In this document: one piece after another, positions 1 through 64,000 of the stretch
Numbering within the stretch: the stretch's first letter is position 1
Layout: every line of letters begins with the position of its first letter
Origin: Desulfurivibrio sp.
GTDB taxonomy: Bacteria > Desulfobacterota > Desulfobulbia > Desulfobulbales > SURF-16
DNA: 64,000 bases
Assembly: GCA_003605035.1 (NCBI GenBank)
Contig: QZKJ01000118.1
Coordinates: 18,304 to 82,303, forward strand
Direction: 5' to 3'
Notes under the pieces: generated by a model
The model's input: only the letters and a program-made list of their open reading frames with translations
Database searches by the model: none
Told to the model about the DNA's origin: nothing
Position numbers and translations under genes: made by a program

Positions 1-218
1 CCTATCTGAGTCCTCTCGGCTGGGTCATGCAGAGTGATCTGGATGACGGCCTGGCCCTGTCAGGCGGCCAGCAGGTGAATAATACCTCGCTGGTCATCGG
101 GGATTACGAGGCGTTTCTGCAGTCGTCATTCGATCCTTATATTTCTCTGCGCGACGCCTATATCCAGTATCGCCAGAGCAAGATCAAAGACTCAAACCAG
201 AATAATAAAATTTATTGA
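1..218 (+). CDS. MlaA/VacJ-family lipoprotein, C-terminal fragment (start lies upstream of window)
   Basis: Frame is open from the window edge to the stop at 216-218. The tail DPYISLRDAYIQYRQ resembles the conserved C-terminal region of MlaA/VacJ as I recall it. It lies directly upstream of an MlaC-like gene. Confidence 0.45.
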   Translation, partial: YLSPLGWVMQSDLDDGLALSGGQQVNNTSLVIGDYEAFLQSSFDPYISLRDAYIQYRQSKIKDSNQNNKIY

Positions 219-264
219 AATCTTCCCCGCTGGTCATGGGGCTGCTGTCCGGGCATGCCGGCCG

Positions 265-936
265 ATGCCCCCTGGTTCGCCTGATTTAATGATTGCCTGC
301 TCTGTTATGCATAAATTATCTGCCTGCCGGCATACTGCGGCCATAGTGTTGTGTTGTCTGTTTGCCCTGCTGATCGAGGTCGAGGAGGCCGTCTGTCTGA
401 ACAGCCCGGCGGAGTATATGCAGAGCGCGGTTGAAGAAATGATGGCCATTCTGCAGGATGATCAGCTGAAACTGCCGGAAAACAGCCAGTACCGGCGAAA
501 ACTGATTCTCACCGTCATCCGCCATCATTTTGATTTCAAGGAGATGTCGAAATTGACCCTGGGGCCGCATTGGAAGCGGATAACCGCGACGGACCAGGAG
601 CAGTTTGTCGAGCTTTTTTCCCAGTTGATTGAAACTGCCTATGTCAATAAAATTGAAGCCTATTCAGATGAACGGATCATTTTTCTAAAAGAATCGGTAA
701 GACAGAACAAATCATTGGTTCCCACTCTGATCAAACACAACCAGCTTGACATCCCGATCAGTTACAAGCTTTATATGGCCCGGGACAGATGGCGGATTTA
801 CGATGTGGTTATCGAAGGGGTCAGCCTGGTGCAGAATTACCGCAGCCAGTTCAACAGCATTATCATGAAAGAACACTATGCCGGGCTGGTGAAGCGGCTT
901 GATGAAAAACTGAAAAATCCGGCTGAGGGACACTAG
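265..936 (+). CDS. mlaC: MlaC/Ttg2D-family periplasmic phospholipid-binding protein
   Basis: 223-aa ORF with a signal-like hydrophobic N-terminus (AAIVLCCLFALLI) and a Ttg2D/MlaC-like core (HFDFKEMSKLTLGPHWKRITATDQEQF...WRIYDVVIEGVSLVQNYRSQF). The true start may be the internal ATG at 307. Confidence 0.75.
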   Translation: MPPGSPDLMIACSVMHKLSACRHTAAIVLCCLFALLIEVEEAVCLNSPAEYMQSAVEEMMAILQDDQLKLPENSQYRRKLILTVIRHHFDFKEMSKLTLGPHWKRITATDQEQFVELFSQLIETAYVNKIEAYSDERIIFLKESVRQNKSLVPTLIKHNQLDIPISYKLYMARDRWRIYDVVIEGVSLVQNYRSQFNSIIMKEHYAGLVKRLDEKLKNPAEGH

Positions 937-944
937 GCGCCAGC

Positions 945-1421
945 ATGCAAGGTACGCAGGGAAAAGCACCGGAATCGCAGACAGCGCAGCGCCAGTTGCA
1001 GCAGGCCTTTCCTGACTTCACTGAAAAGGAGATAGCCCAGCTCATCAGCTATCTTGAACCCCGTCATTTTTCCCGGGGCGAGACAGTATGGCAGCAGGGC
1101 GATCCCATGGAGTATATGGGGCTGCTGGTTGCCGGCGTGCTGGTGGTCAAGCGTGAAGGCAGATTCCCGGGTAAAAATATCATTCTGGCGATTCTGGAAA
1201 AGGGCTCCCTCTTCGGGGAGATGGCCGTGGCGGCATCACATAAGCATTCGGTCACCATTGCCGCCATGGAAGCAACCCAGGCCTATGTGCTTAACTCCGA
1301 GAAGGCCCGGCAGCTCTTTGAGCAGCAACCAGCCTTAGCCATCAAACTTCTCAAGAAAATCGTCGTGGTCTGCGGCCTGCGCCTGCAGCATACGGGATCC
1401 AGGCTGGCGGAACTTCTTTAG
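945..1421 (+). CDS. cyclic-nucleotide-binding domain protein (Crp/Fnr-type cNMP domain only)
   Basis: 158 aa. cNMP-binding beta-barrel pattern FSRGETVWQQGDPMEYMGLLVAGVLVV...GSLFGEMAV. No DNA-binding HTH is evident. Confidence 0.7.
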   Translation: MQGTQGKAPESQTAQRQLQQAFPDFTEKEIAQLISYLEPRHFSRGETVWQQGDPMEYMGLLVAGVLVVKREGRFPGKNIILAILEKGSLFGEMAVAASHKHSVTIAAMEATQAYVLNSEKARQLFEQQPALAIKLLKKIVVVCGLRLQHTGSRLAELL

Positions 1422-1482
1422 CCGGATTACGTTTCATTTTTCTTCGCTGCCTTTCTATTTCCATTCTCTGCAATGAAAGCTC

Positions 1483-1510
1483 TTGACAAGAAATTAATTT
1501 TATCTATAAT
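1483..1510 (+). promoter_or_regulatory. sigma70-type promoter for the yceD-rpmF-plsX-fab operon
   Basis: Exact TTGACA (1483-1488), 16-nt spacer, exact TATAAT (1505-1510). It lies about 45 nt upstream of the GTG start at 1556. Confidence 0.6.
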
Positions 1511-1555
1511 TTCTTGTTCCTTTGCCTGCTATATATCCCTTTTGGAGCATGTCTG

Positions 1556-2065
1556 GTGAAGATTGATTTTTATGAGATTCCGGCAGAGGGTTTGGCCCTT
1601 ACCGTTGAGGATGCGCACTGGTTTCCGCCTGATCTTGAACGGCTGGGAAGAGCGGAGGCCTCCCTCAGACTGAAGAGACGCGGGCAGCGTGTGGTGGTTA
1701 CCGGAATACTGTCCGCGACCGTTGTCCTGGCCTGCGACCGTTGTCTGGGCACCTTTCAGCTGCCGCTTGATTCCGAGTTCAGCATAGAGCTGGAGCTCCC
1801 GGCGGAAGGCGTAAGCGAAGTGGAGGAAAAAGACCATTTCTGTCACGATAACGAGATGGATGTGGATATCCTGGACAGCAGTGAAATCAATATTACCGAT
1901 CTCCTGCAGCAGCAGCTCTATCTGGCCATGCCCATGAAAAAACTCTGCTCCGAAGAGTGCCGTGGGATGTGCAGCAGATGCGGGGCAAATCTGAATCATG
2001 AAAAATGTCGATGTCAGCCCGATAATTCTTCACCCTTCAGTGTGTTAGCCAGATTGAAGGGGTGA
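1556..2065 (+). CDS. yceD: YceD/DUF177-family protein (23S rRNA accumulation protein)
   Basis: Conserved position before rpmF, with the C-terminal Cys cluster [23 protein letters not shown] typical of DUF177. The start was moved to the in-frame GTG at 1556 (GGAG 8 nt upstream) because the track start at 1514 abuts the -10 box. Confidence 0.8.
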
Positions 2066-2132
2066 TGTTTGGCAGTTAAATTTACCAGTTGATTTTTTTT
2101 ATCACATAAACTCGTTGTCTGGAGGAAAGATA

Positions 2133-2324
2133 ATGGCCTTACCAAAAAGAAGACACTCCCGTTCCCGTACCAGAATCCGTCGCTCCCATGACGGATTGAC
2201 CGCACCCGGTATTTCCACATGCTCTGAATGTGGTGAGCCGAAACTGCCGCATCGGCTCTGTTCCGGCTGCGGTTCCTACAAGGGTCGTAAAGTAATCGAT
2301 CTTGGCGAAGAAGAGATTGACTAG
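2133..2324 (+). CDS. rpmF: 50S ribosomal protein L32
   Basis: [19 protein letters not shown]... plus a CxxC..CxxC zinc ribbon. ATG at 2133 is preceded by GGAGGA. The track start at 2115 is an upstream TTG. Confidence 0.95.
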
Positions 2325-2454
2325 ACTCCTCTGGCTGAAGGTGCGGCAGCCATAGCCTGCCGTCAGGCCTCAAGATGAATGACCTGGAAAATGGATTGCA
2401 GAGCCTGCTTCAGTTAAACAAGAAACGTGCTCGTTTGGCCAGAGGAGAAGTTGC

Positions 2455-3492
2455 GTGCGGATAGCTCTTGATGCCATGGGAAGTGACCGTGGTCCTGCAG
2501 AAATGGTTGCCGGTGCTGCGATGGCTGTCCGTGAGGCTGATGTGCAGATTACCATAGTCGGCAGCGAGGAGCAGATTAAACCCGCTCTGCAGAAAGAGGG
2601 CATCTCGCATCTGGTTGGCTTTGTGCCGACCTCCCAGGTCGTTACCATGCACGATTCACCCATCGAAGCCGTTCGCAAAAAGAAAGACTCTTCTGTTGTC
2701 GTCGCCTTTGAGCTGCTCAAAAAAGGTGAAGTGGATGCAGTGGTCAGCCCCGGCAATTCCGGGGCGGTCATGGCCGCTGCCGTCAAATTTCTCGGCAGGT
2801 TGAAGGATGTCTCACGTCCCGGCATTGCCAGTGTTTTCCCGACGCTGAAAGGGCCGGTTGTGGTCATGGACGTCGGCGCCAATGTTGATTGCCGCCCCAA
2901 GCATCTGCTGCAGTTCGGGGTGATGGCCTCCGCTTTTTCCCGTGTCATGTACGGCATTGAAAGACCCCGGGTCGGCCTGCTCAGTATCGGCGAGGAGGGC
3001 GGCAAGGGCAATGCGCTGGTGAAAAGCGCCCATGCCCTTTTCCAGAACAGCGGGCTCAATTTCATCGGCAATGTCGAGGGGCGCGATACCTTTGTCGGCG
3101 ATGTGGACGTGATTATCTGTGACGGCTTTGTCGGCAATGTCTGCCTGAAGCTCAGCGAAGGGCTGGCTGAAGCGATTTTATCCATGCTGCGGGAAGAAAT
3201 CGGCAAAACCTTCAAGGCGAGGCTGGGATATCTGCTCGCCCGGCAGGCCTTCGGCAATTTCAAGAAACGGGTCGACTATGCCGAATATGGCGGGGCTCCC
3301 CTGCTCGGCTTCAACGGTACGGGGGTTATCTGCCATGGCCGCTCCAATATGGTGGCCATCAAGAATGCCCTGCTGGTGGCAGACGGGCTGGCCAGACATA
3401 ATGTCAATGGCCACATTCTCGAATTGCTGGAAAAGACAGGACCGGCGTTAGCGCAATTCGACGAAAATCAGGTTCCGGCGGGAGCAGCGTAA
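2455..3492 (+). CDS. plsX: phosphate acyltransferase PlsX
   Basis: 345 aa. MRIALDAMGSD N-terminus and canonical position between rpmF and fabH. Confidence 0.95.
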   Translation: MRIALDAMGSDRGPAEMVAGAAMAVREADVQITIVGSEEQIKPALQKEGISHLVGFVPTSQVVTMHDSPIEAVRKKKDSSVVVAFELLKKGEVDAVVSPGNSGAVMAAAVKFLGRLKDVSRPGIASVFPTLKGPVVVMDVGANVDCRPKHLLQFGVMASAFSRVMYGIERPRVGLLSIGEEGGKGNALVKSAHALFQNSGLNFIGNVEGRDTFVGDVDVIICDGFVGNVCLKLSEGLAEAILSMLREEIGKTFKARLGYLLARQAFGNFKKRVDYAEYGGAPLLGFNGTGVICHGRSNMVAIKNALLVADGLARHNVNGHILELLEKTGPALAQFDENQVPAGAA

Positions 3493-4470
3493 ATGAAAAG
3501 AATGATTGTCCTGGGCACTGGTTCATTCCTGCCTGAGCGAGTGCTCTCCAATGCGGACCTGGAGAAAATGGTGGATACCACGGACGAGTGGATCACCACC
3601 AGGACGGGCATAAAAAACAGACGTATTGCCGGCAAGGGAGAAGAGACGTCCAAGCTCGCCTCCAAAGCCGCGGCCAGGGCCCTGGACATGGCCGGGCTGG
3701 CGCCCGGCGACCTCGACATGATTATTGTCGGTACCATCACCCCCGACATGGGCATGCCCTCGTGCGCCTGCCTGGTGCAGAAGGAACTCGGGGCCGCCAA
3801 GGCCTTTGCGCTTGATATCAATGCCGCCTGTTCGGGTTTTGTCTACTGTCTCGATGTTGCTGATAAATATATCAAAGCTGAGCCGGACATGAAAATTCTG
3901 GTGGTCGGCGCCGAGACCCTGTCGGCCCGGGTCAACTGGGAGGACCGCAACACCTGTGTTCTCTTTGGTGATGGAGCCGGGGCCTGCGTGGTGACCGGGA
4001 AGACAGGCAAACGCGGCCTGCTGGCCAGCAAGCTCTTTTCAGACGGCAGCCTCTACAAGCTGCTTTATATGGACAGCGCGCCAAGCATGAACAAGGAACT
4101 GGCCTGCCAGGACAATGACGGTTCCTATATCAAGATGGCCGGCCGGGATGTTTTCAAGTATGCGGTGCGCTCCATGGACATGGCTATCACGAATGTACTC
4201 GAGCAGGTGCAGGTGCCGGTTGAGGACATCAGCCTGATTATTCCCCATCAGGCCAATATCCGCATCCTGAAAAGCCTGGGAGAAAGGCTGGGCATAGCCG
4301 GTGAAAAAGTCTACATAAATCTGGACAAATATGGTAATACATCGGCGGCTAGTATCCCCATCGCCCTGGATGAGGCAAATCGGCTGGGGCATATCAAGTC
4401 CGGCGACCTTGTCCTGCTCTGCGCCTTTGGTGGAGGTTTCACCTGGGGCGCCGCTCTGTTTCGCTGGTAA
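3493..4470 (+). CDS. fabH: 3-oxoacyl-ACP synthase III
   Basis: 325 aa. KAS III motifs: active-site Cys context [19 protein letters not shown] and GGGFTWGA. Confidence 0.95.
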
Positions 4471-4505
4471 ATGTATCTGATTCTAACTTTGCTGAGGAGC
4501 AAGCT

Positions 4506-5660
4506 GTGGATTATTTTTTGACTGAAGAACAGCAGATGATTGTCGATCTCTCCAGGCAGATTGCCGACGAGCTAATCATTCCCCAACGCGCAGCCCTGGA
4601 TGAATCCGAGGATTTTCCGACTGAAATCCTCGACGCTGTTGCCAAGGCGGATCTTTTTGGTATTTATATCCCCGAACAATACGGCGGCATCGGCGCAGGC
4701 ACCTTTGAGATCGTCCTGGCCCTGGAACAGTTCGGTCGCGGCTGCGTCGGTGTGGCAACCGCCTTTGCCGCCAGCGCCCTCGGCGCCTTTCCCATTATGA
4801 TTGCCGGCAGCGAAGAAATGAAACAGAAATATCTGCCGGATATCGCCACGGGCTCGAAAAAGGCCGCTTTTGCCCTCACCGAGGCCAATGCCGGCAGTGA
4901 TGCCTCAGGCATCCAGACCACCGCTGTGCTCGATGGTGATGAGTGGGTGCTGAACGGCACCAAACAGTGGATAACCAACGCCGGTGAAGCCAGGATTTAC
5001 ACGGTGATCGCCATCACCGACCGTTCAAAAGGCCCGCGGGGCGCCTCCATGTTTGTCGTTGAGGACACTGATCCGGGTTTCTCCTACGGGGTCAAGGAAA
5101 AGAAACTGGGCATCCGGGCCTCATCAACCCGGGAGCTCATCTTCAAGGACTGCCGCATTCCCAAAGACCGGCTCATCGGCCGGGAAGGCACCGGTTTTAT
5201 TACCGTCATGAAAACCCTGGATAAGTCCCGGCCGGGCATCGCCATCCTTGGCGTCGGCCTTGGCCAGGCGGCCCTGGATGAGGCCGTCACCTATGCCAAG
5301 CAGCGGGTGCAGTTCGGTAAGCCGATCATCTCTTTTCAGGCCGTGCAGCACATGCTGGCCGACATGGCCATCCAGCTGGAGGCGGCCCGCTCGCTGGTGT
5401 ATGCGGCGGCCAAGCACATTGACGCCCACCCCAGAGACATGTCCAAAGCCTCTTCCATGTGCAAGGTGTTTGCCACTGATATGGCCATGAAGGTCACGGT
5501 TGATGCGGTGCAGGTTCTCGGCGGTTATGGCTACATGCGGGATTACCCGGTGGAAAAGATGATGCGGGACGCCAAAATTCTGCAGATTTATGAAGGAACC
5601 AACCAGATCCAGCGCAACGTGGTTGGTCAGGAACTGAACAAGGAGTACACCAAAGCCTGA
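4506..5660 (+). CDS. acyl-CoA dehydrogenase (butyryl-CoA dehydrogenase-like)
   Basis: 384 aa. ACAD motifs [14 protein letters not shown] and the C-terminal catalytic-base region YEGTNQIQR. The stop overlaps the etfB start. Confidence 0.9.
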
Positions 5661-6439
5661 TGAAGATTATCGTCTGTGTCAAGCAGGTCCCGGACGCCAA
5701 GGATGTCCGTCTGGACCCCAAGACCAATACTCTGTCCAGGGAAGGGGTGCAATCCATCATCAACCCCTATGACCGCCATGCCCTTGAAGAGGCGGTGCGC
5801 CTCAAGGAAAAGCATGGCGGCACGGTGATTGTGCTCACCATGGGGCCGCCCCAGGCCGCGGAGATTCTGCGGGAATCCGTTTCCTGCGGGGCCGACGAGG
5901 CAGTGCTTGTTTCAGACCGGGCCTTTGCCGGGGCCGATACCCTGGCGACCACCTATACCCTGTCCCAGGCCATCAGGAAAATCGGCGGGGCGGATCTTAT
6001 TCTGTGCGGCAAGCAGGCCATCGATGGCGACACCGCCCAGGTCGGGCCCGGGCTGGCCGTGCGCATGGACATTCCCTATGTTACCTGCGTCCGCAGGATC
6101 GCCCAGGTCAATGATAAGAGTTTTGTGGTCGAACGGTTGATGGATGACGGCTATGATGAGGTGGAAGTCGGGCTGCCGGCGCTGTTCACCGTGGTCAAGG
6201 AGATCAATGAACCGCGGCTGCCTTCCCTGAAAGGAAAGATGAAGGCCAAAAAGCTCGCCATCACCACTCTGACCGCCGCGGAAATCGATGCCGATGTCGC
6301 CCAGCTGGGCCTGAAGGGCTCGCCCACCTGGGTGGTCAGGGTTTTTGCCCCCCAGTTGAAGGGTGAGCGCAGCATGATTGCGGGCACGGTACAGGAACAG
6401 GTAGATCAGTTGGCTGAAAAACTGCTGGAATGGTGTTAG
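5660..6439 (+). CDS. etfB: electron transfer flavoprotein beta subunit (bifurcating-type signature)
   Basis: 259 aa. [13 protein letters not shown]-terminus. Carries CGKQAIDGDTAQVGP, the motif I recall from Bcd-associated (FAD-binding) EtfB, in contrast to the DDDCNQTG-type motif of mitochondrial ETF. Confidence 0.9.
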   Translation: MKIIVCVKQVPDAKDVRLDPKTNTLSREGVQSIINPYDRHALEEAVRLKEKHGGTVIVLTMGPPQAAEILRESVSCGADEAVLVSDRAFAGADTLATTYTLSQAIRKIGGADLILCGKQAIDGDTAQVGPGLAVRMDIPYVTCVRRIAQVNDKSFVVERLMDDGYDEVEVGLPALFTVVKEINEPRLPSLKGKMKAKKLAITTLTAAEIDADVAQLGLKGSPTWVVRVFAPQLKGERSMIAGTVQEQVDQLAEKLLEWC

Positions 6440-6443
6440 CTTT

Positions 6444-7643
6444 ATGTTGCTGATAGATATTGATGCCTGTATCGGCTGCGGACTCTGCGAGGCCAATTGC
6501 GCCTTTGATGCAATTCACGTGGTTGACGGGATTGCCGAGGTAAACGAAAACTGCACCCTGTGCGGCGGTTGCGTGGATGTCTGTGAAGCCGGCGCCCTGA
6601 AGATCGAGGGCAGGGAGCGCGAAGAAAAAGATGGACTGGCCGCCTGGTCCGGCATCTGGGTGTACGCCGAGTGCCGCCACGGCAGAGTCGCGCCGGTGAC
6701 CTTTGAGTTGCTCGGCGCCGGTCGCAGACTGGCCGACCTGAAGAAGGTGCCACTGTCCGCCGTGCTGCTCACCGACCAGGCGGGCGATATCCCGGCCTTG
6801 CTTATTTCCTATGGCGCGGACCAGGTCTATGTGGTCGAGGATCAGGCCCTGGCCGATTTTACCGATGAGGCTTACGGCAACGCCCTGGAGGACCTGGCCC
6901 GCCAGTACCGGCCGGAGGTGATTCTGGCCGGCGCCACGGCCATCGGTCGCTCCTTTATTCCCAGGGTGGCGACCTCGCTGAAAACAGGTCTCACCGCCGA
7001 CTGCACCCAGCTCGATATCCAGCCGGAAGACGGCGCCCTGCTGCAGACCAGACCCGCCTTTGGCGGCAACATCATGGCCACCATCGCCTGCCCCAACACC
7101 CGTCCGCAGATGGCCACCGTGCGGCCGCTGGTGATGAAGGCCCTGGCCGCTGATCCTGCCCGCACCGGCGCGGTGATCAACTGCCGTATCGCCCCGGAGC
7201 GGCTTCAGTCCCGGGTGAAGGTGCGCAACTTTGTCGCCCTGGAAGGAGACCAGGTCAATCTTAACGAGGCGGATATTGTGGTCTCAGGGGGACGCGGTCT
7301 GGAAGGGGAAAAGGGCTTTGCCCTGATTGCGGAGCTGGCGCACCTGCTCGACGGGGCGGTGGCTGCCTCCAGGGCCGCGGTTGACAGCGGCTGGATCCCC
7401 TATCCCCATCAGGTGGGGCAGACCGGTAAAACCGTCAGCCCCAAGGTCTATATTGCCTGTGGCATTTCCGGGGCCATCCAGCATCTGGTGGGCATGCAGT
7501 CAGCCGATACCATTATCGCCATCAACCGTGACCCGCATGCTCCCATTTTTGACGTGGCAACCTACGGGGTGGTCGGCGATGTTTTTGAAATTCTGCCGAA
7601 ACTGATTGAAAAAATCAAACAGGCCCGTACATCATCAATCTGA
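6444..7643 (+). CDS. etfA: electron transfer flavoprotein alpha subunit with N-terminal 2x[4Fe-4S] ferredoxin domain
   Basis: 399 aa. Two CxxCxxCxxxC motifs ([22 protein letters not shown]) are fused to an EtfA/FixB core ([21 protein letters not shown]). Confidence 0.9.
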
Positions 7644-7662
7644 CAACCAGGATACCAACGAC

Positions 7663-8409
7663 ATGAGCTTGGACGGAAAAATAGCGGTCGTCACCGGAGG
7701 AAGCCGCGGCATAGGCAAGGCTGTCTGCCTTCGTCTTGCCGGCCTGGGCGCCACTGTGGTAGTCAATTATGTCAGCCGGCCCGATGCGGCGGAAGCAACG
7801 GTGGCGGCCATCAAGGATGCTGGCGGTCAGGCAGCGGCGTATCAGTTCAACGTGGCTGATGCCCTTCAGGTGCAGGCCGCCTTTAAAAAGATACTGGCCG
7901 ATTTCGGCCGGGTTGATATACTGGTCAACAATGCGGGGATAACCCGCGACGGCCTCATTGCCATGATGAAGGAACAGGCCTGGGATGAGGTGCTTGACAC
8001 CAACCTCAAAGGCGCCTTCAATTGCATCAAGGCGGCCAGCCGCCCGATGATGAAGCAGCGCTGGGGACGGATTGTCTCGATCACCTCGGTGATCGGTTTT
8101 GCCGGCAATGCCGGGCAGGCCAACTATGCGGCGGCCAAGGCGGGGATGGTGGGGCTGACCCGTTCGGTGGCCAAGGAACTGGCATCCCGCGGGGTGACGG
8201 TCAATGGTGTGGCGCCCGGTTATATTGATACCGATATGACCAGGGAGCTTGCAGAAGAGGTAACGGAAAAAATCAAAGCGGAAATCCCCATGAATTCTCT
8301 CGGGACTGTTGAAGATGTGGCTGCTGCCGTGGCGTATCTGGCTTCAGAGGAGGCCCGTTATGTCACCGGCCAGTTTATCCATGTTAATGGCGGCATGTTC
8401 ATGGGCTGA
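7663..8409 (+). CDS. fabG: 3-oxoacyl-ACP reductase
   Basis: SDR motifs: MSLDGKIAVVTGGSRGIGKA, NNAGI, YAAAKAG. ATG at 7663 was chosen over the upstream track start at 7606, which overlaps etfA. Confidence 0.95.
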   Translation: MSLDGKIAVVTGGSRGIGKAVCLRLAGLGATVVVNYVSRPDAAEATVAAIKDAGGQAAAYQFNVADALQVQAAFKKILADFGRVDILVNNAGITRDGLIAMMKEQAWDEVLDTNLKGAFNCIKAASRPMMKQRWGRIVSITSVIGFAGNAGQANYAAAKAGMVGLTRSVAKELASRGVTVNGVAPGYIDTDMTRELAEEVTEKIKAEIPMNSLGTVEDVAAAVAYLASEEARYVTGQFIHVNGGMFMG

Positions 8410-8490
8410 AAAACAAAAAAGAGTGTATGCAGACCGCTGCTGTCCTGTCGGGCAGTATGATGGGTTATAAGGAAAAAGAAGGAGAAAAAC

Positions 8491-8721
8491 ATGTCTAAAG
8501 AAGAAAAACTTATTGATATCATTGTTGAGCAGCTCAGTGTAGACAAAGCAAAAGTTGTGCCAGCCGCCTCTTTCGTTGATGATCTCGGGGCAGATTCTCT
8601 GGACCTGGTCGAGTTGATCATGGCAATGGAAGAGGCTTTCGATACCGAGATCCCTGATGATGTGGCGGAAAAGATCACCACTGTTCAGCATGCGATCGAT
8701 CACATTAACTCCTTGAAATAA
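8491..8721 (+). CDS. acpP: acyl carrier protein
   Basis: 76 aa with the phosphopantetheine site [18 protein letters not shown]. Confidence 0.97.
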
Positions 8722-8810
8722 ATGCCTGTATCGCGTTTGCGGCTCTCCGTAAACGCTGATATGCGCTGCTGTTTCAGGTATTGTAATATCTCAAGCTTTC
8801 GAGGTTGCGA

Positions 8811-10052
8811 ATGGCGAGAAGAGTAGTCGTTACCGGTGTCGGGCTTGTTACCCCCTTAGGTACCGGAAATGAAAAGACATGGGATGGCATCTGTGCCGGC
8901 AGGAGCGGGGTCGCCTTGATAACCCGTTTTGATACGGCAGACCATGGAGTAAAAATTGCCGCCGAGGTCAAGGATTTTGTGGCCGAGGATTATATCGAGG
9001 CCAAAACCGCTAAACACCTGGATCTCTTTGTGCAGTATGCTGTGGCTGCGGCAGAGTTGGCCTTTACTGATTCAGGCCTGACGGTTACGGAGGAAAATGC
9101 CGCCCGGGTCGGGGTCATTACCGGCTGCGGCCTCGGGGGGCTGTCCACCATTGAGAAGTATCATCAGGTCTGCATGGAGCGGGGGCCGAAACGCATCACC
9201 CCTTTTTTTATTCCCATGGTCATACCCAACATGGGCGCCGGCCAGATCTCCATCGTCAAAAAGCTCAAGGGACCGAATCTGTCAGTAACCACCGCCTGCG
9301 CGGCCGGCACCCATGCGGTGGGCGAGGCCTTCCGGTTGGTGAGTTCAGGGGTCTGCGACGCGGCCGTAACCGGTGGCAGCGAATCGGTCATCTGCCCCCT
9401 GGCGGTTGGCGGCTTCAATGCCATGAAGGCCCTGTCCAGAAATAATGATTTTCCGGAGAAAGCCTCCCGCCCCTTTGACCGGGACCGCGACGGTTTCATC
9501 ATCGCCGAGGGCGCCGGCATTCTCATCCTGGAGGAGCTTGAACACGCCAGGGCCAGGGGCGCCCGCATCTATGCGGAAATGGCTGGTTACGGACTTTCCG
9601 GCGACGGCTTCCACATGGCTGCCCCGCCTGAAGACGGCGACGGCGCCATCCGCTGCATGAAGATGGCGCTGGCCGATGCCGGCATGAATGTTGACGAGAT
9701 TGACTATATCAATGCCCACGGCACCTCCACCCCTTTAAACGATGTGGTGGAGACCCGGGCCATCAAGAGCGTCTATGGCGACCACGCCAGAAAGCTCGCC
9801 ATCAGTTCCACCAAATCCATGACCGGCCACATGCTGGGCGGGGCAGGGGGAATTGAATCCGTTTTTACGGCCCTGGCCATTCATCATCAGCTTGCTCCTC
9901 CCACGGCAAATCTGGAACATCCGGATGAGGAATGCGATCTTGATTATATACCGGGCAGTGCGCGGGAGATGAAAATCCGGGCGGCCATGTCCAATTCCTT
10001 CGGATTCGGCGGCACCAACGCCGTCATCATCATGAAACGTTTTGAGGGATAG
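8811..10052 (+). CDS. fabF: 3-oxoacyl-ACP synthase II
   Basis: KAS II: RRVVVTGVG N-terminus, TACAAGTHA active-site Cys, NAHGTSTP, GFGGTNA. ATG at 8811 (the track lists TTG at 8805). Confidence 0.95.
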   Translation: MARRVVVTGVGLVTPLGTGNEKTWDGICAGRSGVALITRFDTADHGVKIAAEVKDFVAEDYIEAKTAKHLDLFVQYAVAAAELAFTDSGLTVTEENAARVGVITGCGLGGLSTIEKYHQVCMERGPKRITPFFIPMVIPNMGAGQISIVKKLKGPNLSVTTACAAGTHAVGEAFRLVSSGVCDAAVTGGSESVICPLAVGGFNAMKALSRNNDFPEKASRPFDRDRDGFIIAEGAGILILEELEHARARGARIYAEMAGYGLSGDGFHMAAPPEDGDGAIRCMKMALADAGMNVDEIDYINAHGTSTPLNDVVETRAIKSVYGDHARKLAISSTKSMTGHMLGGAGGIESVFTALAIHHQLAPPTANLEHPDEECDLDYIPGSAREMKIRAAMSNSFGFGGTNAVIIMKRFEG

Positions 10053-10054
10053 CG

Positions 10055-10483
10055 GTGAAGATAGCCATCGGATGTGATCACGGCGGTATTGCTTTGAAAG
10101 AGGTCATTCTGCCTCTGCTGGCGGAACTCGGACACCAGGTGAATGACCAGGGGACCGACTCAACCCTGTCGGTTGATTATCCCCAATACGCCAAAGCCGT
10201 CTGTGATCTGGTGGCGGACAACCGCTGCGACCGCGGCATTCTGATCTGCGGCACCGGTATCGGCATGTCCATGGCGGCCAACCGCCATAAAAAGATCCGG
10301 GCCGCCCTGTGCACGGAGATGTTTGCGGCCCGCATGAGCCGGGAGCACAATAACGCCAATGTGCTCTGTCTCGGGGCCAGGGTAACGGGGCCGGGGCTGG
10401 CCGAGGAAATTGTCCGCACCTGGCTCAGCACCGACTTTGCCGGAGACCGCCATCTGCGCCGTATTGAAATGTTTTCATCCTGA
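10055..10483 (+). CDS. rpiB: ribose-5-phosphate isomerase B
   Basis: 142 aa. MKIAIGCDHGG and ILICGTGIGMSMAANR, typical of RpiB/LacAB. Confidence 0.9.
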   Translation: MKIAIGCDHGGIALKEVILPLLAELGHQVNDQGTDSTLSVDYPQYAKAVCDLVADNRCDRGILICGTGIGMSMAANRHKKIRAALCTEMFAARMSREHNNANVLCLGARVTGPGLAEEIVRTWLSTDFAGDRHLRRIEMFSS

Positions 10484-10544
10484 ACCTGTTTAGGTCGCAG
10501 AAGTGACGCTGTATCGGTAAAATAAATCAATTTAAAGAGTATTT

Positions 10545-11801
10545 ATGTCAGCATTAAAACAGACAGACCCGGCGGTTTATCGCGCCATCCGCTATGAACT
10601 GGAGCGCCAGACCAACCAGCTGGAGCTGATCGCCTCGGAAAATATCGTCAGCATGGCGGTGCTTGAGGCCCAGGGTTCCATCTTCACCAACAAATACGCG
10701 GAAGGCTATCCGAGCAAGCGATACTATGGCGGCTGCGAGTATGCCGACGAGATTGAGTCGCTGGCCATCGACAGGGCCAAGGAGATCTTCGGGGCGGAGT
10801 ATGCCAATGTGCAGCCCCATTCCGGCAGCCAGGCCAATATGGCAGTCTATTTTGCCAGCTTGAAGCCGGGCGACAAGGTGCTGGGCATGGACCTGGCCCA
10901 CGGCGGCCATCTGACCCACGGCAGCGGGGTCAATTTCTCCGGACAACTGTATGATTTCGTCTCCTACGGGGTCAGGCAGGATACCGGCCAGATCGATATG
11001 GAAGCGGTGGAGCGCATTGCCCTGGCGGAAAGACCGAAGATGATCGTGGCCGGGGCCAGCGCCTATCCCAGGTTGATTGACTTTGCGGCCTTCCGCCATA
11101 TTGCCGATAAGATCGACGCCCTGTTCATGGTGGATATGGCCCATATCGCCGGTCTGGTCGCCGCCGGGGTGCACCCTTCACCGGTGCCCCATGCCCATTT
11201 TGTCACCACCACCACCCACAAGACCATGCGCGGCCCGCGGGGCGGCATGATCCTGGCCAAGGGTGAGTTTGACAAGAGGCTGAACAGTAAAATATTCCCG
11301 GGCATCCAGGGCGGACCACTGGTGCACGTGATTGCGGCCAAGGCGGTGAGCTTCAAGGAGGCCATGACCGAGGAGTTCAGGATCTATCAGGAGCAGGTGG
11401 TGAAAAATGCCAGGGCTCTGGCGGAAAACCTGCAGCAATTCAGCTTCCGGCTGGTGTCGGGCGGCACGGATAACCATCTGATGCTGGTCGACCTGACCAA
11501 CAAGGATATCACCGGCAAACTTGCCGAGGAGGTGCTGGAGGACGCCGGGCTGACGGTCAATAAGAATGCCATCCCCTTTGATACCCAGAGCCGTTTCGTC
11601 ACCAGCGGCATCCGCATCGGCACCCCGTCGGTGACCACCCGGGGCCTGCAGGAGCCGGAAATGGCCAAAATCGCCGAGTGGATCAACCGAGCTATCAGCA
11701 ACCGCGACAACAAGGAGACGCTCGCCGCCATCCGGCTTGAGGTTCGGATGCTCTGCGATCAGTTCCCCCTCTATCCGGACTTAGTGCGCGACGATGACTG
11801 A
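10545..11801 (+). CDS. glyA: serine hydroxymethyltransferase
   Basis: 418 aa. [10 protein letters not shown] and the PLP-lysine region [15 protein letters not shown]. Confidence 0.97.
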
Positions 11802-12267
11802 TCCCGCCCAGCGCCCATCCTGGTCCGAATATTTTCTTTCCATTACGGAACTGGTTGCCCAGCGGTCAACCTGCACCAGGCGCAAGGTGGGCGCCATCCT
11901 GGTGCGGGACAAACGAATCATTGCCACCGGCTACAACGGCGCCCCCACCAAGGTCCGCCATTGCCTGGAAGTCGGCTGTCTGCGGGCCCAGCAGAATATC
12001 CCTTCCGGTGAACGCCATGAACTGTGCCGGGGGCTGCATGCCGAGCAGAATGCCATTATCCAGGCGGCTCTGCACGGGGTCAGCGTGGAAAATTCCACGG
12101 TATACTGTACGAATATGCCCTGCTCAATCTGCAGCAAGATGCTGATCAACGCCCGGGTCAAGGCCATCTACTACAAGGACGGTTATGCCGACACCCTTGC
12201 CGCCTCCATGCTGGCCGAAGCCGGCATCCCCCTTATTCAGATGGGAAACCCGGCAGAAAACGGCTGA
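11794..12267 (+). CDS. dCMP deaminase / ComEB-family cytidine-deoxycytidylate deaminase
   Basis: 157 aa. Zinc motifs HAEQNAI and [10 protein letters not shown]. Overlaps the glyA stop by 8 nt. Confidence 0.85.
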
Positions 12268-12374
12268 GGAGCGCCTTGGAAAAAAAGGAGTATCGTTCCC
12301 CCTGCACTGGCCACGGAGAGGCGTTTCTCTCTTTGTGGCCTTTGTTCCATTCAAGAATGATTGCTGGCTGAAAA

Positions 12375-12854
12375 ATGAAATGCCCTTACTGTGGCCATCT
12401 TGAAAACAAGGTGGTTGACTCCCGCCTCAATAAAGACTACACCATCACCCGTCGCCGGCGTCTGTGCGATTCCTGCGGCCGCCGTTTCACCACCTATGAG
12501 CGGCTGGAGGTGACCATGCCCATGCTCATCAAGAAAGATGACCGCCGGGAAGCCTGGGACCGTTCCAAGGTGGTGGCCGGCCTGAAAAAGGCGTGTGAAA
12601 AGAGGCCGGTGAGCATGACCCAGATCGAGGAATTTGTCGATAACCTGGAAAGGGAACTGCAGGACATGGGGGAACGGGAGATTCCGGTGCGGATTGTCGG
12701 GGCGCGGGTGATGGACGCCCTGCGCAATATTGACGAGGTGGCCTATGTCCGTTTTGCCTCGGTTTACCGGCAGTTCAAGGATCTCAATGAGTTCATGGAG
12801 GAATTGAAGGGTTTGCTCGGCGCCCGGGAAGATGAAAAGAATGAAGGATCCTGA
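12375..12854 (+). CDS. nrdR: transcriptional repressor NrdR
   Basis: MKCPYCGH...[12 protein letters not shown] zinc ribbon followed by an ATP-cone. Confidence 0.95.
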
Positions 12855-13980
12855 CCTGGTCTTCATGAGCATGGCCCTGCGGGAGGCCCGCAAGGGCCTG
12901 GGCCGGACCTCCCCCAATCCCGCGGTTGGTTCGGTGGTGGTGCAGCAAGGCAGGGTGATCGGCAAAGGCTATCACCGCAAGGCAGGCACCCCCCATGCCG
13001 AGATCCACGCCCTGCGGGCGGCCGGGGAAAAAGCCCGGGGCGCGACCCTGTACGTCACCCTGGAACCATGCAACCACACCGGCCGCACCCCGCCCTGCAC
13101 CCGGGCCATCCTGGCAGCCGGCATCAGAAGGGTGGTGGCCGGCATGCTTGACCCCAATCCGCTGGTGGCCGGTTCCGGCTGCGCCTTTCTGCAGGACAAT
13201 GGCATTGAGGTGAGAACCGGGGTGCTGGCCGACGCCTGCCGGGAGCTGAATTATCCGTTCATCAAGCATATTACCACCGGCCTGCCCTGGGTGATCATGA
13301 AGGCAGGCTGTAGTCTGGACGGCCGGATTGCCGCGGCAGACGGGCAGAGCAGCTGGATTACCTGCGCCAAATCACGGGCCGAGGTGCACCGCCTCCGCGA
13401 CCGGGTGGACGCCATTCTGATCGGCGCGGGTACGGCCCTGACCGACGACCCTTCCCTCACCACCAGATTACCGGGGAAAAGGGGTAAAGATCCCGTGCGG
13501 GTGTTGCTGGACAGCAGGCTCCGCCTGACCCCGGCCGCCCTGATGCTTACCCAGCAGTCCCCGGCGCCCACCTGGATTTTCTGCTCCCGCCAGGCCGGGC
13601 AGGCCAGGGCTGAGGCCCTGGAAAAGGCGGGGGCGAAAATCATCCGGGTGGACAGCGGCCGGGACGGTCTGGATCTGCGGCAGGTGCTGCGGTTTTTAGG
13701 CGATGCCCAGCTGAACAGCGTACTGGTGGAGGGCGGCAGCCAGGTGCATGGCTCCTTTCTGCGGGCCGGGCTGGTGGATCAGGTCTGCCTTTTTCTGGCC
13801 CCGCTTTTTCTGGGCGGCGACGCGGTGCCGGTGGTTGACGGTCTGCGGCTGGCCGGGGTGCAGGAGGGCAAGCGCTTTGTCACCCGCCGCATCAGACGTT
13901 TTGATGACGATGTGCTGATTGACGGACTGTTTACCACCATGCAGGAGACGGGCGGCAAACAGCTGAACGTGACCATTTAA
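12832..13980 (+). CDS. ribD: bifunctional diaminohydroxyphosphoribosylaminopyrimidine deaminase / 5-amino-6-(5-phosphoribosylamino)uracil reductase
   Basis: 382 aa. Deaminase motifs HAEIHAL and [13 protein letters not shown], with a C-terminal reductase domain. Sits in a rib operon. Confidence 0.93.
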
Positions 13981-14003
13981 CGGGAAAAACCTTACGCAAG
14001 AAC

Positions 14004-14663
14004 ATGTTTACCGGAATTATTCAGGGGAAAGGCAAACTCATCGAAAAAAGGCCCGCCGGCGGCGGCATGGTTTTCGGGGTGGAGGCGGATTTTGCCCTCA
14101 CCGAGCCACAGGAGGGTGAATCCATTGCCTGCAACGGCGTCTGTCTGACCGCCAAGAAGATCAGCGGCCGGCGTTTTGAGGTGGATGTGTCGCCGGAAAG
14201 CCTGTCCCGCACCAATCTCGGCAGCATCGCCGTCGGCATGCAGCTGAATCTCGAGCGGGCCCTGCGCTTAAGCGACCGGCTGGGCGGCCACCTGGTCAGC
14301 GGCCACGTGGATGCCACCACGCCGATAGTGGAAAGAAAGCCGGAGGGTGATTTCGTGCGGTTTCATTTTGCCGTACCGCAAGGACTGGGCCGCTATATTA
14401 TTGAGAAGGGCTCCATCACCATCAATGGCATCAGCCTCACGGTGAACGCTTGTGATGACCGCACCTTTTCCGTGGCCATCATCCCCCATACCCTGCAGGT
14501 CACCACCCTGGGCCTGCTGAAACAGGGGGACCTGGTGAACATCGAGGTGGACCTGATCGGTAAATACGTGGAAAAGCTGCTGCAGGTTAAGGAGAATGGC
14601 GAAAAAAACCAGGGGTCGCGCATCAATCCGGCTTTTCTGGCGGAGCATGGTTTTTTGAAGTAA
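14004..14663 (+). CDS. ribE: riboflavin synthase (alpha chain)
   Basis: MFTGIIQGKG N-terminus and duplicated lumazine-binding repeats (ACNGVCLT / INGISLTV). Confidence 0.93.
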   Translation: MFTGIIQGKGKLIEKRPAGGGMVFGVEADFALTEPQEGESIACNGVCLTAKKISGRRFEVDVSPESLSRTNLGSIAVGMQLNLERALRLSDRLGGHLVSGHVDATTPIVERKPEGDFVRFHFAVPQGLGRYIIEKGSITINGISLTVNACDDRTFSVAIIPHTLQVTTLGLLKQGDLVNIEVDLIGKYVEKLLQVKENGEKNQGSRINPAFLAEHGFLK

Positions 14664-14835
14664 TACGCTGAACGGTATAAGGGGCGGCCGTAACCAGATG
14701 AATGGTTATTCCGCAACGGCCCTTATGCCGTTTACAGCATTACGCTGTTACCGTTATTTTTGAACAAGGGCTTACAGTACCCCTAAATTTACACTTTTAT
14801 TTATTCCTATTTCAGATCCGGCCCGGCCGGATCAG

Positions 14836-16068
14836 GTGAAGAACATGCCGGTAAGCAGTATAGAAGAGGTAATCGAAGACATCAGGGCAGGGAAGATGAT
14901 CATCCTGGTTGATGATGAGGACAGGGAAAATGAAGGCGACCTGTGCATGGCCGCCCAGATGGCCACCCCGGAGGCCATCAACTTCATGGCCACCCATGGC
15001 AGGGGCTTGATCTGTCTGACCCTGACCCCGGAGCATCTTGAGCGGCTGAAACTGCCCATGATGGTGCAGAACAACCAGTCGCCGTATCAGACCGCCTTTA
15101 CCGTGAGCATCGAGGCGCGGCAGGGCGTGACCACCGGCATCTCCGCCGCCGACCGGGCCAGGACCATCCAGGCGGCGGTGGCCCCTGATGTCAAACCCGA
15201 GGACCTGGTCAGCCCGGGCCATGTGTTCCCCCTGCGGGCGCGCCGGGGCGGGGTGCTGGTGCGCACCGGCCAGACCGAAGGTTCGGTTGATCTGGCCAGG
15301 CTGGCCGGCCTTTCCCCGTCCGGGGTCATCTGCGAGATCATGAAAAACGACGGCACCATGGCCAGGATGCCGGACCTGCAGATCTTTGCCAGAGAGCATG
15401 GCCTGAAGATCGCCACCATCGCCGATCTGGTCGCCTACCGCATGAAGATGGACAAGCTGGTCCACCGGGCCGCGGAGACCAAACTGCCCACCCGCTATGG
15501 CGGAGAATTCAAGGCCGTGGTATACACCAATGATGTGGATGACTATGAGCACCTGGCCCTGATCAAGGGCGACATCAGCGCGGACAAGGGGGTGCTGGTG
15601 CGGGTTCATTCCGAATGCCTGACCGGTGATGTTTTCGGTTCCATGCGCTGCGACTGCGGCGGCCAGCTGCAGGCGGCCATGCGCATGGTCAACCGGGAGG
15701 GTTGCGGCGTCATCCTCTATATGCACCAGGAGGGCCGGGGAATCGGGCTGGCCAATAAGATCAAGGCCTATGCCCTGCAGGATAAGGGGATGGATACGGT
15801 GGAGGCCAATCTGAAACTTGGCTTCAAGGCCGATCTGCGCGATTACGGCATCGGCGCCCAGATCCTGCGGGATATCGGGGTCAGGAAGATGAAACTGATG
15901 ACCAACAATCCCAAAAAGATCGTCGGACTCGAGGGATACGGGCTGGAGGTGGTGGACCGGGTGAAGATCGAGACCAATCCGGTGCCGGAAAACCTGGGCT
16001 ATCTGCGTTGTAAAAAGGATAAAATGGGCCATCTTCTTGAGCTGAACGGTTCGGAAGAGGTAGACTGA
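14836..16068 (+). CDS. ribBA: bifunctional 3,4-dihydroxy-2-butanone-4-phosphate synthase / GTP cyclohydrolase II
   Basis: 410 aa. DHBP synthase motif [11 protein letters not shown] and GCH II motif [21 protein letters not shown]. An alternative ATG lies at 14845. Confidence 0.95.
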
Positions 16069-16088
16069 AAAAAAATTGGAGTTCGGTA

Positions 16089-16556
16089 ATGGCAAAATAT
16101 TTTGAAGGAAATTTCCAGGCTGAAGGGAAAAAAATCGGCATCGTGCTGGCCCGTTTCAACTCATTTATCGCGGAACGTCTGCTGGAGGGTGCCCTGGACA
16201 CCCTGCTCCGATTCGGCGCCACTGACGATGACATCGAGGTGGCCAGGGTGCCGGGCGCTTTTGAAATACCCCTGGTGGCCCAGAAAATGGCCCGATCCGG
16301 ACGCTATGACGCGGTGATCTGTCTAGGCGCCGTCATCCGCGGGGCGACCCCGCATTTTGATTTCGTGGCAAACGAGGCGGCCAAAGGGATTGCCCAGGCC
16401 AGCATGGAGAGCGGGGTGCCGATCATCTTTGGCGTACTCACCACCGACACCATCGAACAGGCCATTGAGCGGGCCGGGTCCAAGGCCGGCAATAAAGGTT
16501 CCGAGTGCGCCGCCGCTGCCATCGAGATGGTTAACCTGTTAAAAAGCCTCCTATGA
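16089..16556 (+). CDS. ribH: 6,7-dimethyl-8-ribityllumazine synthase
   Basis: 155 aa. [33 protein letters not shown]. Confidence 0.95.
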
Positions 16557-16960
16557 GCATCCGTCGCAAATCACGGGAACTCGCCCTGCAATGTCTCTAT
16601 CAGCTTGATCAGTGCGGCGGCCAGCAGACTGATATTGCCCGTATGGGCGAACATTTTGATGTGAACAAGAAGGCGGTTCCCTATGCCCAGGAGCTGATCA
16701 GCGGCATTCAGCTGCAGTGGGATGCCATCAACAGCATGATCGAGCTGCACGCCAAGAACTGGCGGCTCAGCCGGATGGCGGTGATTGACCGCAATATCCT
16801 CCGCATTGCCAGCTTTGAGCTGGCCCATATGCCTGATGTCCCTTCGTCCGTGATTCTCAACGAGGCCATTGAGATTGCCAAGCGTTTCAGCACCGATGAT
16901 GCCGCCCCCTTCATCAACGGCATACTCGACTCCATCTGCCGCAGTGTCAGGAAGGAATAG
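16553..16960 (+). CDS. nusB: transcription antitermination factor NusB
   Basis: 135 aa. [15 protein letters not shown]-terminus. Canonical ribH-nusB linkage with a 4-nt overlap. Confidence 0.93.
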
Positions 16961-17008
16961 GCTGGAAAAATTTCACGCGGAAGCGGAGAACCTTCTGCCG
17001 GCCATGTT

Positions 17009-19165
17009 ATGGTAAAAGCCACAAGCAATCAAACCTACCAGCCCACTCTTGGGCAAGAGGTGGCAGCTGTTCTCGCCATCGTTGCCGGTCTTTTTCTGCT
17101 GCTCTCCTTTGTCAGTTTCTCTGCCCCTGCCGGGCCGGCCATGGCCGGCGCCTCCGCCAACTGGTGCGGCAGCGTGGGCAATTTTCTGGCCACCCTGTTC
17201 ATGAGTTTTCTGGGACTCAGCTCCTTCTGGCTGCCGGTTCTCCTGTTTTTTTTCGGGGTGTCGATCTTTTTCGGCAGGTTCGCCCTCCAGCGGCTGCCCA
17301 TTATCTGCGGCGGCTGTACCGGCCTGCTGATGGGCAGCAGCGCCCTGCTGGCCTCGCTTGCCTGGCAGCGCCTGCCGCTCTTTGGCCGCGCTTATCCCAT
17401 TGCCGGCCGGCTGGGGGAGATCCTCTTCGGGGTGACCAGCACCTATTTCGGCTGGGCGGGCGCCTTGCTCTTTTACGCCACCGTCCTGCTGCTGTCGCTG
17501 ATGGCCACGGTGCGTTTTTCCCCCTTTTTTGTGGGGAGAAGCGTGGTGCAGACCTGCGGCACCATCAACCAGAAACTCAAGCAGCGCAAACAGCTGAAAT
17601 CGCTGCCGGACAAGGGGGTAGTTAACGGCAATGGCAACAGCGGCGAGCGGCTGCGGCCTGATGAGCCGGATGAGCCGCAGCTCGCCCTCCCGCAGCTGCA
17701 TGAACCGGTTGCCCTGAAAAATGTCGTGGCCAGGGAGGAGTTTCAGCCCCTGCCCGTGCAGCCGGGCAATTTCCAACTGCCCAGCCTCTCCCTGCTCAAT
17801 AACCCCCCTGAGGATGCGGTGGTTATCGAAAGGGAGCATTATCTGGCGGTCAGCCGCACCCTGGAAAGCAAACTGGCCGATTTCGGGGTCAAGGGCAATG
17901 TGACGGGCATCTCCCCCGGGCCGGTGATCACCACCTATGAATTCGCCCCGGCCCCGGGGGTCAAGATCAACCGCATCGTTTCCCTGGCCGATGATCTCGC
18001 CCTTGGCCTGCAGGCGGAAAGCGTGCGCATCATCGGCTCCATTCCCGGCAAGGCGGCAGTGGGCATCGAGATCCCCAATCCCCGCCGCAAAACCGTCACC
18101 ATCCGTGAAATTCTCGCCACCGATAAATTCATCAAGGCCGAATCCAAGCTGACCATCGGCCTCGGCATGGATGTGGTCGGCCGGCCGGTCTGCGCCGATC
18201 TGACCAGAATGCCCCATCTGCTCATCGCCGGCGCCACCGGGGCGGGCAAAAGCGTGGCCATCAACGCCATCATCTGCAGCATTCTCTTCAAGGCCACCCC
18301 GGACGAGGTGCGCCTGCTCATGGTTGACCCCAAACGCATCGAGCTCTCCAGCTATGAGGCGATTCCCCATCTGCTGCATCCGGTGGTGGTCGATCCGAAG
18401 ATGGCCAGCCGCGCCCTGCAGTGGGCCGTCCGGGAGATGGAGCGGCGCTACATCCTCATGGAGGCCATGCGGGTCAAGGGCTTTGCCAGTTATAATGAGA
18501 TCGCCGAGGAGAAGCTCCCCTATATCGTCATCATCATCGATGAGCTGGCCGATCTGATGATGGTCTCCTCCAATGAGGTGGAAACCGCCGTGGCCCGCCT
18601 GGCCCAGATGGCCAGGGCGGCCGGCATGCATCTTATCCTGGCCACCCAGCGGCCCTCGGTGGATGTCCTGACCGGGCTGATCAAGGCCAATTTCCCCACC
18701 AGGATGTCGTTCAAGGTCTCCTCCAAGATCGATTCCCGCACCATTCTTGACACCAGCGGGGCGGAACATCTGCTCGGCGCGGGCGACATGCTCTTTCTGC
18801 CGCCGGGCACGGCCCGGCTGCAGCGCATCCACGGGGCCTATATCTCGGAGCAGGAATCCGAGCGGCTGGTCACCTTTCTCAAGCAGCAGGGCAGCGCCCG
18901 CTATGATGAGTCCGTCATCCAGAGCGTGGAAAAGGAGGAGGAAGCGCTGGACGACGATGCCGAAGGGGATCTGGACGAGAAATACGATGAGGCGGTGGCC
19001 ATTGTCTGCGAAACCGGCCAGGCCTCCATCTCCATGATCCAGCGCCGGCTGCGGGTGGGCTACAACCGGGCGGCCCGCATGATCGAAACCATGGAAAAGG
19101 AAGGGGTCATCGGCCCGGCGGACGGGGCCAAACCGAGGGAAGTGCTGGCCCGCAGGAATTATTGA
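17009..19165 (+). CDS. ftsK: DNA translocase FtsK
   Basis: 718 aa. N-terminal membrane helices, Walker A LLIAGATGAGKSV, Walker B IVIIIDELADL, and a C-terminal gamma winged helix ASISMIQRRLRVGYNRAARMIE. Confidence 0.93.
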   Translation: MVKATSNQTYQPTLGQEVAAVLAIVAGLFLLLSFVSFSAPAGPAMAGASANWCGSVGNFLATLFMSFLGLSSFWLPVLLFFFGVSIFFGRFALQRLPIICGGCTGLLMGSSALLASLAWQRLPLFGRAYPIAGRLGEILFGVTSTYFGWAGALLFYATVLLLSLMATVRFSPFFVGRSVVQTCGTINQKLKQRKQLKSLPDKGVVNGNGNSGERLRPDEPDEPQLALPQLHEPVALKNVVAREEFQPLPVQPGNFQLPSLSLLNNPPEDAVVIEREHYLAVSRTLESKLADFGVKGNVTGISPGPVITTYEFAPAPGVKINRIVSLADDLALGLQAESVRIIGSIPGKAAVGIEIPNPRRKTVTIREILATDKFIKAESKLTIGLGMDVVGRPVCADLTRMPHLLIAGATGAGKSVAINAIICSILFKATPDEVRLLMVDPKRIELSSYEAIPHLLHPVVVDPKMASRALQWAVREMERRYILMEAMRVKGFASYNEIAEEKLPYIVIIIDELADLMMVSSNEVETAVARLAQMARAAGMHLILATQRPSVDVLTGLIKANFPTRMSFKVSSKIDSRTILDTSGAEHLLGAGDMLFLPPGTARLQRIHGAYISEQESERLVTFLKQQGSARYDESVIQSVEKEEEALDDDAEGDLDEKYDEAVAIVCETGQASISMIQRRLRVGYNRAARMIETMEKEGVIGPADGAKPREVLARRNY

Positions 19166-19177
19166 TGAAACGGTAGG

Positions 19178-19320
19178 AGGTTGTTTAGACTATTAGACTG
19201 TAGTCTGTTAGGTAAAAAAAACAGCCTCATCTGGTAATTTTTCATTACTAACAGGCTAAATACCTACAGACTATACACCTAAGGTTGTTTAGACTGCAGT
19301 CTGTTAGGTAAAAAAACCAG
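19178..19320. repeat. two direct copies of a ~40-bp element with an internal palindrome, in the ftsK-PHP intergenic region
   Basis: Copy 1 (19178-19224) is AGGTTGTTTAGACT[ATTAGACT]GTAGTCTGTTAGGTAAAAAAAACAG. Copy 2 (19282-19320) is AGGTTGTTTAGACTGCAGTCTGTTAGGTAAAAAAACCAG. The core palindrome is AGACTGCAGTCT. An inverted partial copy CCTACAGACT sits at 19263-19272. Confidence 0.7.
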
Positions 19321-19325
19321 ACTCT

Positions 19326-20147
19326 ATGCACCTTCCCTTGCCTTTTATTATGCCGCAAGCCCCCATCGACATCACCACGGACGGCCATGTCCATACCCGG
19401 CTCTGCCACCACGCCAGGGGCGAGATGGAGGAGTACGTGCAGGCCGCGGTTGCCGCGGGGCTTAAAAAAATCATTTTTCTTGAGCACTATGAAACCGGTA
19501 TCGACTACTTTGAATCCACCTGGCTGACCGAGGCGGATTTCGTTTATTATCATGGGGAAGGCAGACGGCTGGCGGAAAAATACCAGGGGCTCATTGCGGT
19601 GGGCGCAGGCGTTGAGGTGGGCGCCAATCCGGAGCATCTGCAGGACGCCGTGGCTTTTCTGGGCAAATTCAAGTGGGAGCGCATCGGCCTCTCCTACCAT
19701 TACCTGAAAACGGATCTCGGCCATGTCAACATGGTGAGCCGCCGGCCGGCCAGCATCGCCCTGATGGAGAGGTTCGGTGTGGCAAATGTCGCGGCCGCCT
19801 ATTTTGCCGGGCTCAAAAAGGCCCTGGCCGTGATCCCGGCTGATGTGGTCTGCCATCTCGATGCCGTGATGCGCCATTGCCCGTCCTTTGTCTTTGCCGA
19901 GGATGATTTTGCCAGAACGGTGGAAATCCTCTCGCTCATGCGGGAAAAAGATGTGGCCCTGGAGGTGAACACCTCAGGCTATCCCCTGCGGGGTGAACCG
20001 TTTCCCTCGCTGCGGCTGCTCAAGGTGGCCCAGGGCATGGGAGTGCGGCTGGTGGCCGGCTCGGACGCCCATAGGCCTGAGCATGTGGGGCGGTATTTTG
20101 ACCGGCTGGCTGAGCTGCTTGGGTTAAGGTTGCCAAATAAGGAGTAA
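19326..20147 (+). CDS. PHP-domain phosphoesterase (histidinol-phosphatase HisJ-like family)
   Basis: 273 aa. PHP metal-ligand pattern DGHVHTRLCHHA near the N-terminus, ...LEH..., and C-terminal GSDAHRPEHVG. An alternative ATG lies at 19353. Confidence 0.75.
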   Translation: MHLPLPFIMPQAPIDITTDGHVHTRLCHHARGEMEEYVQAAVAAGLKKIIFLEHYETGIDYFESTWLTEADFVYYHGEGRRLAEKYQGLIAVGAGVEVGANPEHLQDAVAFLGKFKWERIGLSYHYLKTDLGHVNMVSRRPASIALMERFGVANVAAAYFAGLKKALAVIPADVVCHLDAVMRHCPSFVFAEDDFARTVEILSLMREKDVALEVNTSGYPLRGEPFPSLRLLKVAQGMGVRLVAGSDAHRPEHVGRYFDRLAELLGLRLPNKE

Positions 20148-20152
20148 CGAGT

Positions 20153-20698
20153 ATGGAAAGGGATGACAAAAAGCGTTTTCTATCTTATGAACTTGGTCTT
20201 CTTACGCTGAAAGCCGCTTTGTCTACCCGAGATAAAGAGTACCCCGTCTATAACAAAGCCACGAAAGACTTTCAAAGAAAAGAACCAAAACGAGTTTTTC
20301 GAGAGTGTTTGTGTACTATAGAGACCAAGTATTCTGAGGGCGCGGTTCCCGAAAACAAACATACTGCGTTTATCGCTGAGGTTGCCTCAAATCTCTCAAA
20401 AAAGCTATCTTGTTATTTATATAACAGTAAGTTCAGGATTGGTGTAGCCCAAAAACTCGTTAATCTTCACTTGAAGTATCTCTGGACTGCCGGGTTCTGC
20501 CCAGAGCCGCCGCACTGCCCAATAGATGGCATTATTCGAGATCGTGCTGGTCTCAATTATAATTGGACAAGTAGTGACTCTATTGAGGAATACACACAAG
20601 CCATTAAAGCCTTGAGAAGGATTGCCAGCACAAAAGGCCTAACATTGGCCCAATGGGAGCTTGAATCATTTCGAAGAAGAGAAGATGAAGAGATCTAA
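20153..20698 (+). CDS. hypothetical protein (AT-rich orphan)
   Basis: 181-aa ORF starting 5 nt after the PHP stop, with AAGGAG 8 nt upstream of its ATG. Codon usage is visibly A/T-rich compared with all neighbours. I recognise no family. Confidence 0.55.
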   Translation: MERDDKKRFLSYELGLLTLKAALSTRDKEYPVYNKATKDFQRKEPKRVFRECLCTIETKYSEGAVPENKHTAFIAEVASNLSKKLSCYLYNSKFRIGVAQKLVNLHLKYLWTAGFCPEPPHCPIDGIIRDRAGLNYNWTSSDSIEEYTQAIKALRRIASTKGLTLAQWELESFRRREDEEI

Positions 20699-20776
20699 TA
20701 TGCCAATGACACGCACACCCCATCTCGCCTGGTTGTTCTGGTGCCAATGTTGAGTATTGAAGGAGTGAGCGTTGCT

Positions 20777-21169
20777 CTACCCCACCTCAATCACCAGTGG
20801 AATAATGTGCAGCTCGCTGGAAACGGACTTGGTGCTCTTCAGTGCCCACTTGTTGCAGGTGAGTTGCCCGGCGAGCAGCTTGCTGATTTCCCCCACCAGG
20901 CCCTTGATATTGATCACCGGATGGCGGGAAAAGACCTCGGGCAGGCCGTAGGTCAGGTTGCAGGCCAGGCATTTGCCCGGGCGCTGGATGAGATGCAGCT
21001 GGAAATGCAGCTGTCTGTTCTGTGAGTCGTAGCCGCTGAATTTGAGAGCGATATCATAGGCCCCTTCGGCGGCATCACCGAACAGGGCATCAAAAAAATC
21101 ATTGGCCCGGCTGACTGGGAAGAGATTCTGGAGCGCATCATCGGTGAAGATATCGTGCAGATCAGCCAT
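20777..21169 (-). CDS. conserved hypothetical protein
   Basis: Start set at MADLHDIF (ATG at 21169, GGAGG 10 nt upstream); the track ORF extends to 21196. GC-typical codon usage. No domain assignment from memory. Confidence 0.55.
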   Translation of the reverse strand: MADLHDIFTDDALQNLFPVSRANDFFDALFGDAAEGAYDIALKFSGYDSQNRQLHFQLHLIQRPGKCLACNLTYGLPEVFSRHPVINIKGLVGEISKLLAGQLTCNKWALKSTKSVSSELHIIPLVIEVG

Positions 21170-21297
21170 TTTCAGAAAACCTCCTCGCTTGGTCATTACA
21201 GGGCGGCAATACGTAGTAATTGAATATCATTTGTAATTTGGCATACTACTTTTTTTGCGGGTTCAGGTCAAACCAAAAAAATATATAGTGCATAACT

Positions 21298-23556
21298 ATG
21301 GAACAGACAAGTCTTTTCCCCTCAGGCAAGGCCTCCAGCCACCGCTTTTCGTCACGCATCGGCGCAGATGATTTGAATCCCGCCCAGTTTGAAGCCGTCA
21401 GAACCATCAACGGGCCGGTGCTGGTCATTGCCGGGGCCGGCAGCGGCAAGACCCGCACCCTGGTCTACCGGCTGGTCCATCTGGTGGAGCAGGGCATCGA
21501 CCCGGACAATATCCTGCTGCTCACCTTTACCCGCAAGGCAGCCCAGGAGATGCTGAGCCGAGCCTCGACCCTGCTGGATGACACCTGCCGGCGGGTCATG
21601 GGCGGCACCTTCCATGCGGTGGCCAGCCTGCTGCTGCGCCGTTATGGTCATCATGTGGGCTATGCCCCTAATTTCACCATTATTGACCGGGCGGACGCCG
21701 AGGGGATCATCAACCTGCTCAAATCATCCCTTGATCTCTCCGGGGCCGGCAAGCGCTTTCCCTCCAAACGGGTGATCGTCAACATCATCAGCGGCTCGGT
21801 CAACAAATCCCATTCCCTGGAGGAACTGGTCAACAGCCAGTACTTTCATCTGGCGGAATTCATGGATGACCTGCTCCGCATCCGCAAACATTACCAGCAG
21901 TTCAAACGCGATCATGTTCTGATGGATTATGACGATCTGCTGGTCAATTTCCGCGACGTGCTGGCTGAGCAGGAACAGGTCCGCCACGAGATCTCCGCCC
22001 GTTTCCGTTACCTGATGGTGGACGAGTATCAGGATACCAACCGGATTCAGGCGCAGATCGTGCGGCTCATCGCCTCAAGTCATGACAATGTCATGGTGGT
22101 GGGTGACGACAGTCAGTCCATTTACAGTTTTCGCGGCGCTGATTTCCGCAACATCATGGATTTCCCGAAAATTTTCACCGGCGCCAGAATTATCCGGCTG
22201 GAGGAGAATTACCGGAGCAGCCAGAAGATTCTTGAAGCAACCAACGCCATCATCGAGCAGGCCCAGGAGAAATACACCAAAAAGCTGTTCAGCAACATCA
22301 CCACCGGGGAAAAACCGTTGCTCTTTGCCGCCCGGGACGAAGGAGAGCAGGCCAGATACGTGGCCGGCAAGATTGCCGAACTCCATCAGCAGGGCACGCC
22401 CTATCACGAGATGGCGGTGCTGTTCCGCGCCGGGTTCCATTCCTTCAAGCTTGAACTTGAGCTGGCCAGCAGCCAGATCGCCTTTGAAAAGAGGGGCGGG
22501 TTGAAGCTGACGGAAACGGCCCATGTCAAGGATGTCATTTCCTATCTGCGGCTCATTGTCAACCTGCGGGACAATCTGTCCTGGCACCGGGTGCTGCTGC
22601 ATCTGCCCAAGGTCGGCCCGAAAACAGCCCAGAAGATCGTGGCAGAGGTGCGCGAGGCCGGGGACCCGCTGGCGGCCCTGCGCGGCTATCCGACCGCCCC
22701 GGCCTGGAAGAACGAATTCAATGAGCTGGTGCGCATGTTTCATGAACTGGGAGCCATGCATACCCCCCTTGCCCAGTTTGAACGGATCATGGAGTATTAT
22801 CAACCGGTGTTCGAGCGCCTGTACCATGATGATTACCCCAGCCGGGCCCGGGATCTGGAACAGTTCAAGGTGATCATCGGCGATTACCGGACCCTGCAGG
22901 ATTTTCTGGACGACGCCTCCCTTGATCCGCCGGAGCTTACGGCAGACCCTTTTGCCGCGGCGGACAGCCGGACCCTGGTCCTTTCCACCATCCACTCGGC
23001 CAAAGGGCTGGAGTGGGACACGGTTTTCATCATCGATCTGGCGGAGGGCAAGTTCCCCTCGGCCCATGCCATGCCCTTCCCGGATCAGTATGAAGAGGAG
23101 AGGCGCCTGCTCTATGTGGCGGCAACCAGGGCCAAAACCCGTCTTTTCCTCAGCTACCCGCGGGAAACTGTCGCCCCTGACCGCACGCGGCACTACTGCA
23201 CCATTTCTCCCTTTTTGGCGCAACTGCCGGCGGGACTGATCAATCATGTCAAGCCAAAGGGCGGGGGTAGCTCCAGCGGTTATGGCGCGGCTGCCACGCG
23301 CTTTTCCTATCAGGGAAAGCCGGAGCCGGACTTTTCCTCCCGGAAAACCGCTGAGGCCAGCCGGGCTGAAAATCCGGCAGCCACGGGGAAAATCACCAGT
23401 ACCAGCATACTTTCTCCCGGCATGGAGGTACGCCACGGTTTCTTCGGCCACGGGCAGATCAGAAAGATCAGCGGGGATAAGATTGTGGACGTTTTTTTCC
23501 CCCGCCACGGTCTGAAAACCCTCAGACTTGACTATGCGCAGCTGGAACTTGCCTGA
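21298..23556 (+). CDS. UvrD/PcrA/Rep-family ATP-dependent DNA helicase
   Basis: 752 aa. SF1 motifs AGAGSGKT, DEYQDTN, VGDDSQSIYSFRGA, LEENYRS, TIHSAKGLEWD, YVAATRAK. Confidence 0.92.
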   Translation: MEQTSLFPSGKASSHRFSSRIGADDLNPAQFEAVRTINGPVLVIAGAGSGKTRTLVYRLVHLVEQGIDPDNILLLTFTRKAAQEMLSRASTLLDDTCRRVMGGTFHAVASLLLRRYGHHVGYAPNFTIIDRADAEGIINLLKSSLDLSGAGKRFPSKRVIVNIISGSVNKSHSLEELVNSQYFHLAEFMDDLLRIRKHYQQFKRDHVLMDYDDLLVNFRDVLAEQEQVRHEISARFRYLMVDEYQDTNRIQAQIVRLIASSHDNVMVVGDDSQSIYSFRGADFRNIMDFPKIFTGARIIRLEENYRSSQKILEATNAIIEQAQEKYTKKLFSNITTGEKPLLFAARDEGEQARYVAGKIAELHQQGTPYHEMAVLFRAGFHSFKLELELASSQIAFEKRGGLKLTETAHVKDVISYLRLIVNLRDNLSWHRVLLHLPKVGPKTAQKIVAEVREAGDPLAALRGYPTAPAWKNEFNELVRMFHELGAMHTPLAQFERIMEYYQPVFERLYHDDYPSRARDLEQFKVIIGDYRTLQDFLDDASLDPPELTADPFAAADSRTLVLSTIHSAKGLEWDTVFIIDLAEGKFPSAHAMPFPDQYEEERRLLYVAATRAKTRLFLSYPRETVAPDRTRHYCTISPFLAQLPAGLINHVKPKGGGSSSGYGAAATRFSYQGKPEPDFSSRKTAEASRAENPAATGKITSTSILSPGMEVRHGFFGHGQIRKISGDKIVDVFFPRHGLKTLRLDYAQLELA

Positions 23557-23638
23557 AATATTAAATAAAATTAATAAATGTCTAATAAACCCCTAACAAT
23601 TCCCGGTTATCTTCCCTGAAAATTCAAGGAGGATTACC

Positions 23639-23854
23639 ATGATCTGTAACTATTTATCGATTTATTCGAGCAGCGAGTTCCACTGGCAGGTTGCCTCATG
23701 TTCCGCCAGAAAGGAAAATTACATCCCGAGCATTGCCGACCTGGAAGGTCTCTGCCGTCAGGACCATTCTCGTTGTCCTTTTTTCGCCTCGACCAGCAAA
23801 CAGGCTGCCGGCAACATGGAGGGGCTTGCTCCCGCTTTCTCTCCCTCCTGCTGA
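23639..23854 (+). CDS. possible small Cys-containing protein (71 aa), unverified
   Basis: ATG at 23639 is preceded by AAGGAGG (23626-23632) at an ideal 6-nt spacing. The ORF lies in an otherwise unassigned 518-bp gap. No recognisable family. Confidence 0.3.
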   Translation: MICNYLSIYSSSEFHWQVASCSARKENYIPSIADLEGLCRQDHSRCPFFASTSKQAAGNMEGLAPAFSPSC

Positions 23855-23912
23855 ACTGGAAGGGGAAGGGCCTGAATTTCCGCACTAAGCTGGAGAAATG
23901 CGCGGAACGGCA

Positions 23913-23962
23913 GGAGCCGTAACGAAATTGAAAAAATGGCCATGTTATTTCGTAACGGCTCC
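23913..23962. repeat. 16-nt inverted repeat (stem-loop) in the uvrD-folC gap
   Basis: GGAGCCGTAACGAAAT (23913-23928) and ATTTCGTAACGGCTCC (23947-23962) pair at 15 of 16 positions with an 18-nt loop. No T-tract follows. Confidence 0.6.
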
Positions 23963-24074
23963 TAAATGATGGTGACCTGTTGATGCTGTTGCAGGTTGTC
24001 TCCTGTTCTGCTATTTTTAGCGGCTTGATAAACCGGAAATTTTTCTTCCCCCTCTTTTTCGCAGGAAGCATCGT

Positions 24075-25421
24075 ATGCACTATCAGCAGGCCTGGTCCTA
24101 TCTGGACCAGTTGCAGTTCTTCAAGATCAAGCTCGGCCTTGACAGCATGGCCGCCTTTCTTGAAGCCGTCCATCATCCCCAGCGCGATCTGCGCTTTATC
24201 CACGTGGCCGGCACCAACGGCAAGGGCTCCGTCTCCGCCACCCTGCTGGCCCTGTTAAGCGGGGCCGGTTACCGGGTCGGGCTGTACACCTCTCCCCATC
24301 TCTCCTGCGTGCGGGAACGGTTCCGCATCAATGACCGTTTTATCAGCGAGGATGCCTTTGCCGAAACAGCGACCATCATCCGCGACAGCCTCAACGGGCG
24401 GCAGATCACCTATTTTGAATTCACCACCGCCCTGGCCCTGCTCTGGTTTGCCGGACAAAAGGTGGATATCGTCATCCTCGAGGTAGGACTCGGCGGCAGG
24501 CTGGACGCCACCAATGTCATTACCCCGCTGGTCAGCATCATTACCAATGTTTCCATGGACCATGAGGCCCATCTCGGCACCACCCTCGGGCAGATTGCGG
24601 CGGAAAAGGCCGGCATTGTCAAAAACGGTATTCCGGTGGTCTCGGGGGTGGCGGTGGATGACAGCCTGGAGGTGGTCAGCCGCACCTGTCTGGAGAGGCA
24701 GGCGCCGCTGTACTTGCTGGGCCGTGATTTCCAGACAGTCAGACATGCTGACGGCAGCTGGGATTATCTGGGGCCGGGCGGCAGGGTGCGAAATAACCTG
24801 CCCCTGCTGCTGAAAGGGGGCCATCAGTTTGATAATACGGCCGTTGCCCTGGCCGCCCTGGACCTGTTGCAGCCGCACGGCTTTACCGTGACAGAGGAAC
24901 AGATCCGCGCGGGCCTGACCAGGGTGCGCTGGCCGGGGCGGCTGGAATATTTCTGCCTGGACCGCGCCGGCGGCAGGCCTGTCGACTGTCCTGCCGAGCC
25001 TCTGGCGGCGGGGAACAGCGGTCTGCGCCGTTATCTGCTTGACGGGGCCCATAACCCGGCCGGCATTTTATCGCTTACCCGCAGCCTTGAGGCGGATTTT
25101 GTCTACCGCAGGCTGATCTGTGTCTGGGCCAGCATGGCGGATAAGGATATTGCCAGAACCCTGAGTGCCATTGCCCCGTACTGCCAGCGCCTCATCTTTA
25201 CCCGTCCGGAGGCGGAGCGCTCGGCCACCCCGGAACAACTGCGGGACATTCTTCCGGGCTCGCTGCAGGAACGCGCCAGTGCCAGCGCCAGTGTGGCAGA
25301 GGCCCTTGCCCTGGCGGCAGAAGAGGCCGGGCCGGCGGACCTGATCTGCGTGGCTGGCTCTCTCTATCTGGTCGGGGCGGCGCGGAAGATTCTGCTGGGC
25401 GACATGGTCGACGGGCACTGA
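24075..25421 (+). CDS. folC: bifunctional folylpolyglutamate synthase / dihydrofolate synthase
   Basis: 448 aa. Mur-ligase P-loop HVAGTNGKGS, followed by the FolC-type middle and C-terminal domains. Confidence 0.9.
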   Translation: MHYQQAWSYLDQLQFFKIKLGLDSMAAFLEAVHHPQRDLRFIHVAGTNGKGSVSATLLALLSGAGYRVGLYTSPHLSCVRERFRINDRFISEDAFAETATIIRDSLNGRQITYFEFTTALALLWFAGQKVDIVILEVGLGGRLDATNVITPLVSIITNVSMDHEAHLGTTLGQIAAEKAGIVKNGIPVVSGVAVDDSLEVVSRTCLERQAPLYLLGRDFQTVRHADGSWDYLGPGGRVRNNLPLLLKGGHQFDNTAVALAALDLLQPHGFTVTEEQIRAGLTRVRWPGRLEYFCLDRAGGRPVDCPAEPLAAGNSGLRRYLLDGAHNPAGILSLTRSLEADFVYRRLICVWASMADKDIARTLSAIAPYCQRLIFTRPEAERSATPEQLRDILPGSLQERASASASVAEALALAAEEAGPADLICVAGSLYLVGAARKILLGDMVDGH

Positions 25422-25431
25422 GGGGCGGCAG

Positions 25432-25743
25432 ATGGTGAGAGAAGATTACGTTTTTACCGGGGTGGATGAGCAGGTCATCAAAAAAGAAAAGGCCAGGGCC
25501 AGGGAGCTGCGCCGGACCTCCTGGTGGCAAAATAAAATCGCTGCCGGCATCTGCTACTATTGCGGCAGGAAGTTTCCGGCAAAAGAGCTGAGCATGGACC
25601 ATCTGGTTCCCCTGGCCCGGGGAGGCACGAGCAGCAAGGGCAACATCGTGGCCGCCTGCAAGGAGTGCAATACCAGGAAAAAAACGCTGCTGCCGCTGGA
25701 GTGGGAGGAATACATGGCCAGTCTCGACCGGCCCGGGCGCTGA
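25432..25743 (+). CDS. HNH endonuclease-domain protein
   Basis: 103 aa. CYYCGRKF...MDHLVPLARGG...NIVAACKECNTRK, which is the HNH beta-beta-alpha-metal motif. Confidence 0.85.
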   Translation: MVREDYVFTGVDEQVIKKEKARARELRRTSWWQNKIAAGICYYCGRKFPAKELSMDHLVPLARGGTSSKGNIVAACKECNTRKKTLLPLEWEEYMASLDRPGR

Positions 25744-25828
25744 GGCACGGCAGGGCCGCTCTATCCTCTATCCGCGCAACAGCCGGCCCTGGCAGCTCGC
25801 TGCCCGGGCCGGCTGGTCAATCCTGCGT

Positions 25829-26917
25829 TTATCCTCCGAAGCAGATGCCGATTTCCCGGGCGGTCTGCACCTTGTCGCTGTCCAGCGGCACCTTTTTGCG
25901 ACTTTTGATGGCATCGGCCAGGGGAACGGCGCTCATCTGGTCGCCTGCCAGGGCCACCATCTGATCAAAATTCTCTTTTTCGGCCAGACGAACCGCCGTG
26001 GCGCCGAAGCGCAGGGCCAGCAGCCGGTCAAAGGTGGTCGGCGAGCCGCCCCGCTGCAGATGGCCGAGGACCAGGGAGCGGGTGTCCTTGCCCGTCCGCT
26101 TGTTGATCTCCTTAGCCACCCATTCGCCGATGCCTCCCAGCACCTTCTCCGACCGGCCGATCTCGCCGACGCCCTTGTAAATGGTTTCCTGATCAATGGC
26201 CCTTGCCCCTTCCGCCACCACCACGATATCGTAATGCTTGTCCAGCAGCTCGTTGTCATTGATCTTTTCACAGACGATATCAAGATCAAAGGGGATTTCC
26301 GGAATGAGGATGACATCCGCCCCGCCGGAGATGCCGGAATTCAGGGCGATCCAGCCGGAATCACGGCCCATGACCTCAACCACCATCACCCGGTCGTGGG
26401 ATTTGGCGGTGGAGTGGAGTTTGTCCAGGGCCTCGGTGGCGGTGGATACCGCGGTGTCAAAACCAAAGGTCAACTGGGTTGCCAGCAGATCGTTGTCAAT
26501 GGTTTTCGGCACGCCGATGACCGGCATGCCTTTTTCCACGGCAAAGCGATGGGCGATCTCCAGGCTGCCGTCGCCGCCGACCGCAATGTGACAGGAAAAA
26601 TTCATACGCAGGAAATTTCTCATGATCCGGTCGGAAACGTCGCGGATCTGGATCTCGCCGGCCAGGTTTTCAATAGGCATGGCAAAGGGGTTGCCCTTGT
26701 TGGTTGAACCAAGGATCGTTCCTCCGGTAGGGGTGATATCCGCCACATCCTCGGGCCGCAATCGCACCAGTTGGTCCTTGTCCAGCAAACCCAGATAGCC
26801 CTGGCGACTGCCGTAAACCTCCCACCCCCGGGAATTAGACGCCATGACCACTGCATAGATGACCGCATTCAGGCCTGGAGCATCGCCACCACCGGTTGAT
26901 ATAACAATTTTTTTCAT
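25829..26917 (-). CDS. pfkA: ATP-dependent 6-phosphofructokinase
   Basis: 362 aa. STGGGDAPGLNAVI, GGDGS, VPKTIDND, VEVMGRDSG. Confidence 0.9.
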   Translation of the reverse strand: MKKIVISTGGGDAPGLNAVIYAVVMASNSRGWEVYGSRQGYLGLLDKDQLVRLRPEDVADITPTGGTILGSTNKGNPFAMPIENLAGEIQIRDVSDRIMRNFLRMNFSCHIAVGGDGSLEIAHRFAVEKGMPVIGVPKTIDNDLLATQLTFGFDTAVSTATEALDKLHSTAKSHDRVMVVEVMGRDSGWIALNSGISGGADVILIPEIPFDLDIVCEKINDNELLDKHYDIVVVAEGARAIDQETIYKGVGEIGRSEKVLGGIGEWVAKEINKRTGKDTRSLVLGHLQRGGSPTTFDRLLALRFGATAVRLAEKENFDQMVALAGDQMSAVPLADAIKSRKKVPLDSDKVQTAREIGICFGG

Positions 26918-27225
26918 CGCCTATCCCTGATTGAATATTAAGAAAAAAAAATTCCAGCAATTTATTTCTGATTATAGAGGGTTAGATTTCCCCATGCAAA
27001 CAATTGTCACGGTTTTTTTGATTTCAGCGGCTGACCGTCATATTGACTTATACAATTTTATTACTTATTATCTCAATAAACATTACTAAATAGATTTTTT
27101 TGGGATTAAGCGAAATTTTGCGGCGACTTTTCAGTCCGATCGATTAATATGACTTAAAATTTAACCTGAAATTCTCGATTTTTTCATTTTTGATAATTAT
27201 TTTCAATTTTTAGGAGGTTTCAACC

Positions 27226-27555
27226 ATGTTGAATGTTACAGCGCTGGCGATAAAGAATCTCAAAGCGTATCTGGAGCAGAATAATATTGATTCTGCCATC
27301 CGGATTGCCCTGATGCAGGGCGGCTGAGCCGGGCCATCCCTTGGCTTGGCTCTGGATGAGCCGAAAAAGACGGACCAGGTATTTGACCAGGATAATCTGA
27401 AGTTTTTGGTTGAGACCAATCTACTGAACACCTGCGGCAGCATCAAGGTTGATTTTATTGATGCCGGCCCCCGTTCAGGATTTGCCATTTCTTCCAGCAT
27501 GCCGCTGGGCGGCGGTTCCGCCTGCGGATCCTGCGGCAGCAGCTGCGGCACCTGA
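27226..27555 (+). CDS. HesB/IscA-like selenoprotein (in-frame UGA = selenocysteine at 27325-27327)
   Basis: ATG at 27226 has AGGAGG 7 nt upstream. Reading through the TGA at 27325 joins two same-frame segments into 109 aa: MLNVTALAIKNLKAYLEQNNIDSAIRIALMQGG-U-AGPSLGLALDEP...FAISSSMPLGGGSACGSCGSSCGT. The U falls where IscA/HesB proteins carry the cluster-ligand Cys (GGGC-type motif). A SECIS-like hairpin follows directly. Confidence 0.8.
27326..27352 (+). promoter_or_regulatory. SECIS-like stem-loop immediately 3' of the in-frame UGA
   Basis: GAGCCGGGCCA (27326-27336) pairs with TGGCTTGGCTC (27342-27352) over 11 bp, including two G-U pairs. The loop is the 5-nt UCCCU. Confidence 0.6.
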
Positions 27556-27585
27556 GTTCAGTTTCCTGCATGAGTAATACGGAGA

Positions 27586-27614
27586 GCCTCGCCTGTTGGC
27601 GGGGCTTTTTTTTT
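27586..27614 (+). terminator. rho-independent terminator after the selenoprotein gene
   Basis: GCCTCGCC-TGTT-GGCGGGGC forms an 8-bp stem with one G-U pair, followed by nine T residues. Confidence 0.8.
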
Positions 27615-27731
27615 GCCCCTGCCGCTTCGTGAGAAGCGAAGGGAGAAGGGAGAAGGGAGAGCGGGGGCGCTCTTCGCGGACCCGGATTTGCCGGCAGCGT
27701 AAAATCTGCCTGAATCAGGTTGACTGAACTT

Positions 27732-28892
27732 ATGAAAATTCACGAATACCAGGCCAAGGAGCTTTTCCGCCGCTACGCCATCCCGGTGCCGGAGGGCGGC
27801 GTGGCCGCCACGATCGATGAGGCCCTGGCGGTGGCCGATGGCCTGCCTGGCTATCCCCTGGTGGTCAAGGCGCAGATCCATGCCGGCGGCCGGGGCAGGG
27901 GCGGGGGAGTGCAGCTTGTTGCCCGCCGTGAGGAGCTGCGGCAGCGGGCCGGCGCAATCCTCGGCATGACCCTGATCACGCCCCAGACCGGCCCGGAGGG
28001 TCGCCTGGTGCGCAGGGTGCTGGTCGAGCAGGCGGCGGACAGCGGCCGGGAACTCTATCTCTCGCTGCTGGTGGACCGGGACAGCGCCTCAATTGTCATC
28101 ATGGCAGGCGCCGCCGGCGGCATGGATATCGAAAAAACCGCCGCTATCGCGCCGGAGAAAATCAGCAGGGTGCAGGTAAACCCCCTGCAGGGCCTGCAGC
28201 CCCATCATATCCGCCAGGCGTTGTCCGGTCTTGGCCTCACGCCGGACGCCATGAAGCAGTGGCCGGCCCTGCTTGCCGCGCTCTATCGTCTTTTTGTGGA
28301 AAACGACTGTCTGCTTCTCGAAATTAATCCGCTGGTCATTACCGGCGCAGGTTCACCCCTGGCGGTGGACGCCAAGATGGAACTGGATGACAACGCCCTT
28401 TTTCGCCATGCTGATCTGCTGCAATACCGCGATATTCATGAAGATGACCCGCTGGAGGCCAGAGCCAGGGAGGATAACCTCAAGTATATCAGGCTCTCCG
28501 GCAATGTCGGCGTTATGGTGAACGGGGCGGGGCTGGCCATGGCAAGCATGGATATCATTAAAAAAGCCGGGGCCGCGCCTGCCAATTTCCTGGATGTGGG
28601 CGGCGGGGCAAGCGCTGAGATGGTGGAAAAGGGATTTGCGATCATTTCAGGCGATCCCCACGTCAAGGGGATTTTCATTAATATCTTCGGCGGCATTCTG
28701 CGCTGCGACGTCCTGGCCAGCGGTATCGTCGCAGCCGTGAAGAGGTGCGGGGTTGCCGTGCCCCTGCTGATCCGCATGGAGGGCACCAATGTGGAGCAGG
28801 GCCGGCAAATTCTCGCCGACGCCGGGCTGCAGCTGATAACCGCTGCGGATATGGCCGATGCCGCGGCAAAGGTGGCGGAGATGGTGGCATGA
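27732..28892 (+). CDS. sucC: succinyl-CoA synthetase beta subunit (ADP-forming)
   Basis: [13 protein letters not shown]-terminus and an ATP-grasp fold. ATGA overlap with sucD. ATG at 27732 (the track lists TTG at 27720). Confidence 0.93.
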
Positions 28893-29773
28893 GCATCTTT
28901 GTCGATCACTCCACCCGCCTTGTCGTGCAGGGCATCACCGGCCGGGAAGGCAGGTTTCATAACAGGCAGTGCCGGGACTACGGCACCAGGATCGTGGCCG
29001 GCGTCACTCCGGGCAAGGGGGGAAGCGAGGTGGACGGCATTCCGGTCTTTAACACGGTGCGGTCAGCTCTCGCCCGCACGGAGGCCAATACCAGCCTGAT
29101 TTTCGTGCCCCCGGCCTTTGCCGCGGACGCCATCTGCGAGGCGGCTGATGCCGGGGTGCCGCTCATCATCTGCATCACCGAGGGCATTCCGGTGCATGAC
29201 ATGCTCCGGGTGAAACAGTATCTGCGGCTGACCGGCGCCCGGCTGATCGGCCCCAACTCTCCGGGCATTATCAGTCCTGGCCTCTGCAAGGCAGGCATCA
29301 TGCCCGCTGCGATCCACCTGGCCGGAGGCCCCATCGGCGTGGTCTCCCGCTCCGGCACCCTGACCTATGAGGTGGTGCACCAGCTGACCCGCCAGGGGAT
29401 CGGCCAGACCACCTGCATCGGCATCGGCGGCGATCCGGTGACCGGCACCTCCTTTATTGACTGTCTGGCCGCCTTTGCACAGGATCCCGCCACCAGGGGC
29501 ATGGTCATGGTCGGGGAGATCGGCGGCAAGGCCGAAGAGGAGGCCGCGCTATACGTCCGGCAGCACGTGACAAAACCGGTGGCGGGGTTTATCGCCGGAC
29601 TCACCGCTCCGCCCGGCCGCAGGATGGGCCATGCCGGCGCCATCGTCAGCGGCGGCAGCGGCACGGCCCTGGGGAAGATCGCCGCCATGCGGGAGGGCGG
29701 CATCCAGGTCTGCGAGGATCTGGGCAGACTGGGTGAATTCTGCCGGGAAATCTTCAGCCATGTCCTGGCATGA
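28889..29773 (+). CDS. sucD: succinyl-CoA synthetase alpha subunit
   Basis: [22 protein letters not shown]-terminus and phosphohistidine loop [10 protein letters not shown]. The track start at 28745 lies inside sucC and was rejected. Confidence 0.93.
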
Positions 29774-29931
29774 CAGCCATTTTCGCCTTCAGCTCGGCAA
29801 ACCTGATCGGGCTGCCCGGCCATGACCGCCGGTGTTCACCGCTCGGCCCTGGACAGGTTTTGCAATTTATCTCCATCATTTGCAGCTTGCCAACCAGCCG
29901 GCAATATGCTAAAAAAGGCAATCAAAATCAG

Positions 29932-30020
29932 GCCCGGATGGCGGAACAGGTAGACGCAAGGGACTTAAAATCCCTCGATCCTTAGTGATTGTGCGAGTTC
30001 GATTCTCGCTCCGGGCACCA
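29932..30020 (+). tRNA. tRNA-Leu (anticodon TAA), encoded CCA
   Basis: Acceptor GCCCGGA/TCCGGGC, anticodon stem-loop AGGGA-CTTAAAA-TCCCT, long variable arm, T-arm GCGAG-TTCGATT-CTCGC, discriminator A plus CCA. Confidence 0.93.
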
Positions 30021-30031
30021 AGTAATATCAG

Positions 30032-30066
30032 GGAGTTACAGATTTAAGTCTGATAACTCCTTTTTT
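30032..30066 (+). terminator. rho-independent terminator after tRNA-Leu
   Basis: GGAGTTACAGA / TCTGATAACTCC stem (11 bp with one bulged A), 6-nt loop, then TTTTTT. Confidence 0.75.
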
Positions 30067-30578
30067 ATTCGGGGAAAGAATAGGGAAAGTTATTACACGT
30101 TAAAGTGTACTAATTTTAAATTTTTGCCGTCATGCAACCGGCAGCGGCCATTTGCCATAGCCGGGCATTGGCAGGATGTTCCCCGGCGGGTTTGGCCACC
30201 AACTCCGGTAGTTGAATTATTCAGCAGAAGATAATCTTTGTTGATTATCGCATCCTAACTTTAAGCCCATGCCGCAGCTCATCATATTGCCTCATTTTTC
30301 GAGGGACTGACGAAGAGCGGCAGAGATGAGTGGGGTAAATGCCTGGTGTGGAAGACAGCCGACCAGCCTATGATAACTTCCTGATTTGTCGAGATGAAAT
30401 TTCGCTTGCCCGGATTTTTTATGTAGGTGTCAATTTCCAGGATGTGGTATATTCTGCCCAAACAGCCTTTTCCCAATTCCCGGGAACCAAGCAGCGGTTA
30501 CGGGAAAAAATAGTTCCAAAAACATTTAATTTTCTCAGGTTATCCCAACTCCCCGGAACGTTGAGCTAGCCGCAAAGG

Positions 30579-31877
30579 ATGGTGCCCATGCAGCCGACCC
30601 ATCTTGATTTTGCCATAGACCATCTCGGCCCCCGGGAGCGGATTTCCCCCATCAACAACATTGACTTTGTCGATGATCGGGAAAGGGTTCTCTATCATAC
30701 CGACCCGGCCCTGGTGGAGGATTGTCGGCGTCGTAACGAGATCCCTCCCTCCTTCGAGGTGGCCGGTCCCCGGCGGCAGATCTTTTTTGATCCGGCTGAC
30801 CTGCATTGCGGCATTGTCAGCTGCGGCGGACTGTGTCCCGGCATCAACGATGTCATCCGCGCCATGGTGCTGAGCCTGTTTTACCACTACGGGGTGACCA
30901 GCATCTGCGGTTTCCGTTACGGCTTCGAGGGGCTGAATCCCGCGTTCGGTCATTCCCCCCTGGAACTTTCGCCGGAGCTGGTCAATGACATCCACCAGAA
31001 AGGCGGCACCATTCTGGGCACCTCCAGGGGACCGCAGGATATCAGCGTCCTGGTGGACACCCTGGAGCGGCGGGGGATCGGCATACTGTTCACCATCGGC
31101 GGCGACGGCACCCTGCGCGGCAGCCGGGCCATTGCCGCTGAAATCAAGCGCCGTGGTCTGCAGATAGCCGTAGTCGGGGTGCCCAAGACTATCGATAATG
31201 ATATCGCCTTTGTGGACCAGTCCTTTGGCTTTGCCACCGCGGTCACCGAAACCAGGACGGCGGTCTACGCGGCGCATATGGAAGCGGTGGGAGCCCGCAA
31301 CGGCATCGGCCTGGTCAAATTGATGGGACGTCAATCCGGCTTCATTGCCGCCTATGCGACCCTGGCCAGCAGTGATGTCAACTTCTGCCTGGTGCCCGAG
31401 ATCCGTTTCACCACCGCGGCGTTTCTGGAGGCCCTGCGGGAACGTCTCGTCAGCAAGCGGCACGCAGTGATCGTGGCGGCGGAGGGGGCAGGCCAGGATC
31501 TGATGGAGGCCACCGGCCAGCGCGACGCCTCCGGCAATATCCGGCTCGGCGACATCGGCACCTTCCTGCGCCAGGCCATCCAGGAGCATTTCAGCTCGAT
31601 AGGCCTGGAATACACCCTGAAATACATTGATCCCAGCTACACCATCCGCAGTGTGCGGTCCAACGCCTATGACTCGGTGTTCTGTCTGCTGCTGGGGCAT
31701 AATGCGGTGCACGCCGGCATGGCAGGTTACACCAACATGCTGGTGGGCTACTGGAAAAACCAGTTTACCCATGTGCCGATCTCGCTGGCCGTCTCCCGGC
31801 GTAAAAAGATCGAGCCCGGCGACCGGTTGTGGAACAATGTCCTGGCGGCCACGGGGCAGCCGGCCGCCATGTACTGA
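30579..31877 (+). CDS. 6-phosphofructokinase, long-form paralogue (GGDG-type, likely ATP-dependent)
   Basis: 432 aa. SCGGLCPGINDVIRA, TIGGDGTLRGS, VGVPKTIDNDI, KLMGRQSGFIA. An alternative ATG at 30588 has better SD spacing (AAAGGA 8 nt upstream). Confidence 0.88.
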   Translation: MVPMQPTHLDFAIDHLGPRERISPINNIDFVDDRERVLYHTDPALVEDCRRRNEIPPSFEVAGPRRQIFFDPADLHCGIVSCGGLCPGINDVIRAMVLSLFYHYGVTSICGFRYGFEGLNPAFGHSPLELSPELVNDIHQKGGTILGTSRGPQDISVLVDTLERRGIGILFTIGGDGTLRGSRAIAAEIKRRGLQIAVVGVPKTIDNDIAFVDQSFGFATAVTETRTAVYAAHMEAVGARNGIGLVKLMGRQSGFIAAYATLASSDVNFCLVPEIRFTTAAFLEALRERLVSKRHAVIVAAEGAGQDLMEATGQRDASGNIRLGDIGTFLRQAIQEHFSSIGLEYTLKYIDPSYTIRSVRSNAYDSVFCLLLGHNAVHAGMAGYTNMLVGYWKNQFTHVPISLAVSRRKKIEPGDRLWNNVLAATGQPAAMY

Positions 31878-31956
31878 AACGTTGTAGCGTCCGAACGTTC
31901 CAGCGTTTCAGTGATCAAACGTTTGAACGTTGCAACGTTACACCGTTTGAACCTTT
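31877..31956. repeat. tandem array of ~10 units of an 8-bp repeat (core AACGTT)
   Basis: AAACGTTG TAGCGTCC GAACGTTC CAGCGTTT CAGTGATC AAACGTTT GAACGTTG CAACGTTA CACCGTTT GAACCTTT. The array fills the whole convergent spacer between the pfk stop and the malQ stop. Confidence 0.85.
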
Positions 31957-33857
31957 CATTCCCCTGCCGACTCCAGTTGCCGGATTAGTTCGTCACGGCT
32001 GCTTCCTCCTGCTTCCCGCCTTCCGGCCCGGAGCGCCATGGCCAGGGCTCCGGGGATGTGCAGAGCGCGGCCCTGGCCGGCCAGCTCCGGGTAACGCTGG
32101 CGGAAATCCGGCGTAATCCGCAGGGACCAGTTGTGGTCGCCTGTTGTGCCCGGAATATTGTAGGCCTCCTCGATGCCGAACAGATCGGTGAAAAAGAGCA
32201 TGACGTTTGTTCCCGGCCCGACAAAGAGATCGGCGAATTTGGCCTGGGCGAGCGCTCCGGCTGCAGACGCAGTGCGTTCTATCCATTCTGCCCGTTCGCG
32301 CTCGGGGATGCGCAGCCGCTCCGCCAGATAGGCGGCCTGCCGGTCTGCGACGCCCGAAGCAACCCATTGTCCGGCCAGCTGCCAGATCGACGGGGTATCA
32401 TGATTGCCCAGCATCAGCCAGTCTTCCGGCCGGGCGTTTTCGCTGCGGTAGACATCGCGGGGGTTGTCCAGGTCCGCCTTCTGGGTAACCCGGAAACGGC
32501 CGAGTCCGTGACGCGCCATCACCTGGCGGATCGGGCAGGGCTGGGTGCTGAGAATTTCGCAGGAGATCTCGCAGACGCCGCGGCAGTTGTCCCGGGCCGA
32601 TTCCATCACCATCTCAAAGAGCGCGGCATAGCGGTCGATCTGTTCCGGCTCCAGCTGCCGGACCCAGTCGTCATCCCAGCGTCTGGCCGCGGGGTTGAGC
32701 TGCCCGGGCCGGGCAATGGCAAAGGGGGCCAGCTCCGGATGATCGGCCAGGTTCGGGGAGGCGAAGAGCCGGGCGCCCTGCTGCACGGCCAGGATGGGGT
32801 CCGGCTGACCGGCGCGGTAGACCCATGGGCAGATGAGACCATGGGGGTGATCGATGCGCAGCCCTTCGTATTCTTCAAACAGTTTGTCAATCCTGGCCCG
32901 GAAGAAACGAAGCGCCGGGCCGGGCCGGCCATCCGACTGGTGATACCGGCGCGGATCGAGCACCGCGTAGTTCCACGGCTGGCCGGCCGGGTTGGTGCGG
33001 CTCGGCGGGGCGCCCATCACGTAATCGCGCAGCAGAAAGGACCGGGCATACCACGCGTCGCGGCCGGATAGGCCGATCTGGCAGTCACCGAACAGGTTGA
33101 GGCCGCGCAGGCCGCAGCCCAGCCTGAACTCCCGGTGCAGCTCGGCCAGCAGGAACTGGATGAAACAGTATTCGTCGATCTCCGCCTGATGACATGTACG
33201 CAGCTCGGCCAGCCTCTGGCGGGCCGCCTCTTCCTGACCTCTGGCCGGCGCGAAGAGACTCTGGTCCAGTCCTGCCTGGCCGTCTTCTCCCCAGTGCCGC
33301 CAGTTGCGGCCGTGGTAGCGGCGGCGGAGGATTTCATAGCAGCCGTCCCGCTCCAGCCAGTCGGCATGGCGGCGCCGGAAGGCGGCAAAGGCCTCCTGCT
33401 GCTCCAAAGACCCTGCGCTGAAACGGTGGCGCGCCTCCTGTTCGATAACCGCGATGGCCCGGGCGGCAAAGAGTGACTGGACGCGGTTTGCCGGCAGGGG
33501 CCGCTGGGCGGCCAGCCCGGCCAGTTGATCAGCGGCCAGTAGATTCCAGGGCGGCTCGCACAGACGCAGGGTGGCCAGGGAGAGGGGATTTCTGGAAAAC
33601 AGGCTGCCGTCGTAGGGGGAGGGATTGGCCGGGGTGGTGATGCCCTGGGGGCCGAGCTGGATGCCGTTAAAGCCCAGGATCCGGGCAAAGTCCAGAAAAT
33701 CGGCCGCCCCCCTGGAATAGGGCGAGCCGCGGCCGATGTCCTCCTCCGGCCGGCTGGGAAAGGCGGCGTCATGCATGCCCAGCAGAAAGTTGTGGATGCC
33801 GAGCACCTGCAGCGCCTCCTTTACCGCCGGCCTCAGTTTTTCAAAATGTTCGATCAT
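31956..33857 (-). CDS. malQ: 4-alpha-glucanotransferase (amylomaltase, GH77)
   Basis: 633 aa. GH77-like catalytic motifs GLRIDHPHGL and MLGNHDTPS. Sits within the glucan locus. Confidence 0.8.
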   Translation of the reverse strand: MIEHFEKLRPAVKEALQVLGIHNFLLGMHDAAFPSRPEEDIGRGSPYSRGAADFLDFARILGFNGIQLGPQGITTPANPSPYDGSLFSRNPLSLATLRLCEPPWNLLAADQLAGLAAQRPLPANRVQSLFAARAIAVIEQEARHRFSAGSLEQQEAFAAFRRRHADWLERDGCYEILRRRYHGRNWRHWGEDGQAGLDQSLFAPARGQEEAARQRLAELRTCHQAEIDEYCFIQFLLAELHREFRLGCGLRGLNLFGDCQIGLSGRDAWYARSFLLRDYVMGAPPSRTNPAGQPWNYAVLDPRRYHQSDGRPGPALRFFRARIDKLFEEYEGLRIDHPHGLICPWVYRAGQPDPILAVQQGARLFASPNLADHPELAPFAIARPGQLNPAARRWDDDWVRQLEPEQIDRYAALFEMVMESARDNCRGVCEISCEILSTQPCPIRQVMARHGLGRFRVTQKADLDNPRDVYRSENARPEDWLMLGNHDTPSIWQLAGQWVASGVADRQAAYLAERLRIPERERAEWIERTASAAGALAQAKFADLFVGPGTNVMLFFTDLFGIEEAYNIPGTTGDHNWSLRITPDFRQRYPELAGQGRALHIPGALAMALRAGRREAGGSSRDELIRQLESAGE

Positions 33858-33858
33858 G

Positions 33859-33929
33859 AACCCAATAACCCAACCAACCCAACCAACCCAATCAACCCAA
33901 TTAACCCAATCAACCCAATCAACCCAACC
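33859..33929 (-). repeat. tandem array of ~8 units of a 9-bp repeat (plus strand AACCCAAYC; mRNA strand TTGGGTTGR) spanning the glgB stop to the malQ start
   Basis: AACCCAAT AACCCAACC AACCCAACC AACCCAATC AACCCAATT AACCCAATC AACCCAATC AACCCAACC CCCCC. The glgB stop codon (33919-33921) lies inside the array, and the malQ ATG (33857) is 2 nt from its end. Confidence 0.9.
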
Positions 33930-35813
33930 CCCCCTTCAGCCGAAACACCACCACAGCCAGGGGCGGCAGGGTGATATTGATCGACTGGTACTGGCCGTGC
34001 ATGGCCACCGGGGTCGCCTCCACCCCGCCCAGGTTGCCCTGGCCGCTGCCGCCGTAGAGGGTGGCGTCGCTGTTTATCCGCTCCTCCCAGTAGCCCGGTT
34101 CCGGCACCCCCAGTCGGTAGTTGTGGCGGGGTACCGGGGTGAAGTTGGCGATGCAGACCAGGATGTCACGGCTGTCCCTGCCCCGGCGCAGGAAACTGAC
34201 GATGCTCTGGTTATGGTCGGTGCAGTCGATCCAGGCAAAGCCGGCCTGGTCGAAATCAAGCTCGTGCAGGGCAGGCTCACCGCGCAGAAAGGTGTTGAGG
34301 TCCCGCACCCAGCGCTGCATCCCCTGGTGCAAGGGATACTGCAGGTGGGACCAGGCGATGCCGGCATCATGGTTCCATTCCGGCCACTGGGCGATTTCAT
34401 TGCCCATGAACAGCAGCTTCTTGCCCGGGTGGGTGTACATGTAGCCGTACAGCAGCCGCAGGTTGGCGAACTTGCGCCACTCGTCCCCCGGCATCCTGGC
34501 GATCATCGAGCCCTTGCCGTGGACCACCTCGTCGTGGGAAATGGGCAGCACGAAATTCTCCTGAAAGGCGTAGAGCAGGCTGAAGGTGAGGTTATGGTGG
34601 TGATGGGGGCGGTGAATCGGGTCCTTGCCCATGTAAAGCAGGGTGTCGTGCATCCAGCCCATGTTCCACTTGAAGCCGAAGCCGAGCCCCCCCACATAGG
34701 TCGGCCGGGAGACCATGGGCCAGGCGGTGGACTCCTCGGCCATGGTTATGATGTCCGGATGTTCCGCGTAGACCAGCTCGTTGAAGCGCTTGATGAAGGT
34801 GATGGCCTCCAGGTTTTCGCGGCCGCCGTAACGGTTGGGAATCCATTCCCCCTCCTTGCGGGAATAGTCGAGGTAGAGCATGGAGGCCACCGCATCCACC
34901 CGCAGGCCGTCGATATGGTAGACCTCCAGCCAGAACAGGGCGTTGCTCAGCAGGAAGTTGGCCACCTCGCGCCGGCCGAAGTTGAAGATGAAGGTGCCCC
35001 AGTCCTGGTGCTCGCCCTGGCGGGGGTCGGCATGCTCGTAGAGATGGGTGCCGTCAAAGTAGCCGAGGCCGTGGGCGTCACGGGGGAAATGGGCCGGCAC
35101 CCAGTCGAGAATGACGCCGATGCCGTGCCGGTGCAGGGTGTCGATCAGGTACATGAAGTCCTGGGGGGTGCCGAACCGGCTGGTGGGGGCGAAATAGCCG
35201 ATGGTCTGGTAGCCCCAGGAGCCGTCAAAGGGATGTTCGTTGATCGGCAGCAGCTCCACATGGGTGAAGCCCAGGTGACTGACGTATTCGGCCAGTCTGC
35301 CGGCCATGTCCCGGTAAGTGAGAAAGCCTCCTTCTTCGTCGCGCATCCAGGAGCCGAGATGCACCTCGTAGATGGCGATCGGCGCGTCGATCCGGTGGCG
35401 CTCGGCCCGGGAGGCCAGCCATTCACTGTCCTGCCACTGGTAGCCGGCGAGATCCCAGACGATGGAGGCGGTAGCCGGCCGTATTTCAAAAAAGAAGGAA
35501 TAGGGATCGGCCTTCTGCATCCGGTAACCCTGGTACTGGGAGGTAATATCGAACTTGTACAGGGCGCCTTGACCGATGCCGGGCACAAAGCCCTGCCAGT
35601 GGCCGGTGTCGCCGGTGTTTTGCAGCACATTGGCAGTCGGGTCCCATTTGTTGAAATCACCGACCACCGCTACCCGGGAGGCGTTGGGGGCCCAGACCGC
35701 GAAATGGGTGCCCTGGCCAACGGGATGGGCGCCGAGTTTCTCCCAGGCCCGGTAATGGGTGCCCTCGGCCAGCAGGTGCAGGTCGTAGTCGCTCAGAAAA
35801 TCCTTGCTTGCAT

Positions 35814-35817
<4 letters not shown>
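33919..35817 (-). CDS. glgB: 1,4-alpha-glucan branching enzyme
   Basis: 632 aa. GH13 motifs [40 protein letters not shown]. Confidence 0.93.
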
Positions 35818-39161
<3,344 letters not shown>

Positions 39162-39171
39162 CGGCTCTCCT

Positions 39172-39251
39172 TAAGCGTTACAGCGTTTCAACGTTTCAAC
39201 GCTCGAACGCTCGAACGCTTAAACGTTTGAACGCTTGATCGCTTGAACGTC
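39172..39251. repeat. tandem array of 10 units of an 8-bp repeat (core AACGYT) between the glgE stop and the treS start
   Basis: TAAGCGTT ACAGCGTT TCAACGTT TCAACGCT CGAACGCT CGAACGCT TAAACGTT TGAACGCT TGATCGCT TGAACGTC. The array ends 1 nt from the treS SD (GGAGAG on the minus strand). Confidence 0.9.
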
Positions 39252-39255
39252 TTTC

Positions 39256-41265
39256 CTACATAAAGTAATCGAAATCGTGCTCGGTGCGCAAGCGCCGCCG
39301 TACCCGGAAGATCTGGGCCGGGGAGGAGGCGGGATCGAGCCGGACGTAATTGCGGCTGCCCTGCCACAGGTAGCGGCTGTCGCCGATCAGCTCGTGGACC
39401 TGGTAGATCTCGTTGTCAGCGATGGCCAGTTCCTCCAGGGGCACCTCCAGCCAGCCTTCCTGCACATGGTGGGGGTCGAGGTTGACCGCCGCCAGGATGA
39501 TGTTGCTCAGGTCCTCGGTGTGCTTGCCGTAGAAAAGCAACTGCTCATTATCCACCGGGTAGAAGGCCAGTCCGCGGTTGGCGGCCAGGGCGGCATTTTC
39601 CCGGCGGATGCGGTTGATTCTGGCGATAAAGGCGCGCAGGTTGCCGGGACTGCTCCAGTCCCGCGGTTTGATCTCGAATTTTTCCGAATTGAGATATTCC
39701 TCGCTGCCCGGCAGGGCCTCGTTTTCCAGCAGTTCAAAGCCGCTGTAAATGCCGTAGCTGGCCGACAGGGTGGCGGCCAGCACCAGGCGGGTCATGAAGG
39801 CCGGCCGGCCGCCGAACTGCAGATATTCGGGCAGGATGTCCGGGGTGTTGGCAAAGAAGTTGGGCCGGAAATATTCGTAGACCTCGGTGTTGACCAGTTC
39901 CTGCAGATACTCGGTCAGCTGCCATTTGGTGTTTCGCCAGGTGAAATAGGTATAGGACTGACTGAAGCCGGCCTTGGCCAGGGCATACATGACCCGGGGC
40001 CGGGTAAAGGCCTCGGAGAGAAAGACGGTGTCCGGATAATCGCGGCGCACCTCGCTGATCAGCCATCCCCAGAAGCGCAGGGGCTTGGTGTGGGGATTAT
40101 CCACCCGGAAGATCCGCACCCCGCGGTCGATCCAGAAGAGGACCACGCTTTTCAGTTCCAGCCACAGGGACTGCCACTCCTGGCAGTCGAAGTTGAGCGG
40201 GTAGATATCCTCGTATCGTTTCGGTGGATTTTCGGCGAATTTGATGGTGCCGTCCGGCCGGTGCCGGAACCATTCCGGATGTTCGCGCACGTAAGGATGA
40301 TCCGGCGAACACTGGAAGGCGAGATCCAGGGCCAGGGTCAGTCCCTGTCTGCCGGCGGATTCGAGCAGGGCGTCAAAGTCCGCCAGGGTACCGAGGTCAG
40401 GATGCACATCCTTGTGGCCCCCCGCCTCGGAGCCGATGGCCCAGGGGCTGCCGGGGTCCCCCGCTTCCACCGACAGCCGATTGTTGCGGCCTTTGCGGTT
40501 GGTGCGGCCGATGGGATGGATGGGGGGAAGGTAGAGGACGTCGAAGCCGAGACGGGCGATCTCCGGCAGCATCTTTTCCAGGTCGGTAAAGGTGCCGCTC
40601 CGCTCCGGCGAGGAGGTAACGGAACGTGGGAATATTTCATACCAGGCACTGCAGGCGGCAATAACCGGTTCCACGGTCACGACGAGGTGCGGCTCGAAAA
40701 CACTCTCCCGGCTGCGATCAGGATAGCGGCTCATCATGGCGCCGGCATCGGCGGCGGTGGCAAGGGTTACCCGCTCGGCGGCTGATCCGGCGCCCCGCAG
40801 TCTGGCAGCCAGGGCTGAAAGCCACTGACGGTCCGGCTCGGCCGCCCGCCCGAGGGCGGCCTCGATCATGGCCGCGCCTTCCAGTACTTCGCTCTCCACT
40901 GTTTGGCCGGCGGAGAATTTCTTCCGCAGATCCTTCTGCCAGGTGGAAAAATGATCGATCCAGGCCTTGACCGTGTACTCAAAGGTGCCGAGGCTGTCCA
41001 CCGGGAATGCCGCACTCCACCGGTCACCTGCAAGCCGGGCCATGGCGGTTTCCTGCCAGTTCCGCTCAGCCTGCCGGTGGCAGAGGACCGCTTGCACCTC
41101 ATCGTGGCCATCGGCAAAAACAAAGGCTGAAACCTGGACTTTTTCGCCAATGATGCGCTTGATCGGGAAACGGCCGCAATCCACCTGCGGAGAGATGTTT
41201 TCTATCCACACTCTGGCCGCTTTCTCCCTTGGCAGGGGAGGGGGGAGGTTCTGTTCTGCCGGCAT
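39256..41265 (-). CDS. glgE: alpha-1,4-glucan:maltose-1-phosphate maltosyltransferase
   Basis: 669 aa. N-terminal domain IENISPQVDCGRFPIKR and GH13 core GVRIFRVDNPHTKP, characteristic of GlgE. Confidence 0.9.
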   Translation of the reverse strand: MPAEQNLPPPLPREKAARVWIENISPQVDCGRFPIKRIIGEKVQVSAFVFADGHDEVQAVLCHRQAERNWQETAMARLAGDRWSAAFPVDSLGTFEYTVKAWIDHFSTWQKDLRKKFSAGQTVESEVLEGAAMIEAALGRAAEPDRQWLSALAARLRGAGSAAERVTLATAADAGAMMSRYPDRSRESVFEPHLVVTVEPVIAACSAWYEIFPRSVTSSPERSGTFTDLEKMLPEIARLGFDVLYLPPIHPIGRTNRKGRNNRLSVEAGDPGSPWAIGSEAGGHKDVHPDLGTLADFDALLESAGRQGLTLALDLAFQCSPDHPYVREHPEWFRHRPDGTIKFAENPPKRYEDIYPLNFDCQEWQSLWLELKSVVLFWIDRGVRIFRVDNPHTKPLRFWGWLISEVRRDYPDTVFLSEAFTRPRVMYALAKAGFSQSYTYFTWRNTKWQLTEYLQELVNTEVYEYFRPNFFANTPDILPEYLQFGGRPAFMTRLVLAATLSASYGIYSGFELLENEALPGSEEYLNSEKFEIKPRDWSSPGNLRAFIARINRIRRENAALAANRGLAFYPVDNEQLLFYGKHTEDLSNIILAAVNLDPHHVQEGWLEVPLEELAIADNEIYQVHELIGDSRYLWQGSRNYVRLDPASSPAQIFRVRRRLRTEHDFDYFM

Positions 41266-41640
41266 TGTTTTTGCTCCGTGAAGATATTTGGGAGGGTTGA
41301 TTTTGGCTCACCATTAACCGCAATATTTATGCCATCCATTGATGACGAGGCAGATCAGGAGGCTGGCAATGGGGTGCGTTAGCTGATAAGGGTATCGCAA
41401 GCGGCGCAACGAACAAGAAAAGGCCGCGGACAGGATGACCTGCCGGGCAGCGGCAGGGACATTCCCGTGAAGTTGCGTTAGAGGGGAAAAGTCGAGGGCC
41501 GGAATCGTTTAATCAGGAGTGGCGATGATTTTGCATAACAAAGCATGAGTTTGCAGAAAGCTGTCTGAAGAATGAGTCGCAGCCGGGCAGTACTGCCGGG
41601 CGTCGGCTGCGGCAGATAAATCCGGCAAGGAGGAAAAATC

Positions 41641-42165
41641 ATGCTGCTGACCAGCAAGAAGGCCGTTATCCTGGTGGAGACGCTCTACAATGATCGTGAA
41701 TTCTGGTATCCGTACTATCGTCTCAGGGAAGAGGGGGCGGAGGTTTGTGTGGTCGGCCCTGAGGCCGGCAGGGAGTACCGGGGCAAAGATGGCATCATGG
41801 CCAGGGCGGACAAGGGCATGAACGAGGTCCAGGCCCGGGACTATGATGCCATCATCATCCCGGGCGGCTATGCGCCTGATCATATGCGCCGGCACCCGGC
41901 CATGGTGAGCCTGGTGAAGGATTTTCACGCCGCGGGCAAAATCGTGGCAGCCATCTGCCATGCCGGCTGGATGCTCGCTTCGGCCGATATCCTCAAGGGG
42001 AGAACGGTCACCGCCTTTTTTGCCATCAAGGATGATCTGGTCCATGCCGGCGCCAATTTCGTTGACCAGGAGGTGGTCAGCGACGCTAATCTGGTCACCA
42101 GCCGCAAACCCGAAGACCTGCCGGCTTTCATGCGGGTGATCATCGACAAGATGGCGGGGCGCTAG
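41641..42165 (+). CDS. DJ-1/PfpI-family protein (intracellular protease/amidase type)
   Basis: 174 aa. IIIPGGYAPD and the nucleophile elbow AAICHAGWML. GGAGGA lies upstream of the ATG. Confidence 0.85.
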   Translation: MLLTSKKAVILVETLYNDREFWYPYYRLREEGAEVCVVGPEAGREYRGKDGIMARADKGMNEVQARDYDAIIIPGGYAPDHMRRHPAMVSLVKDFHAAGKIVAAICHAGWMLASADILKGRTVTAFFAIKDDLVHAGANFVDQEVVSDANLVTSRKPEDLPAFMRVIIDKMAGR

Positions 42166-42324
42166 CCTGAATGCCGTTGTGTGCTGGTGTCTGAACAAAC
42201 ACAAATGCAGTTAGTTGCAACGAAATGCTCAGAGGTCGGGTTAACGCTTGTGCTTGCCAGATGATCAGCATGGTCGAGCCCTGGCAAGGGAATACCCGCG
42301 GCTTCGCACTTGTCCCGCGGAAAC

Positions 42325-44469
42325 TCACCCGGTGGATTTTGCCGGGGACTTCAAAACGACGAGGGAGCGGGAAGCTGTTTCATGCTTTCCCCGTACCGGC
42401 CTGCCGCTCTGTTTGGGGTCCCAGGTTTCCCCGGTATGCAGAACAAGTTCCCACCGGTTGCCGGGAACATCACGGGGCAGGACAAAGGAGACCGCCTCAT
42501 CCTGGGCATTGAGGATGATCAGCAGGGTGTCATCGAGGATTTTATTCCCTTCTTCATCCATCTCTTCGATGGCGTCGCCGGCAAGCCGGAAGCCGAAACA
42601 GCACAAATCGGGATTCCGCCACTCCTCTTCGCTCATCTCTCTGCCGTTCGGCATGAACCAGGTCAGGTCCTTAACCTCGGAGCCGCTGATCTTTCTTCCC
42701 ATGAAGAACCTGCGGCGCCGCAGCACGGGGTGCTTCCGGACAAGGGAAACGACCTGTCTGGTAAATTCCAGCAGGGCACGATCCTCTTCAGCAAGATCCC
42801 AGTCGATCCAGGAAATTTCGTTGTCCTGGCAGTAGCTGTTGTTGTTGCCCTGCTGGGTGTTGCCCATCTCGTCACCGGCCAGCAGCATGGGAACTCCCTG
42901 GGACAGGAACAGGGTGGCGATAAAGTTTCTTTTTCGCTGCTGCCGCAGGAGCCTGATTGCAGGGTTGTCGGCGGGCCCCTCCGCTCCGGTGTTCCAGCTC
43001 AGATTGTCATCCATGCCGTCACGGTTTACCTCGCCATTGGCCTCATTGTGCTTTTCGTTGAAGGAGACGAGATCGTGCAGGGTAAAACCATCGTGGCAGG
43101 TGACAAAATTGATGCTGGCATAAGGCCGGCGACCGTCAAGCTGATACAGATCGGAGGAGCCGGTCAGACGATAGGCCAGATCGCTCAGCTGGCCCTGGTC
43201 GCCACGCCAGTAGCGCCGGACCGTATCGCGGTATTTACCGTTCCACTCGGCCCAGAGAATGGGGAAGTTGCCCACCTGATAGCCGCCTTCTCCCAGATCC
43301 CAGGGTTCGGCGATGAGTTTGACCTGGGAGAGGACCGGATCCTGATGAATGATATCGAAAAAGGCGCCCAGCCGGTCCACGTCGTGCATCTCCCGGGCCA
43401 GGGCGGCGGCGAGATCAAAGCGGAAGCCGTCCACGTGCATTTCCAGCACCCAGTAGCGCAGACTGTCCATGATCATCTGCAGAACGCGGGGATGCATCAT
43501 GTTCAGGGTGTTGCCGGTGCCGGTATAGTCCATGTAGTAACGGGGATTTTCCGGGTCAAGACGGTAGTAGGCGGAGTTGTCGATGCCCCGGAAGGAGAGG
43601 GTGGGGCCGAGCTGATTACCCTCGGCGGTGTGATTGTATACCACGTCGAGGATCACCTCCAGCCCTTCCCGGTGGAATTGTTTTACCATCTCTTTGAACT
43701 GGGGTACCTGTTCGCCCCGGCCGGTCTTGCTGCAATATCGGGCATCAGGAGCGAAATAGCCGATGGAATTGTAGCCCCAGTAGTTGGTCAGCCCCCTGTC
43801 CAGCAGATGTCCTTCCACCACGAAATGGTGCACCGGCATCAGTTCCACCGCCGTAACGCCGAGGGCTTTGAGATGCGCGATAACAGCCGGATGGGTCAAG
43901 CCGGCGTAAGTGCCTCGTATTTCCGGTTCCAGCGCTGGGTGCAGGGCAGTCAAACCCTTGACATGCAGTTCGTAGATAAAGGTTTTATACCAGGGAATCT
44001 TGGGAGGACGGTCCCCCTCCCAATCAAAGGCGGGATCAATGACCACGGATCTGGGCGTGAAGGGGGCACTGTCACCGGGATTTCTGGAAAGGTCGCCTTC
44101 CGCGTCCCCGATGGTGTATCCGAACACGCAGTCATCCCACTTGATCGTGCCCGTGATCGCCTTGGCATAGGGGTCCAGCAGCAGTTTTGCCGGGTTGAAG
44201 CGCAGCCCCGATTCCGGTTCATAGGGACCGTACACCCGGTAGCCGTAGAGCTGGCCCGGCTTGATCCCCGGCAGGTAGGCATGCCAGACCTGATCGGTAT
44301 ATTCCGGCATCCGGATGCGCGCACTTTCCTGATACTGCCCGCTGTCATCAAACAGGCAGAGTTCCACCTTCTCGGCGCCGCCCGAAAAGAGGGCGAAGTT
44401 GCATCCCCTGCCGTCCCAGGTCGCTCCCAGGGGATAGGGATTGCCCGGTAAAACTTTCAGCTGATGCAT
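42325..44469 (-). CDS. glgX: glycogen debranching enzyme GlgX
   Basis: 714 aa. [23 protein letters not shown]-terminus. GH13 motifs [32 protein letters not shown]. Confidence 0.93.
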
Positions 44470-44500
44470 CCGGGGCCGGGGTCAACAGGTATGTTCATGG

Positions 44501-44650
44501 TCATGGGGAGCCTTTTGTCAGCAGGGCGTGCCCTGCCGGATGCGGATGCAGGTGCGAGCGGATGATAACCTCTCCCGAGCTGCCGCATTTCATACAGTTC
44601 CGGGCGCTGGTTTCCGCTATTCCCAGGCATTCCGGGCATTTGTCCGCCAT
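44501..44650 (-). CDS. possible 49-aa zinc-ribbon protein upstream of glgX, unverified
   Basis: MADKCPECLG...CMKCG (CxxC..CxxC). ATG at 44650 has AAGAGG 7 nt upstream. The ORF ends 32 nt before the glgX start. The longer track ORF (to 44806) has no better support. Confidence 0.35.
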   Translation of the reverse strand: MADKCPECLGIAETSARNCMKCGSSGEVIIRSHLHPHPAGHALLTKGSP

Positions 44651-45155
44651 TGCCGACCTCTTTTCTTTTTTGGTTTTGTTGAACAGCGCCGCAGGTTTGG
44701 TCCGGGTGATCCGGGCTGAGCAAGCTCCAGGGCCGATCTTTTCCTTTGCCGAGCCCGCGGAAGATTGGGTCATCTGCTTCATTACCGATATTCTAACAAT
44801 ATTCATGCCAGCCGGAAGAGAGACGGGTTTGCCGGCACGGATTCCTGATGGCGGTCCCCGGCCGCGACTTTAATCGTGCCCAGGCCGCGCTCTGGGGCGA
44901 GGCCGGCTGCCAGGCAGTTTCTCCCTGATTGTCCTCTCTGGCGGGACTCAGTCCTGTGAGCATGGACGATGTCAGCCGTCCCGCTGCTGCCGGATGTACT
45001 CCAGGGCGCTGATGGCAATGGCTCCCGGCGAGGCGGTTCGGCAGGGCAATTGCGGCCGGGATGGAGTAACCCGTTCACGTTTTTGTTTGCAACGGGACAC
45101 CCGGAGTGGTCAGCGGACGCTCTGCCCGCGGTGGTACAGTGGCCTGGCGAAGTCA

Positions 45156-46874
45156 TCAGGAATTGAGGAGCAGCTTCAGTTCCGGCCACGGCCTGGTGTT
45201 GAGCACATCGTCAGCCGCCAGCCAGCCGCGCCGGGCCTGCCAGACCCCGAAATCCATGTGCGCGAGGGCTTTGACGCTGTGGGCATCGGTGGAAACCGCC
45301 ACCTTGACCCCCATTTCCCTGGCCAGCTTGAGATAGGTGGCGTTGAGGTCGAGCCGGTCAGGATTGGCGTTGCATTCCAGAAAACGCTTTCTCTGCGCCG
45401 CGGCGGCGATGAGTTCTTCCATGTCGACTTCATAGGGCGGCCGCTGGTTGATGAGCCGGCCGCCGGGATGGCCGAGGATGCGGAAATAGCGCTTGTCCAT
45501 GGCCCGGATAATCCGTTCGGTCTGTTTCCGGCGGGACAGGTTGAAATGCGAATGCACCGAGCAGACGGTGAAGTCAAGTTCCCGCAGGATATCATCGTCC
45601 AGGTCCAGGCTGCCGTCCTCCAGGATGTCCACCTCCACCCCCTTGAGCAGCAGGATGCCGTCGAGCCGCTCGTTCAGCCGGTCAATGTCCCGGATATGGG
45701 CGCGCAGCCCATCGGCATCAAGCCCGTTGGCCGGCGTCACCAGCCTGGCGTGTTCGGTGATGGCCAGATACTCATAGCCGCGTTGCCCGGCCGCCCTTGC
45801 CATGGCTTCCAGCCCTGCCTGGCCGTCGCTGCGCGTGGTATGGGCATGGAGATCACCGCGAATGTCCCGCAGGGTCAGCAGCCGGGGCAGTTCACCCCTG
45901 GCGGCGGCCTCGATTTCTCCCCGGTTCTCCCGCAGTTCCGGCGGGATAAAGGGGAGACCCACCTGCTGGTATACCTCCTCCTCGGTGCGGCCGGCGATCC
46001 TCTGCCCGTCCTTGAACACGCCGTACTCGTTGATCTTCAGTTTTTTCTTTACCGCCATCCGGCGCACCGCGATATTATGGGCCCGGGAGCCGGTGAAGTA
46101 GTGCAGCGCCGCGCCGTAGCTCTCCTGGCCCACGGCGCGCAGATCCACCTGCACCCCGGACCTGAGCAGCACGGTGCAGCGGGTTGCCCCCTGGGAGACG
46201 ACTTTTTCCACCTCCTCATAATCGACCAGACGTTGCATCACCCGGGCATTTTCGGCATGGGTCACCAGGATGTCAAGATCGCCGATGGTTTCCTTGCGGC
46301 GGCGGTAGCTGCCGGCGATTTCCACCTGCAGCACCCCTGCGGTCTGCCGGAGATAGGCGAGCAGCGGGGCGGCGATTTCCATGGCCGTAGCCAGTTTGAG
46401 GCGCTGTTCGCTGGCCGCCAGCCGTTCGAGTTCCTCACCGATGTTCAATTCGGTCTTGGCGCCAAAACCTTCCAGCTGCCGTACCTTTTCCTGCTTGACC
46501 GCCTCCCGGAGCCCCGCCAGGGAGGTGATGCCGAGTTCCCGGTAGAGGGCTCTGACCTTGCGGGGACCAAGGCCGGAGATGCGCAGCAGGTCGACGAGGC
46601 CGCCGGGCACCTCCTCCTCCAGTCTGCGCAGAAAAGACAGGGAATCGCTGTCGACCATTTCCAGGATTTTAGCGGCCAGTTCCTTGCCGATGCCCGGCAG
46701 CCGGGTGAGATCCTCGCCCGCGTGAACCATTTCGGCCAGGCTGGCGGACAGCTCCGCCACCGTGCGCGCCGCCTCGCGATAGGCCCTGATGCGGAAGGGG
46801 TTGTCCCCCTTGATGTCGAGCAGGTCGGCAATGCGGTTGAAAATTTCGGCGATATCGGAATTATGGACAGGCAT
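45156..46874 (-). CDS. polX: DNA polymerase X family protein with C-terminal PHP domain (PolX)
   Basis: Start set at MPVHNSDIAEIFNRIADLL (ATG at 46874). HhH and Pol-beta nucleotidyltransferase motif GSYRRRKETIGDLDILV, then PHP motif RGDLHAHTTRSDG. The track start at 47243 adds about 120 implausible residues. Confidence 0.88.
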   Translation of the reverse strand: MPVHNSDIAEIFNRIADLLDIKGDNPFRIRAYREAARTVAELSASLAEMVHAGEDLTRLPGIGKELAAKILEMVDSDSLSFLRRLEEEVPGGLVDLLRISGLGPRKVRALYRELGITSLAGLREAVKQEKVRQLEGFGAKTELNIGEELERLAASEQRLKLATAMEIAAPLLAYLRQTAGVLQVEIAGSYRRRKETIGDLDILVTHAENARVMQRLVDYEEVEKVVSQGATRCTVLLRSGVQVDLRAVGQESYGAALHYFTGSRAHNIAVRRMAVKKKLKINEYGVFKDGQRIAGRTEEEVYQQVGLPFIPPELRENRGEIEAAARGELPRLLTLRDIRGDLHAHTTRSDGQAGLEAMARAAGQRGYEYLAITEHARLVTPANGLDADGLRAHIRDIDRLNERLDGILLLKGVEVDILEDGSLDLDDDILRELDFTVCSVHSHFNLSRRKQTERIIRAMDKRYFRILGHPGGRLINQRPPYEVDMEELIAAAAQRKRFLECNANPDRLDLNATYLKLAREMGVKVAVSTDAHSVKALAHMDFGVWQARRGWLAADDVLNTRPWPELKLLLNS

Positions 46875-47067
46875 CGGTTTCACGCTGCTCCTTGAATGCT
46901 GACTTTGGTGCTCGAAGGCATAGCCGGCAACTGCGGTTTCTTGGGTCCGACAGACCTGGCGGAATCGTCCCTCGGGCCTGCTTGTCAGGCTTGCTGAAGT
47001 GATCGACAGCAAATTACGTTCCATCTTTCTTCCGCTTGCCGATAATGACTGTTCATTCACCGGCAAA

Positions 47068-47083
47068 TGGAACATATATTGCA
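47068..47083 (+). promoter_or_regulatory. sigma54-like -24/-12 element upstream of the ferredoxin gene
   Basis: TGGAAC-ATATA-TTGCA with GG-N10-GC spacing, about 150 nt upstream of the ATG at 47231. One mismatch to the TGGCAC consensus. Confidence 0.45.
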
Positions 47084-47230
47084 ATTTCAGGTTCTCACGG
47101 CGGGCAGCTGCCAAGGCCTGTCCGGCCGGCTGCTCACGGATATCAGCAAGTAACATGAAGAGGGAATACGACGTGGTCATTGCCGGCACGGGGCCGCGGC
47201 GAGGCCATGCGGGAAAAGGAGGGTGGGCTG

Positions 47231-47431
47231 ATGGCAAAACCATTTTATATTGATGAACAAGAGTGCATCGGCGACGGCAGCTGCGCGGATATCTGCCCCG
47301 CTTGTTTCAGCTTCGCCCCCGGCATGGATACGCCCAGGGTGATCAGTTTTGACTGTGAGAAGGAATTGGTTGAGGCAGCCATGGAAAATTGCCCGACCAA
47401 CTGTATCCATTACGAGGATGAGCGAGGTTAA
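47231..47431 (+). CDS. small [4Fe-4S]/[3Fe-4S] ferredoxin
   Basis: 66 aa. MAKPFYIDEQECIGDGSCADICP...CPTNCI. AAGGAGGG lies 7 nt upstream of the ATG. Confidence 0.85.
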   Translation: MAKPFYIDEQECIGDGSCADICPACFSFAPGMDTPRVISFDCEKELVEAAMENCPTNCIHYEDERG

Positions 47432-47530
47432 CGGCCGCGGCCCGGCTGCCGATTTTCTCCCCAGCCGCGCTCTGCGGTAAAGCCCCGCGGAACGCTGCCA
47501 TCCCGCAGGCCTTTGCTGACGGCAACTGAG

Positions 47531-47571
47531 TCAAAATGACCCATGGACAGAAAGTTGTTGGGTCATTTTGA
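47531..47571. promoter_or_regulatory. 13-bp perfect inverted repeat, candidate enhancer (UAS) site
   Basis: TCAAAATGACCCA (47531-47543) and TGGGTCATTTTGA (47559-47571), about 170-200 bp upstream of the sigma54 promoter at 47733. Confidence 0.5.
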
Positions 47572-47662
47572 TACACTTTGGCCGCTTCCCTGTGTAATAA
47601 CGCCCGCCGGGGTTCTTAACCCGCTGTTTTTTCTTTCCCGCCCGGTCTTATTTTCCGACTGC

Positions 47663-47679
47663 TGGGTCATTTTGACCCA
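47663..47679. promoter_or_regulatory. palindrome TGGGTCA-TTT-TGACCCA, candidate enhancer-binding-protein site
   Basis: Perfect 7-3-7 palindrome about 55-70 bp upstream of the -24 element. Same half-site as the 47531-47571 repeat. Confidence 0.5.
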
Positions 47680-47732
47680 ATCCTTGTTCCTTCAGCTTCG
47701 GTAACCACTTGATTTATAAGATTTTGTTGAGC

Positions 47733-47748
47733 TGGCATGAAACCTGCT
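47733..47748 (+). promoter_or_regulatory. sigma54 promoter of the adh-kinase-regulator operon
   Basis: TGGCAT-GAAAC-CTGCT with GG-N10-GC spacing, 112 nt upstream of the adh ATG. The operon encodes a sigma54 activator. Confidence 0.6.
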
Positions 47749-47859
47749 CAAAAAAACTACCAGGGTAAATAAGGTAATAATAATTATCAATAAACTGAAC
47801 TTTCTCTTAAATATTCAGTCTTCATAGTGAATATTTAAAAATCAGCATGGTAATCAAAA

Positions 47860-49008
47860 ATGGAAACAACCAAATTCGCTATACCTGAAATCATTTTCGG
47901 CAGAGGAAGTATCAGCTATGCGGGGCAATGTGCCCTGCGGCATGGCGCGAAAAAGGTTTTTTTAGTCAGTGATCCGGGCATTGAGGAGGTTGGCTGGGTG
48001 CAGCGCCTCATGGATATTCTCAAAGGCGAGGGCATAGACTGGATCTATTACCCCAGGGTAACCTCCAATCCCCGCGATTACCAGGTGGAGGAGGGGGCGG
48101 AATTCTATCTGAAAAACCGGGCTGATGTCATCATGGCCATTGGCGGCGGCAGCGCCATGGATACCGCCAAGGGTATTGCCATCATTGCCAGCAACGGCGG
48201 CCGGATCCGTGATTATGAAGGGGCGAACCGGGTGCAGCGGCCTCTGCCGCCCATGGTGTTCATCACCACCACCGCGGGAAGCGGCTCTGACATCTCCCAG
48301 TTCTGCATCATCACCGATGTGAAGCGCGCGGTGAAAATGTCCATTATCACCCGCACCCTGGTCCCTAATATATCCATCGTCGACCCCTTGATTTTACGCA
48401 CAAAAACAGAAAAACAGATCATCCAGTCCGCGGTAGACGCCCTGGCCCATGCCATCGAGGCGTATCTTTCCCGCATCGCCTCGCCCTTTACAATGCCGCA
48501 GTCCCTGAAAGCCATTGATCTGATTCTCCGCCATCTGCAGTCAGCCGTGGAAACCCGCTCGCTGGATTCCCTGGAGCAATTGAGCATCGCCTCCATAGCC
48601 GCCTCAATGGCCTTCAGCAATGCCGGACTCGGAGCCGAACACGCCCTGGCCCACTCCCTGGGCGGCCAGTTCGACATGAGCCACGGCGTTGTGCATCCCA
48701 TCCTGCTGGCGGCGGTGATGCGTTTTAACATGCCGTCCTGCCCTGACAGGATGGCTGATATCGGCCGGGTCATCCTTGATAAACAGCTGGCTTCCGGCCA
48801 CGAAACAGCCCTGGCGGGAATTGCCAGGCTGGAGGAGTTTTTTGCCTCTTTCAACGTTTCCCTCAGGCTGAGCGATGAGGTCGGCGAGGTTGACAAGCAG
48901 TTTCTCGAGCCGATCTGCAAAATGGCGGTCAAGGATGCCTGCAATCTGACCAATCCCAGGCAGGCCACCTGGCAGGATTTTCTGTCAATCTGCGAGGAGG
49001 TTTGGTGA
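47860..49008 (+). CDS. iron-containing (group III) alcohol dehydrogenase
   Basis: 382 aa. GGGSAMDTAKG and His-rich metal-site regions (ALAHAIE, EHALAHSLGG). Confidence 0.9.
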   Translation: METTKFAIPEIIFGRGSISYAGQCALRHGAKKVFLVSDPGIEEVGWVQRLMDILKGEGIDWIYYPRVTSNPRDYQVEEGAEFYLKNRADVIMAIGGGSAMDTAKGIAIIASNGGRIRDYEGANRVQRPLPPMVFITTTAGSGSDISQFCIITDVKRAVKMSIITRTLVPNISIVDPLILRTKTEKQIIQSAVDALAHAIEAYLSRIASPFTMPQSLKAIDLILRHLQSAVETRSLDSLEQLSIASIAASMAFSNAGLGAEHALAHSLGGQFDMSHGVVHPILLAAVMRFNMPSCPDRMADIGRVILDKQLASGHETALAGIARLEEFFASFNVSLRLSDEVGEVDKQFLEPICKMAVKDACNLTNPRQATWQDFLSICEEVW

Positions 49009-50201
49009 TGTCCGCCCCGACCACGCTTGATGATCTTATCGGCATTGAACACTGCAAACTCGGCTTTTATCAGGAACTCCAGCGCAAGGTGGAGGAGCTG
49101 AAGCACTCCAACCGTGAGCTTGAAAAGAAACGCCAGGAATTCAAGGGACTGCTGGACGCCATCACCGATCTGATGGTGGTGCTCTCCGAAGACCTCAGGA
49201 TTCAATCCGTCAACCACGTGTTTAAGGAATGGTATCCTGATGCCGACCCGAAAGGGGAATTCTGCTATAAATTTTTCCGTGACAGGAGCACCCCCTGTGA
49301 GAACTGCCCGGTGATCAAGGCTCTGGATCGTGATGAGATATGCAAGGATTCCTGCATCCATAAGGTGAAAGATAAATTCCGCCATTTTGAGTTGATTGCC
49401 TCACCGCTGAAGACGAGTCCCACCGGCGAGCGCAACGTGCTGCTTTTTAAACGGGATGTCACGGTGGAAAAGGAATTCCAGGCCCAGTTTTATCAGGCAG
49501 AGAAAATGGCCACCGTCGGGGCCCTGGCCGCCGGCGTGGCCCATGAAATAAACAACCCGCTTACCGCCATCAGCGGCTTTGCCGAAGGGCTGCGGCGCCG
49601 GCTCGGCCGTATTCACGACCAGGTGGATGAAGACCTGTACGGCGATTTTCAGGAATATACCGATACCATTATCAAGGAATGCCTGCGCTGCCGGGATATC
49701 GTCCGCACGCTGCTCACCTTCAGCCGGCCCATCGCCTCCAGTCTGTGCCCGGTGAATCTCAATGACTGCATCAACGACACCCTGTTCATCCTGAAGCATC
49801 ACTTCAAGGAGCAGCATAATGTCATCGTCAAGATCGAGTTGCATGACGAGCTGCCGCTGATCATGGGGGACGAATCGCAGCTCAAGCAGGTCATCATCAA
49901 CCTGCTGACCAATGCCCTGGATGCCAGCGGGGAAGGCGGCACCATCCTGATCAAAACCTATCCGGCGGAATCCGGCGGGGTAGCCATGCTTGTTGAGGAT
50001 TCCGGCTGCGGCATCCCGCTGGAACTGCAGGATAAGCTGTTTGAGCCCTTTTTTACCACCAAGCCGGTGGGTAAAGGAATCGGCATCGGCCTGTCCACCT
50101 GCTACACCATCGTGAAAAATCACAATGGCAGGATCAGTATGACCAGCGAGGTGGGCAAGGGCACGACATTCTGTATACATCTACCCGGAATTTCAGCATA
50201 A
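49008..50201 (+). CDS. PAS-domain sensor histidine kinase
   Basis: H-box AHEINNPL, N-box LLTNALDA, G-boxes DSGCGIP / GKGIGIGL. ATG at 49008 overlaps the adh stop (TGATG). Confidence 0.88.
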   Translation: MSAPTTLDDLIGIEHCKLGFYQELQRKVEELKHSNRELEKKRQEFKGLLDAITDLMVVLSEDLRIQSVNHVFKEWYPDADPKGEFCYKFFRDRSTPCENCPVIKALDRDEICKDSCIHKVKDKFRHFELIASPLKTSPTGERNVLLFKRDVTVEKEFQAQFYQAEKMATVGALAAGVAHEINNPLTAISGFAEGLRRRLGRIHDQVDEDLYGDFQEYTDTIIKECLRCRDIVRTLLTFSRPIASSLCPVNLNDCINDTLFILKHHFKEQHNVIVKIELHDELPLIMGDESQLKQVIINLLTNALDASGEGGTILIKTYPAESGGVAMLVEDSGCGIPLELQDKLFEPFFTTKPVGKGIGIGLSTCYTIVKNHNGRISMTSEVGKGTTFCIHLPGISA

Positions 50202-51538
50202 TGGTAAACGAAAAATACCCTGTTCTGGTTATTGACGACGAAGAGCCGATCAGAAGACTGCTGCAGAAGGAACTGGCCAACTCCGGGCGGGAGATCTTTA
50301 CTGCCGCCACGGCGGCGGAAGCAATGGCCCTGGTGCGGAGCCGCTGGTTCGATGTCATTATCATGGACCTGCGGCTGCCCGACACCACCAATCTTGATCT
50401 GCTGATCAAGGTGCGGGACTCCATTCCCCATACCGAGGTAATCATGATCACCGGCCACGGGGACATTGACAGTGCCGTGGAGGCCATGAAACTCGGGGCC
50501 TGCGACTTTATTCCCAAGCCGTTCAATCTCGACCGGCTTGATCTGGTGGTGGAAAAGGCCCACCAGCGGGTGCGCCTGTCCCGGGAAAACATGATTCTGC
50601 GCCATAAGGCCGGTTATGACCAGGGGACGGTGAAATTTATCGGCAACTCCATGGCCATCCGCAATATCCAGTTTCTGGTGGATAAGGTGGCGCCGGCCAA
50701 TATTCCGGTGCTCATCACCGGGGAGTCGGGCGTAGGCAAGGACGTGGTGGCCCATGCCATCCATGATCGTTCCGGCCGGGCGGGCAATGAGCTGATCATC
50801 AAAAACTGCGCCTCTCTGCAGAAGGATCTTGCCCGCAGCGAGCTTTTCGGCCATGTGAAGGGTTCGTTTACCGGCGCCGACGAATCCAGGGAAGGGCTCA
50901 TGTCCTACGCCCACGAGAGCACCCTGTTCCTTGACGAGATCGGCGAACTGCCCCTGGAGGTGCAGGCCTCCCTGTTGCGCATGCTGGAGACCCAGACCTA
51001 CCGCCGGGTCGGTGAAAAGGATGAACGGCGGGTGGATATCCGCTTCCTGTTCGCCACCAACCGCGACCTGGCCGATGAGGTCAAAAAAGGCCGCTTCAAC
51101 GAGGCGTTCTATCATCGCATCAATGTCTTTAACATTGATATTCCTCCTTTGCGTGAACGTAAGGAGGATCTCCCCCTGCTGGTTGATTATTTTCTCACCT
51201 CGCTCAGCCCTGATTCCACCACCTACCGGATGGTGCAGAACGCCATGGACTGCGTGCTCCGCTATGACTGGCCGGGCAACATCCGGGAGTTGCGCAACGT
51301 TATCGAGCGCAGCATTATTCTTGCTGAAAACGGCATCATCACCGAACGTTGTCTGCCCCGCGAACTGGTGGTGAGCGCGGAAACTTCCGAGGCGAGCATC
51401 ACCCTTGAGTCGGTGGAAAAAAAGCACATCCTCAAGATGCTGAATTTCTATAACGGCAACCGGCGCAAGGCCGCTGAGGCCCTTGGCATCAGCCGCAAAA
51501 CCCTGTATCGCAAGATGAGCCAGTTCAACGTCGAGTGA
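50201..51538 (+). CDS. sigma54-dependent response regulator (NtrC family: REC-AAA+-Fis HTH)
   Basis: 445 aa. Receiver IIMDLRLPD, Walker A GESGVGKD, GSFTGA (GAFTGA variant), and C-terminal HTH AAEALGISRKTLYRKM. Confidence 0.92.
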   Translation: MVNEKYPVLVIDDEEPIRRLLQKELANSGREIFTAATAAEAMALVRSRWFDVIIMDLRLPDTTNLDLLIKVRDSIPHTEVIMITGHGDIDSAVEAMKLGACDFIPKPFNLDRLDLVVEKAHQRVRLSRENMILRHKAGYDQGTVKFIGNSMAIRNIQFLVDKVAPANIPVLITGESGVGKDVVAHAIHDRSGRAGNELIIKNCASLQKDLARSELFGHVKGSFTGADESREGLMSYAHESTLFLDEIGELPLEVQASLLRMLETQTYRRVGEKDERRVDIRFLFATNRDLADEVKKGRFNEAFYHRINVFNIDIPPLRERKEDLPLLVDYFLTSLSPDSTTYRMVQNAMDCVLRYDWPGNIRELRNVIERSIILAENGIITERCLPRELVVSAETSEASITLESVEKKHILKMLNFYNGNRRKAAEALGISRKTLYRKMSQFNVE

Positions 51539-51781
51539 CAGTGGTCCCCACCGGGATCCCTGCACCTGCGGCGTAGCGTTTCCCTTAGGCGGGACAGCCC
51601 CCGTCCTGTCCGTAACGGCCTTACCGCCACTTTCCTCCCACCGAACCAATGTATTATTATGACCCATCTGAATATTTCCGGTGGGTCGTTTTACCCCTGC
51701 AGCCGGCCGGGCCGGTGCATCCCGCTCTGCTGCGGGTCAGTCGGCAGGTTGCAGACAGATAGGAATCATTGTCAGCTTTGC

Positions 51782-51798
51782 TGGGTCAAAATGTCCCA
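51782..51798. promoter_or_regulatory. near-palindrome TGGGTCA-AAA-TGTCCCA, candidate enhancer site
   Basis: Same motif as 47663-47679 with one mismatch, 55-70 bp upstream of the sigma54 promoter at 51853. Related half-sites are TGACCCA (51660-51666) and TGGGTCGTTTTACCC (51682-51696). Confidence 0.45.
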
Positions 51799-51852
51799 GA
51801 GCTTTTCTTAATAAATTAATGCAATATGCTGATATTACGTAATTTATTTACA

Positions 51853-51868
51853 TGGCACCAATATTGCC
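51853..51868 (+). promoter_or_regulatory. sigma54 promoter
   Basis: TGGCAC-CAATA-TTGCC, a near-perfect match to TGGCAC-N5-TTGCW. It lies 59 nt upstream of the ATG at 51927. Confidence 0.75.
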
Positions 51869-51926
51869 ATTGCAGGGGTGGACACCAGTACCAAAAACTC
51901 ACAGTTTAACCAATGGGAGTCCACCG

Positions 51927-52400
51927 ATGGGATTTGAATTTATTGCTGACGAAATTTTTGAGATGGCGGAACAGGTCGAGAAAAATGGCGCGAAATTTTA
52001 CCGAATGGCTGCCGAGAAGGTGAACGGCGATGAGAGAAAGATTCTGCTCGAACTGGCCGGCATGGAAGATTGCCACGGGATGAAATTCGCCGATTTCAGA
52101 AAGGCCCTGGCGCTTTGTGACAAAAACTCAACTACTTTTGATCCGGATGGGGAGACCGCCCTGCATCTCAAGACCCTTTCCGAGAGCAGAGGTTTTTTTG
52201 AAAAAGATCTCGATATCTCAGACAAGGAAGCAATTTTGAAATCCGCCATTACGGTAGGGAAAGAATCCATTATCTTTTATCTCGGACTGAAAGACCTGGT
52301 GGACTGCAAAGCCGGCAAAGAGAAAATTGATGCCATCATCAATGAGGAGATGCGACATCTCAAGCTGCTGAACGGCAGGCTCCACTCCTCTCTGCGCTAG
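51927..52400 (+). CDS. ferritin-like / rubrerythrin-family diiron protein (no rubredoxin domain)
   Basis: 157 aa. Helical ExxH-type pairs (ELAGMEDCHG, INEEMRHLK). The start was moved to 51927 (GGGAG upstream) because the track start at 51852 overlaps the sigma54 promoter. Confidence 0.7.
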   Translation: MGFEFIADEIFEMAEQVEKNGAKFYRMAAEKVNGDERKILLELAGMEDCHGMKFADFRKALALCDKNSTTFDPDGETALHLKTLSESRGFFEKDLDISDKEAILKSAITVGKESIIFYLGLKDLVDCKAGKEKIDAIINEEMRHLKLLNGRLHSSLR

Positions 52401-52648
52401 CCCTGACGTGTCGCACACACCGCAACCGCGCTGAAACACTAACACTATTCAAAATTCCCGCGGTACAGCATTGCGCCACTCCTCTTCCCGCGGACTCTGG
52501 ACGCACGTGAAACGACTCATCGCTTAAAATTGCTCCTGTCGGCCAGGCGGCGCCGCCGCGTTTCCGTGCCACAAGGGCGCTGCCGCCCCTGGTGGCCACC
52601 ATGAATTCCCCTCCATTCCCGCAGAGTTGTCCGGGAGCGTTTTCATTT

Positions 52649-52689
52649 CTTGTGCGGTAAGGTGTCAGGATGTCCCTTTGCCGCACAAG
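52649..52689. promoter_or_regulatory. 9-bp perfect inverted repeat, candidate enhancer site for the mop promoter
   Basis: CTTGTGCGG (52649-52657), 23 nt spacer, CCGCACAAG (52681-52689). It lies about 180-215 bp upstream of the sigma54 promoter at 52866. Confidence 0.4.
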
Positions 52690-52865
52690 AAGTGTTTCCT
52701 TTTGACACATTTCCTTTAATGGCTATCCTGCATTTGTTTTGCAGGTCCGCTGGCGCCCTGTTTGCGAGCCCCCAGAAGCAAGATCATCTCCGGATGAGTC
52801 ATGTTGTCCCCCCTTGTTTATTGGTCCGGGCGTGAAAACGGTTGAACTGCCGCCATATTACCGTG

Positions 52866-52881
52866 TGGCACATGAGTTGCT
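52866..52881 (+). promoter_or_regulatory. sigma54 promoter upstream of the mop cluster
   Basis: TGGCAC-ATGAG-TTGCT, an exact -24/-12 consensus. The next convincing downstream CDS is mop at 53372, which implies a leader of about 480 nt. Confidence 0.7.
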
Positions 52882-53371
52882 TAAAAGAGAGCAAAGCAGT
52901 TCCCGGATGCAGGCTGAGGCCGGAAAGCATCTCCGATCAATCCGAGGATACAGCGCCTGTCATTGCGCTTTCCTTATGAACGCTTCAGGTGTACTGGAGT
53001 CACAGGTCGAAGCTCATCTCAGCCACAGGACAGGCTTAGAGAAGACATTGCTTAACGGTTACGGGTGTGATAAAAAATTAAGTTAGGCAGCCCGGAGAAT
53101 GGTCATCACAGAGGGAGGCAGCCGCAACTTCCCGCGTGTCGATGCCGATCCCGGGCCAGCCGTTTTTTTATTTCACGCCGTTTCCGTGTTTGTGCCGCTT
53201 TAAGCCACCTGAAGTATCCGCAGAGAGCAATTTTGATGAAATCGGCAGATATGGTTTCATCAGCTTTGGTTGCGTGGAGAATGTGAGTGGAAACCACCTG
53301 CATCTTTCACCTGTTCGCCACCTTGAGATAACCGTTTTTTCATTACTAACACACTTAATCTGGAGAATGAA

Positions 53372-56089
53372 ATGATCAGAAAAAAACTATACGTCAATGG
53401 TATAGAAAAAAATCTTATCGTGGATGCTGATGAAAGTCTGGCGGAAGTTCTGCGCAAAAGGCTGAGACTCACCGGCACCAAGATCGGCTGCGGCAAGGCC
53501 CAGTGTGGCGCCTGCAATGTCATCATGGACGGCAAGCTGACCAGGTCCTGCGTGACCAAGATGTCACGGGTGGCTGATGGCGCCGCCGTTACCACCATTG
53601 AGGGTATCGGCACCCCGGACGACCTTCATGCCCTGCAGATGGCCTGGATGGTGCATGGCGGCGCCCAGTGCGGCTTCTGTACCCCCGGTTTCATCGTTTC
53701 CGCCAAGGCCCTGCTTGATGCCAATGCCGACCCTTCCCGTGAAGAGGTGCGTGACTGGTTTCAGAAAAACCGCAATGCCTGCCGCTGCACGGGATACAAG
53801 CAGCTGGTTGATGCGGTGCAGGATGCCGCCAGGGTGCTGAAAGGCGAAATCAGCCTGAAAGACCTGGCCTACAAGATTCCGGCGGACGGCAAGGTGTTCG
53901 GCACCCATCAGCCCCGGCCGAGCGCTGCCGCCAAGGTTACCGGCACTTGGGATTTCGGAGCGGACCGCGGCCTGCAGCTTCCCGATGAGACCCTGCAGCT
54001 GGCCCTGGTGCAGGCTGAGGTTTCCCACGCCAATATCCTCTCCGTGGATACCAGCGAGGCGGAAAAAATGCCCGGCGTCTTCAAGGTGGTCACCGCCAGG
54101 GACATCAAGGGCAAGAACCGCATCACCGGGCTGATCACCTTCCCCACCAACAAGGGTGACGGCTGGGACCGCCCCATCCTCTGCGATGAAAAGGTCTTCC
54201 AGTTCGGCGATGCAATTGCCATCGTCTGCGCCGATACCGAAAAGCACGCCAAAGAGGCGGCTAAGATGGTCAAGGTGCAGTTGGAAGAGCTGCCGGCCTA
54301 CATGAGCGCGCCGGCGGCCATGGAAGAGGATGCCCTGGAAATCCATCCCGGCACTCCGAACGTCTATTTTATCCAGAAGATCGCCAAGGGTGAGGAGACC
54401 GCCCCTATTTTCGACAAGGCGGAGGTCGTCATCGAGGGCAACTATTATGTCGGCCGCCAACCCCATATGCCCATTGAACCTGATGTCGGTTTTGCCTATT
54501 ACAACGACGACAACAAGCTGGTCATCCATTCCAAATCCATCGGCGTCCATCTCCATCTCTATATGATCGCCCCGGGGCTCGGCGTGGCGCCGGAAGACCT
54601 GATCCTGGTGCAGAACAACACCGGCGGCACCTTCGGCTACAAGTTCAGCCCCACCATGGAGGCCCTGGTCGGCGCCGCGGCCATTGCCACCGGCCGTCCC
54701 GTATTTCTCTGCTACGATTATTTCCAGCAGCAGACCTATACCGGCAAACGCTCGCCTTTCTTCATGAATGTCAAGATGGCCACGGACAAGAACGGCATGA
54801 TCAAGGCCATGGAAACCGACTGGACCGTTGACCACGGACCCTATTCGGAATTCGGCGACCTGCTCACCCTGCGCGGCGCCCAGTTCATCGGCGCGGGCTA
54901 TGACATCAGAAATATCCGCGGCGAAGGCCGCACGGTGTGTACCAACCATGCCTGGGGTTCCGCCTTCCGCGGCTACGGCTCGCCCCAGTCCGAGTTCGCC
55001 TCCGAGGTTTTGATGGACGAACTGGCGGAAAAACTCGGCATGGATCCCCTGGAACTGCGCTACAAGAACTGTTACCGCAAGGGCGCCACCAGCCCCACCG
55101 GCCAGGACCCCGAGGTCTATTCCCTGCCGGAGATGCTCGATATCCTGCGTCCCAAATATGAGGCGGCCAAAAAGAAGGTTGCCGCCACCTCCACCGATGC
55201 GGTAAAACGCGGGGTAGGCATCGCTCTGGGCGTTTACGGTTGCGGTCTGGACGGCCCGGATACGGCGGAAGTGGATGTTGAACTGAACGCCGACGGCACG
55301 GTAACTGTCTACAACTGCTGGGAAGACCATGGCCAGGGAGCTGACATGGGAAGCCTGGGCACCGCCCATGAGGCCTTAAAACCCCTGGGAATTTCCGGCG
55401 ATCGCATTAAACTGGTGATGAACGACACGAGCATCTGCCCCAACTCCGGGCCTGCCGGCGGCAGCCGCAGCCAGGTGGTGGTCGGTCAGGCCATCCGGGT
55501 CGCCTGCGAGGAGCTGATCAAGGCCATGAAAAAGGCTGACGGTTCCTTCCGTACCTGCGAGGAAATGAAGGCGGAAAACATCCCCACCAGGGTGAACGGC
55601 AAATGGTCGGCCCCGGCCGGGGCCTGCGATGAAAACGGCCAGGGCAATCCCTTCTGCTGCTACATGTACGGTATGTTCATGGCCGAGGTAGCCGTGGAAG
55701 TGGCCACCGGCAAGACCACGGTTGAAAAAATGACCTGCGTGGCCGATGTCGGCAAGATCAACAACAAACTGGTGGTGGACGGTCAGCTTTACGGCGGTAT
55801 GGCCCAGGCCATCGGTCTTGCCCTGACCGAGGATTTCGAGGACATCAAAAAGCACTCAACCCTGGTTGGCGCGGGATTTCCTTATATCAAACAGATCCCT
55901 GACGACATGGAGCTGTTCTATGTGGAAACCCCGCGTCCCGACGGTCCCTTCGGCGCCTCGGGTGTCGGCGAATTACCGCTGACCTGCCCCCATGCCGCCG
56001 TGATCAACGGTATTTATCATGCCTGTGGCGCCCGAGTCAGAAACCTGCCGGCCCTGCCGGAAAAGGTGCTGGCCGCCATGAAGAAGTAA
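53372..56089 (+). CDS. mop: molybdopterin (MCD)-dependent aldehyde oxidoreductase, Desulfovibrio gigas Mop type
   Basis: 905 aa single chain. N-terminal plant-type [2Fe-2S] GCGKAQCGACNVIMDG, second [2Fe-2S] CGFCTPGF...CRCTGY, then a xanthine-oxidase-family Mo domain with no FAD domain. Length and architecture match D. gigas MOP (about 907 aa). Confidence 0.92.
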   Translation: MIRKKLYVNGIEKNLIVDADESLAEVLRKRLRLTGTKIGCGKAQCGACNVIMDGKLTRSCVTKMSRVADGAAVTTIEGIGTPDDLHALQMAWMVHGGAQCGFCTPGFIVSAKALLDANADPSREEVRDWFQKNRNACRCTGYKQLVDAVQDAARVLKGEISLKDLAYKIPADGKVFGTHQPRPSAAAKVTGTWDFGADRGLQLPDETLQLALVQAEVSHANILSVDTSEAEKMPGVFKVVTARDIKGKNRITGLITFPTNKGDGWDRPILCDEKVFQFGDAIAIVCADTEKHAKEAAKMVKVQLEELPAYMSAPAAMEEDALEIHPGTPNVYFIQKIAKGEETAPIFDKAEVVIEGNYYVGRQPHMPIEPDVGFAYYNDDNKLVIHSKSIGVHLHLYMIAPGLGVAPEDLILVQNNTGGTFGYKFSPTMEALVGAAAIATGRPVFLCYDYFQQQTYTGKRSPFFMNVKMATDKNGMIKAMETDWTVDHGPYSEFGDLLTLRGAQFIGAGYDIRNIRGEGRTVCTNHAWGSAFRGYGSPQSEFASEVLMDELAEKLGMDPLELRYKNCYRKGATSPTGQDPEVYSLPEMLDILRPKYEAAKKKVAATSTDAVKRGVGIALGVYGCGLDGPDTAEVDVELNADGTVTVYNCWEDHGQGADMGSLGTAHEALKPLGISGDRIKLVMNDTSICPNSGPAGGSRSQVVVGQAIRVACEELIKAMKKADGSFRTCEEMKAENIPTRVNGKWSAPAGACDENGQGNPFCCYMYGMFMAEVAVEVATGKTTVEKMTCVADVGKINNKLVVDGQLYGGMAQAIGLALTEDFEDIKKHSTLVGAGFPYIKQIPDDMELFYVETPRPDGPFGASGVGELPLTCPHAAVINGIYHACGARVRNLPALPEKVLAAMKK

Positions 56090-56188
56090 GCGGTACCGGC
56101 CCCTCCGGGCCAGAAAAAAAGTGGAGAGGGCAGCCACCCGGCTGTCCCCTCGCTTCATAACCTTTCAACCAGAAGGTTCCCACCCACC

Positions 56189-58489
56189 ATGGAGCAACAG
56201 CAACTCCGCAAGCTCGAAGCGACCTGCATACAGGAGGAATCACCCCAGTGCTCGGCCGCCTGCCCGATCCATATTGATGTCCGGGCCTTCATGGCCTGTC
56301 TGGCCGGGAAGGACTGGCGGGGCGCCAGGCGCGTGCTTGACCGGACCATGCCTTTTGCCGACATTGTCGGCCGCATCTGCGACGAACCCTGCCGCCAGGC
56401 CTGCAAGCGGTCCGAGATCGGCGATCCCCTGGCGGTTCACCGCCTGGAAAGATTCTGCGTGACCACTCAGCCCATGGTGCTCAGGTCACCCCGGCTGCCT
56501 GCCAAGGGAGGCAGCGTGGCGGTGATCGGTTCCGGCCTGGCCGCCATGACCGCAGCCCTTGACCTGGCCCGCAAGGGCCGCACCGCGGTGATGCTGACCA
56601 GTGATGAGCAGATCGGTGGCTCCCTGCGGCAGTATGCGGAGGAGATGCTGCCGGCCCAGGTGCTGGCCGTCGGCGTGGAGACCCTCTACTCCTATGGCGT
56701 CATCCTGCACTTCGGCTGCTCGCTCAACCAGGAATTTCTTGCAACGGTCAGACAGGATCATGATGCCGTTTTTCTGGACAGGGACTGCCGGGGCCTTGCC
56801 ACCCTGGCCGTTGATTGCACCCAGCCGGACCCCGTGACTCTTGCCATCGGCCTGGATGGCTGTTTTGCCGGCGGCGGCAGCACGGCAAACGGTTTTTCCG
56901 TCATGAAACAGGTGGAGGACGGCCGCCGGGCCGCTCTATCCATCGAACGCTATCTGCAGAAGGTATCACTTACCGCCCAGCGGGAACGGGAGGGCGTCTG
57001 CCCGACCCGGCTGTTTACCCAAATCGCCGGCATCCCGCCCCTCAGCGAGGTGCTGCCAGCCGACCCGGCCGCAGGCTATACCGCCCGGGAGGCCGTAGCG
57101 GAAGCGGCTCGCTGCATCCAGTGCGAGTGCATGGAATGCGTCAAGCAGTGCGCCTTCCTGCAGGAATTCAACGATTACCCCAAACGGCTGGTACGCAAAA
57201 TATATAACAACGAGGCCATTGTCCAGGGCACCCGCACCGCCAACAAAATGATCAACTCCTGCATGCTCTGCGGCCAGTGCACGGTGATCTGCCCCCACGA
57301 CTTCCCTCTGAACACGGTCTGCCGCACCACCAGGGCCAACATGGTGGCAAGCGCCACCATGCCGCCCTCGGCCCATGAGTTTGCCCTGCAGGACATGGAG
57401 TTCAGCCTCGGTACGTTCGCCGCCCTGGCCCGCCACCAGCCTGGCCGGGACAGCAGCCGCCTCCTCTTCTTTCCCGGCTGCCAGCTGGCCGGCTCCGCGC
57501 CACAGACGGTGGAACAGACCTACCTGCATCTGACCCGTCATCTGGACGGCGGGGTAGGGCTGATGCTTGGCTGCTGCGGCATTCCCGCCCACTGGTCCGG
57601 CCGGCAGGAGCTTTTCCACCGGACCATGCAGACCCTGGTGGCCGAAGTCGGCAGACTGGGCGATCCCCTCATTGTCACTGCCTGTTCCAGTTGCTATACC
57701 GTGTTCAAGGAATTTGCCCCGCAGCTTACGGTGCAGTCCCTCTGGCAGCTGCTGGACAAGATGGAACTCCCTGCTAATGCAGCGGCCCCGCCGCAGCCCA
57801 TGGCCATTCATGACCCCTGCACGGTCAGGCATGAGCCGCAGATACGCGCAAGCGTGCGTAATATCATAAAAAAAATCGGCATCAGCACCGAGGAACATCC
57901 CTATGCCGGCGAACTGACCGACTGCTGCGGCTACGGCGGACTGATGCAGTTCGCCAATGTGCCGCTAGGCGAAAAGGCCGCCCGCGCCAAGGCCCGGCGC
58001 AGCGAGTGCGACGGGCTGGCCTACTGCGCCATGTGCCGGGACAATATGGCCGCCACCGGCCGGCGTGTCGCCCATCTGCTTGACTATCTCTTCCCCGCGG
58101 CAAGCCGGCAGGACCCCCTGCTGCGGCCCAACCCCGGTTTTTCAGGACGCCATGAAAACCGGGCCAGACTCAAGCAGCATCTGCTTACCACCCTTTGGCA
58201 GGAGGAACCGCCGATGAACCCCGCTCACAAAGAAATCAAGCTGGTTATCGCCCCGCAGCTCATGGAGCTGCTGGACAAAAGACATATTCTGGAGGACGAC
58301 ATCCGGAAGGTCATTGGGCAGGCCGAGCAGAGCGGCAGACGGCTGGTTGATCCGGAAAACGGTCACTTTCTGGCCAGTTACCGGCCGGTGCGGGTGACCT
58401 ACTGGGTGGAGTATCAGCCGGGCCGGCAGGGATTTATCGTCCACAACGCCTACAGTCATCGCATGATCCTGCCGGGAGAAGCCAAATGA
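56189..58489 (+). CDS. fusion protein: GltD-like NAD(P)H/FAD oxidoreductase + 2x[4Fe-4S] + two CCG (HdrD/GlcF-like) domains + C-terminal extension
   Basis: 766 aa. N-terminal Cys cluster CSAACPIH...CDEPCRQAC, dinucleotide fold VAVIGSGLAAMTAALDLARKG, CIQCECMECVKQC + CMLCGQCTVICP, CCG-type segments FFPGCQ...GCCG and IHDPC...TDCCGYGG, then CDGLAYCAMCRD and a ~100-aa tail. Confidence 0.85.
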   Translation: MEQQQLRKLEATCIQEESPQCSAACPIHIDVRAFMACLAGKDWRGARRVLDRTMPFADIVGRICDEPCRQACKRSEIGDPLAVHRLERFCVTTQPMVLRSPRLPAKGGSVAVIGSGLAAMTAALDLARKGRTAVMLTSDEQIGGSLRQYAEEMLPAQVLAVGVETLYSYGVILHFGCSLNQEFLATVRQDHDAVFLDRDCRGLATLAVDCTQPDPVTLAIGLDGCFAGGGSTANGFSVMKQVEDGRRAALSIERYLQKVSLTAQREREGVCPTRLFTQIAGIPPLSEVLPADPAAGYTAREAVAEAARCIQCECMECVKQCAFLQEFNDYPKRLVRKIYNNEAIVQGTRTANKMINSCMLCGQCTVICPHDFPLNTVCRTTRANMVASATMPPSAHEFALQDMEFSLGTFAALARHQPGRDSSRLLFFPGCQLAGSAPQTVEQTYLHLTRHLDGGVGLMLGCCGIPAHWSGRQELFHRTMQTLVAEVGRLGDPLIVTACSSCYTVFKEFAPQLTVQSLWQLLDKMELPANAAAPPQPMAIHDPCTVRHEPQIRASVRNIIKKIGISTEEHPYAGELTDCCGYGGLMQFANVPLGEKAARAKARRSECDGLAYCAMCRDNMAATGRRVAHLLDYLFPAASRQDPLLRPNPGFSGRHENRARLKQHLLTTLWQEEPPMNPAHKEIKLVIAPQLMELLDKRHILEDDIRKVIGQAEQSGRRLVDPENGHFLASYRPVRVTYWVEYQPGRQGFIVHNAYSHRMILPGEAK

Positions 58490-58695
58490 GCACATTTTCC
58501 TTCATAAGCGAGACAGCCTGGCGCTGCGCCAGTTGCAATAAGGAACTGCATCCCCGCAAGGTGAATGTGGAATATATGGGCTCGGTGTTCAATGTTGAGC
58601 TGATGGTCTGTCCTGTCTGCGGCTTTGTGTTGATTCCCGAGAATCTGGCCCTCGGCAAGATGCTCGAGGTCGAGCAGCTGCTGGAAGACAAATGA
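58486..58695 (+). CDS. 69-aa four-Cys zinc-ribbon/rubredoxin-like protein
   Basis: CASC...CPVC pairs. ATGA overlap with the upstream gene. Confidence 0.7.
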   Translation: MSTFSFISETAWRCASCNKELHPRKVNVEYMGSVFNVELMVCPVCGFVLIPENLALGKMLEVEQLLEDK

Positions 58696-58705
58696 GCCAA
58701 ACCCC

Positions 58706-59440
58706 ATGACCAGCGCAACCTTGACACATACCCCTCTTCTCTGTGAACAGCAGGAACTGCGGCAGCTCACCGGCGACACACTGCGGCCCGGGGGGCTGGC
58801 GCTGACCAGCAGGGCCATGCAGTACTGCGCTCTGCCTGCCCGCAGCACCATTCTCGATGTGGGCTGCGGGTATGGCCGGACCATGGCCCTGCTTGCTGCG
58901 CAGTTTGCCCTGGCCCCGACCGGGCTGGATCCCTCGCCAGCCATGCTGCGGCAGGCGGCCTGCAGCTGTCCCGGCCTGCCGCTGCTGCAGGCCACGGCCG
59001 CCGCCATCCCCGTCCGCAACGGTTTTTTTGCTGCCCTGATCTCGGAATGCGTGCTGTCGCTGGCCGGCAATATGCCGGCCTGCCTGCGGGAAATGGGGCG
59101 GGTGCTGGCGCCGGGCGGCAAACTGGTGCTGACCGACATCTACGCCCGCAAACCAGACTCATTGCCTGCCGCCCGGCAGGGTGCGATCCGCAGCTGCTTT
59201 CACGGCGCGGTCTGCCTGGAAACCCTGGAGACATCCCTGCGGGACGCCGGCTTTACCATCCGGCTCTTTGAGGACCACACCGCCATGCTGCGGCAGCTGG
59301 CCGGGCAGATCATCTTCACTTATGGCAGCCTGGCCGCCTTCTGGCAGCTGTTCATGGGCGCGGAGCAGGCCGCCTGCACCTGCAGTTCCCTGGCCACGGC
59401 CAAGCCCGGTTATTACCTGCTCATCGCCGAAAAGGAGTAA
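58706..59440 (+). CDS. class I SAM-dependent methyltransferase
   Basis: 244 aa. Motif I ILDVGCGYGRTMALLA and post-I/II segments PGGKLVLTD. Confidence 0.85.
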   Translation: MTSATLTHTPLLCEQQELRQLTGDTLRPGGLALTSRAMQYCALPARSTILDVGCGYGRTMALLAAQFALAPTGLDPSPAMLRQAACSCPGLPLLQATAAAIPVRNGFFAALISECVLSLAGNMPACLREMGRVLAPGGKLVLTDIYARKPDSLPAARQGAIRSCFHGAVCLETLETSLRDAGFTIRLFEDHTAMLRQLAGQIIFTYGSLAAFWQLFMGAEQAACTCSSLATAKPGYYLLIAEKE

Positions 59441-59445
59441 GCGCC

Positions 59446-59901
59446 ATGGATGACACCGCACTCCGCATCATGCAGCTCAGCTCCCAGGGGCTCTGCTGCA
59501 GCCAGATTCTGATGAAGCTGGCCCTTGAAGACATGGGTGAGGAAAACCTTGCCCTGGTGCGCGCCATGTCCGGCCTCTGCCAGGGGCTGGGAGCAGGGGA
59601 GATGTGCGGGGCGGCCAGCGGCGCGGCCTGCGTCATCGCCCTCTATGCGGCCAAGGGGGACGGCAGTGAAGAGGAATCGCCGGATTATCAGCTGATGCTG
59701 GCCGATTTCACGGCATGGTTCACCGGCACAGCCCCGGGCAGGTGGGGAGGAATCAGATGCGATGAGATCATCCCCGCCGGGGCGGCCATGGAAATGCGCA
59801 AGTGCGGCGATATCATTGTCGAAAGTCGCAATAAGGTTCTGGAAATCCTTGCCGCCTACGGTGTTGACCCGAGTGTCTCCAGAGAGCTGCGCCATGGCTG
59901 A
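59446..59901 (+). CDS. C_GCAxxG_C_C-family putative redox-active protein
   Basis: 151 aa. N-terminal CCSQIL, central GEMCGAASGAACVI and a distal Cys pair (RCDEI...KCGDI), matching the family's namesake Cys pattern. Confidence 0.8.
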   Translation: MDDTALRIMQLSSQGLCCSQILMKLALEDMGEENLALVRAMSGLCQGLGAGEMCGAASGAACVIALYAAKGDGSEEESPDYQLMLADFTAWFTGTAPGRWGGIRCDEIIPAGAAMEMRKCGDIIVESRNKVLEILAAYGVDPSVSRELRHG

Positions 59902-61282
59902 TGGTACCCGTACAGATATCCTGGCCCGGACGGAGAGCGTCTGTCCGACCTGCCTGAGGCGTCTGCCGGCAATGCGGGAAAAGCAGGGCGAGGATGTCTA
60001 TCTGGTGAAAAAATGCCCGGAGCACGGAGAATTCAGGACCATCATCTGGCGGGGGCCGCTGCCTTTTTCCTCCTGGCAGCGACCGAAAAAGGCCTCCCCG
60101 CCCAGGCAGACCTTCACCGATACGGAAAAGGGCTGCCCCTTTGACTGCGGGCTCTGCCCGGACCACGGCCAGCATACCTGTACGGCCCTGATCGAGGTCA
60201 CTTCCCGCTGCAATCTGCGCTGCCAGGTTTGTTTTGCCGCTGCCGGCGATCACGGGGCTGCTGATCCGCCGCTTGAGCGGATCGCTTTCTACTATGACCG
60301 GCTGCTGGCGGCCAGCGGCCCCTGCAATATCCAATTGTCCGGCGGCGAGCCCACGGTACGTGAAGACCTGGCCGAGATCATCCGCTTAGGCCGGGACAAA
60401 GGCTTTTCCTTTCTGCAGCTCAACACCAACGGCATCCGTCTGGCCGAGGAGGAAGGCTATGCCAGGAGTCTGAAGGCGGCCGGCCTGTCATCCGTCTTTC
60501 TGCAGTTTGACGGCATCAGCGACGAAGTGCACCAGGCCCTGCGGGGACGGGCCCTGGCGGCAGTCAAGGAAAGGGCACTGGTCAACTGCGGCTTTGCCGG
60601 CCTCGGCGTGGTGCTGGTGCCTACCATCATGCCAGGGGTCAACTCCGGGGAAATCGGCAGCATCATCAACTATGCGGCCCGCTTTTCCCCCACGGTGCGG
60701 GGCGTGCATTTTCAACCGGTGAGCTATTTCGGCCGCTACCCGCATCAGCCCCATAACAGCGCCCGCATCACCCTGCCGGAGATATTGCTGTTGCTGGAAG
60801 AACAGACGAGGGGCAAGGTGGCGGCCAGTCTCTTCGCCCCGCCGGCCTGTGAACACGCCCTCTGCTCCTTTCATGCCAATTTTCTGGTGCAGGACAATTA
60901 CCGGCTGCAGGGGATCACCTCCTGGCAGCAGACCTGCTGTGCAGCCGCGGAAGCCAACGTTGAGATCCCCTCAGCCGTGGAGGGCCGGGAGAAAAACATC
61001 TCTTTTACCGCCAGGCAATGGGCCGCCCCCAAGGCCTGCGTTTGCCCGCCCACCATGGTGCAGGAAAATGAGGATGAGCTGGATTACTTTCTCAGAAGGG
61101 CCAAGACCCATACCTTTTCCATCTCGGGCATGGCCTTTCAGGATGCCTGGAATCTGGACCTGGAACGGCTGCAGGGGTGCTGCATCCATGTGGTTTCGCC
61201 GGAGGGGAAGGTGATCCCCTTCTGCGCCTATAACCTGACATCAAGCGAGGGCCGGGCCCTGCACCGGACTTGGGACGTCTGA
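59894..61282 (+). CDS. radical SAM protein with N-terminal zinc-ribbon and CxxxCxxCxxH pre-motif
   Basis: Start at MADGTRTD (ATG at 59894, 8-nt overlap with the upstream gene). CPTC...CPEHGEF, GCPFDCGLCPDHGQHTC, and the radical SAM triad SRCNLRCQVCFA. Confidence 0.85.
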   Translation: MADGTRTDILARTESVCPTCLRRLPAMREKQGEDVYLVKKCPEHGEFRTIIWRGPLPFSSWQRPKKASPPRQTFTDTEKGCPFDCGLCPDHGQHTCTALIEVTSRCNLRCQVCFAAAGDHGAADPPLERIAFYYDRLLAASGPCNIQLSGGEPTVREDLAEIIRLGRDKGFSFLQLNTNGIRLAEEEGYARSLKAAGLSSVFLQFDGISDEVHQALRGRALAAVKERALVNCGFAGLGVVLVPTIMPGVNSGEIGSIINYAARFSPTVRGVHFQPVSYFGRYPHQPHNSARITLPEILLLLEEQTRGKVAASLFAPPACEHALCSFHANFLVQDNYRLQGITSWQQTCCAAAEANVEIPSAVEGREKNISFTARQWAAPKACVCPPTMVQENEDELDYFLRRAKTHTFSISGMAFQDAWNLDLERLQGCCIHVVSPEGKVIPFCAYNLTSSEGRALHRTWDV

Positions 61283-62619
61283 TGAAAAGGACAACGGTTG
61301 AAGAGATCCTGCTCAGCAGCATGAAGGCCGCAGCAGGGCAGCTGCCTGACCGGGCCGCCATCGAAAGGTACCAGTTCGGCAGACTGCGGCAGACCATCGC
61401 GCATGCCGCGGCAAAGAGCCCCTTTTACCGGGACAGACTGGCGGGAGTCAGGCCGGCGGAGATCACGGACCACGGCTCCCTGTCCCGTTTGCCCTTTACC
61501 AGCGAAGATGATCTGCGCCGCCGGGGCCAGCAGATGCTCTGCGTCAGCCAGGATGAGGTGGCCCGCATCATCACCATGCAGAGTTCCGGCACCACCGGCC
61601 CGCCCAAGCGGCTGTTTTTCAGCGAGGAGGACCTGGAGCGCACCCTTGATTTTTTCCATCACGGCATGCGCGCCCTGGTCAGGCCGGGGCAGAAGGTGCT
61701 GATCCTGCTACCCGGCGCCACCCCGGACTCCACCGGCGATCTGCTGGCCCGCGGCCTGGCGAGGATGGAGGTGGCCAGCCGCATCTACGGGCTGGTGGCT
61801 GATCCGCTGCAGGCGGCCGCGGAGGTGTTTGCCGAAGGTTTTGACGCCCTGGTCGGCTTTCCGGTGCAGGTGCTGGCCCTGTCCCGCACCCCGGCCGGGC
61901 AGTCCGTGCCGGCCGGACGGATCAAATCCGTGCTGCTCTGCTCGGATTACATCCCGCGGACCGTGTGCGACGAAGTATCCGCCGCCTGGCGCTGCCGGGT
62001 CTTCAGCCATTACGGCACCGTGGAAAGCGGGCTGGGTGGCGGAGTGGAGTGCGAAGCCCTGTGCGGCTGTCATCTGCGGGAAGCGGACCTGCTCTTTGAA
62101 GTGGTCTGCCCGCGGACCGGCGTCGCCCTGCCCCCGGGTCAGTGGGGTGAACTCGTCTTTTCCACCCTGAGCCGCCGGGCCATGCCTCTGATCCGCTACC
62201 GGACCGGCGATCGGGGCCGTCTGCTTGCCGGGCCCTGCAGGTGCGGCAGCCCGCTTGCCAGGCTGGACAAGGTGCGCGGCAGGATCAGCCAGGTGCGGCA
62301 ACTGGCCAACGGTCAGACCCTCTCCCTGGCCCTGCTGGATGAACTGCTGCTCGCCATTCCCGGGGTGCTGGATTTTCAGGCAGTGCTCGACCGGGACAAG
62401 GATGGCGAGCGACTCACGGTCCGTCTGACCACTCTTCCGGCAAAGCGGGACCAGTCGTTGCAGCAGGCTGCCCTGCAGCTCAAGGAGCTTGCCCGACTGC
62501 GGGATTTGCAGATTGGTATGGCGGCAAACCCTGGCGGCCTCATCAACCGAGGTAAACGCATAATCGAAGACAACAGAGGAAAAATCAGCCATGAAACAGC
62601 TTATCAGGCAGCTTTGTGA
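61282..62619 (+). CDS. PaaK/coenzyme-F390-synthetase-like adenylate-forming (AMP-dependent) ligase
   Basis: About 445 aa. Phosphate-binding loop SSGTTGPPKR, YGTVESG, and YRTGDRG near the C-terminal hinge. ATG at 61282 shares one nt with the radical SAM stop. Confidence 0.85.
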   Translation: MKRTTVEEILLSSMKAAAGQLPDRAAIERYQFGRLRQTIAHAAAKSPFYRDRLAGVRPAEITDHGSLSRLPFTSEDDLRRRGQQMLCVSQDEVARIITMQSSGTTGPPKRLFFSEEDLERTLDFFHHGMRALVRPGQKVLILLPGATPDSTGDLLARGLARMEVASRIYGLVADPLQAAAEVFAEGFDALVGFPVQVLALSRTPAGQSVPAGRIKSVLLCSDYIPRTVCDEVSAAWRCRVFSHYGTVESGLGGGVECEALCGCHLREADLLFEVVCPRTGVALPPGQWGELVFSTLSRRAMPLIRYRTGDRGRLLAGPCRCGSPLARLDKVRGRISQVRQLANGQTLSLALLDELLLAIPGVLDFQAVLDRDKDGERLTVRLTTLPAKRDQSLQQAALQLKELARLRDLQIGMAANPGGLINRGKRIIEDNRGKISHETAYQAAL

Positions 62620-63637
62620 CATATTGGCCGGCGGTGAAGACCTGGTGCTGGCCACCGTTTCGAGCAAGAACGGCTCCGCTCCCCGCATGGCCGGCGCCCG
62701 CATGATCGTCCGGCAGGACGGCCGTATTGCCGGCACCATCGGCGGCGGCAAGGTCGAGGCCGTGGCCATTGCCGAGTCGGTGCAGGCCTTTGCCCATAAA
62801 AACTCCGGCCGGTGCTTTTTTGATCTGACCAACGCCGATGCCGCCGGCACGGACATGATCTGCGGCGGCACCATGGAAATATTCCTGGATTACATTGCCG
62901 CGGGGCCGGCCAATCTGCAGGTGTTCTCGACCCTGCTGACCGCCCTTGACAGCGGCCGCCGGGTCTCCTTTGTCAGCAAACTGAATGACCGGGACGGTGG
63001 CGGTGCCCGCTTTGTCATTGCCGATGGCGGCAAGACAAACTATAGCCAGGCCCCGGAGGCGCTGCTGTCCGCCGTCAAAAAACTCCGCCTCTCCTCCTCG
63101 GCCCCTTCGGTGGTCACCCATGACAACGAGGAGTATCTGGTTTCCTACTTTGCCATCCCCGGCGACCTCTTTCTGCTGGGCGCCGGTCATGTGGCGGCCT
63201 GTACCGCCGAGGCCGCGGCCAGGGTTGGCTTTAAGGTCATCGTCATGGATGACCGGTCCGAATTCGCCAACCGGCAGCGCTTCCCCATGGCGGACGAGGT
63301 GGTGGTGCTTGACTCCTTTGCCGATTGTTTTCAGGGGTATGACATCAGCCACGACAGCTACCTGGTCATCGTCACCAGGGGACACATGCATGACCGGGAC
63401 GTGCTGGAGCAGGCGCTCTCCACCAACGCCGGCTATGTGGGCATGATCGGCAGCCGCAAAAAGCGTGATGCCATTTACACCAATCTGCTGGCCAAGGGCA
63501 CGGCGCCTGAGCAGCTGGGCCGGGTTCATTGTCCCATCGGCCTGGCCATCGAGGCGGACACCCCGGAGGAGATCGCCGTCAGCATCGTCGGTGAACTGAT
63601 CCAGCAGCGCGCCAGGGGGCAGAACCGTGGAAAGTGA
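62591..63637 (+). CDS. xdhC: XdhC/CoxI-family molybdenum-cofactor insertion chaperone
   Basis: 348 aa. N-terminal XdhC_CoxI region (LATVSSKNGSAPRMAGARMIV) and C-terminal Rossmann-like region (LFLLGAGHVA, VTRGHMHD, YVGMIGSRKK). Confidence 0.85.
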   Translation: MKQLIRQLCDILAGGEDLVLATVSSKNGSAPRMAGARMIVRQDGRIAGTIGGGKVEAVAIAESVQAFAHKNSGRCFFDLTNADAAGTDMICGGTMEIFLDYIAAGPANLQVFSTLLTALDSGRRVSFVSKLNDRDGGGARFVIADGGKTNYSQAPEALLSAVKKLRLSSSAPSVVTHDNEEYLVSYFAIPGDLFLLGAGHVAACTAEAAARVGFKVIVMDDRSEFANRQRFPMADEVVVLDSFADCFQGYDISHDSYLVIVTRGHMHDRDVLEQALSTNAGYVGMIGSRKKRDAIYTNLLAKGTAPEQLGRVHCPIGLAIEADTPEEIAVSIVGELIQQRARGQNRGK

Positions 63638-64000
63638 GCTTGCCGCCATCATCCCCGCCGCCGGGCTCTCCTCCAGGATGGGAGAGCTGAAGGCCCTGCT
63701 CCCCCTGGGCCAGACCACTGTGCTGGGCCATCTTATCGATCTCTTCCACCGCTGCGGCATCCGGGATGTTATCGTCGTCACCGGCCACCGGGCCGGGGAA
63801 GTCGGCCAGGCTGCCCTGGCGGCCGGCGCCCGGGTGGTGCACAATGGCGACTATGAACAGGGCATGTTTTCCTCGATCAAAAGCGGCATCCGGGCCCTGG
63901 CGTCGGAAACCAGGGGCTTTTTTCTGCTGCCGGTGGATATCCCGCTGATCCGTCCGGGCACCATCAGGCTGCTGGCCGAGGCCTTCACCTCCTTCCCGCT
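63627..64000 (+). CDS. MobA/MocA-like NTP transferase (probable molybdenum cofactor cytidylyltransferase), 3'-truncated by window end
   Basis: Not in the ORF track. GTG at 63627 opens a frame with no stop up to position 64000. Translation VESELAAIIPAAGLSSRMGELKALLPLG...FFLLPVDIPLI carries the MobA-like N-terminal signature. 11-nt overlap with xdhC. Confidence 0.8.
   Translation, partial: MESELAAIIPAAGLSSRMGELKALLPLGQTTVLGHLIDLFHRCGIRDVIVVTGHRAGEVGQAALAAGARVVHNGDYEQGMFSSIKSGIRALASETRGFFLLPVDIPLIRPGTIRLLAEAFTSFP

Follow-up and report, generated by a model that had tools for sequence, protein, structure and literature searches.

Among the genes of a molybdenum enzyme, the 64,000-nucleotide stretch of Desulfurivibrio sp. 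DNA analysed here (the window) carries a gene for a radical SAM protein, and the question it raises is what such a protein does there and on what it acts. The earlier note on this DNA had picked out the open reading frame at 59894-61282 with three Cys/His motifs, saw in it a likeness to MJ0619 and Tes, and proposed a pterin-directed enzyme giving rise to a chemically modified molybdopterin. Translation bears out the reading frame and its motifs (462 aa), and the likeness is well founded, but the proposed role in modifying molybdopterin fares poorly, and the practical result for the window is mostly corrective.

By its sequence, the ORF is an ordinary full-length, cysteine-form member of TrsS, a family that is already catalogued. 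The trsS gene (59894..61282, + strand, as are all features described below), the equivalent of DVU_1554, matches the NCBIfam profile NF045646, 'radical SAM (seleno)protein TrsS', with 680.8 bits against a cut-off of 490 (E 6e-205), and it does so end to end, with protein residues 12-458 covering model positions 2-441 of 441; the match was repeated in the genome search, and the product is 97% identical to a protein named TrsS at NCBI. The closest solved structure by sequence is 7TOL, the GDGT-MAS/Tes protein MJ0619 (phmmer, E 9e-92), and an AF2 model of TrsS (pLDDT 88.3) likewise has GDGT-MAS (7TOM/7TOL) as its best PDB match in Foldseek, with TM 0.79. A maximum likelihood tree of 47 rows places TrsS in a clade of its own (support 100/99), apart from Tes and other Tes-like groups, with a Tes-like clade supported at 100/100. 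TrsS is a bacterial family, sister to Tes/GDGT-MAS, which makes tetraether lipids.

The protein opens with an N-terminal rubredoxin-like zinc ribbon (residues 10-53; 59921..60052) recognised by PF23545 (Zn_ribbon_HMPTM, E 4e-20), in which C17-P-T-C20 and C41-P-E-H44 lie 20 residues apart; the earlier note had both Cys/His motifs right but gave their spacing as 23 residues, whereas the 20 found here is the same as in GDGT-MAS. Next come the predicted N-terminal auxiliary [4Fe-4S] motif (C81, C85, C88, H91, then H94 and C96; 60131..60181), identified by alignment to GDGT-MAS and reading G80-CPFDCGLCPDHGQHTC-96, and the radical SAM core (residues 100-260; 60191..60673; PF04055, E 5e-18) with its CX3CX2C triad C106/C110/C113 (60209-60232; C106-NLRCQVC-113), which is invariant in TrsS alignments. 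The E values for the zinc-ribbon and radical SAM domains, together with the full-length match to NF045646, place the motif match far beyond chance. H94 and C96 are TrsS-specific, with C96 invariant in 76 TrsS sequences and missing from true Tes, and C232 and C430 are likewise extra invariant cysteines of TrsS. A TrsS-specific middle region (residues 318-400; 60845..61093), which replaces the second lipid pocket of Tes, contains C319, H321, C324, H327 and C348-C349; C324 is universal across all Tes-like groups compared, the trio C319/C348/C349 is found only in the Mo-enzyme-linked TrsS subclade, and loop 346-353 is the sole low-confidence internal segment of the AF2 model. [quoted passage not shown] Conservation of the predicted metal ligands extends across the 76 TrsS sequences and each Tes-like group in the comparison.

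The name TrsS is credited to Haft & Tolstoy (2025, mSystems 10:e0141724) by a review (PMC13188914), which reports some members as selenoproteins and gives WP_327020591.1 as an example. The '(seleno)' in the name marks selenocysteine as optional for membership, and the copy in the window is of the cysteine form throughout, with no in-frame TGA in its trsS gene. Nor was an in-frame selenocysteine TGA present in the 80 loci of our synteny sample, in the 40 TrsS genes that a sample of 401 genomes from the phylum yielded, or in the 28 from 401 Bacillota, roughly 150 other TrsS genes being inspected in all. The single TGA seen, in genome G697, lies at the extreme C-terminal end with no aligned cysteine and is probably just a stop codon. 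Four short, N-truncated database entries (P0004, P0062, P0085 and P0088) proved to have miscalled starts and intact cysteines, and among the split TrsS genes that we checked, retrieved with the C-terminal 113 residues as query, we found frameshifts in long-read assemblies (L126 and L128) and an N-gap in a scaffold (L129).

The operon in which trsS lies is the already curated gene set DVU_1551 to DVU_1559, for which the models NF045645 and NF045663 to NF045669 all score above cut-off; it has ten genes, of which trsS is the fifth after mop. Pfam and NCBIfam both support the neighbours that the earlier note had named, a Mop-type molybdenum enzyme, XdhC, a MocA-like protein and a class I SAM methyltransferase. 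The molybdopterin-dependent aldehyde oxidoreductase gene mop (53372..56089; DVU_1559 equivalent; NF045668, 1709 bits) matches the solved enzymes of D. desulfuricans (1DGJ, 1477 bits) and D. gigas (1SIJ/1VLB, 1465 bits); for about 40 years the xanthine oxidase family has had a structural model in Mop from Desulfovibrio. The mop gene is followed by a fusion of three parts, a GltD-like flavoprotein, a dicluster ferredoxin and an HdrD-like CCG module (56189..58489; DVU_1558 family; NF045663, 1020.7 bits; Pfam Fer4_20, Fer4_17 and CCG), and by a 69-aa four-Cys protein of the DVU_1557 family (58486..58695; NF045645, 105.6 bits; PF24292), which shows no similarity to the C-terminal tail of the fusion protein; NCBIfam names this family 'redox protein' and Pfam DUF7479. 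The methyltransferase (58706..59440; DVU_1556 family; NF045667, 233.6 bits) has ArsM-type enzymes and selenoprotein methyltransferase fusions among its nearest named relatives, with arsenite methyltransferase models as the next matches, and the C_GCAxxG_C_C protein gene (59446..59901; DVU_1555 family; NF045669, 159.1 bits) overlaps the start of trsS by 8 nt. Downstream of trsS are a PaaK/F390-synthetase-like AMP-dependent ligase (61270..62619; DVU_1553 family; NF045666, 457.7 bits), which may in fact begin a few codons further in, an XdhC-family aldehyde oxidoreductase maturation factor (62591..63637; DVU_1552 equivalent; NF045664, 424.4 bits), and a MocA-like NTP transferase that also has an HD domain (63627..64000; DVU_1551 family) and whose gene continues past the end of the window. 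In full (locus L100), this gene encodes 383 aa and gives 438.1 bits with NF045665, and it is followed by one for a 200-aa CobC-like histidine phosphatase (His_Phos_1).

This arrangement is syntenic across six or more phyla. Our sample of 80 genome loci, drawn from Thermodesulfobacteriota, Chloroflexota, Bacillota, Actinomycetota, Campylobacterota and Acidobacteriota and counted only where the flank was long enough, has the ligase near TrsS at all 77 loci (directly after trsS at 73), the C_GCAxxG_C_C protein at 74 of 75, the methyltransferase at 71 of 74, the flavo-iron-sulfur protein at 69 of 70 and Mop at 58 of 60. TrsS occurs in 40 of the 401 genomes sampled from the phylum and in 28 of the 401 from Bacillota, placing the gene set in roughly one in ten sampled genomes of the two phyla. 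The association with Mop is tight in one direction, as 29 of the 30 Mop-bearing genomes among the 401 of the phylum also have TrsS, but 9-10 of the 40 TrsS-bearing genomes in the same sample are without Mop. The TrsS copies at such Mop-less loci keep the HdrD-like protein, the methyltransferase and the ligase, with no XdhC or MocA nearby, and their neighbours are enzymes of the 2-hydroxyacyl-CoA-dehydratase/BcrAD type, an acyl-CoA dehydrogenase, an additional acyl-CoA synthetase or a TRAP transporter, a setting of organic acids and CoA esters. At two further loci (L125 and L128) TrsS and the ligase sit beside a molybdoenzyme of the DMSO-reductase family, with an XdhC_C gene also present at L128.

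Most likely, TrsS works in a six-gene module of redox, methyltransferase and ligase functions. TrsS family identity combined with radical chemistry of the Tes type on a substrate other than a lipid is, as a whole, the best explanation, and one we consider to have about an even chance of being right. We infer, with slightly less than even confidence, Tes-like SAM cleavage, hydrogen abstraction and handling by the C-terminal cluster, acting on a smaller substrate that is neither lipid nor pterin and driven by electrons from Mop. After reductive cleavage of SAM, TrsS would abstract hydrogen from a carbon that is not activated, and would handle the resulting substrate radical at its C-terminal cluster, as in Tes. 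Going by gene adjacency alone, the substrate would most likely be a carboxylic acid activated by the always-adjacent PaaK-like ligase, and the same molecule would be acted on by the ArsM-like methyltransferase and by the proteins of thiol/disulfide type (HdrD-like CCG and C_GCAxxG_C_C). Adjacency is also the sole pointer to aldehyde oxidation by Mop as the putative source of low-potential electrons for the radical SAM cluster; these would pass from Mop to the flavo-iron-sulfur fusion, on to the 69-aa four-Cys protein and then into TrsS by way of its surface rubredoxin and N-terminal cluster. XdhC, MocA-HD and the histidine phosphatase would serve the molybdopterin cytosine dinucleotide (MCD) cofactor of Mop itself. 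We know of no substrate, product or phenotype for any TrsS, and a literature search for DVU_1553 to DVU_1557 returned no mention, with DVU_1558 and DVU_1559 appearing only in proteomic tables. Dde_2460 of D. alaskensis G20, which is called an aldehyde:ferredoxin oxidoreductase and is at best a candidate for the Mop type, has fitness defects on ethanol and choline. Once worked out, the TrsS reaction should offer both new radical SAM chemistry and an explanation of a widespread gene set.

An alternative explanation is that TrsS matures or activates a molybdoenzyme without modifying its pterin, for example through chemistry in the Mo ligand sphere, through sulfur or selenium delivery by C319/C348/C349, or by modifying Mop or its flavo-iron-sulfur partner. 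The tight co-occurrence with Mop fits such a role, as does the report of selenoproteins within the family (PMC13188914), and D. gigas Mop is itself unusual in having no sulfido ligand and being activated by dithionite plus sulfide (PMC10223205). The loci with DMSO-reductase-family enzymes, L128 with an XdhC_C gene as well, and the confinement of the Cys trio to the Mo-linked subclade keep a molybdoenzyme-directed role alive. However, the trio maps to a single phylogenetic split and thus reflects one event rather than repeated co-variation, the same methyltransferase, ligase and HdrD-like protein accompany TrsS in the sister subclade that has no Mop, and no known Moco step requires a Tes-type enzyme; we consider the explanation unlikely. 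Its specific form, in which the Mo-linked subclade would use C319 and C348-C349, next to C324, to act on the Mo centre or on its ligands while Mop-type enzymes mature, again with no pterin methylation, is distinctly unlikely. If true, it would amount to an undescribed radical SAM step in molybdoenzyme assembly and might bear on why Desulfovibrio Mop is missing the usual sulfido ligand.

TrsS could also form a carbon-heteroatom bond: a cluster sulfide (or Se or As) would capture the substrate radical, and the ArsM-like enzyme would then methylate the product, in what would be a split methylthiolation or an organo-chalcogen or metalloid pathway. The precedent is the substrate C-S(cluster) intermediate in the chemistry of Tes/GDGT-MAS, an enzyme that has the non-standard cluster ligand usual among radical SAM enzymes that insert sulfur (PMC9433317), and the idea draws further on the loss in TrsS of Tyr459 and the second substrate pocket, on the arsenite methyltransferases and selenoprotein methyltransferase fusions to which the methyltransferase is related, and on the conserved thiol/disulfide-type partners. 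Such an argument is purely analogical, and no product of this kind is known from Desulfovibrio, Clostridium or Anaerolineae; the pathway also overlaps our preferred reading of non-lipid chemistry of the Tes type, and the two are not strictly alternatives. We regard it as quite improbable.

The proposal of the earlier note, a pterin-directed radical SAM methylase that supplies Mop with a chemically modified molybdopterin, draws on the homology to MJ0619, on the placing of TrsS in one operon with Mop, XdhC and MocA, and on its presence in nearly all Mop-bearing genomes. TrsS does share its zinc ribbon and motif order with the 'class D' 7,8-dihydro-6-hydroxymethylpterin dimethyltransferase (HMPTM), having the HMPTM-type ribbon, then CxxxCxxCxxH, then CX3CX2C. 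That label, however, is the former annotation of MJ0619, since reassigned as a lipid synthase (PMC9433317), and because the class D pterin activity was not reproducible, Lloyd et al. (2022) having failed to corroborate it, there is no validated pterin-directed member for TrsS to join; the structure of MJ0619, moreover, excludes a bulky hydrophilic substrate (PMC9433317). The label persists in the domain name of PF23545 and in some JGI annotations. Native D. gigas Mop at 1.28 A contains standard MCD (PMC10223205), yet the D. gigas genome (G832), whose Mop matches the D. gigas PDB chain over residues 1-907 with 2116.9 bits, has the complete cassette with TrsS intact (631.8 bits), 7 kb downstream of mop. 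With the MJ0619 activity uncorroborated, an ordinary MCD in D. gigas, TrsS copies in genomes without Mop, and XdhC and MocA accounted for by Mop's own need for MCD, the proposal is weak, and we judge it very unlikely. We found nothing in this analysis to indicate that TrsS methylates or alters the molybdenum cofactor, although it may have a transient or Mo-ligand-level role in maturation. The pterin-methylase label in Pfam and JGI names is unfit for inferring a modified molybdopterin.

That TrsS is itself a bacterial synthase of tetraether or membrane-spanning lipids is suggested by the fold and metal sites it has in common with GDGT-MAS and by the proposal that bacterial Tes homologues make brGDGTs (PMC8941075), but it is extremely unlikely, given that TrsS scores 360.3 bits against a cut-off of 450 on the Tes model NF045702 and covers only model positions 2-339 of 486, that it has Val in place of Tyr459 and appears to be missing the amphipathic lipid pocket, that genuine bacterial Tes equivalogs of the same phylum (484-576 bits, Tyr kept) form a separate clade, and that the operon is without lipid genes. 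The earlier note had also named placement in an unrelated clade, such as peptide or anaerobic sulfatase maturases, as an outcome that would count against its proposal; this is not the case, as all models for SPASM/twitch maturases (anSME, PqqE, sactipeptide) give only 32-61 bits against cut-offs of 265-725. MoaA, the GTP 3',8-cyclase of Moco biosynthesis, is the next-best PDB match (E about 1e-12, TM 0.4-0.6), by way of the radical SAM core; as a candidate paralogue it was rejected at 70 bits against a cut-off of 284, and its GTP-binding C-terminal cluster architecture is absent from TrsS.

The known system closest to TrsS is Tes/GDGT-MAS, at 34-36% identity. The structure of MJ0619 has a narrow hydrophobic lipid tunnel and the protein has tetraether synthase activity (Lloyd et al. 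2022, PMC9433317); its zinc-ribbon motif C9X2C12X20C33X2H36 is a mononuclear Fe site, and surface clusters for electron entry have been described (PMC9433317). All four Tes metallocofactor sites are matched in TrsS, ligand by ligand: C17/C20/C41/H44 align with C9/C12/C33/H36 at the rubredoxin-like site, C81/C85/C88/H91 with C73/C77/C80 and a His at the N-terminal [4Fe-4S] cluster, C106/C110/C113 are kept as in Tes at the radical SAM cluster, and the C-terminal [4Fe-4S] cluster would be held by C324/C429/C444 with M413, which corresponds to the labile ligand Met439 of Tes. TrsS has V433 (V, I or T across the family) at the position of the strictly conserved Tyr459, which the bacterial Tes group keeps, and where Tes has an amphipathic second lipid pocket of ~115 residues TrsS has a Cys/His-rich insert of 83 residues, ~30 shorter, such that residues 318-400 gave no phmmer alignment with 7TOL residues 332-446. 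The genomic setting differs as well, TrsS being found in a molybdoenzyme operon rather than a lipid context. In Tes this machinery couples inert carbons by way of an iron-sulfur cluster, linking lipid chains tail to tail between C(sp3) atoms, and in TrsS the same four-cofactor machinery most likely serves numerous anaerobes for a second purpose that does not involve lipids.

The open reading frame at 59894-61282 (+) encodes 462 residues, and its translation contains an N-terminal C17-P-T-C20, x20, C41-P-E-H44 motif, a second motif G80-CPFDCGLCPDHGQHTC-96, and the radical SAM triad C106-x3-C110-x2-C113. From these motifs the earlier note proposed a pterin-methylase or tetraether-synthase type of architecture; all three are present, although the spacing given as x23 was a miscount for x20, which is also that of the C9X2C12X20C33X2H36 site in the tetraether synthase Tes (GDGT-MAS, the MJ0619 protein; PMC9433317). 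Pfam matches to PF23545 ('HMPTM N-terminal zinc ribbon', E 4e-20) and to the Radical_SAM domain bear out this architecture and indicate that the cysteine pattern is no accident. Because the start at 59894 overlaps the preceding stop codon by 8 nt and the match to NCBIfam model NF045646 begins at residue 12, a longer frame of 506 codons is unnecessary.

NF045646, 'radical SAM (seleno)protein TrsS', matches the protein end to end at 680.8 bits (curated cut-off 490 bits); against the Tes model NF045702 it reaches 360.3 bits, short of the 450-bit cut-off, and only the first 339 of the 486 model positions are covered. MoaA and every SPASM-type maturase model in NCBIfam score far under their cut-offs, and these assignments were discarded. 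The sole strong sequence match among solved structures is GDGT-MAS/MJ0619 (7TOL/7TOM, E 9e-92), with an alignment spanning TrsS residues 11-317 and 401-448. An AlphaFold model based on 76 family members (pLDDT 88.3, pTM 0.90, with one weak internal segment at 346-353) likewise finds 7TOM and 7TOL by Foldseek (E about 1e-43, TM 0.79), with MoaA second at about 0.4. The nearest database protein, 97% identical and from a Thermodesulfobacteriota MAG, is already called TrsS at NCBI. By these comparisons the gene belongs, as an ordinary member, to a family already named and modelled, and included in a 2026 selenoprotein review (PMC13188914).

Broken copies of the gene are found elsewhere. A split TrsS at L126:8700-9000 was considered as a selenocysteine codon and rejected, as it reflects a compensating frameshift pair across HFQPVSYFGRY in a long-read assembly; split TrsS calls in public data should accordingly not be read as evidence for Sec. 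A Logan contig (L127, 2108-6776) contains a shortened cluster with a split Mop-like gene and DUF7479, in which TrsS is reduced to its C-terminal 142 residues and the ligase to a 260-residue fragment; as 24 contigs encode the identical 142-residue product, the arrangement resembles a decayed or rearranged copy, one with a wide occurrence in samples.

From 53372 to the window end, each gene is matched by the models of one neighbourhood, already curated gene by gene in NCBIfam. These genes encode a Mop-type aldehyde oxidoreductase (from 53372; NF045668, 1709 bits, and 1465-1477 bits against the D. gigas and D. desulfuricans crystal structures), a fused GltD-like flavoprotein, dicluster ferredoxin and HdrD-like CCG module (NF045663), a 69-residue four-Cys protein (NF045645), an ArsM-like class I methyltransferase (NF045667), a C_GCAxxG_C_C protein (NF045669), TrsS itself, a PaaK/F390-synthetase-like ligase (NF045666), XdhC (NF045664) and a MocA-HD nucleotidyltransferase (NF045665), with the last operon gene, past the window end, encoding a CobC-like histidine phosphatase. 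Immediately after it on the opposite strand (L100:1857-2712 (-), about 83750-84610 of source contig G000:C6, just beyond the window) lie a DsrC/TusE-like gene and a neelaredoxin-type gene, the latter a desulfoferrodoxin ferrous-iron domain. Upstream of mop, a rubrerythrin/ferritin-like gene (51852-52400, +) and an NtrC-type sigma-54 response regulator (50201-51538, +) fit the sigma-54 control of the region that had been suggested previously.

The same gene order recurs among 80 loci from one-genome-per-species contigs, in Desulfobulbales, Desulfovibrionaceae, Syntrophobacteria and Geobacter relatives, and also in Chloroflexota, Bacillota, Actinomycetota, Campylobacterota and Acidobacteriota. 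Where the flank was long enough for a gene to be scored, the ligase accompanies TrsS in all 77 loci, directly adjacent in 73; the corresponding counts are 58/60 for Mop, 69/70 for the flavo-FeS protein, 71/74 for the methyltransferase, 74/75 for the CGA protein, 47/71 for XdhC and 39/67 for the MocA-like gene. One genome with a normal Mop has a second Mop-like gene (G367:C3:56171-58696; 1056 bits, just below cut-off) with one in-frame TGA; this gene may be a pseudogene or else a paralogue containing selenocysteine.

TrsS modules also exist without Mop, an observation that we add here. Profile searches of 401 genomes, sampled evenly across the phylum, recovered TrsS in 40 and the Mop equivalog in 30, of which 29 have TrsS. 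Eleven TrsS-bearing genomes are without Mop above cut-off, but in one of these the Mop gene is truncated by a contig end and in another TrsS is paired with a different molybdoenzyme. The remaining nine loci (L116 in G118:C33, L121 in G371:C84, L117-L120 and L122-L124), whose TrsS subclade scores 533-578 bits on NF045646, above the cut-off, keep the HdrD-like protein, methyltransferase and ligase, together with a small protein that matches the tail of the flavo-FeS fusion; the stretches retrieved around them showed neither XdhC nor MocA genes. Their neighbourhoods are organic-acid and CoA-ester contexts, with two or three HGD-D subunits, a BcrAD-type activase and an acyl-CoA dehydrogenase at L116 and L121 (the HGD-D/BcrAD-type proteins being ATP-driven radical enzymes), a pair of NarI-like membrane subunit and HdrD-like protein at L118, and a PLP decarboxylase with transporters at L122.

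The alignments establish the predicted machinery of TrsS, a Tes fold with three [4Fe-4S] sites and one iron site. Both N-terminal metal sites of Tes lie on the protein surface, and its C-terminal cluster makes a transient bond from a cluster sulfur to the substrate carbon (PMC9433317). We tentatively favor a metabolite-directed role, to which we give slightly under an even chance. TrsS would abstract hydrogen from an unactivated carbon and handle the radical at its C-terminal cluster. Its substrate would be single and smaller, because the Tes tyrosine and second lipid pocket are lost, and, since the ligase is the most constant neighbour, it is probably a carboxylic acid that is processed in adenylate or thioester form; this molecule may also be acted on by the ArsM-like methyltransferase and by the proteins of thiol/disulfide type. 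Very low-potential electrons would pass from aldehyde oxidation at Mop, which has no flavin domain of its own (PMC10223205), to the GltD/HdrD-like fusion, and onward by way of this and the 69-residue four-Cys protein to TrsS. Loci without Mop retain the HdrD-like half of the fusion and also lack its GltD-like half, in keeping with a role of that GltD-like half as the adaptor to Mop.

A non-pterin role in molybdoenzyme maturation is unlikely, but the link is kept alive by two observations. At L125 (G221:C94:304-7984) and on a metagenomic contig (L128, 3595-11716) TrsS and a PaaK-like ligase adjoin a DMSO-reductase-family molybdopterin enzyme instead of Mop, and L128 additionally has a LysR regulator and an XdhC_C gene. 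The second is a subclade-specific cysteine trio reported here, C319/C348/C349, found in at least 90% of 76 Mo-linked TrsS sequences, partly in the two DMSO-reductase-linked copies, and in none of the nine Mop-less copies. The trio should not be over-read, because Mop-less and Mo-linked TrsS form sister subclades (support 98/95 and 94/98), so that its distribution represents one evolutionary split rather than repeated co-variation. Within the metabolite-directed reading, a variant in which TrsS forms carbon-sulfur or carbon-metalloid bonds is rather improbable.

The earlier note's proposal that a pterin-directed TrsS yields a modified molybdopterin is unsupported and very improbable. MJ0619 was formerly annotated as a pterin methylase, but pterin methylation was not corroborated by Lloyd et al.; the enzyme is a tetraether/macrocyclic archaeol synthase whose hydrophobic, 5.8 A channel would hardly admit a bulky hydrophilic substrate (PMC9433317). 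We add an argument from D. gigas, whose native Mop structure at 1.28 A contains ordinary MCD (PMC10223205). One Desulfovibrionaceae genome (G832) encodes a 100% match to a 44-residue N-terminal peptide of the D. gigas Mop structure, and its complete Mop gene reaches 2116.9 bits (residues 1-907) with the D. gigas PDB chain versus 1437 bits with the D. desulfuricans chain, which identifies the genome as D. gigas or a strain nearly identical to it. Downstream of mop it carries the whole cassette with an uninterrupted TrsS (631.8 bits), so that a stably methylated or otherwise decorated pterin in D. gigas Mop is unlikely, an argument that is blind to transient modification and draws on cultures in which cassette expression is undocumented. 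TrsS modules with no Mop, XdhC or MocA detected alongside also count against pterin modification.

A lipid role is scarcely credible; TrsS shares the Tes fold but lacks the stretch that forms the second, amphipathic lipid pocket, its residues 318-400 being unaligned there and about 30 residues shorter. Residues were matched by sequence alignment to 7TOL with the numbering of Lloyd et al. 2022 (PMC9433317), the PDB chain numbering of GDGT-MAS being the native number + 20. The rubredoxin-like iron site of Tes corresponds to C17/C20/C41/H44, the N-terminal auxiliary cluster to C81/C85/C88 with H91, the radical SAM cluster to C106/C110/C113, and Met439, the labile ligand of the C-terminal cluster, to M413, which is invariant in 76 TrsS sequences. 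C324, C429 and C444, the sole further cysteines kept in every Tes-like group compared, are likely C-terminal cluster ligands. TrsS also has invariant or near-invariant extra cysteines (C96, C232 and C430), to which the subclade of the window protein adds C319, C348 and C349.

Other Tes-like proteins were encountered. A separate group of 448-495 residues (family f48; L130-L133 in G150, G297, G083 and G045) has His at the Met439-equivalent and Glu at the Tyr459 position, and is named by neither model because it falls under both cut-offs (TrsS 362-377 bits, Tes 303-308 bits). A tandem pair of divergent genes (L143, G251:C42:7300-10700; 492 and 461 residues) has very long branches, and both members are also under both family cut-offs.

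Tyr459 of Tes, which lies 4.2 A from the substrate carbon and is reported to be strictly conserved among about 1,000 homologues from archaea (PMC9433317), is replaced by V433 in the window TrsS and by V, I or T across the family, whereas true Tes equivalogs in the same phylum (484-576 bits on NF045702, 537-562 residues) retain the tyrosine. In a maximum-likelihood tree of 47 sequences the bacterial Tes clade (100/100) stands apart from the TrsS clade (100/99). With two Tes hallmarks absent and the clades separate, alignment and tree make TrsS a sister family to Tes rather than a part of it; our addition to this comparison is the contrast at the residue level, in which the equivalent of Met439 is kept and that of Tyr459 is lost.
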